Positions 1 to 64,000 of a DNA stretch of 64,000 bases are shown piece after piece. The stretch comes from Octopus vulgaris (taxonomy: Eukaryota): contig OX597830.1 in the NCBI GenBank assembly GCA_951406725.2, forward strand, positions 19,840,001-19,904,000. The letters run 5' to 3'. The translations under genes were made by a program, and so were the position numbers. Every line of letters begins with the position of its first letter. Positions within the stretch are counted from its first letter, which is position 1. The notes under the pieces were generated by a model, which saw only the letters and a list, made by a program, of their open reading frames with translations, made no database searches and was not told the DNA's origin.

Positions 1-540
1 TTACCTTGGGGTAACCAGTACCAGATCCAATATATTTTATATAGTAGCCCAAACATCATCAGATTCCACGGTTCTCTCTTAAAAACGGGAAGGGTGCAGT
101 AGATAGTGTAATTCCTGGATATCTGTAAAAAGACGCAATGGTCATGGCTGGAAGGCCTATCATTGACTAAGGGCTGAATCCTAATCTTGACCCTAACCCT
201 AACAATGATAATGATGATCAGCGTTAAAATCACCATCGTGTCTACTACAACCACCGCAACCATTATCAAGTGCATTATTTCACCACCACCACCACCACCA
301 CCTCAACCATCATGCCCACCACCACTGCCACCATAACAACCACCACCACAACCACATCCACCACCTCTACCACTAATACCACCACCACCACCAACAACAG
401 CAACCCTCACAACCATTACCTACACCGCCACCATCACCCCCACCCCACCCCTACCATCCAGTACCAGCCTTAATGAAAAACACACTTTGCGACCTTCACT
501 AATCTCATCACCGCCATCTTATATACCACGACGACAACGA

Positions 541-1160
541 CACCCCACCACTACCACTACCACCACCACCACCACCACCACCACCACCACCACCACCACC
601 ACCACCACCACTACCACCACCACAACCACCGCCACTACCACCACCACCACCACAACTACCGCCACTACCACCGCCACCACCACCACCAGCACCACCAAAA
701 CCACCACCACTACCACCACAACCACCACAACTACCGCCACTACCACCGTCACTACCACCGCCACTACCACCACCACCACCACCACCACCACCACCACCAC
801 AACCACCACCACAACCACCACAACCACCACCACCACCACCACCACCACCACCACCACCACCACAACCACCACAACCACCACAACTACCACCACCACCACC
901 ACAACCACCACCACCACCACCACCACCACCACCACAACCACCACAACCACCACCACCACCACCACAACCACCACCACAACCACCACAACCACCACAACCA
1001 CCACCACCACCACCACCACCACCACCACAACCACCACAACCACCACAACTACCACCACCACCACCACACCACCACCACCACCACCACCACCACCACCACT
1101 ACAACCACCGCCACTACCACAACCACCACAACTACCGCCACCACCACAACCACCACCGCA
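541..1160. repeat. (ACC)n/(ACA/ACT) compound trinucleotide microsatellite
   Basis: About 600 bp of ACC repeats. It explains the poly-Thr/poly-Val ORFs. Confidence 0.97.
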
Positions 1161-1582
1161 CGCTCCATCAGCAACCATTCCCCCCACGCCCACCACTACG
1201 TCTGCCCACACTCCACTCCATCATTCACTGTCCTCACTTTCCCCCAGTAAGTAATTGAATGTTTAATTTCAAACATTCAATGCAACAACAACAACAACAA
1301 CAACAACACAAACAACGACAACAACAACACCAACTACAACACCAACTACAACAAATGTTGCACTGTTTCCATGTTCTGTGCATGTGTTGACAGCTGCACA
1401 TTGCTTCAGATTTTTGGCAACAATGTTCTGTGCACAAAGAATTCTTGAAAACTACCTTCTCTGTTGTCTTCCTCTCCCTCTCACCCTTTCACTTTCACTT
1501 TCTCTCGGTTTCGCTTTCTTTATCTTTCTTAATATTAAATTTTTTAACGCGTTTCAGTTAAAAATACATGCAAAGATAAATG

Positions 1583-1619
<37 letters not shown>

Positions 1620-1681
1620 GTATATACATAAACACATATATATGTGTGTGTGTGTACATATATATAATTATATGTATATAT

Positions 1682-1727
<46 letters not shown>

Positions 1728-1773
1728 CACACTTATATATGGGTGAGTGTGTATGTATTTACATACATATGTA

Positions 1774-1818
<45 letters not shown>

Positions 1819-2072
1819 GTATGTGAGTGTATTATGTATATATACATATGGCTATATATGTGTATGTATATACACATATACATATCTGTACGTAGATATC
1901 TATATATACATACATGCAAGCATACATACATACACACACACATATATTTATGCACACACATACACATACGCACCCATACAGACATATATACACATACAAA
2001 CGCATACATACACAAAAATATGTATATGTATATACATCTTTACATATACAAGTATGTTTGTCACTGTGTGTG

Positions 2073-2130
<58 letters not shown>

Positions 2131-2463
2131 CATACATATATACGTACACACACACAGATGTATATATATATAGACATACACATAGACACACATACTGTAT
2201 ATATATATACTAGCAGCTCCAAGTATTGAGAATCATTACATTCATCATTACAAAGAGCATTTAATATGGCGGAAAATATTGCACTGAAGTGGTTACACAC
2301 ATACATACATATGCACACAGGCACATGCACATACATACATAGACACACTCACTCACACGCACACGCAGAAGATATTTTAGATTACCTCCGCGTCATTTGG
2401 ACTTAGAGCGTTCAGAGCCAGACCGAATAACGCCAGGTATTTCAGATTCGACGCCCTACCGAT

Positions 2464-2494
<31 letters not shown>

Positions 2495-2510
2495 CTGGTA
2501 TATGGATTTA

Positions 2511-2571
<61 letters not shown>

Positions 2572-3099
2572 CACATATATATGTATGCACACATACATGT
2601 ACTTACTTTTATGTGTTAACGAACGCATTTGTAGTGTGTGTGTGTGTGTGTGTCTTTGTAAGAGTTTTAAAAATCTTCTTATAGACCTGAGCATGCAAGA
2701 GATGCCGGCGGAAGAAAAACAAATACAAAATAACAAAACGGTTAAGAATGGTTATAGTTATTATCAGATCCCTAGAATCGATCCTAAAATTCTCTCACGG
2801 AGAACCTAAATCGAAACAGCTTGGCATTTAAAAGTCTTCCGTTTTGGAACTGCCTTTCTCAAGAAGATTTTCTTGGAGATCTTTAAAAGGTATCTAGTTG
2901 TATATTTTCCTCAACATTGCCTAACAGATACCTGCAATATGCTGCAAATAACACAGAACAGACTCTAACAATTCGTTAACCCATCAAATCTTTAATCTAT
3001 TAAGTAGAGTTACTAATTATTCTGATAAACCCAATATATTATTACGATGAACACCTGGATATATACACAAATATCACAACAATATCTACTTCTTCACGT

Positions 3100-3417
3100 C
3101 CAGACCACCAGCCCTATTTCAGACGCACATACATACTCTCTTATACACACACGCACCTTCGTGTTTGGGGTCATCTTTACTTTGTTATCTCCCCTACTTC
3201 CCCTCTCGTGTGTGACCCTTCTGTCCGAGTCAGTCGCCATGATAGATCGTTAGCCACTACACACATTTTTTCTCTCCTTGTTTTTTCTGTGTCCCTTTCT
3301 GTAGAAGAGTGTAGTCTCGAAATGTAAAAGACTTTTTCAATTCCTGAGCGTTATACTAATACATATGTTTGTTTTGTACACCATCTGTCTTCGACTTTTG
3401 TTTTTTTCGTAAACTCT

Positions 3418-3420
<3 letters not shown>
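3100..3420 (+). mobile_element. Probable Penelope-like pLTR remnant with a degenerate hammerhead at 3295-3330
   Basis: CTTT-CTGTAGA-A-GAG(tgtagt)CTC-GAAA-TG-TA-AAAG, then a ~90-nt pyrimidine-rich tail ending in (TA)n. Similar to 10240-10430. Confidence 0.55.
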
Positions 3421-3474
<54 letters not shown>

Positions 3475-4060
3475 CAATAAGAGGCTTCCAAATAGGAAAG
3501 CGTTCTGCTAGAAAGAGCAGTAGAAATCTCAAAAACCACAAAAAAGGATAAATTCTCGAAAGGAATGAAAATTAAAAACGTTTACCATCTCAGCTATTTC
3601 CCAGAACATGGTTTCTAACTATTTCCAGCAAAAAAATATTCGCTGAAGGCCAGTTTTCATCAGTGGGATAGCCGGGTATAATCTGCATCTGCGCAGTGGT
3701 TTGAAAAGTTAGGATACACAAACCGTTAGTTCTACATGTGGATCTGGCTGTCTGTATGTCTGATATCTAAAGGCTATTCCGAGATGTGTTGAAAGATACA
3801 AATCAAACTTTGTTTACTTTCATCGTAAGGTGAATTTAACGTTAGCGTCTTAAGAAGTAAATTTATAAGTTGTAAAATTAATGGTAAAGCACTTGAAGTG
3901 TAATCATAGGGATGTGAGTTCGAATCTCATGGCTGGCCGGTAACATATTTTTCCGCAATATATGGGTAATTTATCTTGACTACGCTATTTATTAGCATTA
4001 TCACGCGTTTGAGAATAAAAAAAATTATTTCTGTACATACATACATACATACGTACATAC

Positions 4061-4116
<56 letters not shown>

Positions 4117-5570
4117 TGTTAAAGGAAAAGAAAACCAAGGCAGAACGAACATCTCAGGTAATTTAGAATATCTAATTAGAGTAAAGTGAATAAAAAAAGA
4201 AGTTTCATGGAATGGTAGTAATGCTCTGACGGTGCGTTGTGTGTTTTAAGGTTCGTAGACACGCTAAGCTCGCAGCCGCCACCGCCTCTACGACGACGAC
4301 GACGACCACTACAACCACCACCACCACCACGGCGACGACGACGACCACCACCACCAGCACCACCACCAGCACTACCATCATCACCATCACCCCCACCATC
4401 ATCACCATCACCACCACCATACCACCACCATCACCACCATCATCACCACCATCATCATCACCACCACCACCAATTTTAAAATGTGCACACAACCACACAG
4501 AAAAACTGTTTCTTGCTAAATTTACAACCAGGTGTAGAAACTTCAATTTCGGTGATGAGGACGACGACGATGACGACGATAATGATGATTACGATGATGA
4601 TGATTACGATGATGATGATGATGATGACGCTTGATAATCAAGATAGTCATCGTTATCGTCGTCGTTGCATTTCCTACCGTTACTAAAACCGCCGACGCCA
4701 CCCCCACCTCCTCCCACACTACCATACCTCCACCACCACCATTATCACCATCATCACCACCGCCGCCGCCGCCACCATTACCATCATGTCATCACTTTAA
4801 TCATAGCCATAATTCTCCTCTTCTCTTCCTCCTCTCCTCTTCTTCCTCCCCTCCTCCTCTTCTACTTACTCTACATTATTAATACCTTAATCACTATCTT
4901 CCCCTTATCATCGACGTCATAACCGTCGTCGTGCCTATCATTATCATCATCATAATCATTATCATCATCATCATCATCATCATCATAATCATCACCATCG
5001 TGTTTTTATTAGCAATATCACCACCACCGTCTCCAGCACCACCATACACATCGTGATTAAAATAAAAATCATTGTTCATTTCATATTGCCAAAATCGCAG
5101 TCGTCATCACCACCACCACCACCACTATCATCGTCACCATCATGAACACCACTACCATAATCGCCACCATCACCACCACCACCACCACCATCACCTCCAC
5201 CACCACTACAAACTACATTCCTCATCATCATTATCACCACCATCGTCGTCGTCGTCATCATCGTTATCATTGTCACCGCCTCCACCACAATTATCATTAT
5301 CCTCATCATCATCATCATTGTCGTCCTTGTTTCCATCACCACGACCACCACCGTAACACACAATATCCATGTCACAGCGCCACCACCATCACCACCACCT
5401 CCATTACTATTATATTTTCATATATCATTATACATTCACACACACATACATATATATGTGTGTGTACACATACATACATGCATACATGTCCATATATATA
5501 TATATATAAACATGAATCAATTTAGTTTTCCTTCAAAATCAAAAATAGAATTAGTAAGTTGATATTCGCT

Positions 5571-5696
<126 letters not shown>

Positions 5697-6163
5697 ATAT
5701 GTATGTATATGTAAACTTAAACAAGCAATAGAATTAGATTTATAGGCCAACTTGAAGTAATTGATGGGTTTAAAGAATTTAAACATGAGACTCTTTCTAA
5801 GTTTATTCAAATTGATATATCTACTTTTTATTCCTCCATTAACCCTATTTTGCTAAATAAGGTACTCATCTTTGCGATGAAGAGTTGATTTATCTAGACA
5901 AGTGATAGATATTATTTCAGCAGTTAGAATGACTATAATTGAATTTGCAGGTAAATATTAAACCAGAAAGTATAAACCAAACAATTTTGATATTACAATG
6001 GCGTCTGGCGACTCAGCACAAGTGACTGATTTAGTAGACATATATATATATATATACATACATATATATATATATATATATACATACATATATGTATATA
6101 TACATATATGTATATAAGCATTATGATGCTTAAATGGGGAACTTCGCAGTAGTGGCTGTGACA

Positions 6164-6324
6164 GGCGCAGGAGTGGCTGTGTGGTAAGTAGCTTGCTTAC
6201 CAACCACATGGTTCCGGGTTCAGTCCCACTGCGTGGCACCTTGGACAAGTGTCTTCTACTATAGCCTCGGCTGACCAAAGCCTTGTGAGTGGATTTGGTA
6301 GACGGAAACTGAAAGAAGCCCGTC

Positions 6325-6381
<57 letters not shown>

Positions 6382-6598
6382 CGTGTGTGTTTGTGTGTCT
6401 GTTTGTCCCCCTAGCATTGCTTGACAACCGATGCTGGTGTGTTTATGTCCCCGTCACTTAGCGGCTCGGCAAAAGAGACCGATAGAATAAGTACTGGGCT
6501 TACAAAGAATAAGTCCCAGGGTCGAGTTGCTCGATTAAAGGCGGTTCTCCAGCATGGCCGCAGTCAAATGACTGAAACAAGTAAAAGAAAGATAAAGA
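6164..6598 (+). mobile_element. Octopus tRNA-derived SINE, family A (CORE-like, internal (TA)n)
   Basis: GGCGCAGGAGTGGCTGTGTGG A-box, GGGTTCAGTCCC B-box, CCTTGG(G/A)CAAGT CORE-like motif, internal TA/TG tract and 3' module ending GAAACAAGTAAAAGA. Many near-identical copies in the window. Confidence 0.9.
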
Positions 6599-7277
6599 TA
6601 GTGGGAGATTATATAAGAATGACACTTTACTGTTTCTAGATGTGGAATGATTAGCTCAGACTGGTATAGGAAAATTTTGTTAAACTTTTAGTACTATCTC
6701 CTTAGAGAATGAGTATAGTGGAGAAAATTTTCTGAATGCTATTTTGGACTTTAGTATGATCCGTATCACAAACCAAACGAAAATCTTATGTGCATGAATC
6801 GAAAATCTAATCATCCCAAATGAATTATAAATTCTATAATTAGGAGCTTCTCCCTTTGAATCTTTAAATTTTCAACCAGCGAAAATATATTTAAAAGAAT
6901 GAGAATTACTAAAATCCAGCTTTAGCCGAAAGTGGATTATAAAGAGAAAATCCAATATGTTCTTAGTGGCGAGATTAAGAATATGCATAAATATGTAGAA
7001 GTAATGGAACGGATGAATAATGATAGCGATCACCATAATGATAAAAACGTAATTACTTAGACATACTTTAATAAGAAGAATGACATGGAAAGCTTTATTG
7101 ATAATAAAAAGCTGGTGTAGATATCGTGAGCAACAATTAAAAACTCTAATTAAGAGAAACAGTGAAATGTAGAGTGAGAGCTGGTATGTGAATCTAGGGG
7201 GCCGAGTTAGTATTTATAAGACCATTATATCAAGCAAGGAATTTATATACTATAATACGGATAATAATAAAGATATT

Positions 7278-7630
<353 letters not shown>

Positions 7631-9059
7631 TATAATAATGATAACGCTTGTAATGATAAAAATGGTAATATTGATGGTAATAGTAGTAGTACTACTACTA
7701 ACAGAAAAAAACAAAAAATAGTCATATGAATAAAAATGGTATAAATGATTCAAACCAAGAGGGTGAATATGGCTCCCTTCGCATGTTTACTGATAACTAT
7801 AAAAATTTTACTGATAACCATAAAGTAAAAATAGTTACTATAATATTAATCCTAGAAAGTGGAGAGCTCGCTTGAGACAAGTTACATGGTATAATGCCCC
7901 ATGCGGGGCCCAAATAGTCACAAATACACCAGGTAAATTTGTCAATTCAGATATTAGAAACCTATTGCAGCGCCTGATGCTCGTAAGAGAGTTTGCAGAA
8001 ATGGATTTAGCCAATCAACTTAATAACAGTAATAAAAAGATGGTAGTAACGAGAATACTATTGATGGTAATAATAATAATATCAATAAAAATAATAACCA
8101 TAGTAATGATAATATCAATTATAGTAAAAATACAACCGAGTGTTAGCTCGAATAAGGAAGACATATGTATATCAAATGCATCATATATTAATACAGAAGA
8201 GATTCTTAATTCAACACCTAATGTTTACAATAAATGGAATATGAAGATTTCGGATGCAAAATCTCTCAGTAATAGGCTTCACCTGTTATGTAATTTTAAA
8301 AATCGTTTGAAAGGCCCAATAGCCAATACTTAAGAAAAAAAATGACTAATTTACAAATATTCAGTATTAACAGGAGAATGTACTTACTATTATGTAGATA
8401 TTTGCGCAACTAATTTTAAGTCAACATTATATAATCAAGTTTCAACGTTTAGATATAGAAGAAGGAAAGTTCCATTTCTTTAAGTAAATTTGTCTGAGGC
8501 CTCAAAGAGAGGAATGTTAGGTAATATATGAAATCGTCAATCATAAGAAGCGCACTACCGTATAATGGGGGAGAAAACAAAACTGAAGTGTATCTTATGT
8601 CTCGAGGAGATACTTCATATACTTACATCCAAATCTAACATATTAAATAAAAGAAATGAATTAACGTTAAGATGTATGCATTTATTTAGAAGAACTTTTA
8701 AAACCTTCCCAAATAAATGGAGTACTGGTTAGTGCACCCGAGCATAATAGTTGTGTTTGCTTCTCTCGGTCCGGTATATTTAGTATATTTAACGTTGCTA
8801 GCATTATTCATTGGATACACTAACATTTATTTCATGTTGTTATTTTAGTTATTTTAGTTTTCTTCTTATTGTTATTATTGTTTTTCTAATTGTTATTAGT
8901 AATTCTTAAAATCTTGCAATTAGAATGCTTAATTACTTCAAAATTTGTTCTAAAATTTCTTGTTTAATATATTTTGAATTTCATTACAATTATTTCAATT
9001 TTCAAATCTTTATTTCTATAGCAATTTTGTTTTTTAAATAGAATACCTTCCTTACTGAC

Positions 9060-9916
9060 TAATACATTGGTTAATTTCCTTTAGAATTCTCATTAACTGA
9101 ACACATCTTCTACTCGTTGTTTATATTTAGAATTAATACCGATCAAATGTAATGTTTATCGAGTCCGAAATAATATTTCTACTGAACAGCCTGGTTCTAC
9201 ATATTTTCTCTGGGTATTTGAATTGTTCAATATTCATTTAAATGGGGTAGGAATTTTGCTATAAATATTCTTCGAGTTGCCGGATGGGATTGAAGAAACC
9301 CAGTTTCATGTTACAATTCTATCATGATCAAATAAATATAATTCCTAAGTAATTCTACTGAAACACCTCCCTGTCTTTTATGCTGGTCAAATATTGTTAG
9401 TTTTAGTATCTCATCAAAACTTTCTCTTTTCCAATTAGTGTTGTATAGCCTTGATAAGCATAGGATGATTTACAATTTCTCTGTTTCTGTAGAATCTTAG
9501 TCGATTGAATATTAGATCGATTATTGTATATGATAACTGCAACGGAGAATTTTGGAATTTGTCAATCCATCGGAAATGTTCGTGAACTGATTAAACAATG
9601 AATAATTCTCCTTTCTTTTGTGTTTTCTACTATAATCTGTAACATTTATGACGATACTTGTTTACATTATAACCGTGTAGTAACAAAACAAAACATATAA
9701 CGAAGCAGGGTAAGAACAATGTAACAATCCAACAAACTCTTCGCGAATTATACACGAAACAATAAATGATATTCCGACAAACTACCAAAACGGCACCTCA
9801 CGACTTCCTGCGATTAATGCCTACACTCCCTCTGTCTCTCACTCAGACTGATACTGTTTATAGTCGCTCGGTCAAGTCTATTCTCGCAGAGGAGTGTCGT
9901 GACTCTCGCCACAACA
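9060..9916 (-). mobile_element. Possible highly decayed LTR retrotransposon (LTR-like 9638-9916 plus gag-like remnant)
   Basis: Minus strand reads TGTTGTGG..TATAAA..TGTTACA over ~280 bp. Downstream fragments WIDKFQN and KRQGGVSVE weakly resemble gag. No clear PBS. Confidence 0.25.
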
Positions 9917-10239
9917 TTTCTCCTTTTGAGATTTCGACTTCCGTAAGAAACGAAATTTATTTTATCATTCTTTCTTTCTTTCTTTCCAACACCTTTCCCT
10001 TTTTTAAATTTTGTTTTCCTAGGGAGTTCAGTACCTTTTCCGCTGGGGAATTATTTCAAAATGTTCAGTCGTTTTACATTTTTTTATTACTGCTCCTTCT
10101 AGGCTCAGTGTACGTATGTATTTATGTATGCATGCATCTGTCTATCTATCTGTTTGTCTGTGTGTCTGTCTGTCTGTCTCTCCCTATATATATACACACA
10201 CACATATATATGTATATGTGGGTGCGTGACCGCGTGTGT

Positions 10240-10430
10240 ACCGTTGGCGATTTTCTTTCTCCGTCTTCCCTTCCTTGGACCTTTCCTTTTTCTATGTTTC
10301 TGACGAAGAGCTCCACTCGAAACGTTAAATCCTCCTTCTTCCTTTCCTTTCATGAGCGTCCAATACTTGTTCCACGTCCTCGCGTTGTTGTGTTTTCTCT
10401 TTGTGTTTTCATGTTAGGATTAACTTTATA
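10240..10430 (+). mobile_element. Probable Penelope-like pLTR remnant carrying a minimal hammerhead motif (10296-10330)
   Basis: GTTT-CTGACGA-A-GAG(ctcca)CTC-GAAA-CG-TT-AAAT with palindromic AACGTT stem III. The tail ends at a TA/CA microsatellite. Confidence 0.65.
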
Positions 10431-10476
10431 TATATGTACACACACACACACACATACACACACACACACACACACG

Positions 10477-10521
<45 letters not shown>

Positions 10522-12064
10522 GTACGTACACGTGTGTATGTTTATGTGTATGTGTCTCCGTGTTTGTGTCTATACGTTTGCCACCACACAGCCGGTTAAA
10601 GACACCGTCTTTTTCATTGAGGAGACCAACATAGATGCTAGGATCCATATGATTCACTGACTAAAGACCTTTGAAGGCACTGCTCCAGCATAGTCGTGCT
10701 CGAGTGGATGAAAGCTGTTATAAAAAATAAAAGGATATTCCCTTAATTATTCTCCCCCCCCCCAATTGTTAGTTCCTCATACCCCCTCATACAACAACAT
10801 CAACAACATTAACGTCATGAACTTCAGCATCTTGGTCATCAATATCATCATCATCATCATCATCATTGCCAAGATGATCATTATGATTATCGTTGCCGTT
10901 ATCACCATCGTCATCGTTCATCATCACGGCGGCGATGACGACGACGACGACGAACCCCTCCACCCCTATCACCGAAAACCACCCCCACCCCACCCCAACA
11001 CCACCACCACCACCACCACCACCGCCGCCGCCGTCGCACCGGCCGGCTGCTGCCATTCTTATCGTCACCGTCTTTGCCGCCGCCTTCAACACCGTCGTTG
11101 TCTTCGTTGCCGTCGTCATTGTCATTGCCAACGTCGTCGACGTCATGGTCTTCGTCATCGCCGTCGACGTCATCATAACCGTCACCGCCGCCGCCGCCGC
11201 CGTCATTGTCCTCGTCGTCTCCATTGTCCCTTCGCCATAACCGCCATCGTGAAAGATATTCCTTCGCTTATTTTCCATTCATAAGATTCATTGAAATTAT
11301 ACATTCGTACAAACATTCAATCAGTCAGCATCACTGAGACATTTCGAGAACTTTCTACACGATTTCTGCATTAAATCTTCATCCACTTACCTAAAACACG
11401 TCGCCATCACCACCACTACCCCCCATCACCCACCAGACCCCATCACCCACCACCACCACCACCACCACCACCTCTACTCCTACTACCAAAAACGCAGTCC
11501 CCTTATATTAAATAAATGAAGAAAAGACGAAATTATATCAAAAACAACAATAGGAAAATAATGGTAAAAAAAATATTTAAAAAAAATTAAAACATTATAC
11601 AAACAACAAACAACGAGAAATAAACAATAAAGAAGAATGTTTTTTTGTTGTTTCGTTTGTTTTTTTGTGTTCTTTATTTTATCCTTTTTCTTTTCTTTTC
11701 TTTCTTTTTTATTTATTTATTTATCTATTTATTATTTTTTTTTCGGAATCCATCTGGTTATCTTTCCTTACTTTTAGCAAAAAGCGTCTTCGGTCCATTT
11801 CCTGATAGATGTCTTTAGCTGCTGCTGCTATTGTTGTTGTTGTTGTTGTCGTCGTCGTCGTCGTCATCGTCATCACCACCATCATCATCATCATCATCAT
11901 CATCATCGCCATCGTAATCATCATCATCATCATCGTCGTCATCATTGCCACCATCACCACCACCACCATCATCATCATCTTCATCATCATCATCATCATC
12001 ATCATCGTCGTCGTCGTCATCATCATCATCATCATTATCATCATCATCATCATCGTCGTCGTCG

Positions 12065-12117
<53 letters not shown>

Positions 12118-13024
12118 GTTGTTGTTGTTGTTATTGTTATTGTTATTGTTATTATTTAGCCACTGCTTCTGTCGTCGTTATATATATAGATATTTTTTTG
12201 GTTTTTATTGTTGCTATTATTGCTATCACTGCTGCTGCTGCTGTTTTTGTTGTTGTTGTTGTTGTTCTTGTTCTTGTTCATGTTCTTGTTGTTCTTGTAT
12301 GTCTTCACGGCTTCATTGATCAAGCTACACTCCCGCAGAATTACAACAATAGTTAATAATAACAATGCCAATAACAACAACAACAAGAACAACAACAAAA
12401 ACATCCACAACAACAACAACAATAACAGTAAAACGGACGATGACAATAACAAGAAGACACCTCCGAACAATAATTACAGCAACAACCGCAGAAACAATAT
12501 GAAAAAAAAACATGAACGAAATACCAGCAACAACAACAACAACTATTACAGTAACAGTTAGCGACACCTACAACAGCCAAGAAAGACAACTGCAACAATA
12601 ACAACTTTACTAAGAGCAATCATAAGATAAAGAGCAACAGTAAGATGTGTTTCAGCAACAACAACAACAACAATAACAAAAATAACTGCGATATCAAGAA
12701 CTGTAATAAGAACAATATCCTGAATGGTATGAAGAAGACGGCGGGGGTGGGATGAGGGTAAGGATGAGGAGAAGAAGAAGGGGAAGAGGAACAATGCCTA
12801 AAGAACTGAGAGGACGGATGGGAAGAAAAGAAGGAAGAGGAGCAGGAGGAGGTGGTCGGAGAGGAGGGGAAGAAGAAGACGTAGAAGAAGAACAACAACA
12901 AGAACAACAACAAGAAAGAAAAAGGCTAACAAGAAGAAGGATTAAGAAGGATAAGATGGAGGAATGGAAGAATGGGAGGAGAAGAAGAAGAGGAAGAAGA
13001 AATAAGGAGGAAGAGGGAGGGGAG

Positions 13025-13430
13025 AGGAGAAGAAGAAGAAGAAGAAGAAGAAGAAGAAGAAGAAGAAGAGGACGAAGAAGACGAAGACGATGACGAAGAA
13101 GAAGACGAAGAAGAAGAAGAAGAAGAGGACGAAGAAGACGAAGACGACGACGAAGAAGAAGACGAAGAAGAAGAAGAAGAGAAGAAGAAGAAGAAGAAGA
13201 AGAAGAAGAAGAAGAAGAGGACGAAGAAGACGAAGACGATGACGAAGAAGAAGACAGAAGAAGAAGAAGAAGAAGAAGAAGAAGAAGAAGAAGAAGAAGA
13301 AGAAGAAGAAGAAGAAGAAGAAGAAGAAGAGGACGAAGAAGACGAAGACGACGACGAAGAAGAAGACGAAGAAGAAGAAGAAGAAGAAGAAGAAGAAGAA
13401 GAAGAAGAAGAAGAAGAAAAAAAGAAGAAA
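13025..13430. repeat. (GAA)n microsatellite with four copies of a higher-order GAG-GAC-GAA-GAA-GAC unit
   Basis: Unit GAGGACGAAGAAGACGAAGACGAYGACGAAGAAGAAGAC at about 13068, 13125, 13217 and 13329. Confidence 0.9.
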
Positions 13431-13475
13431 GTGAACGAGATGAAGAACAACAACAACGACAGCAACAACAACAGC

Positions 13476-13506
<31 letters not shown>

Positions 13507-13809
13507 TTAACAGTAACAGCAGCAGCAGCAGCGGTAAGTACGAGAATAATTCAAGAGAATAAGAATGCAAAAGTAGAAAGAAGAAGAAAGAAAGAAATAA
13601 AGAAAGAAATAAAGAAAGAGAAGAAAGAGAAGAGCGTTGGCTCATTTGCATACGATCGTCTTCAATTGAATGGGTTGTATTGAGTTGAAAAAGGATGTGT
13701 TTGGAGATGCAGCTTTGTCTAATGGTTAACGGCGCATGTAGTGGAAAGTACATCTGCAGCCACCCACATCACCCAAGACTATCACCTGATATCCTGATAT
13801 CAACATCAC

Positions 13810-13840
<31 letters not shown>

Positions 13841-13901
13841 ATATACACACACACACACAAACACACATATACACACGCGCACCTACCCACATATCTCTTC
13901 T

Positions 13902-13989
<88 letters not shown>

Positions 13990-14283
13990 ATAATTGCAAT
14001 CTCGCTGTCATTTTCTCACTATCGCTTTCTCTCTATATATATACATATGTGTATATTAATCTCTGTATTTCTCTGAATCTCTTTGCCTGTCTGTCTGTCT
14101 GCCTCTGTGTGTGTCTCTCTCTCTTTCTCTCTCCCCCCCTCTCTCTCTCTCTCTCTTTCTTTCTTTCTCTCCCTCTTTGTCTCTCTCTCCTATCTTTCTT
14201 TCTCTGTTCTTCAGTCATTGTCACGCTCTATATATATCCCTTTAGATTTCTTGAAGCACCCATGTTACCTCTACTCATATTTC

Positions 14284-14775
<492 letters not shown>

Positions 14776-15295
14776 CACATCTATGTGTGTTTACCTGTTA
14801 ATCTATCAGTGTATATCCCCTCCCACCATCACTCACTCTCTTCTTTCTCCCAACCTCCCTCTCTTTTCCCTTTCTCTCCCGCTTCGCCTTTTCTCTCTCA
14901 CCTTATCTACCTACCCACCCCACCCACCCACACACACTACACAACACACACAACACACACACACACATACACACTCACTACCAATCTATTATAATGGAAA
15001 TTATCAAACAAATTGAATTGTTGTGTTCGATCATGTTTATTCTACGCTATAGCTAGATTGCAACTCTCCGCCATCACTCTCCTCCTACCACCACCACCAC
15101 CACCACCACCCTATCTCGGCCTGTGTCAGTCTGTCAGTCTGTCTGTCTTTCACTCTCTTTATGATCAAACGTGTCCATTCTCTACACTGTGAGATAGCAA
15201 CATACATTCGCACACGTACTCCCTTTCTCTCCTTCTTATCATTCTTTTCTCTCTTCTCCTTCTGCCTCTGCAATGTTCTTTCATATATATACAGA

Positions 15296-15347
<52 letters not shown>

Positions 15348-15376
15348 TATATATATACACATATACATATATATAT

Positions 15377-15436
<60 letters not shown>

Positions 15437-15594
15437 TTTTATTTCATGCGTGTATGTGTTTGTGTATGTGTGTATACAAAGGTGAGATAGCAACGCATTC
15501 ACTTTCGTTTCCATTCTCTTTCATTGACGTCTCTCTCACTCTCTCTCTCTCTCCCTCTCTGAATGTGCCTGAATGTATATGTTTTCATGTGAGT

Positions 15595-15660
<66 letters not shown>

Positions 15661-15819
15661 GTATATCTATCTACCTATCTACCTATCTATCTGTCTGTCT
15701 GTCTGAAGTTGACCGTTACGTATGTTTCCTTTTTTCAGAAACAGCTTAATGTATTGGTGAACAGTCAATAGGCGTTGAAGTTCCTAAATATTAAAGTCTT
15801 AGTTGAGAAAAATTAGCTG

Positions 15820-16178
15820 ACATGGAGGACTGGAAGCCATCTGAATATTGGAAAAGAGTTACCTGCGTCATGGTGATCCGTCCAAGTCCGTTCCCTTGGC
15901 TGTGATTTCGCGCCGACATGCTGACTGCTGTTCAATGCTCTGTAAACACTGTAAAGGCTTTAAGATGTGATATGAACATCACGAAAACTAAGTTCCCCCA
16001 AACTTATGATGGTCTTTGGGTATGTCCTGTGAGAGTGACGTCAGGCCGATACAGGGACTTTGAACAGGGACTTAGGCTCAATTCAGATGGATATTTGAAG
16101 CTGCTGGAGAGTATGGTCAAAACCTGAGTGGGTTGCTGCTGGAAGGCCATACGTTTGGCAGCATGATTCAATTCTGCC
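15820..16178 (+). mobile_element. Tc1/mariner-superfamily transposase relic (maT/DD37D-like)
   Basis: Fragments KTKFPQT/MVFG..ESDV../FEQGLRLNSDGYLKLLESMVK/VAAGRPYVWQHDS match the TKFP-x-SVMV..GRPYVFQQDSAP pattern. Internally deleted and truncated by a SINE. Confidence 0.75.
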
Positions 16179-16180
16179 AA

Positions 16181-16598
16181 GGCGGCGAGCTGGCAGAAAC
16201 GTTAGCACGCCGGACGAAATGCGTAGCCGTATTTCGTCTGCCGTTACGTTCTGAGTTCAAATTCCGCCGAGGTCGACTTTGCTTTTCATCCTTTCGAGCT
16301 CGATTAAATAAGTACCAGTTACGCACTGGGGTCGATGTAATCGACTTAATCCCTTTGTTCGTCTTTGTTTGTCCTCTCTGTGTTTAGCCCCTTGTGGGTA
16401 GTAAAGAAATAGATATTTCGTCTGCCGCTGCGTTCTGAGTTCAAATTCCGCCGAGGTCGACTTTGCCTTTCATCCTTTCGAGGTCGATTCAATAAGTACT
16501 AGTAACGCACTGGGTTCCATGTAATCGACTTAATCCCTTTGTTCGTCTTTGTTTGTCCCCTCTATGTTTAGCTCCTTGTGGGCAATAAAGAAATAAAT
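16181..16598 (+). mobile_element. SINE family B (tRNA-like head plus Meta/MESC-like domain), tandem dimer
   Basis: GGCGGCGAGCTGGCAGAAACGTTAGC head, GAGTTCAAATTCC B-box and GTCGACTTTGCCTTTCATCCTTTCGRGGTCGAT..AAGTACCAG domain. The second unit starts at about 16414. Confidence 0.88.
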
Positions 16599-16639
16599 AC
16601 AGGAAGTTCATAGCCAGGCTGAAGAAATGATTGTTGTAT

Positions 16640-16960
16640 TATCTCCGTCCGCTCAAATCGGGTGACGAATGTTCACCAAGTGGTACCATTGTGAAGCAAA
16701 CTGCAAGCTTCTTCACAAATGGCATCCTTGTCGATCAAGCCTTCCCGTTCAGTCCTTTGTTACGTTTTCACTCGAACGCCTCTCTTCCTCCTTCCTCCTT
16801 TAACTGTCCATTCGACGGCCATCATACAAGTCTCAATTGATAAGAGCAGCTTCTTATGTTTACCTGTGATGGTGTTTTGCAGTTTACTCACACCAACTCT
16901 TCTCATAATTTCATCGTTTGTGTTGAGGCTACGCTAGGTGACGCTCAGGATATTTCTAAG
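16640..16960 (-). mobile_element. Decayed RTE-clade LINE C-terminal fragment
   Basis: Minus-strand translation RNILSVT*..TNDEIMRRVGVSKLQNTI..AVEWTVKGGRRKRGVRVKT resembles the RTE C-terminal RILxISW..TNEEV..WxPxGxRxRGRPxxTW pattern. Confidence 0.65.
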
Positions 16961-16981
16961 TCAATAATTATTAATGATTAA

Positions 16982-17203
16982 CCCTTTTGTTACCATATTT
17001 CTACTGAGATGATCTGTGTTTCTGTCTATTAATTTTAAATATAATAAAGAATTTAGTAAAATAACTTCGTTATCGTTAAGCTAGTATTGAGAACATAAAT
17101 TGTAAGTAAAGTTTGGTGGAAGATTTTAATTCAGAACTTATGAAAGCAAGACATTTGTACCACAGAGCCAGAGGCAGTTTCAGGCGGGTTGGTATTGAAA
17201 GGG
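16982..17203. mobile_element. piggyBac-type MITE
   Basis: TTAA on both flanks (16978-16981 and 17204-17207). Imperfect TIRs CCCTTTTGTTACCA / TGGTATTGAAAGGG (11 of 14 match). No ORF. Confidence 0.85.
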
Positions 17204-17364
17204 TTAAATATAAAAAGTGAATAACTTTTAATTCGTTATAAAAATGCTAATTTAATACATGAAATCCACAGTAAAGTCTTACAAAATTTTCTTGTTAGAA
17301 ATCTACAATTTTTCGTACTTTTACATACACTAACATACATTATCTATCTATCTATCTATCTATG

Positions 17365-17439
<75 letters not shown>

Positions 17440-17458
17440 GTATCTATATATATATATA

Positions 17459-17527
<69 letters not shown>

Positions 17528-17933
17528 CCTCTCTCCCTCCTTAGATACAATCACACACACACACAAACACACACCGCATTTTAACGTTATCTCTACAGAT
17601 ATACAGTAGAAGTTAGAGCCAGCACTGGTTTGTTACGACGTTGCGTATACGAATACGTCTATGTAACAATGCGATCGAAGACAGAAAACTAGGTGATGGG
17701 TGTATTTGCATATTTCAGAAGTTCTTGCTCCTTCTTCAGGACCGCATCCAACCTATTAACCATCCACAAGCATATTGCGTAAATAAACACTAACTATAGC
17801 AGTGTAACAGAATAACAGAATTTGATTTACCAATTTTACATAACAAACATATTCCTTTCAGCTGGTATGTATATATTAAGTGCTGATAGAGATACTGTAT
17901 TTCGTTATGCAGTCATAATATACTAACAAGTAT

Positions 17934-18518
17934 CATCATCATCATCATCATCGTTTAACGTCCGCTTTCCATGCTAGCCTGTGTTGGACGATTTGACTGA
18001 GGACTGGCGAACCAGATGGCTCCACCAAGCTCCAATCTGATCAAGCAGACTTTCTACAGCTGTATGCCCTTTTTAACACCAACCACTCCAAGAGTGTAGT
18101 GGGTGCTTTTAGGTGCAACCGGCACGAGGGACAGTCAGGCGGTACTGGTAACGGCCACGCTTAAATTGTGTTTTTTACGTGCCACTTTTACAGGAGTGAG
18201 TCCAGCGGCACTGGCAACGACCTCGCTCGAATGCTTTTTCAGGTGCCACCGGCACGGAAGTCAGTCAGCTGCTCTGGCAACCATCACGCTCAGATGGCGC
18301 TGTTAGCGCTCCACTGGCACGGGTGCCATTCATCGAATTTGATTCGATTTCGATTTCACTTGCCTCAACAAGTCTTCGCAAGCAGAGTTTAGTATCCAAT
18401 GAAGGAAAGGTACGCATAAGTGGGCTGGTTACACCCCTGGCATAGGCCATGGGTTATGGTCTCACTTGACTTGCCGAGTCTTCTCACACACTGCATATTT
18501 CCAAAGGTCTCGGTCACT
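17934..18518 (-). mobile_element. RTE-like 3' end with a long 3' UTR containing a Nin-like domain and (GAT)n tail
   Basis: Minus strand encodes SDRDLWKYAVCEKTRQVK* (RTE-type DRxxW end), then ~60-bp subrepeats, GGTTGGTGTTAAAAAGGGCATACAGCTGTAGAAA (Nin-like) and CATGGAAAGCGGACGTTAAAC(GAT)n. Confidence 0.75.
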
Positions 18519-18833
18519 AATATATAAATATATATATATATATATATATGCGTGTGTGTGTGTGTGTGTGCGTGCGTGTGTGTGTATGTATGTATGTATG
18601 TATGTATGTATGTATGTATGTATGTATGTATGTATGTATGAATGTATGTATGTCTAATATCCATTTTCTTCTCCTACATATATATACATATGTGTGTGTG
18701 TGTGTGTGTGTGGAATGTGTGTGTGTGTGTAGGAGAAGAAAATGGATATAATAACAATGGGAAGCTCGTGGTTCTCGCTGGTATGTCTTCAATTAAATAG
18801 AAAGCAAAGAAGGAAGAGGCAGAGATGAGGATA

Positions 18834-18884
18834 GCATTTACGATCGTTTCAATTTACTGGTTTAAATAAATCTCTTCAGAATGC
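18834..18884 (-). ncRNA. Minimal type-I hammerhead ribozyme with intact core
   Basis: GCATT-CTGAAGA-GATTTA(tttaaaccag)TAAATT-GAAA-CGATCG-TA-AATGC: 5-bp stem I, 6-bp stem II (G-U closing), palindromic stem III (ACGATCGT) and GUA cleavage triplet. Confidence 0.85.
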
Positions 18885-18922
18885 AAGTATAGAAACCCCT
18901 ATAACTTGATACCTATATATCC

Positions 18923-18995
<73 letters not shown>

Positions 18996-19220
18996 TACAC
19001 GACATGTTGCTTTCAGTTTCCATCTGCCGAACGAGGTATTGATTGGCCTGGGATTATAGTAGAGAACAATTTACTATGGTACTGTGAAGTAGGGCTGAAC
19101 CTGAAACTACGTCGTTACAAAGCAAGCTTTTTAACACTCGCACATCTCCCTGCATACATAAATACATACATACCTACATACATATGTATATATATATAAA
19201 TATACACGCGCACGCACGCA

Positions 19221-19274
<54 letters not shown>

Positions 19275-19434
19275 GGCGTAGGAGTGGCTGTGTGGTAAGT
19301 AGCTTGCTTACGAACCACATGATTCCGGGTTCAGTACTTCTGCGTGACACCTTGGGCAAGTGTCTTCTACTATAGCCTCGGGCCGACCAAAACCTTTTGA
19401 GTAGATTTGGTAGACGGAAACTGAAAGAAGCCCG

Positions 19435-19513
<79 letters not shown>

Positions 19514-19731
19514 CATGTATGTATGTGTGTATAAGTTTGTGTGTCTGTGTTGGTCCCTCCGCCAACATCGCTTAGCGCTCTCCGTAACTTAGCGGTTCAG
19601 CAAAAAAGACCGATAGAATAAGTTCTAGGCTTACAAAGAATAAGTCCTGGGGTCGATTTACTCGACTAAAGGCGGTGCTCCAGCATGGCCACAGTCAAAT
19701 GACTGAAACAAGTAAAAGAGTAAAGAGTAAA
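19275..19731 (+). mobile_element. SINE family A, near full length
   Basis: Same head, internal (TA)n and 3' module as 6164-6598. Confidence 0.9.
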
Positions 19732-19745
19732 GTTATGTCTATATC

Positions 19746-19794
<49 letters not shown>

Positions 19795-19814
19795 ACACAC
19801 ACACACACACACAC

Positions 19815-19937
<123 letters not shown>

Positions 19938-20343
19938 TATTAAGCGACGTGTTGCCATTGCAGATCCGGGATGAGATGCGATATGTTTATTGACAGAATA
20001 ATTGCTGACTTTGGGTTTGAACTAAGGAAAAGTGCGCATGCGTATATGAAGGTAAACAATCATTACGTCAGAAAACAGCTTTAATTCTTGAATTCTTTCG
20101 TTCTTTTATCATTTAAGACTTGTCGATAGTTTATGCCTGCTGGTTCCATTGTTTGCTACAGGCGGTTGAGGTTATTTTTAGATACATGTTTAATTTCGAA
20201 ATTTAATCCTCTTTCAACATGGACAGTGAATCTCTTTAAAAAAATTATTCTTAGCGAAACTGTGAAGACAAATCAGATGTGATTAAAAATGGTAAACCAA
20301 CACCTGAACAAAAAAAGAGCTTCAACAACGAAAAGGTAAGAAG

Positions 20344-20428
<85 letters not shown>

Positions 20429-20490
20429 TAATAATAATAATAAAAATAATATTAATAATAATAATAATAATAATAATAGTAATAATAATA

Positions 20491-20575
<85 letters not shown>

Positions 20576-20577
<2 letters not shown>

Positions 20578-21131
20578 GCCCTGATGCAGTACCAGGCAGT
20601 GGCTCTCATGGCTTCTGATCTTAACTGATTGGAAGTGTTATCATGTACATTGTTTTGTCTTGGTATAAAAGATGGGCTACAGCAAATATTCTGCTCAATA
20701 CCACACATTTGCTTGTCAGTTGTTTGACCTTAACCAGTTGAGCATGTCCCTTAGTGGCTGACGATATGTGCATCTCTGATCACGAGCAGAAGTAGTGGAG
20801 GAGAATCATAGCCATGTGTTGAGAAGGATTCTTTGGGGTTTGAATAATTCACCTCTGGAAACATGGGTGTTTCGTTCAACGTCCTTAAACAACCCTTATT
20901 CAGGGACCTTTTGAGAGGGATGGGTTACTCGATCTGAAGAAAATTCTAACTGGGCTCCACCTGCAAGGTCATGTACTGTTTATCTTGATATGAGATCACC
21001 ATGTCGCGCACATATGGTTGTGATGCATGTGCCTAGTGTACCTTTATCAGACGGGTAGTCATGATGGGTATACTGGGCTTCGTATATTTTACCCCAGTGT
21101 CACTTTGATGGCATGCTCTGCTCGCTCACAC
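20576..21131 (+). mobile_element. ~556-bp non-coding element in (TAA)n, copy 1
   Basis: Runs ATGCCCTGATGCAGTACCAGG..GCTCGCTCACAC and is flanked on both sides by (TAA)n. Near-identical to 22972-23527. Confidence 0.9.
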
Positions 21132-21221
21132 AATAATAATAATAATAATAAAAATAATATTAATAATAATAATAATAATAGTAATAATAATAATAGTAAT
21201 AATAATAATAATAATAATAAT

Positions 21222-21535
21222 AGCTACCTAACTCAGATACCAGGAAACCCAAAAATGGCAGTTCAAAAGATAGTGCTCATGGGAACTGCTCATATCCTAC
21301 GCAAAATACTCTCTATGTAATCTCAAGGTTTAAAACAAACATAATTTTCGGTTTAAAAAAAAAAAAAAAACTTTTTTTTTTTTTTAGACATTCATTAGTA
21401 CAACATCCCCACCCCCCAAATATATGGCACACTAGGCATAACAACAACATGAACTTCCAACCCTGTTGTCTCTTGAGGTCTCTGGGTGAGACTTGGAGCC
21501 AACTTGTACAAATATAAAGCAAAAGTCAAACATAG
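21222..21535 (+). mobile_element. R4/Dong-type non-LTR element, 5'-truncated 3' end (lineage 1)
   Basis: SYLTQIPGNPKMAVQKIVLMGTAHILRKILSM* plus 3' UTR, flanked by (TAA)n. Confidence 0.85.
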
Positions 21536-21551
21536 AATAATAATAATAATC

Positions 21552-21592
<41 letters not shown>

Positions 21593-21602
<10 letters not shown>

Positions 21603-21810
21603 TATTCAGACAAATACATAACAAAAACACCAGGACTTACAAACACATATAACATACAGAAAATTGCACTACTAGGCACTGCACACATCCTACGCAGAAC
21701 ACTTTCCATACAATAACCATCAGAGCATCACAACAAATCACAGCACATACCCAAGGCACACAGAGCTGCGCTCGGTAGTGAAGTGAAAGCACGCTATAAA
21801 AATAAAACTA

Positions 21811-21813
<3 letters not shown>
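21593..21813 (+). mobile_element. R4/Dong-type non-LTR element, 5'-truncated 3' end (lineage 2)
   Basis: IKKYSDKYITKTPGLTNTYNIQKIALLGTAHILRRTLSIQ* plus a different 3' UTR, flanked by (TAA)n. Confidence 0.85.
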
Positions 21814-21857
<44 letters not shown>

Positions 21858-21858
21858 C

Positions 21859-21894
<36 letters not shown>

Positions 21895-21923
21895 CTAATA
21901 CTAATAATAATAATAATAATAAT

Positions 21924-21974
<51 letters not shown>

Positions 21975-21994
21975 AATAATAATAATAATAAATT

Positions 21995-22198
21995 CTTTCT
22001 ACAAAAGACACAAGGCCTGACATTTGGGGGGAGGTGGATAATCGATTACATCGATCCCAATGCTCCAAGGTACTTATCGACCCTAAAAGGATGAAAGGAA
22101 AAGCCGAGCTCAGCAGGATTTGAACTCAGAACGTGAAAATGGACGTAATACCGCCAAGCAGTGTGCCCGGCGTGTTAACAATTCTGCCAGCTCGCCAC
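21995..22198 (-). mobile_element. SINE family B (alternative tail)
   Basis: Reverse complement of GGTGGCGAGCTGGCAGAAT..GTTCTGAGTTCAAAT..CTTTCATCCTTT..AGGCCTTGTG. Confidence 0.8.
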
Positions 22199-22219
22199 CA
22201 TAATAATAATAATAACAAC

Positions 22220-22317
<98 letters not shown>

Positions 22318-22449
22318 GAAGAAGAAGAAGAAGAAGAAGAAGAATTTCATTTATTTGCCACCAGGGTGGATGAGGGGGACAATGCAAAGACATACACAAA
22401 GTGTGAGGATTTACTTATAATGAAATGATAATATTCTCTTTGTCTTCTC

Positions 22450-22645
22450 TTTTTTCTCTTTTACTCGTTTCATTCATTTGACTGAGGCCATTCTGGAGCA
22501 CCGCCTTTAGTCGAGCAAATCGACCCCCCACCCAAGACTTATTCTTTGTAAGCCTAGTACTTATTCTATCGATCTCTTTTGCCGAACCGCTAAATTACGG
22601 GGATGTAAACACACCAGCATCAGTTGTCAAATGATGTTGAGGACA

Positions 22646-22682
<37 letters not shown>

Positions 22683-22870
22683 TTATATACATATATATAC
22701 AGATATACGACGAGCTTCTTTCAGTTGACGTCTACCAAATCCACTCACAAGGCTTTGGTCGGCCCGAGGCTATAGTAGAAGACACTTGCCCAAGGTGCCA
22801 CGCAGTAGGACTGAACTCGGACCCATGTGGTTCGTAAACAAGCTACTTACCACACAGCCACTCCTGCGCC
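22450..22870 (-). mobile_element. SINE family A, full length
   Basis: Reverse complement of the 6164-6598 sequence. Confidence 0.9.
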
Positions 22871-22891
22871 TATATGATTAAAATAATAATA

Positions 22892-22971
<80 letters not shown>

Positions 22972-22973
<2 letters not shown>

Positions 22974-23527
22974 GCCCTGATGCAGTACCAGGCAGTGGCT
23001 CTCATGGCTTCTGATCTTAACTGATTGGAAGTGTTATCATGTACATTGTTTTGTCTTGGTATAAAAGATGGGCTACAGCAAATATTCTGCTCAATACCAC
23101 ACATTTGCTTGTCAGTTGTTTGACCTTAACCATTTGGGCATGTCCCTTAGTGGCTGACGATATGTGCATCTCTGATCACGAGCAGAAGTAGTGGGGGAGC
23201 ATCATAGCCATGTGTTGAGAGGGATTCTTTGGGGTTTGAATAATTCACCTCTGGAAACATGGGTGGTTTTTTCAACACCCTTAAACAACCCTTATTCAGG
23301 GACCTTTTGAGCGGGATGGGCTACTCAACCTGAAGAAAATTCTAACTGGGCCCCACCTGCAAGGTCATGTGCTGTTTATCTTGATATGAGATCACCATGT
23401 CGCGCACATATGGTTGTGATGCATGTGCCTGGTGTACCTTTATCAGACGGGTAGTCATGATGGGTATACTGGGCTTCGTATATTTTACCCCAGTGTCACT
23501 TTGATGGCATGCACTGCTCGCTCACAC
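22972..23527 (+). mobile_element. ~556-bp non-coding element in (TAA)n, copy 2
   Basis: Same 5' and 3' ends as 20576-21131, flanked by (TAA)n. Confidence 0.9.
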
Positions 23528-23568
<41 letters not shown>

Positions 23569-23649
23569 ATAATAAAAAAAATAATAATGAAAATTTTCAA
23601 ACCACGTGATGCAGTGAGAAAAAAATGTGGTTGTGTCTTTTATTTTTAC

Positions 23650-23849
23650 TTGTTTTACTCATTGGACTGCGGCCATGCTGGAACACTATTTTCTAGGGTT
23701 TTAATCGAAAAGATCGTTTTCAGTACTTATTGTTATGTTTGGTACTCATTCTATCGGAGCCTTTTGACCGAACTGCTAGCTTATGGGGACGTAAACAAAC
23801 CGACACAAATTGTCAAGTGTGATGAGACAAACACAGACACACAGACACA

Positions 23850-23947
<98 letters not shown>

Positions 23948-24430
23948 GCTTCCACAGTTTCTGTCTACCAAATTCACTCACAAGCCATTGGTCGGCCCGG
24001 TCTATAGGCGAAGCTCAATGCACCTCAATGCGCCTCAATGTGCCTCAAAGCGTCGCACAGTGAAACTGACCCTGAAACCACGTGGCTCTTTACGTTCTGA
24101 GTTCAAATACCAGCAAAGTCAACTTTGCCGTGCCTCCTTTCGGGGTCGAAAAAAATAGAATACCTGTCAAGAACTGGGGGTCGCTGTAATCAACATGTCT
24201 CCTTCCACTAGACTTGCTGGTTTTACCTTTTTATTCTTTTACTTGTCTCAGCCATACTGGAGCACTGCCTTTAGTCGAAGGAATCGACTTCCTGGACTTA
24301 TTCTTTGTAAGCCTAGTAGTTATTCTATCGGTTCTCTTTTTGCCGAACCGCTAAGTTACGGGAACGCAAACACACCAACACCTGTTGTCAGGCGATGGTG
24401 ACGGGGGTGGGGCAAACACAGACACACAAA
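23650..24430. mobile_element. Cluster of decayed SINE A (minus strand) and SINE B (plus strand) fragments
   Basis: Recognisable TGCGGCCATGCTGG, CTACCAAATTCACTCACAAG and GTTCTGAGTTCAAAT motifs. Confidence 0.7.
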
Positions 24431-24975
24431 CACATATATATATATTGCGAAGATAATCTGGTATTCGACTGAGGAAAAAAAACTTCGAATGACCCGTCCT
24501 TGTTTTCTTTGTATTGTCTCTCTGGATGTTTTGTTGTCCCATTTTTGTATCATCTGACTGTCCGGATGTTTTGCGTTCTTGTCCCATTTTGTATTTGTTA
24601 TATATATATATATATACATACATACATACATACATACATACATACATGCATGCATTCATACATACATACATACATAATACATACATACATACATACATAC
24701 ATACATACATACATAATACATACATACATACATACATACATACATACATACATACATACATACATACATACATACATACATACATACATACATACATACA
24801 TACATACATACGTACATACATACATACATGCATACATACATACATACATACATACATACATACATACATACATACATACATACATACAACGGGTTTCTTT
24901 CAGTTTCCGTCTTCACAATCCACTCACAAGGCTTTGGTCGGCTCGGGGCTATAGCAGAAGACACTTACCCTAGGT

Positions 24976-25430
24976 ATTGTTCTTTTGTCCAGTGGGTATG
25001 GTGAAAGAGGTTCTGTGGTGGACGAGGACACCTTCCACTTCGGTCAAACCCTCATCGACATTTTTAAGCTCAGCTTGGAAAAGAAAGTGAGGGTGAATTT
25101 GTTAAAAGATGGGTAACTCTGGCAAAAATGTTTAGAGTGAATGCTCCTACACTATATATGTACCTGTAGACTGGAGAACAAGAGAGCAGACACATGCTTT
25201 TGGTAGTCAAGGTAATCGGGATCTGTGGTGTTCTTTGGTTGGCCCCTAGTTGGTGTTTCCCCCATATTATTATATAATAACATCATTCATGCTGTTGCTT
25301 GCTTTGTATGTTATGTTTACTTCCATCACATTTCATCATTTTTCCATTTCTTCTCCCTTATTATTTACATAAAGCCCCACACAAATTATTGTATGTCCTT
25401 CTGATGTCCCATTTACCTATGCTCTTATGG
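24976..25430 (+). mobile_element. Probable Tx1/L1-type ORF2 C-terminus and 3' UTR relic
   Basis: FFCPVGMVKEVLWWTR../GQTLIDIFKLSLEKKVR../EFVKRWVTLAKMFRVNAPTLYMYL* resembles the K-xx-W-xx-R..F-xx-W C-terminal pattern. Confidence 0.55.
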
Positions 25431-26131
25431 CGTATATATTATTTATAAGCTTTATATATTTTGAGTTCGTTCCACCGTCAGAAACGATTTATTTCACATC
25501 TCTCAAACTTCACAAATAGTTATGATGTAAGCGACGTACTATCGTCCATGCTTCAACCGAGCAGCGAAAACTCACCGTTACAAGAAAGCAACAGCCTGTC
25601 TGTCTGTCTACACAGCATTGAATCTGATAAGGACGAGCAGATTCTTCGTCATCGGTAGATAGATATATGATGTCAACCAACACTCCCGGGGTGAGAATTC
25701 GAGAAAAAAAAAAAGAAGAAAAGGAAAGAGGATGTTTTAGCGATACTCTAAGATATGAATATATGAATATATGTGATAGACGTAAACGTGTTGATAATAA
25801 TAAGAAAAACTGTATATCTAAAGGAAAATATTAATAAAAAAAAAAAAAAATAGCTCCAGCCTCTTACTCACACATTTCAACTCGCCGTAGTTCAGCAAGG
25901 AACAAAAAAAAAAAAAAAAAAGAGACTCGGTGTCCACTTTAACTGATACGTCATGCACTACTGACTGAAATATTGAAGATCGGTGTGCTTTTGTTTGTTT
26001 TTTTTTTCATTGTTTTTTTTTTTCATTTTTTTGTTTCATTTTTTGTTTCATCTTTCAAGAAAACACGTAGACGCATACATACACACACACATACATACAT
26101 ACATACATACACACACACATACATACATACA

Positions 26132-26167
<36 letters not shown>

Positions 26168-26174
26168 CATACAT

Positions 26175-26209
<35 letters not shown>

Positions 26210-26261
26210 CACATAGATAACACGTAGACGCATACATACATACATACATACATACATACAT

Positions 26262-26294
<33 letters not shown>

Positions 26295-26333
26295 TATATA
26301 TATATAAATATATGTATATTTATATATATATAT

Positions 26334-26436
<103 letters not shown>

Positions 26437-26737
26437 TATATATATACATATATGTACACATATATACGTATATATATATGTGTGTGTATATATATATATA
26501 TGAATATATATATGTATATGTATATATATACACACACAAACATACATACATACACACACATATATATAGAGAGAGGGAGAGTGAGAGATTGAGAGATAGA
26601 GAGAAGTTGAACAGATAGATAAACATAAGCACATACGCACACATACACAAATACACACATATACATATCTTTACATCTATACTTACATATACACATTCAC
26701 TCATCACGCACAAGCACATATATACACTTACATACAT

Positions 26738-26786
<49 letters not shown>

Positions 26787-27553
26787 GAGAGAAAGAAGCT
26801 GGGTAGAGAGATATACATTGGTACACACGCATATACACAACACGCATATATATATATTTCCATATACACCTCGAAAAGTACATGCCAACATAAGTGTGTA
26901 TATATATATGTGTGTATGTATGTATGTATGTATGTATGTATGTATGTATGTATGTATGTATGTATGTATGTATGTATGTATGTATGTATGTATGTATGTA
27001 TGTATGTATGTATGCATGCATGCATGTATGTATGTATGTATGTATGTATGTATGTATGTATGTATGTATGTATGTATGCATGTATGTATATATGTATGTG
27101 TTTGTGTGTGTATGTGTTTGTGTGTGTGTATGTATGTATGTATGTATGTATATATGTATGTATGTATGTATGTATATATGTATGTATGTGTTTGTGTGTA
27201 TGTATGTATGTATGTGTCGCCGCCAATTATACTACTACTGGAAGCTCATCGTCACCCCCTGAACCATCGCCAGTGGCACCCAAAATACTATAACCACGAC
27301 CACAACAGCCACCTCTACTAATACTACCACTAGTACTACAGCATCACTATTACAACGACTAAGTAAGACTACCACCACCACCACCTGCACCACCACGTGC
27401 ACGACCACCACCTGCACCAACACCACCACCACCTGCGCCACGACAAACCAACACCTGCACCACCACATACCAACACCTGCACACTAACACCGTTACGATG
27501 ATGAGGACCACCATTACCACCACCACCACCACAACCACCACGATTACTGCTTG

Positions 27554-27644
<91 letters not shown>

Positions 27645-27809
27645 GCTAGTACGGCGTCACTATGAGCTTCGCCGGAACCGTTTTGACAATCTTGGAAGAT
27701 TAATGTTGCTGTGAGTCAGCCCTGTACTTAAGACATTCAGGTGCAGTTAGATCATACAGGACATCTCCGCTGAGACACCATATAAGATGTGTTGCGGCTG
27801 TGTGTGCCT

Positions 27810-27854
<45 letters not shown>

Positions 27855-27945
27855 ATTTTTTTTATTAGATTTGTAATAATGTGATGCGACATCGTTGAGC
27901 ATACGCCGACCGAAGCATCTATCTATCTATCTGTATGTCTGTCTG

Positions 27946-28026
<81 letters not shown>

Positions 28027-28534
28027 GCATATATTGTTTATTCTATTATTCTTTGGTTTGTTCCATCATTGGACTGAGGTCATGCTGTAGCACCGGCTGA
28101 AAGGGTTTTAGTCGAATAAATCAATCCCAGTTTTGAGTGTTTTTGCTTGTCTGGTACTTTTTATATTAGTCGTCTTTTGCCGAACTGTACTACTAAAGTT
28201 ACTGGGATGTAAACAAACCAACTACAGTTGTCAGGTGGGCATATCTATACATATATAAATGTATATGTGTGTGTATGTGTGCGTATATATATATATATAT
28301 ATATATACACCTATATATATATCTTGAGGTTATGAGTGGTAATGGTGTCATGAAGACCCAAAGCTGTCAGGTAAAGCCGAGTAAGTGCTATAGAATATAT
28401 ATGTATACCATTCTGCCTAAATAATGGAACTGAAGATACAATATCCCTGCATATCTGAGGTCTATTTTCATTCCTCCACTTCACTATCTATTTCATATAT
28501 CTAGAATAACTATTGCTGAACCGTTATCTTACAT

Positions 28535-28584
28535 CGTCTCCGAAGAAGGGATATATAAAATATCCCGGAAACAGCTGTAAGACG
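28535..28584 (+). ncRNA. Minimal type-I hammerhead ribozyme variant (CCGAAGA core)
   Basis: CGTCT-CCGAAGA-A-GGGATAT(ataaa)ATATCCC-G-GAAA-CAGCTG-TA-AGACG: 5-bp stem I, 7-bp stem II, palindromic ACAGCTGT stem III and GUA site, with a U4-to-C change. Confidence 0.75.
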
Positions 28585-28643
28585 TTCTATTTATAAATGT
28601 TCTGAAATCTTTCACAGCCTTGGATTTTTATCTCATTCTGTTA

Positions 28644-28738
<95 letters not shown>

Positions 28739-28756
28739 AAGTGAGTGAGAGACCTA

Positions 28757-30097
28757 TGGGCAAAAGTAGGTATGCAATTCCTTAATATGATTGTAATGTT
28801 CTTCTCATTACTCTTTTTCGTTTTTAGGATAAGAATTCTATGATTTACGGAGATGTACTTGCATAGCAAGTGACTTGAATTCTATGATTCTCTGCTCTTT
28901 AACGTTTTCTGTCAGTCACTCAAGTGCTCACGCCGATGTCATTTCATATGTACGCACTCTTGAAGTTGACTTTCAACGCTTAAGCAAATCTTTGCATATA
29001 GGTCTCTGTTTACAATAATTTCTTGGCAGGCCTCTTTGATGTATACAATCGTGGCATCAACAGTACGTGGCTTTTTAGAAAACACTTTGTCTTTGATAAC
29101 ACCCACAAAAGAGACAGTCTATGGGCGTGAGGTGTTGTGATCTTGATGGCCAATCATCTGAACTTTGTCGGCCAATCCATTTGTCAACTCTTTTTTCAAG
29201 AACTTACGAACCACTAGCGGAATGTTGAGGGATCCCATCTTGTTGGAAATGAAGTCACCATTGTCATGTTGCCGCTTCGATTAAGGAATGACTGTTTCTT
29301 TCAGCAGGTTAAGACAAATATCTTTGTTAACGGTTTTGTCAAAGAACACAGGTTCCATGAACCCCTTGCATGACAGGCTTTCCCAAACTGTAACTTCTGG
29401 TTGATTCAATTGCTGTTCGATTGTGACATGAAGATTCTCTGTTGTATAATATTTGCAGTTGTTCCTAATAATAAAACCCGACAGCTTAAAAAGTGGCTTC
29501 ATTAGACGACACAATGTTTTTGAAGAATCCCAGCACCTTTCCTTCTTTCGTTCAAGACTACTCGGCAGAATTTCAGGCGGCAAGCAGAATCATCCTCTAA
29601 TAAGCTATGCCGATACCGTTTTAAACCTAAGCGATTCATAAGTCGATTAAGAGATCTGCGAAAGATGCTTAGTTAATTTCTGAGGACTTTAAGTGAATGT
29701 TTGGGCCACAAGCATTTCATTGTCTTCAGTGGTGACACTAGCCGGTGGATCATTTTTATGTGCTTTGCAGATTAAACCAGTCTGCTCAGATTTGTCCTGT
29801 ATTCTGTAAACTGTTAATCTTGACGGAACTGGTCTTTGAAATTCTTCAACCCATTTGTGTCTAACCATTTCTGAATTCTCAGTTTTTCAGTACTGTTTGA
29901 TGATCCACTTTCCTTCATCGTTGGGTCAAATTTCCACCTATATTAACAAATATCTGAAATTAGGAACAATTATTTTATTATAGAAAGAATTAGTGAAAAT
30001 AAAATCATAGAATTCTTATCTTAAAAAAGAAATAGAAAAATGAAAAAAAAAATTCAGTCATATTAAGCAACTGTGTACCAACTTTTGCTCACCCCTG
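28757..30097 (-). mobile_element. Decayed near-full-length Tc1/mariner-superfamily DNA transposon
   Basis: Long imperfect TIRs: GGGCAAAAGTAGGTATGCAATTCCTTAATATGATTG versus CAGTCATATTAAGCAACTGTGTACCAACTTTTGCTCACCCCTG followed by TA. Minus-strand transposase relics RKWIIKQY*KTENSEMVRHKW..PSRLTVYRI and FKLSG..NC..VTVW..PVFFDKTVN, with many frameshifts. Confidence 0.85.
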
Positions 30098-32046
30098 TAT
30101 ATATGACGGGCTTCCATACAGTTTCCCGCTACTGAATTCGTAGGTTTCCAAAGAATAAGTCCTAGGGTCGATTTGCTCGACTAAAGGTGGTGCTCCAGCA
30201 TGGCCGCAGTCAAATGACTGAAACAAGTAAAAGAGAATAAAAGAGAGTTTGTTCAATAAACGTTTATCTTGTTCGGACCGCGACCTAAAGTTTGCTTTGA
30301 GTTTTGCTGCCCTCCCCCTCCGCGATTGAGTTTGATACCCCTGATCTACATGGTTACACAACTTGCTAAAAATAGCAACCAAATATCAAGGTGTTACACT
30401 GCCGTCTGAACGCAAGAGCATTTAACAAAAAAATGGAAAATGGAAAAAAGACACAAGGAAAAAGGACGTATTGGGAATGTTATCGCAGATGCCCCCAAAA
30501 GGCGAGATAGTCATGGCCGGTAAGACCGGGTCTTATCCATCATCATTATCATCATCATTGTAGTTCTCGTCGTCATCACCATTGTCGTCGTCGTCGTCGT
30601 CGTCATCATCATCATCATCATCATCATCGTCATCAACATCATCATCATCATCATCATCATCGTATCGTCGCTGTCATCGTTGCCGTTGTCGTCATAGTTG
30701 CCATCATCATCATCGTCATCATTATCGTCGCCGTCATCACTGCCATCGTCATCGTCGTTGTCGTCGTCATCATCATCATCATCAACAACAACAGCGGCAA
30801 AAGCAGCACCTCGTTGTTAATTGTTTTTATTTTGTTTTGTCTATTGTATTGGCGCAAGGAACTCCTTCATATTTTGACAGGATCGGTAGAGCGCCACACT
30901 AAAATCCATAGTGCATTACCATACCTAATTACGCCCCTTTAATTACTGTGCTCAACAACCAATGGGGGACGATTTCCCCCTTCTTCCTTCCGGAGTCGAT
31001 AAAATTTATAAAGAATATATTGCACGAAGTTTATTCAACTGTCTCTATTTTCATTCCTCTTTCTGTTTTCTCTCCTTCTCCTTTCTTCTCCTTTTCCTCC
31101 TTCACCGCTTCCTTCCCCTCATTTTTCTTTCCTTTTCCTCCCCTTCCTCCTCCTCCACCGCTTCATTTTCCTTCTCTTCCTTCCCCTGCTGTTGTAGTTG
31201 TTGGTATTATCCTTCTTCTTCTTTTCCTTCTTCTTCTTCTTCTTCTTCTTCTTCTTCTTCTTCTTCTTCGTCTTCTATTTCTTCTTCTTCTTCTTCTTCT
31301 TCTTCTTCTTCTTCTTCTTCTTCTTCTTCTTCTTCTTCTACTTCTTCTTCTTCTTCCTCCTCCTCTTCCTACTCTTCCTACTCCTTATCATCACTTTTTT
31401 CTCCATCTTCCTTCAACACGTTTCTTCGTTTTCTTCTTCCCTTCCTCCACCTTCTCCCATTACCACTTCTTTCTTCTTCTTCTTCTTCTTCTTCTTCTTC
31501 TTCTTCTTCATCTTCTTCATCTTCTTCTTCTTCCTCCTCTTCCTCTTCATCTCCCATTCTCTCCTTTTATCTCCATCATCTCTTCTCCTCCTCTTCTTCC
31601 CTCTTTCTCTCACCTTTTCCTTCACGTTTCCCCCTCCCTTTCCTCCTTCCCTCCTTTCCACCTTCTCTTCCCTTTTTCTTCATCTTCAAGTCTCTGATCT
31701 TCTGCTTACATCCCCAAATCTATTCATGCTTTAAGTTTTTAGACTCAACAGTTAAAAGCTACTATTACTAGCTTTCAGTACTTACTACCTTATTCTGAAG
31801 GTTGTGAGTTCAAATCGCGCCAAAGTCAAATTTGTTTTTCATCATCTCGGGATCGATAAAATAATGTATCAATCAAGTGCTGGGGTCGATTTAATCGACT
31901 TACATCTCCACGAAAACTTTCAGTCGTTGCACATCTTTTAAGTCACACTCATTATACAGGGGAGAGATGACAGCGGCGAGCTGGCTGAATCGTTAGCGCG
32001 TCGAACAAAATACTTACCAACACACTTCTGGTTTAACGCTGCGTAC

Positions 32047-32089
<43 letters not shown>

Positions 32090-32110
32090 CACACACACAT
32101 ATATATGAAT

Positions 32111-32144
<34 letters not shown>

Positions 32145-32185
32145 AGCATATATACATACGTATATGTACATACTTATATGTATAC

Positions 32186-32240
<55 letters not shown>

Positions 32241-32364
32241 ATAGTCACTGTGATCCGTGTGTAGGAGAGGTGCAGCCAGAGGGTAAGTATCCGTAGAGGT
32301 AAAGTATCTGTAAAGGTAAAAGTCTAGTGGAGAAAAGTTCGTAGCGGTAGAGATGGGATTAATA

Positions 32365-32400
<36 letters not shown>

Positions 32401-32833
32401 TATGTGAGACACAGGACGTCACGAAACGTGTACAACAGAAAATACGAAGTACGATTACATGGAATAAATCCTTAAAATCCTTAAAAATATTTTAACCCGA
32501 AGGCCGCGGCCATTTTTTCGAACAGCGAAAGACACAAATGGAAAACAAGACTAACACACGCACACGCGCGCGCGCACACACACACACACACATATATAAC
32601 GCAGCGAGCTGGAAGAATCGTTAACACACCGGGAATATGCTTAGAAGCATTTCGTCCGTCCTTACGCTCTGAGTTCAAATTCCGCCGAGGTCGACATTGC
32701 CTTTCATCCTTTAGGCGTTAAATAAAAAAAAGTACCAGGTGAGCACTGGGATCGTTGTAATCGACTCACCTCCTCCCCCAAAATATACATACATACATAA
32801 TACATACATACATATATATACATATATGCATAT

Positions 32834-32925
<92 letters not shown>

Positions 32926-32926
<1 letters not shown>

Positions 32927-33260
32927 GGCGCATGGCTCAGTGGTTAGAACGTCGAGCTTACGATTGTGAAGTTGTGAGTTCGAATCCCGGACCGTGCTGC
33001 GTGTTGTGTTCTTGAACAAGACACTTTATTTCACGTTGCTCCAGTTCACTCAGCTGTAGAAATGAGTTGCGACGTCCCAGGTGCCAAGCTGTATCGGCTT
33101 TTGCTTTTCCCTTGGATAACCCTGGTGGCGTGGAGAGGGGAGGCCAGTATGCATGGGCGACTGCTGGTCTTCCATAATCAACCTTGCCCTTGTGCATGGG
33201 AGGGTAACTTTCTAGGTGCAATCCCATGGTCAGTCATCAGTCATGACCGAAGTGGGTCTC
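32926..33260 (+). mobile_element. tRNA-derived CORE-like SINE, family C
   Basis: TGGCTCAGTGG A-box, GAGTTCGAATCC B-box and GTGTTCTTGAACAAGACACTT CORE-like motif. Related heads at about 34322 and 59630. Confidence 0.8.
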
Positions 33261-33264
33261 AGTA

Positions 33265-33320
<56 letters not shown>

Positions 33321-33775
33321 CCGTTCTGTCTGTGTGTGTGTCTTCTAGGATCTCGTCTGTGTGTGTGTCTTCTAGGATATAGAAAAATATTATTCATGTA
33401 GTTATACAATTCAACTACATGAATAATATTTTTGTCTTATGACTAATTCGTCTTTTGTGCTGGGCACCTGGTAGTAAATAATATTACTACCCTTCTTGTT
33501 TATATTCGCATATTACATGATGGATTTATTCGTAAAATTCTTCCCGGCATGCCCTATACTGCCGTGTAAGTTTTGCGTCTGCGCAGAGATTTGAAAAGTT
33601 AAGATCTGCTAGTAGTCGGGTTCAATACATGGTCCCACATCGCTGCAGACCTCAATTAAATTTAGGCGACTCGCTGATGAAGCTAGCCTTAGCAAACATA
33701 TTCTGTGTTTTGCTAGAAAGAAGCAGATTCACTCTCGATAAATTCATCCCCTTTTTGTATATATATATATATATA

Positions 33776-34163
33776 TCTCTCTATATATATAAACGGCAGT
33801 TTGTCTGTGCGTGTTTCTGTGTGTCTGTTTTCTCGTACCCTCACCCTGACCACGGCTTTCAACCGATTCTGATGAAACTTGACACACGCATAGCCCAATG
33901 TCATAATTCAAAACTAACGCAGCGAAAATTTTGAAAAGTTCCCCCAGTTCTGAAAAAAATCGATAAATTCGACATGGGGTCGAGAATAAAAAAAAACAAA
34001 CCACAGACTGTCTAAGGGACGCAACTCAACCTTTTTTTACTCTCAAAAAAAAATTTACCATCATTTCTTTTCCATTTTTTTGCTATTTTTTGGCTATAAC
34101 TCTCTAAAGATGCTTTATAGTTATTTCCCTTACAAACCTGAGCAACGCCGGGCGATACTGCTA

Positions 34164-34164
<1 letters not shown>
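33776..34164 (+). mobile_element. Non-autonomous Helitron
   Basis: 5' A|TC..TATATATATAAA start, subterminal GC-rich hairpin CCTGAGCAACGCCGGG and 3' CTAG|T end. Inserted between A and T inside (TA)n. Confidence 0.85.
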
Positions 34165-34229
<65 letters not shown>

Positions 34230-34571
34230 ATACATACATGTATCTATGTATGTATATAGCGTCTTCATACGTGTTCATTCCATCCCGACAAATTTCCTGT
34301 ACATCAACAACAGGGCTGAGCAAGGGCATGGCCTAGTAGTTAAGAAGTTGGGCTCACGATCATGAAGTCGTGGGCTGGATTCCCGGACTTGGTGGAACAT
34401 TGCCCTCTTTTGAGCAAGGCACATCATTTCACGTTGTGCTAAGTACATCATGTGATGATAGTAGTAGTGGTCTCGTACTGGTTGGTGGCGTTAGTGATGA
34501 TGGGGATAGCTATGATGGCTGTGTTATGGTGGTACAAGTAGTGGTGATAGTGATGGCTTGGTAGTAGAAGT

Positions 34572-34787
34572 AGCTGGCAGAAACGCTAGCACACTGGACG
34601 AAATACTAGCGGTATTTCGTCTGCCGTTACGTTCTGAGTTCAAATTCTGTCGAGGTCGACTTTGCCTTTCATCCTTTCGAGGTCGATAAATTAAGGACCA
34701 GTTACGCACTGGGGTAATCGACTTAATCCGTTTGTCTGTCCTTTTTGTTCCCTCTGTGTTTAGCCCCTTGTGGGTTGTAAAGAAATA
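34572..34787 (+). mobile_element. SINE family B with target-site duplication
   Basis: Direct repeat GGTAGTAGAAGTAG at 34560-34573 and 34788-34801. Confidence 0.88.
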
Positions 34788-35409
34788 GGTAGTAGAAGTA
34801 GTAGCTGTGGTGGTGTTGGTAGTAGTGGTGGCGGTTGTAGTGGTATTGGTGTTGTTGTTGCTGTTGTGGTGTTGGTGGTTGTTATTATGTTCGCAGTAGT
34901 AGCAGTGGTGGTATTGGCGATGGTATTGGTGGTAGTGATAGCGATGGTGTTAGTATCAGTAGCGGTGGTGGCCTTGAGGTGTCGTAGAGGTATTGGTGGT
35001 ATGTAGTGGTGGTGATGGTAGTATATTAAACACTAATACCATGATGGTGGCATTAATGGTATGGTATTAAATGTGTTGCTATTGTTGTTGTTGTTGTTGT
35101 TGGTTGTGATGGTGGTGGGCATATTTAGAGTGGCGTAGCTGGCAAAGTGCCGGACTGTTTAATTTAGTCCGTCTATGTGTGTTGCTAAGTTTCAGACCTG
35201 GCCAGGGTCAACTTTACCATACATTCGACCGAGGTCAACAGAAGACAAAAGATGACCAGGCACATAATGGGTTCGATTCAATCCAACGCATCCTGCCCTT
35301 GCCACCCCACCTCACCCCCGCCATTTGGCCCTCTGCCAATGTGAAGAAAAAAATGTATCATTATATTATCATTGTATGTAATAACGATGTTGTTATTGCT
35401 ACTATTGGC

Positions 35410-36630
35410 GGCGACGATGAGGATGATGGTGATGATGATGATGAGGAGGAGGAGGAGGAGGAAGAGAAGAGGAAGAGGTGGAGGTGGGAATGGTGGTGAT
35501 GGTGACGATGATGATGACGATGATGATGACGATAATGAAGATGATGATAGTGACGGCGACGATGGTGAAGATGGGGAGGTCCATGATGATGATGATGATA
35601 ATGATGATGATTGTGACGATGATGAAGGTGTTTGCGACGATAATGACGATGGTGATGATAATGATGATGATAATGATGATGATGATGATGATGATGATAA
35701 CGATGATGATGATGATAACCATGATGATGATGATGATGATGATGATGATTGTGACGATGATGATGGGGTTGGTGGTGGCGGCGGCGATGATGATGATGAT
35801 GAGGAGGAGGAGGATGGTGGTAGTGGTGGTGGTGGTAATGGTGGTGATGGTGACGATAATGATGATGATGATAATGAAGATAATGATGGTGATGGCGACG
35901 ATGGTGATGATGGTGAGGATCATGATGATGATGATGATGATGATGACGATGATGATTGGGTTGGTGGTGGCGGTGGCGAGGATTATAACAATGGTGATGA
36001 TAGTGGTGTTGTTGTTGTTGTTGTTGGTGGTGGTGGTAGTGTTGGTACTGCTGCTGCTGATGACGATGGCGATGTTGACAGTGCGGCGAGCTGGCAGAAA
36101 CGTTAGCACGCCGGGCGAAATGCTTAGCGGTATTTCGTCTGCGTTACGTTGTGAGTTCAAATTCCGCCGAGGTCGACTTTGCCTTTCATCCTTTCGGGGT
36201 CGATAAATTAAGTACCAGTTACGCACTGGGGTCGATGTAATCGACTTAATACCTATGTCTGTCCTTGTTTGTCCCCTCTGTGTTTAGCCCCTTGTGGGTA
36301 ATAAAAAGAAAAAATAGGTATTAATGACATTGCTGACAACGACGACGACGACAATGATGATGGTGGTGGTGGCGGTGGTGGTGGTGGTGGTGGTAGTAAT
36401 GACAACAACGACGATGATGATGTCGATGATAATGACGAGGACGACGTTCAAGATTTTGCTGCGCCTGCTTTTATTGCAGTTTCTTATCTTAGCTATTGTT
36501 CTTGATGATGATGATGATGACGACGATGACGACGACGAAGGTGATGATAATGATGATGATGATGACGACGACAACGGTGATGATTATGATGACAATGATG
36601 ATAATGATGTTGATGATGACGATGATGATG

Positions 36631-36661
<31 letters not shown>

Positions 36662-37030
36662 CGGTGATAATCATTATAATTATAATGATGATGATGATGG
36701 TGATGATGATGATGATGATGATTATGATGATAATCATTATATTGATGATGATGACGACGACGACGGTAATGATAATGATGATGATGACGATGATGATGAT
36801 GATGGTGATGATGATGATAATCATTATCATGATGATGATGATGATGACGACGACGATGATAATGATGATGATGATGATGACGGTGACGGTGATGATAATG
36901 ATGATGATGACGACGATGATAATGATGAAGATGACGACGACGCCGATGACGATGATAATAATGATGATGATGATAATGATGATAATGATTATGATAATGA
37001 TGACGACGACAACGATGATGATAATGATGA
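35410..37030. repeat. (GAT/GAC/GGT)n compound microsatellite field with a SINE B at 36083-36320
   Basis: Long degenerate GAT repeats that explain the poly-Asp/Met ORFs. Confidence 0.92.
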
Positions 37031-37689
37031 TGGTTGTTTTGATTCTATTAGTGTTGTCATCATTGCCACTCTTGCTTTTGTGACTCTTAATGCTTCCCCC
37101 CCCCCCGGTTTTTGCTCTTGTTTCTATTTTCTTCTTTTAGTTGTTACTACAACGTTATTAATATTCTTTCTGCTGTTGTTCATGTTGTTGTTGTTGTTGC
37201 TGCTGCTCCTATGAAACATTTCTTGTGTTAATATTTTGTTGCTTTGTTTATATTGCTCCTGTTGCTGCTGCTGAGGCTACTGCTGCTACTGATGCTCAAA
37301 CAGCTACTTCCTAAAACTACAATTATTGTTGTTGTTATTTTTGTCGTCGTTGGCTTTTTTGCTGTTCTTACCTTGTTCTTGTTATGTTGTTATTATTGCT
37401 CTCATTTCTGCAGATTTTGATGATATAGTTATTGCTGTTGTTGTTGTTGTGTTGTTGTTATTGTTGTTGTTGTTGTTGTTGTTATTATTATATTTACTGC
37501 TGAACACGACAGACGTATTTTCGAACGCCCGAAGTCTTGTTTAAAAACTTTAGTTTACACCCGTTTGTTGCCGTTTTTTTCGCTTAAAAATTGTTCCAGT
37601 TTGTTTGTAGAAACACTAAGGGCCCTTATGGAGCGCGCGGTAGTTTTGGGGCAGTGGTGTAGTTCACCTCCTATCTCAGTGGCATATCG

Positions 37690-38755
37690 CGCTTCTCGGC
37701 TAGGGATGCGGAGTTCTGCGAAATGCCGATAACAGCCAGAGGTATACGGGACGCAATGAAGGCCTGCGAAGAGAGAAGTCTCCGGACGGGATGATCTGCC
37801 CTTCGAGCTTTATTTTCATATGCCAGACTTGTTTGGTGATTCCTTGGCAGGTGTCTACCTCAACTGGCAGCAAAACGGTGGTGCTGTTGAGGAAGGACCC
37901 GGACAAGAGGAACAAAATTAATAATTTTAGGCCTATAACTATACTGAATGCAGATTATAAGATTTTGGCCATGGTGTTAGCCAAGAGGTTGGCGCTTGTC
38001 GTCGATAAGTTGGTTGGTAACGCGCACACATGTATTTTACCCAAAACAGAACTATCCACGACAACCTCAACCTCACGCGTTACATCATAGAGAGGGTAGA
38101 TAAGGAACTTGGCATGAGAGTGGCCCTGACCAATTTGGATCAGTCGAAAGCTTTTGATTGGGTCGACCACCAATACATGGAGGCTATTCTCGCAGCAGCG
38201 GGTTTCGGTCCCATTTTCAGAGGCTGGATCGCAGCAAAGTAGAACGTCATCTGTTCGGTGGTCAAAGTAAACGCCCATCTATCGGAATCAATTAGCATCG
38301 CTCCTTTGGTTCGTCATGGATGCCCACTCTTGCCTCTTGAGAACGTACTTATTTCTTTATTACCCACAAGGGACTAAACATAGAGGGGACAAACAAGGAC
38401 AGACATAGGTATTAAGTCGATTACATCGACCCCAATGCGTAACTGGTACTTAATTTATCGACCCCGAAAGGATGAAAGGCAAAGTCGACCTCGGCGGAAT
38501 TTGAACTCACAACGTAACGCAGACGAAATACCGCTAAGCATTTCGCCCGGCGTGCTAACGTTTCTGCCAGCTCACCGCCTCTTGAGAACGTACTGGCTCA
38601 CGTGTCATTGCTGCGGAAGCTGGATGTTTCGAGAGGCATCCTGCATGATCAATGATGCGGAAGGTTCGTGTCGGCTTACACGGACGACGTCACCGTAATA
38701 GTGTCGGGCATCTCGGAAATCGAGGTGGTCGGCACTGCTGTAAGGGAGTACGAAT
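37690..38755 (+). mobile_element. Tx1/L1-clade reverse transcriptase relic
   Basis: SPGRDDLPFELY, NFRPITILNADYKILAMVLAKRL, RTIHDN, LDQSKAFDWVDH, VRHGCPLLP and SAYTDDVTV across frameshifts. Confidence 0.92.
38350..38579 (-). mobile_element. Young SINE family B inserted into the Tx1 RT with a perfect TSD
   Basis: TCTTGAGAACGTACT duplicated at 38335-38349 and 38580-38594. Confidence 0.93.
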
Positions 38756-38769
38756 AAATAAATAAATTC

Positions 38770-39283
38770 ATGAATGAATGTTGTTTTCACAGCGATAATG
38801 CTCTTCTCAGTACATGAGTCGTTCCAGTTAACACGATTTTTTGCACTTCCTGTAGGGATGGTAAACCTGGTATCATTTTCAAATAGGTTTCAGTACCTTT
38901 TTTTATCATTCCTAGAGATCCTACAATCACTGGTACTGTAGTCGCCTTGAGATGCCACATTTTTTCAATTTTTATTGGCAAGTCTTTACATTTACTGATC
39001 TGGTCAAATTCTTTCGCCGCTATATTGCGATCGCAAGGAATACTCATGTCAATTAATAAACATATATTTTTTGTCTGATCTGTTATAATAATATACGGTT
39101 TATTAGCTTTTATAGTTTTGTCGGTATGTACGGGGAAGTCCCAGAGAATCGACACATTTTCTCCCTCAGTCACAGCTTCAGGATGGTGTTTATACCATTT
39201 GTCAGCAGTTTCGATTTTATAATGCCGACATATTGTCCAGTGTAAATACTGGCCGACTCCGTCATGTCTTGCTTTATATTCTA

Positions 39284-39285
<2 letters not shown>
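38770..39285 (-). mobile_element. R4/Dong-type non-LTR element, restriction-like endonuclease region (lineage 3)
   Basis: YKARHDGVGQYLHW..WYKHHP..ILWDFPVHTDKTIKANKPYII..LIDMSIP..K..PVIVGSLG..QKIVLTGTTHVLRRAL*. The 5' truncation abuts (TAA)n on the element strand. Confidence 0.92.
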
Positions 39286-39314
<29 letters not shown>

Positions 39315-39706
39315 GAGTGAGAGAGCAGTTCATGCCATCAAAGTGACACTGGGGTAAAATATACGAAGCCCAATATAACCATCATGACTACCCGTCTGAT
39401 AACGGTACAACAGACACTTGCATCACAACCACATGTGCGCGACATGGTGATTTCATATCAAGATAAACTGTGCATGGCCATTTTCTTCAGGTTAAGTAGC
39501 CCATCCCGCTCAAAAGGTCCCTGGATAAGGCCTGTTTAAGGATGTTGATCGAAACACCTAGGTTTCCAGAGGTGAATTATTCAAATCCCAAAGAATTTCT
39601 CTGATCATATGCCTATGATGCTCCCCGACTACTTCTGCTCGTGATTAGAGGATGCACATATCGTTAGCCACCAAGGGACATGTTCAACTGGTTATAAGGT
39701 CAAGCA
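39315..39706 (-). mobile_element. ~556-bp (TAA)n element, 5'-truncated copy
   Basis: Reverse complement of the 3' two-thirds of 20576-21131, with the same 3' end followed by (TAA)n. Confidence 0.88.
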
Positions 39707-39835
39707 TCTGCCGAGGTCGACTTTGCCTTTCATCCTTTCGGAGTCGATAAAATAAGTACCAGTTGAACACTGGGGTCGATGTAATCGACTTAATCCCCTC
39801 CCAAAATGTGAGGCTTTGTGCTTCCAGTAGAAAGA

Positions 39836-39894
<59 letters not shown>

Positions 39895-40216
39895 CATTAT
39901 TATTATTGTTGTTGTTGTTGCTGCTGCTGCTGTTGTTGTTGTTGTTGTTGTTATTGTGGTAGCTGTAATCACAACCATCTTTATATGGAATCATGATTTT
40001 ATTTTTCTCAATTAATCTTCACGGCCATTCTATAACACAGCCATCACCACCAAAAACAACGACAATAACCACAACAACGATAACCACAACAACAGTAATA
40101 GAACCAACATCCCCTTCTACTACTACTACTACAAATTCTAATATAGCGACCACAATAATCACCACGGCTACATTCATAATCAAAAGCATAACGAAACCTC
40201 TAGCTAATCTGATCTA

Positions 40217-40291
<75 letters not shown>

Positions 40292-40311
40292 AATATCTAT
40301 CTATCTATCTA

Positions 40312-40343
<32 letters not shown>

Positions 40344-40371
40344 GCTATTTGTCTGTCAGTCTATCTATCTG

Positions 40372-40430
<59 letters not shown>

Positions 40431-41044
40431 GTCTGTCTGTCTGTCTGCCTATCTATTTGCCCATCTGTCTTTATCTGTCTGTCAGTCTGTCTATCTGTTT
40501 GTCTGTCTCTATCTATCAATCTACCTACCTATCTAACTACCTATCGATCTGTACGTCTGTCTTTCTGTCTGTCTGTCTGTCTCTATCTCTCTATCTATCC
40601 AATCATTTCCCGTCTCCTGTACCCTCTCTACCCCTCTGCCTCTGTCTATCCCTCTGTCCGTCTGTCTGTCTATCTTTCATCACACTCATACGCCTCCTTC
40701 CATCCCACACATACCTGCGTACACCAATCCCTTCGCCCCGACCATACACAATTTCATCCCCCCCCCGCTCCCCTCGTTCTCCCAAATCACACAAACAATA
40801 TCTGTACTGATTATATAAACACTCATTCAGTCAGCCACTTTTTTTTTCCCCGACTGCACCACATTACTACCATCACCATCACCGCAACCACACCCGCCAT
40901 GGCCACCACCACGGCTACCGCCATCCTCACAGAGACTTGAGATCCCTTCAGATAATCTGCCTAATAATTCACATTGATTGTCCCCTCGATTATTACCCTG
41001 ACTTCAACCTCTCTACCTGTTCTGCCTCTCTTAATCACACACAC

Positions 41045-41105
<61 letters not shown>

Positions 41106-42809
41106 CACACAAAAAGACAATTTATACACACGTGTATGCATACATATACACAGGCATATATACATATACATATACATGTGCAAAGATATATATGTGTGTG
41201 TGTGAGTATGTGTGTATGTGTGTGAGCATGTGTGTGCTTGTGTGCGTTATATGTGTGTGTGTGTGAGTATGTGTGTGTGTGTGTCTCTCTCTCTATATAT
41301 ATACACATACACGCTCATATACATATATATATATGTATATATACACATATATATGTGTGTGTGTGTATGCACTACCATTACCATCGCAACCACCACCTCA
41401 CTATCTCACTCCACCATCAACACCAACACCAACACCAACATTACCATCCCTACCGCCGTCGCCGCACAACAACGACCACAACCTTCTCCTTTACTAACGC
41501 CACCACTACCACCACCGCCAATACACAACAATAACCACAACACCACCATCTCCTCCTCCTCTTCTTCCTCCTCGTCCTCCTTATCCTCGTTGACGTCCTC
41601 CTCCTGTTCCCTCTCCTCTTAGTCTCCACCACCACCACCAACATTACCAGACAATAATCTATCTACACAATCAGTTAGATTGCTATTCACTGATTGGCAA
41701 ATAATTGCCAGGGAACTACGGAAATCAAAAGTCATTAATATATACACCGCCATCGCCACCACCATCACCCCCCCCCCCCAATCACAACCATCACCACCAC
41801 CACCACCACCATCACCACCACCATCACCACTACCATCACCACTACTATCACCATCACCACTACCATTACTACTATGATCACCACCACCACCACCACCATC
41901 GCCACCACCACCACAACCACTACCACCATCACCACCACATTCATTGCCACCACCATCACTACCATCACCACCACCATCACCACTATCATTACCACCATGA
42001 TCACCACCAACACCATCACCAATACCACCATCACGAACTCCATCTCCACTACCATTTCATCTGTGATCAACTCTACCAAAAACACCATCTTTGCCATCTC
42101 CTCTTCAACCTCACCATCACCGCCAATATCATCACCCCCACCACTGCCATCATCACTACTACCACCACCACCACCACCACCACCGCTATTGACATCACTA
42201 CGACCACCATCATCATTCCCACCACAACCACCGCCATCATGACCAAAATTACCTCCACTACCATCGTCACCAGCACAACTGCCACTAAAACCACCAACCA
42301 CCACCACCACCATCGCCACCGCGTTTACCATCAGATGTTCCACCATTAACATCACCACCTCTACCAACACCTTTATCCCCATATTCCTAACCATCACCAT
42401 CCCTGCTACGACCACTACCACTCCTGCTACCGCCACCAGGAACACCAGCATCAATTCCTGATTCCCTACCACTACTGTTGCTACGACGACGACGACGACG
42501 ACGATCACCACCACCACCACCACCACCACCACCACCACCACGATGAATATCATCACCGTCACTCTCACCACCACCACCACCACAAGAATCGCAACCACCG
42601 CAATCATCAGCCCTACTAACTCGACCGCCGTTACTCTCACCGCAACCACTACCCTCCACGCCAGTACCATATCGCCATCACTACCAACACCGCCATGACT
42701 GTCACCATCCATCCATCCATTCCACTGCTACAATGACCCATACATTACCTGCAATGTCACTAACCCATCACAAACACATAAATGAATTCAGATTTTTCAG
42801 AAAAGAAAC

Positions 42810-43485
<676 letters not shown>

Positions 43486-43763
43486 TTGTATTAAAAAATA
43501 TATGTATTTTGGGATTTGCTGGCTTCACTAGGTTCTGAGATAACAGAGGGGACATACACAAGTGATCAAGCAAATAAACAGTAAAAATAGAGGCACCTAA
43601 TTTTCTTTTTGTCGTTGTCAAGATGTCGATGTTTTAGTTGCTGCTGTTGTTACTATTGCTGTCGTTGTTTCACCATGATTGAACGGAGCGTTCCGGTCAT
43701 GACCATCGCAACATTTATTCAGTCATTGCATATGTCTAATCTAATACTGCAGTATCTAATCCA

Positions 43764-43855
<92 letters not shown>

Positions 43856-43909
43856 TGTATGTATATATATATATATACATATATATATATTTATATATAT
43901 ATACATATG

Positions 43910-43995
<86 letters not shown>

Positions 43996-44329
43996 GCATA
44001 TATATAAGTATGTATATACGCACACATATACAAAGGCATATATCTATTGAATGATAATGTTGCGGAGACTCACACACAGGACTTTAAGTTTCTATGCAAT
44101 AACACGACGATCACCGTATTTCTTCACTTGACATAAGCCTAGCGACAAACACGAAAAAAACAATACACTTGAAACGATGCATGTAACATTAAAGGAAAAA
44201 CATTTAAAAGACCCCAAACATATCATTGCCCATGAGGAACCAATATGCATTGGTATTCAAACTGATTACATTTAAAGGCTGGACTTGACTTTTTTTATTA
44301 GACGTAAGAAACCAGAACCTAACTTACTG

Positions 44330-46070
44330 CTTTCAGATTTTGCCACTTTGGGAGAGGGAGCAAAAGACGATTACATCGAGCTCAGTGCTCAACTGGTACT
44401 TGGTTGATCAACCACGAAAGGATGGTAACAAAGTCGATCTCAGTGGAATTTGAACTCAGAACGTAAAGATGAACGAAATGCCGCTAAATATAAATTATTT
44501 CTAACATTTTAATGTATGGTGCATTATAAAACTGACCTAAAATTCTGTCAAATTTTGGTACAATGTCAGCAACCTTTCGGAGAATTGGTTAGTCGATTCT
44601 TGGATCCAGCACTTGACTGATATTTTATTGGGTTGTCTGGAAAGTTCGTGCCGATTTTTAAAGGAAAGGAAAAGGTCAATAAATACTTGCCAATTCATTT
44701 TTAATCAACCAAATATGAACCATTTTGTTGCACAATGAGTCTCCAACTTTCCTTTAACTTGAAAACACCCTCTTCCCAGAATTGAGGTGGTTTCACGGCA
44801 AAGAATTCATCAAGGTATCTTTTTACGTCATCCAAGGAATTGAAATTTTTACCATTAAGACTATTCTGCAGAGACATAAATAAGTGGAAATCCGAATGAG
44901 CAATATCTGGTGAATATGGACAGTGGGGTAACACATCCCAGCCAAGCTGCAACAATTTTTGTCTGGTTCCCAAAGTAGTAAGTGCCGAAAATGAGCTTTC
45001 TTATCTTCCATTTTAAAGGATTACAGAATTAACACAGGTAATAGGAACATAAACCTTCTTTCACGAAAAGATAGCTTAAACTAAATGGAGGTGTAGTCCA
45101 ATCCTATTTTATGGATTCAACCATGTTCTAAAATAAGTCGAAATTAAGCTACTATAAATAGGCACGAACTTTCCGGAGAACCCAATATTTTATCGATAAA
45201 AGGCAAAGAGTTGAGAAATTCCGCTGAACATTTTTTCAGACTTACTACCGATTCTGCTAGCTCGCCGCACTAACAATCTTTTCTGCTATAAAGCACAAGG
45301 CGCGAAATTTTGGTGAAGGTCATCTAGTCGAGTGCATCGACCGTAGTGCTTCACTGGTACTTAATTTATCGACCGCAAAGGGATAAAAGGTGAAGTCGGT
45401 CTTTGTTGTATTTGAACTCAGAACTAAAAGGCAGACGAAAAGCGATTGTGGCAGAAAACTACATTAATAATGATAATAACCCTTTCTACTATAAGCTAAA
45501 GACCTGAAAATTTTGGAGGGGGGGGGTTAGTCGATCATGTCGACCCCAGTGTTTCATTGGTACTTACTTCATCGACCTCGAAAGGATGGAAGGCAAAATC
45601 GACCTCAGCGGAATTTGAACTCATTACAAAAATGACAGAAGAGACCGCTATTTTGTCCGGCGTGCTAACGATTGTACCACAAAACTAGCATTAATAATAA
45701 TAATAGTAATGATGATGTTGGTGATGATGATGATGATGATGATGATGATAATAATTATAATAATAATCCTTTTCTTCTATAGGGGAAGGAGTAAGCTGAT
45801 TACAAAGACCACGGCAGCATTTGAACTCAGAACGTGGAGACAGACGAAAATACCTATTTCTTTACTACCCACAAGGGGCTAAACACAGAGGGGACAAACA
45901 AGGACAGACAAACGGATTAAGTCGATTCCATCGACCCCACTGCGTAACTGGTACTTAATTTATCAACCCCGAAAGGATGAAAGGCAAAGTCGATCTCGGC
46001 GGAATGTGAATTCAAATCAGAGCGACAGGCGCTAAACACTTCGCCTGGCGTGCTAATGACTCTGCCAGCT
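44330..46070 (-). mobile_element. Cluster of at least five SINE family B copies or fragments, all on the minus strand
   Basis: Repeated GAAAGGATGAAAGGCAAAGTCGA..TTTGAACTCAG motifs at about 44410, 45200, 45380, 45580 and 45970. Confidence 0.8.
44628..45185 (-). mobile_element. Internally deleted mariner (DD34D-type) with both TIRs and TA TSD, nested in a SINE B
   Basis: TA|TTGGGTTGTCTGGAAAGTTCGTGCCGATTT..AAATAGGCACGAACTTTCCGGAGAACCCAA|TA. N-terminal MEDKKAHFRHLLL is joined to C-terminal LGWDVLPHCPYSPDIAHSDFHLF. Confidence 0.95.
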
Positions 46071-46138
<68 letters not shown>

Positions 46139-46141
<3 letters not shown>

Positions 46142-46529
46142 GCCCTGATGCATTACCAGGCAGTGGCTCGCGTGGCTTCTGATCCTAACTGATTGGAAGT
46201 GTTGTCATGTACATTGTTTTGTCTTGGTATAAAAGATGGGCTACAGCAAATGTTCTGCTCAATACCACAGATTTGTTTGTCAGCTGTTTGACATTAACTA
46301 GTTGAGCATGTCCCTTAGTGGCTGACGATATGTGCATCTCTGATCACAAGCAGAAGTAGTGGGGGAGCATCATAGCCATGTGTTGATATGAGATCACCAT
46401 GTCGCGCACAAATAGTTGTGATGCATGTGCCTAGTGTATCCTTATCAGACGGGTAGTCATGATGGGTACACTGGGCTTCGCATATTTTACTCCAGTGTCA
46501 CTTTGATGACATGCACTGCTCTCTCACTC
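46139..46529 (+). mobile_element. ~556-bp (TAA)n element, internally deleted copy
   Basis: Same ends as copies 1 and 2. The internal deletion of about 165 bp has TTGA microhomology at the junction. Confidence 0.9.
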
Positions 46530-46625
<96 letters not shown>

Positions 46626-46704
46626 TTAGAATAATTATTTAGAATAAAAATATTACTCATGGAGAGCTAAGCTATGCTAGATCATAGACATAGCATGCCA
46701 AGCT

Positions 46705-47025
46705 GACAACAAGGTATGCGATAAGGAAGAAAGGTAAGTCGAGAGATAGGTTAGTTTGGGAAGTTAAGCAGTTGTGGTCGATGAAAAGGGTAGCAGTAGT
46801 ACCAATAACTGTCGGAGCCCTGGGAACAGTGAATAAAAATCTCGAAATGTACGTGGAACGAATAGGGGCTGCAATAAAGGTGGAGTACTTGCAGAAAACA
46901 GCACTGCTTGGAACCGCTCGTATACTCCGGAAGGTGCTCGAAAAATAAGAGGTGTTACCTTAGTTCACTGGTAGTGAGCAGCTGACACTGTAGTACATCT
47001 CCAGTGTTAGAAGCTGTGCAAAGGC
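46705..47025 (+). mobile_element. R4/Dong-type non-LTR element 3' end (lineage 4)
   Basis: EVKQLWSMKRVAVVPITVGALGTV..LQKTALLGTARILRKVLEK* (stop at 46946-46948), short 3' UTR, then (TAA)n. Confidence 0.88.
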
Positions 47026-47104
<79 letters not shown>

Positions 47105-47327
47105 GTTTTAACTTTTGGAACGAGGCCAGTAATGTTAAGGTAGGGTGTTATCCTATTACATCGACGTTAATGTTCAATCTTGGTTTTTTAGTTTATCGAC
47201 CCATAAAGGATGAAAGGTGAAGTTTACATGGACGAGATTAGAGCTTAGAACGTAAAGAGCCGGAAGAAACGTTGTTAAATTATTTGTCCGGCGCCCTAGC
47301 ACTAATGATTCTTCCAGCTCACCACCT
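47105..47327 (-). mobile_element. SINE family B, decayed
   Basis: Ends CCAGCTCACCACC on the plus strand and contains TTTATCGACCC..AAAGGATGAAAGG. Confidence 0.75.
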
Positions 47328-48559
47328 TCACAAAGTCAAACAGTAACAATATGCGTTGATAAATACACACACACATTCAACACACACATACGCACACACA
47401 CACACACACATGCGCAACAGACATACACACAGGGTCACATAGAGGCACACATACATACACACACACACATGCGCGCACATGTACCGACGCACACACAAAC
47501 ACACACCGTCACACACAGGTACACACGCGCGAGTACACGTACTCATGCACATGCAAACACACACACGCGCACACACATATACACGCGCATGCGCATACAC
47601 GCGCTATCTGTCCATGAGTAATATTTTTATTCTAAATAATTCAAAGACGCTATCCACATGAAATTTTTGTTAAAAAATATGGAAATAACTCTATTGATTA
47701 ACACAGTTATTTTCCCCACACCCCCGCATATTTATTTGGAATTCAAAATAATTTATTCTACTTTGTGAACTTTTGGTATTTATTTCTTGTTTTTGTTTTT
47801 ATATTCATAGCATTAAATATGTTAATACAAATTTGAATAATTTTTTTTAATGCAAATGGTGTCTCTGAATAGCTTATTCTCCAAACAATTGTATTCTCTA
47901 CGCCAACAAATGTACATTTATTTGGTAATTAGAGACTCATTCATCACAACGCCGAAAACTATGCTCCGCTGATGAGAGCAGAATAATACTGAAACTTTGC
48001 CCCTTCATGCTAGAAAAATAAAAATAACTGTTTTCAACAAATAACATTTTCTACTGCTTCTCATCACTTATTTATTTTTAGTTAGTTTTGTTTGATATTG
48101 CCTAAATTAAACATATTAAGATTAACCTCCTTCTTGTTTTTCCACCACTCACTGAAGCATTTAACCAAAGGAATAACAACAGAAATCTAGCAAGATTCAG
48201 AAATCCTTTAGATTCTTTCTAATTCTGGTACAATTCCAGTAATTTTGAGAGAAAGGGGCAAGTCGATTATGTTGCCCCTTCCTCAGTACATGAGTGGTAC
48301 TTATTTTATCAGTCCCGAAGGAACCGAAGGCAAAGTCTACCACGACAGATTATGGAACCAGAACGTAAAGATCCAGAAGAAAGTGCAGCTACGCAATTTG
48401 TTCGGCGCGCTTAAAGAGTGCGTGCTCGTTGTCTTGGAAATCTCTTAAATTGAAAGGTTTGTTAAAGGCCTTCTCTGAATCAATTTCTGCAACAGCTGTT
48501 CACTCATTTCCAATTCTGGCGCCATTTTGTCGCCTATAACAGCATTCTACCAAACATTA

Positions 48560-48710
48560 TTTGACCATGACAGGGGAAAGTTGTCATGGTAATAATTGCT
48601 CAGAGGCCTGCGCAAAGTTGCAGAAAGTGTATGGAGAAGAGTGTAAGAGCCGCACACAAGTGTACGTGGGGTTCAGACGTTTCCAAAATGGCTGAAAAAA
48701 TGTTAATCTT
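48560..48710 (+). mobile_element. Mariner N-terminal fragment duplicating 49170-49320
   Basis: CSEACAKLQKVYGEECKSRTQVYVGFRRFQNG. Shares the same small deletion after the start codon as the 49175 copy. Confidence 0.85.
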
Positions 48711-49149
48711 TTCTTCGATCTTAGTGTGAAGAAGTAAAAATAAAGGAAATGACTAAACCACCCATGACCGGGTGGTCAAAGAGTTTGCTTTTCAACTATA
48801 TGGTCCCACGTTCGATCTCACTGTCCAATACCGTGGAAGAGTATATTCTATCAAAGCCTTATAAAGGAAATCTGAGAGAGGGAAGTATTGTGGAAACTCA
48901 TCAGAGAAACAGTTCATGCTCTTAAGTGAAACTATTCTTTTATCAAGTTGAAATGCTCTGATTTCCAGTATTCAGAGTTGCTCACTTCTGATCGTCTGTT
49001 GGTAAACCGAGACTGGTTTTCTTTTGAAATATCCAGTGCCTGAACATGTTTAGAAATATGGAATGACGGTTTGAAGAAAGCGCTTATCCTTATGTTCTTT
49101 CGTTTAAAAACCTTTGTGAACGACACCTGCGAAAAAAGAAAACATAGTG

Positions 49150-49876
49150 ATAAGCGTGTGATCGTCGCATTGACTATGACAGGGAAAGTTGTCATGGTAA
49201 TACTTGCTCAGAGGCCTGCGCAAAGTTGCAGAAAGTGTATGGAGAGGAGTGTATGAACCGCACACAAGTATTCGAGTGGTTAAGATGTTTCCAAAATGGC
49301 CGAAAAAATGTCGATATTGATAAACTTTCTGGGAGACCCGCAACCAGCAGAACTGAGAAAAACATCGCAGATGTGCGCACAGCTGTGAGGGGAAATCGTT
49401 GAGTTACCATCCGTGAGTTATCACAGCATATACAGATTAGTTACGGTTCAGTTCATTCCCTTATCGCTAAAGATTTGGCTATGGAAGGCGTGTTTGCCAA
49501 GTTTGTGTCAAAACTGCTTTCAGCTGATCAATAAGACACTCGGGTTTCAGTTACACAAGATCTCCTTGATTGTGTCAAGAACGATGAGAACTTTTTGAAA
49601 ACTTTGGGTAGGTCTCTGAGCAGGTATCGCCGAGCTTTTGGGAAAATTTAATACAGATTCTCTGCTCAGCTTTCTCCGTCATAGTCAATGCGACGATCAC
49701 ACGCTACATACCTTCCTTCCAAGCACTGCTATAAACAGTAGAAGTGAGCTAGAACGTTAAAACCTAGTGCGCATGCACTGCAGAGTTCAAGATCAATCTG
49801 TGCTAAGTGGCTTCACTATGCGTGCTTTGGCTTCGTTACTATGGCAAACGTCCGGATACTTATTGATCAGACTACG
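49150..49876. mobile_element. Mariner derivative made of two converging left ends
   Basis: Plus strand: LQKVYGEECMNRTQVFEW..SGRPATSRT..VTIRELS..AKFVSKLLS. Minus strand: TA|CGTAGTCTGATCAATAAGTATCCGGAC..MTEKAEQRICIKF. A perfect 28-bp inverted match lies at 49153-49180 / 49678-49705. Confidence 0.88.
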
Positions 49877-50011
49877 TATACATTCAAAGATAGAAACTCA
49901 CAAACACACACACCGAAGTGCGTAAGATTGTCCGCTTTTCATACACTAGAAAATACTTAATTTTAACTGAAATTTAATTCTCACATTGAACATTATCCAC
50001 AGAATAGATAC

Positions 50012-50052
<41 letters not shown>

Positions 50053-50130
50053 AAAACAGACAGACAGACATACAGACAGACAGACAGACAGATAGATAGA
50101 TAGATAGATTGATAGATAGATAGATTGACG

Positions 50131-50202
<72 letters not shown>

Positions 50203-50286
50203 TACATACAAAGACAGATATAAAGATGAATAGATGGATAGATAGATAGAACGACAGATTGAGAGGAAGTGTGTGTATGTGTATGC

Positions 50287-50325
<39 letters not shown>

Positions 50326-50709
50326 GTTGGGGAAAACAATTATGCTACCCTGTTACCGGAAGAAAAAAAATATAAACGGAAGTGACGTGGCAAGTGAATG
50401 GCTGTTACAAAAGCTCTATATTATATGTATAGTGAAAGTCAATCATATGGACAAACTGTCTTGCCAATCATTAACCAAGACAAGTGGCCAAGAAGACAAA
50501 CGGGCTAGTTTGGTACAGACGTACATTCGTACAGAAGACAGATACAGACAGACAGATACCGACATGAATACGCAGACGACTTGATGAAACGGATGAGCGG
50601 ACGGACGGATAGACAGACAAGCAGACAGACAGACAGCTTGATAAACAAACAGGTAGATAGAAAAAGAGACAGACGTCTTGATGGACAGGCGGATCATTAC
50701 AAAAGAGAG

Positions 50710-50747
<38 letters not shown>

Positions 50748-50950
50748 TGAGAGGAGATGTAGAGAGAGAGAGAGAGAGGGGAGAAAGGGGTGAGGGGCAA
50801 ACTGAAAAGACGTATAAATGAGGGTCTTTAAAGTCAAAACAACAATCATCTTCATTCTACCATCGTTCCACCTGTACCTCCTACTCTTCTTCTTCAACCA
50901 TCATCGTTGCCACTACCACCGTCATCCCCATTTCTTCCTCTTCTTCCTTG

Positions 50951-50996
<46 letters not shown>

Positions 50997-52595
50997 GATA
51001 ACTCCATCGTTGAAGAAGAGACTTAATGAGTTTGTCTTCGAGAATCATCAGCTATCGTTACAGCCTTTATTTAAAACCAGTGACGCCATCGCTTTCGCTT
51101 CACATCGCTCTTAAGCCATTGCCTCTCCCCAACATCCCTGCTACACCACCACCACACCACCATCACCACCACACTACCATCACATACCACCACCACCACC
51201 ACCACCAACACCACCACCATAAACCCCACCACCACCACCACTACTACCACCCTCAACACTATGAGCCCCTACTATCACCACCATCACCACCATTATCACC
51301 ACCACTACTACCACCTTCACCATTATTACTACCACTATTATCACCACCACCACCACAACCACCAATACAACCGCTATCATCACAACCACCACCTGAACCG
51401 TCACCACCACAACCACCATCATCACAACCACTCCTATCACAGCCATCATCACGACAACCATTCTTACAATCACCGCCACCGCCGGCACCACCATCATCAA
51501 TACCACTACCACCATCACCACCATTATCGCCACCACTACTACCACCCTCACCATTATGACAACCTCTATCATCACCAACACCACAACCACCAATACAACC
51601 ACTATCATCACAACCACCACCGCAACCGTCACCACCACCACCACAACCACCATCATCACAACCACCACCACAACCACCATCATCACAACCATCACTATCA
51701 CAGCCATCATCTCGACAACCATCCTTACAATCACCGCCACCACCGCCACCACCATCAATATCACCACCACCGACACCATCATCACCATCACAATGGCAAT
51801 CGTAACAACAATCCCAACGCCACCACCAGTACCACCATAACAACCACCACCAATAGCGGCAGCAGCACCACCACCACCACCACCACCACCACCACCACCA
51901 CCACCACCACTGCCACCAGCAGCACCACTACGACAATCTTTATCCACACCCACAACTCTTGTCACCATAATCACCATCACCACCAACATCACAAGTTTGC
52001 CACTATATAGTCACTCGACTTGTTAAACATAGCAGCTAAAATCTCTCTGAAATAGCAACTCTCTTAAACGACGAAAGAGATTTATGTTATAACCATGATA
52101 CATAAGGAATTGCTATGACGCAGGATGACTCGAGATGGTAACCTTTACCATTACTTTTATATATATTCTCTCTGGACAAGAACATATGTATGTAAATATA
52201 TCTATGTATGCTTCAATGTAAGTATAGACGTACATACACATATGTGCCCTGGGTATGACCTAAAAGTGCGTCTTGTAGTGGGTTTCTGACTCGAGAGATC
52301 CAGTTGTTTCTAGGTCTAATCTGACCTGGAGAAACAACACCTGTCAGGGTCTCAGTTACAGGCCAACTAGCATTTCATCTGATAGCGGGACGCAGAAATA
52401 CCTTTGGTGGTGTTTGGGCGTAAAAAAAAGGGTAAAGTTACCTTCCCGAGTCATATTGAATCTCAAAGAGCCGGTTTCCCTATATTCCCCAACTGCACTT
52501 TCAGACATACACGCACCTACACACACAAGGAGACACATACGTTTGCCAGTGCATGTGTGAATTTGTGTGTGAGTTTCTCTGTGTGTGTATGTAGA

Positions 52596-52673
<78 letters not shown>

Positions 52674-52699
52674 ATTGCTGTTGGCTAGAAACTGTTTTA

Positions 52700-53020
52700 A
52701 CCACTTTCATTTCAACCTGTTCGTATTCGCTAACCATTCGCTTATTCGCTTCGTTAGTCTAAAACGTAGCTATAAATATTTTCCTAGGTTTGAAGACAAA
52801 GAAAAGTATTCTGAAGTTTCGGTCACACATGCAGCCATCTTCAGAGAGGCGGTACGAAGTTAGAGTATTCTTTAACGAATAAGTATATTACGGCTTGACC
52901 AACTAATACAGATTGGATTAAGGGGTGGATATTAAATTGTGATTGGTCGAAAGTTAGTAAGTTTTGATTGGTTGTTGTGTAGTAGGTGTGGTCAAACTGT
53001 GAAAAACGGCAGAGTTAGTT
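52700..53020 (-). mobile_element. Probable Penelope-like pLTR remnant with a degenerate hammerhead (about 52809-52846)
   Basis: Minus strand TCT-CTGAAGA-T-GGC(tgcatgtgt)GACC-GAAA-CT-TC-AGA, with several CCAATC motifs upstream. Confidence 0.55.
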
Positions 53021-53468
53021 GTTTATATTATATATTTATGTGTTTTATATGAACTGCATATTTCCATATTTTGAGAGAAAAATGATCGGTTGAAAAACAT
53101 CTCCCCCATCCCCAATATATGCATGTATATTTGTATATATGTATGTATGTAAGTATGTATGTATGCATGTATATGTGAATGCATATATGTAAGTATACAC
53201 ACACACACACACATATATATATATATGTATATATATTTATATATATATATATATATATATAAATATATATATATATACATGCATATGTAAGTCTATATAT
53301 ATATATGTATATATATATATATGTATGTATATATATATGAATGTGAGTGTATATATGATCGTTGGTAGCTAGGAAAGTAGGAGTTTGTTATGCATGTATG
53401 CATGCGTATATCTATATATGTAGGCATGCATAGAGATAAATACACACGTTACTATGATGTGATATGAA

Positions 53469-53512
<44 letters not shown>

Positions 53513-53562
53513 GTACATATATATATATATATACATATATATATATGTAAATATATATATGC

Positions 53563-53645
<83 letters not shown>

Positions 53646-54151
53646 CATACATACATACATACGTACATATATATAAAGATATATATATATATATATTTGG
53701 AAGTATATATGTCTATATACCTACCTACATACATGTGGATATTCGTATACATATATTCATACACATAGTCATACACACCCAAACATGCAAACATGCATAT
53801 ACATACATACATACATACATATACACATATGTGTGTGTATGCATGAGTGTTAATTGGATGTCTGAATGGATTCATAAAATATGACCAGTATCTTATCAGT
53901 GTTACATAATTTAATTGGTTATTAACTATAATTTGTTAAAATAAAGTCGATTTCTTCTTATTAATTGGAAGTTGACTGTTAGTTTTCTACATTTATGATT
54001 TAATACATACATACAAACATACACACACACACACACGTATATATGAACATATATATATACATGCACACACATATAATATATAATAATTTAAACAATTGCA
54101 TATATATATATATCCATATATACATAAAATATATATTTATGCATAAATATA

Positions 54152-54193
<42 letters not shown>

Positions 54194-54268
54194 CAATATA
54201 TTTATATATAATTTATATTTAATATATGTATATATGCATTAAAATATGTATATATGCATTTATATATA

Positions 54269-54352
<84 letters not shown>

Positions 54353-54967
54353 TATACATATACATATACATATGCAAACACGCACACACATACACACACA
54401 CATAGAATCAGTTCGACTTATAATTGTTTGTTTCTGGTTGTTGGTGGGACTTTTACGGTACTAATAAGAAACCAATCACTTATGATATTTTCTTGTTCTG
54501 TCATTAATTTTAATGATGAACTTCGTATCTTTCTCAAATATTTCTATCTCGTTTGATTATGAGGATGTCCAAATATACGACCTTATTGGCCTTTTTCATT
54601 GCGTCTGCATAATCAGTTTCCACGAACGAGGGCGTAGATTTTAGCCTAAAGCAGTAATTTTTGTGCAGTTATTGATAACCATTTAAAAAAAATTATATTT
54701 TATGTTTTATATTTTATCTTTCATTTATTCAGTCATCAGACTGTGGCCATGCTGCGGCATCGCCTTGAAGGGGTTTAGACGAGGAAATCGCCCCAGTTCG
54801 ATATATTTTGAAAGTCTAGTGCCTATTCTATTAGCCTCTTTTGCTGAACTGCTCATTTCACGAGTACGTAAACAAAGCAACATCGGTTGTCAAGCAGCGT
54901 TGGGGGACAAAGAGATGCAGGTTCACACCCAAATACATGCATATATATATACATACATACATATACT

Positions 54968-55383
54968 CTTACTCTTTTACTCTTTTACTTGTTTCAGTCA
55001 TTTGACTGCGGCCATGCTGAAGCACCGCCTTTAATCGAGCAACTCGACCCCGGGACTTATTCTTTTGTAAGCCCTAGTACTTATTCTATCGGTCTCTTTT
55101 GCCGAACCACTAGGTAACGGGGACATAAACATACCAGCATCGGTTGTCAAGCAATGCTAGGGGGACAAACACAGACACACAAACACACACACGCATACAT
55201 ATATATATATATATATACATATATACGACGGGCTTCTTTTAGTTTCCGTCTACCAAATCCACTCACAAGGCTTTGGTCGGCCCGAGGCTATAGCAGAAGA
55301 CACTTGCCCAAGGTCCCACGCAGTGGGACTGAACCCGGAACCATGTGGTTGGTAAACAAACTACTTACCACACAGCCACTCCT
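54968..55383 (-). mobile_element. SINE family A, near full length
   Basis: Reverse complement of the 6164-6598 sequence. A decayed 3' module lies at about 54700-54930. Confidence 0.9.
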
Positions 55384-55392
55384 ATCTATCTA

Positions 55393-55558
<166 letters not shown>

Positions 55559-55604
55559 AGGGAAGAAATGGAGCCGAACGAAGATTCTACAAAATTCCTT
55601 TATT

Positions 55605-55690
55605 ATTTTCTACACATGTTTCAAAGGCTGCAAAATCCCAAATTCGGATTGAATAAGGAGACCATTCTGCAGCTTTCTCTTCAGGAAAAT
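55605..55690 (-). ncRNA. Type-I hammerhead ribozyme with intact core and extended stem II
   Basis: ATTTTC-CTGAAGA-GAAAGCTGCAGAAT(27-nt loop)ATTTTGCAGCCTTT-GAAA-CATGTG-TA-GAAAAT: 6-bp stem I, 14-position stem II with one mismatch and GUA site. Confidence 0.85.
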
Positions 55691-56786
55691 CCAGGAATTT
55701 AAAATCTGAAAACAAATGCGCAGCAAGCTTTTCGAACGAAACGCTCCCTAGCAGCCCATGGTAAAAATGGCACAAAACTATATATATAATAACAATTTGC
55801 CTAGCGCCAACAGAGTTTAGCCATAAACGAACATTATGTTAGTTATATGTTTGTGGCACATTTCAACTTCTAAAGACAAATTCACTGCAGTTGCCTCAGA
55901 GAAAAAAATTCTCCGTAAAAAGGTGTAAAAACCCCATATCTCCTGGGTGCTGATGCTGCTGTAATTAATTCTGACATGGCGGTCTAATGGCACAATTTAG
56001 TCAATGTTGTGTTTTAGTTAAAGCTACGGCTTTAATTAAGTATGTTCAGAGTTGCACCTCTTCGGTATTTCCTATTGATAACGGCTAAAGAGCGAGAAAC
56101 GCGTTTGGTTATCAATCCGACAGGGGGCAACACTATACAGATGTGGTGTTTTTACAGTTTTTTACCATAAGAGAGGATTCTTTTCTCTACGGGAGCTGTA
56201 ATGAGTTTACCTTTAGAAGTTGAAATATATCACAAACGTATTTTAATTAACCGAAAATTCGTTTAAGTTAATTAAAGGTCACAATTTCCGTCTACCAAAT
56301 TCCTTGAATTAGCATGTGAGCAGTTGAGTATTCCGTAGAATACTAGACTCTCGTTCCCTTAACGTAATTCTCAGACACTGTGAGAATGACAAGACTGGCC
56401 TCTTGAAGTAAAAATGTGCATCCCACGGGCTTCATTCTACATTCATCAACACAGTTGCACTTAGAGACTTGGTTCGACTTAATAATAATTGATGCTTATA
56501 ATAATAATTATATGATATAATAATTATGTTATAATAATTGACGCTTGTTAAAATTATACTCTCAATAAGTATTGAACCCAAAGCCTCATGATAGCGAGGC
56601 AAACTTCTTAACTACTCGGTTAAGTCTGCGTTCATGTACATGCATAAAATATATTGGACAAACATAACATCCGAGTATGGTTGACCGTTGAGATAATTGC
56701 GCATTGTAATATCCTTAAGTTAAATATTTTTTTACGTATAATTAATTATAACCCATCATCTGTTTTGCTGAATTTCACTCATTTAT

Positions 56787-56847
<61 letters not shown>

Positions 56848-56880
56848 TATATGTACATATATATATACATACATATATAC

Positions 56881-56935
<55 letters not shown>

Positions 56936-57014
56936 GAATATATATATATATGTATGTACATATGTGTACGTATGTATATATATACACACATACACATATA
57001 CATACATTCACTAA

Positions 57015-57048
<34 letters not shown>

Positions 57049-57232
57049 TACATACACGCACATATTAATATGTATATACGTGTGGATATATATGTTATAT
57101 ATGTGTGTATGTATATATATATATATTCTTATATATATTATATAAATTATATATTGTATTATATATATATTTTATAGATATAAATATATGTATGTGTGTG
57201 TATATATCTATATCTATCTATCTATCTATCTA

Positions 57233-57278
<46 letters not shown>

Positions 57279-57776
57279 ATAATGTGATATATAATTTATG
57301 TATGTGCGTGTATATACATATATATATATCTAAAGGTATATACACATTGATATATTTGTGTATGTATGCATATGTATGTATCTATGTATGTATGTATATT
57401 CGTATCGTCTCTAGGAATTGCTCATGTAAATGTAATTCGTGTGTAGTATTTGCTTCTGTGTTTCTATCGATTCGGTTGCTGGTGGAGTCTTGTATCTTGT
57501 TCATTTTCAGCCAGACGTTCCGAAAGTATTTGCCAATAAGATAAATAGTGTTATAGTTTTTGTTGACAAACAATTTTTTCTCTATTAAATTATAGCTTTA
57601 TAACTGTAACTGAATTATCGTTGAAAAATGGATCCGTTTTTGTGTAGATCCATTCGCTTATTAAATATTTATAACGTTACTTTAACACTTTTACTCTGAG
57701 GGGAGTTATTTGCACAGGAAAGCTACTTAGTACAGGAAACGTGTGTGTGTGTGAATATATACATATGTGTGTATGA

Positions 57777-57824
<48 letters not shown>

Positions 57825-58086
57825 AAGTATGGCTGGCTAGATAGGTGGATGGATGTGTGTGTTAGAATGTATTTTTCATTTTTTTCCATAGAAACGTCGA
57901 GAGATATGAAATAAATAACAGTGGAACACGAAAAGAAAAGATCGAAGGCTGCCCATAGGACCCGAACTCACATCGTCTGTGTACATGACTGATGTTCTAC
58001 CATTATGCGAGCAGCCTTCGACTTTTCTGCTGTCCATGAGGTTTTGATAACCAAATTTTCTAAATGATATTATTTACAGCTTTATA

Positions 58087-58480
58087 AGGCGACGAGTTGG
58101 CAAAATCGTTTAGCACGCCGAGCAGGCTTCTGAGCGCCATTTCGTTCGTCTTTACGTTCTGAGTTCAATTTCCGTTGGGGTCGACTTTGCCTTTCATCCA
58201 TTCGAGATCTGTAAAATAAGTACCAGTTTAGCACTGGGGTCGACTTATCCCCTCTCTCAAACTTGCTGGCCTTGTGCCAAAAATTTGAAATCATTATTTA
58301 TAGTTTTATATAAGGTGGAGAACTAGCAGAAGTGTTAGCGCGCCGGAGAAAATTCTTAGAGGTATTTCGTCCGTCTTTACGTTCTGAGTTCAAACTTCCA
58401 TGAAGTCGACTTCGTTTCTCATCTTTTTGGGGTCGATAAAATAATTACTAGTTGAACACTGGTGTCGATGTAATCGTTTG
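58087..58480 (+). mobile_element. Two adjacent SINE family B copies
   Basis: Heads at about 58087 and 58312, both with GTTCTGAGTTCAA and the Meta-like domain. Confidence 0.82.
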
Positions 58481-59003
58481 TGAGAGCAGTTGAGTTTATT
58501 TCAGATATTCACATTTTAAAAATCGTCTTCGGCTAATCGTTGAGAGGACATTGGTGTTGCTTTGGTGGAGGTTTGCGCTCTCTGAGAGCATTTGTTCGGT
58601 TTTATTTCAAGATTTCTCGTCAATAGAGAAAAACCCGATTCCTAACCTAGTGTCAAGGCTCCTTCACAGGAATTTCAACAACATTGACAGAGTATTTTTG
58701 TATGTTTGTATGTATGTATGTATGTATATATACATGTATGTATGTATGTGTATGTATATGAGCAGATTTGTATGTTTTGTCTGATATATGAATTCCCATG
58801 CATATAGTTGCATATCTAGACATGCTCATACATACTTAAATGATAAACTTCTTGAATGTTTTACAGATTTTTACAGTTGCAGTGATAGCTTGGATCTGTA
58901 GACTTCGAATCAGCTTTCTCCTTTTTGCCTGTCTGTCTGTCTGTCTGTCTGTCTGTATGTATGTATGTATGTATGTATGTATGTATGTATGTATGTATGT
59001 ATG

Positions 59004-59421
59004 CTCTTTACTCTTTTACTCTTTTACTTGTTTCAGTCATTTGACTGCGGCCATGCTGGAGCACCGCCTTTAATCGAGCAACTCGACCCCGGAACTTATT
59101 CTATTGTAAGCCCAGTACTTATTCTATCGGTCTCTTTTGCCGAACTGCTAAGTGACGGAGACACAAACACACCAGCATCGGTTGTCAAGCAATGCTATGG
59201 GGACAAACACAGACACACAAACACACACACGTATACATATATATATATATACATATATACGACGGGCTTCTTTCAGTTTCCGTCTACCAAATCCACTCAC
59301 AAAGCTTTGGTCGGCCGAGGCTATAGTAGAAGACACTTGCCCAAGGTGCCACGCAGTGGGACTGAACCCGGAACCATGTGGTTGGTAGACAGGCTACTTA
59401 CCACACAGCCACTCCTGCGCC
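59004..59421 (-). mobile_element. SINE family A, full length, inside (TATG)n
   Basis: Reverse complement of the 6164-6598 sequence. Confidence 0.9.
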
Positions 59422-59629
59422 TATGTATGTATGTATGTATGTATGTATGTATGTATGTATGTATGTATGTATGTATGTATGTATGTATGATGTTACCTTG
59501 TAGTAGCGGTCGTTAGGCTTACAGCAGATACGGAGTTCGATTCTCATCGGCAATATTAACATTTTCCCGTCTTCTATATGTATTTATGCAGGTTTTTATG
59601 TATTTGTATATGTGTTGCTGAGGTATTAA

Positions 59630-59950
59630 AGGCGCTTGAGTAAATGGCTAGGATATTCGGCTTACGATAGCGTGGTTGTGAGTTCGATTCCTGACGACGC
59701 GTTGCGTCATTCAGCAACACACTTTATTTCACGCTGGTCCACTTCTCTCAGCTGGCAAAAATGAGTAGTACCTGTAATTCAAACGGCCAGTCTTATTAGA
59801 TTCCGTTTCAAGCTTGATCTCCCTGAAAAACTACGTTATGACTATGCGTGTCTGTGAAGTGCCCCGCCACTTGTCCGGGAATTTTACGAGCGGGCTGTTC
59901 CATTAAGCGGATCAGCTGGAACGTACGTCGTTGTAACCAACGGAGTACCG
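59630..59950 (+). mobile_element. Decayed tRNA/CORE-like SINE
   Basis: GAGTTCGATTCC B-box and ACACTTTATTTCACG shared with the 32926 family, but a different 3' body. Confidence 0.65.
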
Positions 59951-60198
59951 GTTTTATTTACACTTTGTGGCGTTCTCTTTGGTATACTCACACACATGCA
60001 CACGCATTAAATATGTGCATGTGTATAGGCGCAAGCGTGACTGTCTGATAAGAAGTTTGTTTCCCAGTCACACGGTTCCGGGTTCAATCTCTCTGTGTGA
60101 CACCTTGGGCAAGTGACGTCTAATATAGCTTCAGGCTGACTAATTTGGTAGGTGGAACCTAAAAGAAACCCGTCGTATGTGTATGTTTGTGTATGTAG

Positions 60199-60503
60199 AG
60201 GCACATGGCCTTATGGTTAGAGCAGCTGACTTGCAGTCGAGGGATGGCGGGTTCGAATCTCAGACGGGGCGATGTGTGTGTTTACGAACGAAACACCTAA
60301 GCTCCACGCGGTTCCGGCAGAAGGTAATGGCGAACTTCTGCTGGCTCTTTCGCCACAACTTTCTCTCGATCTTTCCTCCTGCATCTTGCAGCTCACCTGC
60401 GACGGACCGGCGTCCCGTTCAGGTGGGGAACCTATACGCCAAGGAAACCGGGAAACCGGCCCTTATGAGCCAAGCATGACTCGAGAAGGAATAATCAACA
60501 ACA
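60199..60503 (+). mobile_element. tRNA-derived SINE, family D
   Basis: TGGCCTTATGG A-box, GGTTCGAATCT B-box, 3' CCTGCGACGGACCGGCGTCCCGTTCAGG motif and (CAA)n-like tail. Confidence 0.75.
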
Positions 60504-60558
60504 ATATATAATACAATATAATATAACAAAATAATATAATATATATATGCGCATGGCG

Positions 60559-60593
<35 letters not shown>

Positions 60594-60739
60594 GCCATGC
60601 ACAATGTGTTACCGTAAAGGAAAATTATAATTGTCACTAAATGCGACCCCGGGTGTCACTTATTTCTAGCAATGTAGGTGTCTTGATACCCTTAGTCGCA
60701 TTTAGTGACAATCATATGTATATATATATATATATATAT

Positions 60740-60956
60740 ATAACATAAGGGACTAAAGCCATCTGAATATGGCTAGGGACAGGGCAGGGTGGTGGGGGTA
60801 TTACTGTTGCATTGCCGACATCGACGTCACCAGAAAGGCTCGACACCGTCACGGTGAAGGACACCGTGACGGTGTCGAGCTCGTGACGTCGATGTCGCCT
60901 GGATCACGTACCCCACCACCGTCTAGCCTATTCAGATGGCTAGTCCCTTATGTTAT
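60740..60956. repeat. 217-bp CpG-rich foldback palindrome (MITE-like)
   Basis: Nested inverted arms ATAACATAAGGGACTA/TAGTCCCTTATGTTAT, GCCATCTGAATA/TATTCAGATGGC, a 15-bp stem and a perfect 19-bp inner stem around AAGGA. Confidence 0.92.
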
Positions 60957-60987
60957 CGAGCAGTTACTGTCTATATCTCTTTTAGAG

Positions 60988-61026
<39 letters not shown>

Positions 61027-61937
61027 TGTGTGTGTGTGCATGTGTGTGTGTATGTATGTATATATGTGTGTGTCTGTGTATGTGCTCCACCTTCCGTCAC
61101 TTGTCAACCGGTGATGGTTTGTTTACGTCCTCATAACTTAGCGTTTCTGCAAAAGAGACTGATAGTCCAGTCTTAAAAACAAAAATAAGTACTGGAGTTG
61201 ATTCGTCTCGGCAAAAAAATATCTTCAAGGTGGTGCCCCAGCATGGCCGCAGTTTAACGTCTGAAACAAGTAAACGATGACATATGTCTACGTGTACGAG
61301 GGAGTAACATACAAATTTGTACCATTCAAGGCCCCATTAGGCTTCCTCCCCTTCCGTGCTCATCATTATTCCCATCATTCCCCTTCACCTCTCCCCATTC
61401 CCCTCCATCCTCACCCCCACTCTCTCTGTTATCCCCCCCCCTTTATAAAAACATTCATTATACAAACTCTGTGACCCTTAAGTAACCCTCAAATACTTCA
61501 CCAGTCCTTCGTACCACTTCAGCACTGCACTTAGCAAAACATTCCGCCAAAAACTCACTCCATCAAGCACAGATCTTCTCTTTTTCCTTTTCTCTCTCAC
61601 TCTCTCTTTCTCTTCTTTCTCTCCCTCTAGCTTCTCCTCTTCCTCTTCTCTCCCCCACCATCTCTTAAAACACATCCTCTGAATCTTCGGTATTTTTACA
61701 TAAGAATACATCTAGTTTATCAGTTTCGATTTTTATCAAAAGAACCGACAAGAACCAACAATTGGAGCTGTATTGGACCGCACAAAAAGCTCAACAGAAA
61801 TAACAAAGCCTCGATTTGGAATTATCGCGGTGTCGTCTGCCAAATTTCTTTTCTTTGTCTTGTTTTGGCGGAACTGTATCTTGATTGGTTGTGTATGTCC
61901 GATGATTTGTCTGTTTGTATTTAGTGTGTAAATGTGT

Positions 61938-61975
<38 letters not shown>

Positions 61976-62033
61976 CTATGTATATACATAATATGAGTGT
62001 ATGTGTTTGTGTTTATGTGTGCTCGATAACATT

Positions 62034-62079
<46 letters not shown>

Positions 62080-62220
62080 AGTGATTATATATATGCATGT
62101 ATATGTATATATATATATATTTGTTTATATACATATATATATGTATATATGTATGAATGTGTGTATGGTAATATTTATATACAAGTTTATGTAAACAGTT
62201 AAACGAACACACACACGCTC

Positions 62221-62269
<49 letters not shown>

Positions 62270-62404
62270 CTATACGTGTGTATATGTGTGTGTGTATGCT
62301 TTGTGTCTGTTGTTTGTATGTATACATGTGTCTTTCAACTCTCTCCCTCTACACCACTCATGCATACATACACACACATATATACACACATACATACAGA
62401 TATA

Positions 62405-62465
<61 letters not shown>

Positions 62466-62490
62466 ACACACATACATACATATATAAACA

Positions 62491-62534
<44 letters not shown>

Positions 62535-62567
62535 CATATATACATATATATATATGTATATATATAT

Positions 62568-62673
<106 letters not shown>

Positions 62674-62683
62674 CATACATATG

Positions 62684-62736
<53 letters not shown>

Positions 62737-63089
62737 CTATTGCCACGAATCATTAGACAAGACACAATAGTGACTGACGTCTTTGAAATGAAAACAAGAA
62801 AATAGATGCTGGTGGTTAAGTGTGATGGTGGTGGTGGTGGTGGTGGTGGTCACATCGTTGCTCTTACGTTTTGAATGGTGCCTAGTTATGAAGAAATGAA
62901 GGCAATGAGGATAATCATGATAATGAGGAAAGGAAGGAAGGAAGGTAGGAAGGAAGGAAGGAAGGGTAAAAGAGGAGGAAGTGAGAGAAGTAGAGGGGGA
63001 GGAAGAATAGGAGATGAGGGAAGAGGACTGAGGGAGACAGCTGATGAGTGGAAAACTTGTTGTTTAGGTCTAGGTCAGCTTTTATCGAA

Positions 63090-63790
63090 CAGACCTACGA
63101 TATCGAAGCTATGCCAGCCGTGACCATCAATCACTTTTATTTATTTTTTTTACTCTTTTGCAATGTGCAGGGTCCCTGTGACCATATTATTCAGCGCGTG
63201 ATCTTTTTGAAGTGTGATTTGAAAGAGATTTGGCTGCTATTTCTAACAGGTTTAGCGACGGCGGAGAGGGATGATATTGGTTAATGTAGATGTTGTTATT
63301 GTTATTGTTGTTGTTGTTGTTTGTTTGTTTACCCTCTAAGTTTTTAATGATCAAACTGAGCTATGACCAAAAGGCGTTCCAATCGCGACCATTTCATCTT
63401 TCTTTATTCAAACATAGTCCATTTCCATTTAAAACTACTTTCCTTATCTAATGTGTCTTCCCTTCAGCTTTTGAAATCGATAGGGTGTGATTTAAAGGAA
63501 GCTTAACTGCTCTCTTTAGCAGATCGAACGACTATTTAGAGACTCTTCTTTATTGGTTAGTGTTTAGGCCCAGATCAGCCCAGATTAAGCACGCGCACAT
63601 ACACACACACAAACATAGCATACATGCACAGACACACACACACTCTCTCATCCACACGCACACACAGTAATATATGTACGACGGGATTCTTTCAGTTTCC
63701 ATCTACCAAATCTGAACTCACAAGTTGGGAGTAATTCGAGAAAAATTGGTCGTTATTTCTGGCAGGTTGAGCGACCAAGTAGAGGTTCTT
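63090..63790. repeat. Three decayed copies of an old dispersed repeat
   Basis: Shared CCAGCCGTGACCAT.. and GTGTGATTT..GCTGCTATTTCTARCAGG..AGCGAC motifs. Reverse-orientation relatives at about 30-160, 30340-30525 and 52005-52145. Confidence 0.6.
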
Positions 63791-64000
63791 TCCTAGACTC
63801 GTGCTGGTGTAAATGTAATCTGTAGCCGCAATCATTATTGTCATCGTAATAGTCGAAGTACCGTCCCTCGTTCAATATCCACTGTCACCGCTGCTCTGTC
63901 CATTGTCAAAAACCGTCTTTAAGCTTCATCTCACAAGATCAATGCTCCCTATTTCAAACACGTGCCGTGAGGTTATTACAGTTTACCATTTGAAACAGTA

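Follow-up and report, generated by a model that had tools for sequence, protein, structure and literature searches.

A 556-bp non-coding retroposon of octopus TAA microsatellites and its probable mobilisation by Dong/R4 LINEs

Results

The window analysed here, a 64-kb stretch of Octopus vulgaris DNA, holds four copies of a 556-bp non-coding element, each where a sequence-only reading had placed it. By alignment two of these are full length, copy 1 (20576..21131, + strand; 97% identical to the majority sequence of the family) and copy 2 (22972..23527, +; 99%), the latter serving as our reference copy. Copy 3 (46140..46529, +) keeps both ends, with HSPs to element bases 2-247 and 410-556, and alignment to the family majority sequence shows that ~162 bp have been deleted inside it (bases ~248-409); copy 4 (39315..39710, − strand) is older (86%), holds element 142-556 only and adjoins another repeat, not TAA, on its 5' side. 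A (TAA)n target tract lies 5' of copy 1 (20344..20575, +), and a second (21132..21224, +) separates the same copy from a 3' fragment of the Dong/R4 LINE family that we label A (21220..21537, +; 96% identical to a copy with an intact 1314-aa ORF), beyond which lies a 3' fragment of our family B (21591..21810, +; 99% identical to a copy with an intact 1227-aa ORF). Sequence comparison identifies two more such 3' fragments, one from the older family C (46669..47027, +) and one, downstream of copy 4, from family D' (38753..39285, −), both again our labels. The earlier observation of same-strand Dong 3' fragments beside three of the four copies is thus confirmed.

The window also contains a very abundant short repeat, which we take to be an octopus tRNA-derived SINE, at 16179-16600, 22022-22199, 36083-36322, 38346-38580, 39707-39851 and 45326-46070; it often borders the TAA tracts of the element, and it is the repeat joined to copy 4 at its 5' side. 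Fragments of a different LINE reverse transcriptase with a NFRPITILNADYKILA motif, presumably L1/Tx1-like, lie at 37704-38340.

Across the 2.8-Gb assembly that contains the window, an exact 24-mer near the 3' end of the element has 13,160 matches and an exact 5' 24-mer has 5,747, with none for the reversed 24-mers run as controls. A search with the reference copy returned 1,759 candidates, and the 40 of these that were scored are near-full-length matches at 98-100%. In a systematic sample of sixty 10-kb stretches we counted 14 HSPs, which reduce to 11 copies or fragments per 600 kb once two deleted copies are merged and one match to a MITE (described below) removed; extrapolated, this is roughly 50,000 copies in the genome (Poisson range, calculated by hand, ~26,000-92,000). 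Element sequence is likewise present in contigs of 20 sequencing runs carrying six organism codes; none of the listed runs is recorded as RNA, and contigs reveal neither starts nor strand. The median divergence of copies from their subfamily majority sequence is 2-4%, overlapping that of LINE families B and D, and the oldest copies stand 10-21% away; because just 3 of the 62 copies of the main subfamily fall within 1% of its majority sequence, the peak of activity in this subfamily may predate the youngest LINE copies.

The element had been described as having ‘fixed ends’, which proves right for the 3' end and only partly so for the 5' end. The common 3' end before (TAA)n is confirmed for the window copies. 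We then took 90 consecutive copies, namely those that come first by position on our contig C1 among the 13,160 matches to the 3' motif. Their 5' starts fall at bases 1-3 in 43 copies, nearly all of them directly after TAA, at base 8 or earlier in 46, and at scattered points from 9 to 464 in the 44 that are 5'-truncated. The more uniform 5' end that we had pictured earlier arose because the best full-length matches had been selected. A truncation hot-spot near the TATAAAAG motif, also suspected earlier, found no support in the 90 copies. Anchoring on the 5' 24-mer instead, 29 of the first 30 copies extend to the 3' end. None of the 90 copies continues upstream into shared sequence or a shared ORF, as copies of a plain LINE 3' UTR with random truncation points should, though 44 are truncated. 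What was taken for a fixed 5' end marks where the full-length RNA begins, an RNA whose copies are frequently cut short, as is usual for elements copied by target-primed reverse transcription (TPRT). In one copy (L065), bases 103-519 are inverted ahead of the forward 3' end, which, read in the light of what is established for TPRT, looks like a twin-priming-type pattern.

That the element sits ‘only in (TAA)n’ is close to the truth. TAA is found on the 3' side of 88 and on the 5' side of 73 of the 90 consecutive copies, against a background for the same criterion of 0.48% (1,144 of 239,640 oriented 15-mers in the 600-kb systematic sample), so chance is excluded, and the flanks, the subject of one of the proposed checks, come out as TAA-enriched in this sample. 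A few copies nevertheless lie in (GAA)n or (CAA)n: one (L270) has (GAA)n on both sides and no TAA tail, and three others (L209, L284 and L283) have GAA or CAA 3' of the element, from which it follows that the flank derives from the target and is not a tail of the RNA. Of 125 matches to the last 11 bases of the element (a set that includes a few unrelated CT repeats), 95 have AATAAT directly 3' of the last templated base, and the same junction is seen in 17 of 17 Dong-A ends and 30 of 32 Dong-B ends.

At 4 of 81 element starts the 5' end is duplicated in tandem. At L341 (C1:30147300-30149600), ~14 tandem repeats of bases 1-68 stand ahead of a single full copy, and nearly all restart at A+1 with no TAA in between, from which we infer that the RNA has a discrete 5' end; at L025, L026 and L028 an 18-base unit is repeated at the 5' end. 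Jumps of the kind seen at L341 could seed satellites. Several sequencing runs also show a joint that leads from element base 138 back to base 1. G is among the letters added at the 5' junction in 3 of 74 element starts versus 22 of 31 LINE starts, and the scarcity of added G in the element hints at an uncapped RNA. Capped Pol II RNA for the LINEs together with uncapped RNA for the element would explain the contrast; G additions inherited in the LINEs would also explain it.

Six-frame translation of the element gave no protein match to Dong D or to a profile of families A, B and D, and we found no TIRs or terminal repeats. Nor was a tRNA or other Pol III-type head recovered (no Rfam match of this type at E≤10; 0 genes in ARAGORN). 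The first reading of an element devoid of ORF, TIR and tRNA A/B-box head is upheld, with the qualification that, judged by the usual box patterns, there is a loose A-box-like motif at +25; a B box is missing, and three T4 runs disfavour Pol III. Like a canonical SINE, the element is non-coding and shows the marks of TPRT, namely a fixed 3' end, 5' truncation and an inversion, but it has neither Pol III head nor B box. It begins near TG and ends near CA, with a TATA-like TATAAAAG at 89-96.

As RNA, the whole element is predicted to fold better than its shuffles (z −3.97). A predicted structured head occupies element 1-102 (22972..23073, +), with z −2.7 on the majority sequence compared with −1.5 and −0.4 on two window copies, and a stem-loop is predicted just 5' of the fixed 3' end (23449..23520, +), for which two window copies score z −2.45 and −2.26 but bases 451-556 of the majority sequence only −1.3. 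The middle is unstructured (z +0.2), its flanks more structured. The whole-element fold also draws the two ends into a panhandle, which we discarded, end-to-end pairing alone being not significant (p 0.32). Rfam at E≤5 and E≤10 held nothing relevant for the element or for the 5' end of Dong D, and a home-made descriptor, run without a positive control, detected no HDV-like ribozyme anchored at the element 5' end. The best candidate for a hammerhead, sought in any order, had a stem II of only 2 bp and was rejected.

Loose contig ends at element positions 106 and 272, recurring in four sequencing runs, led to a second repeat family: a ~490-bp MITE with imperfect ~120-bp TIRs, CAC...GTG ends and mostly TAA or TTA flanks (an example copy is at C2:140007672-140008157, with further loci at L291-L340), for which a search with the left part gave 2,882 candidates. 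The middle of the element (bases 103-272; 23074..23243, +) recurs in the interior of this MITE, whose majority sequence it matches at 164/170 positions. The 30 loci fetched with the left part included no MITE lacking this segment; element matches there lay only within 102-272, and no alternative interior appeared. The CAC...GTG ends fit those of Chapaev3-type transposons as given in the excerpt of PMC4079192, and from the ends alone we call the MITE Chapaev3-like; no transposase was found for it. MITE copies lie 5.5-13.7% from their majority sequence, and the MITE is older than the element. Comparison of this range with the 10-21% of the oldest element copies favours capture by the MITE, while the unstructured middle between more structured flanks favours the opposite direction; we lean modestly towards capture of a retroposon segment by the founder of the MITE.

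Three co-resident LINE families combine many near-identical copies with intact ORFs, as found by protein searches: D (up to 1,258 aa), B (1,227 aa) and A (1,314-1,318 aa), whose proteins are mutually 43-48% identical. In family D an RVT_1 domain is present, and R2 proteins are the only relatives of known structure. The 165-aa LINE C-terminus went unrecognised by Pfam. We apply the Dong/R4 label on the strength of the order of domains, of C-terminal motifs and of the TAA target, Dong being described as targeting TAA (PMC3812793, in part). Full-length A, B and D LINEs have a fixed start after (TAA)n, with tandem 5'-end duplications in 3/5, 2/4 and 2/22 cases respectively. A splice-donor-like GT(A/G)AGTA motif lies ~110-140 bases after that start (L157-L161 for A, L151-L155 for B, L064/L071-L090 for D), and the letters added at the 5' junction are G-rich, which suggests a capped Pol II start for these LINEs. 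No convincing HDV ribozyme was seen in the three LINE 5' ends with the home-made descriptor, again without positive control; a weak Dong-D candidate with a short L3 appeared under loose settings only, was absent under strict ones and was dismissed. Family C shows no open frame above 366 aa among 150 scored matches. The sampled stretches contain no fewer than five additional Dong-like families, older and each with its own 3' UTR (L098, L099, L106, L110 and L065). The part of the O. vulgaris repeat survey available to us gives 5 recently active Dong-R4 families among 51 Dong-R4 consensus sequences in total, alongside recently active RTE and CR1 families and 893 recently active ‘unclassified SINE’ families (PMC13282606).

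We compared the element with three LINE 5' ends and nine Dong 3' UTRs in 15 tests. The best nominal values (p 0.016 and 0.03) are not significant after correction, whereas the control pairs, A versus D at the 5' end and D versus D' at the 3' end, each gave p 0.002; BLAST of the element ends against Dong LINEs found no match. The alignment to Dong 5' and 3' ends that had been called for therefore yields nothing significant, and the lack of obvious 3' identity first remarked on for the LINE tails of the window holds against all nine 3' UTRs, a number to be set beside the 51 Dong-R4 consensus sequences listed. At L033 and L173/L174 the element is joined directly to Dong ORF sequence without TAA, and these junctions could be template switches or, equally, later deletions.

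Discussion

Our findings support the proposed view of the element as a non-autonomous, microsatellite-targeted retroposon, distinct from a plain LINE 3' UTR. The part of that proposal which assigns its movement to R4/Dong machinery is inferred from junctions: the truncation, the twin-priming-type inversion, the 5' duplications and the phase of the 3' junction all match those of Dong A, B and D, and so make trans-mobilisation by Dong likely. We regard mobilisation by some Dong family, whether or not it shares a tail with the element, as quite probable. Adjacency to LINE ends in the same orientation provides no independent link, since an oriented target common to both would produce it.

We propose, with rather less assurance but as the reading we favour, that co-resident Dong LINEs supply in trans the reverse transcriptase and endonuclease that copy the element, with no 3' tail detectably common to both. 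The RNA, probably uncapped, would have a discrete 5' end at A+1; we incline slightly towards an internal promoter in the first ~100 bases as the source of this start, with RNA processing as a less probable, though serious, candidate. A Dong protein would then bind this RNA through its 3' structure, or loosely, nick an (NAA)n tract and prime reverse transcription, with early stops leaving 5' truncations and template jumps leaving 5' duplications. New copies entering TAA tracts beside older copies and LINE ends would build clusters such as those in the window. In its fullest form the proposal is doubtful: that a site-specific, RLE-type Dong/R4 LINE has amplified to tens of thousands of copies a foreign and probably uncapped RNA with which it has no tail in common, this RNA joining, as a mosaic, a structured head to a stretch that was exchanged with a DNA transposon, its 5' end made in a manner unlike that of the host LINE. 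If true, RNA recognition would be relaxed, or would depend on structure alone, in a group that counts as stringent on the example of R2.

Other accounts must be weighed against this one. The most serious, although we consider it unlikely, is a stringent partner: an unsampled or extinct Dong/R4 family with the same 3' tail as the element, and perhaps the same 5' end, in the manner of EhLINE1 (a member of the R4-type clade) and EhSINE1, or of R2 and its SIDEs. All of the junction evidence for Dong applies equally to such a partner, and as the 3' UTRs of different Dong families are mostly unalike, only the exact partner would be expected to match; the nine tails compared stand against 51 O. vulgaris Dong-R4 consensus sequences, and the weak nominal match to family C (p 0.016) points the same way. 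The description, in part of PMC3414825, of R2-type LINEs as requiring their own 3' UTR counts against a Dong that works without a shared tail. Against the stringent partner, none of the 90 copies with the exact 3' 24-mer runs on into LINE sequence, the three intact-ORF families that are the obvious current donors show no match, and family C has no open frame longer than 366 aa among its 150 scored matches. Improbable, in our view, is a LINE of another clade (I/Nimb, RTE or CR1), with an RNA that terminates in UAA repeats and pairs with TAA tracts; it would account for a tail without match to Dong, the I element is described as ending in TAA repeats (PMC3747384, in part) and RTE and CR1 are reported as recently active in O. 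vulgaris (PMC13282606, in part), but the copies in GAA or CAA tracts that have no TAA tail, the TAA usually present on the 5' side too (73/90), and a junction phase and 5' duplications like those of Dong A and B all speak against it.

Two further readings carry very little weight with us. The TG...CA ends, the TATA-like TATAAAAG and the 170 bp common to the MITE might recall a Penelope-dependent retrozyme, a solo LTR/TRIM or a DNA-transposon derivative, a very improbable account that we consider largely refuted: there is no hammerhead with credible stems, no Rfam match, no terminal repeat or TIR and no significant end-to-end pairing (p 0.32), and one-sided 5' truncation with a TAA bias suits neither an LTR nor a cut-and-paste element. 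Slighter still is the chance that we are seeing truncated fragments of a plain LINE 3' UTR, for although about half of the copies are 5'-truncated, the 43 of 90 that start at bases 1-3 do so nearly always after TAA, not one of the 90 extends into shared upstream sequence, and no frame matches the Dong profile.

Trans-mobilisation by a co-resident Dong, the reading that we prefer, has its closest known cases in Entamoeba EhSINE1 and the Drosophila R2 SIDEs (published systems are cited here from excerpts of the papers named). The Entamoeba elements of the pairs EhSINE1/EhLINE1 and R4-N1_ED/R4-1_ED, together with EdSINE1, are like ours 500-600 bp long and non-coding, without an identified small-RNA head; they have only A/B-box-like motifs, their polymerase is unknown, and they have an R4-type LINE as partner (PMC2996970, PMC3747384), with R4-1_ED named as such in a table of PMC3747384. 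A co-resident R4-type LINE able to supply protein is present in the octopus as well, in the shape of the three intact-ORF families, their clade being judged from domains and target. EhSINE1 (PMC2996970) differs in having ~70 bp of its 3' end in common with its LINE, where the element has none among the nine Dong 3' UTRs, and in entering T-rich sites with no fixed target, where the element occupies (TAA)n in tens of thousands of copies. The Drosophila R2 SIDE and the R2/R1 hybrid SIDE resemble the element as non-autonomous and site-specific sequences with the target and junction style of an RLE-type LINE, but they are rare and carry an HDV-like ribozyme and a recognisable LINE 3' UTR (PMC3414825), neither of which our descriptor and tail comparisons found in the element. 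Put in SIDE terms, target site and junctions are those of the autonomous element, whereas the ends are not derived from it; we therefore do not file the element under either EhSINE1-type elements or SIDEs, since shared ends are lacking among the families sampled.

Described Dong elements (Bombyx Dong, DongAg, DongBg and octopus Dong-R4) have in common with the element the TAA target, 5' truncation and a fixed full-length start (PMC3812793, PMC3774820, PMC13282606), and Bombyx Dong is described as self-cleaving at its 5' junction by an HDV-like ribozyme (PMC3774820); they are autonomous, and the element is not. The Chapaev3-type MITE has only the middle (103-272) in common with the element, which lacks TIRs.

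A TAA-targeted, non-autonomous partner of Dong was not described in the literature that we searched by titles and the starts of abstracts, with Dfam and Repbase outside the search, and the element is not described in the available part of the O. vulgaris repeat survey (PMC13282606). An automated consensus of so abundant a repeat is probably already in repeat libraries, and the parasitic strategy itself is not new; the new points are the middle in common with a MITE and the rarity of added G at the 5' junctions.

Few non-autonomous partners of RLE-type LINEs are known (the Entamoeba SINEs and the Drosophila SIDEs), and all of these have ends shared with a LINE. With more than 13,000 young copies of the element and three intact candidate donor proteins, the choice of a foreign RNA by a protein of R2/R4 type becomes directly testable, a question that is also relevant to gene insertion tools based on R2. 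For the octopus genome itself, the element accounts for part of the clustering of repeats in TAA microsatellites.
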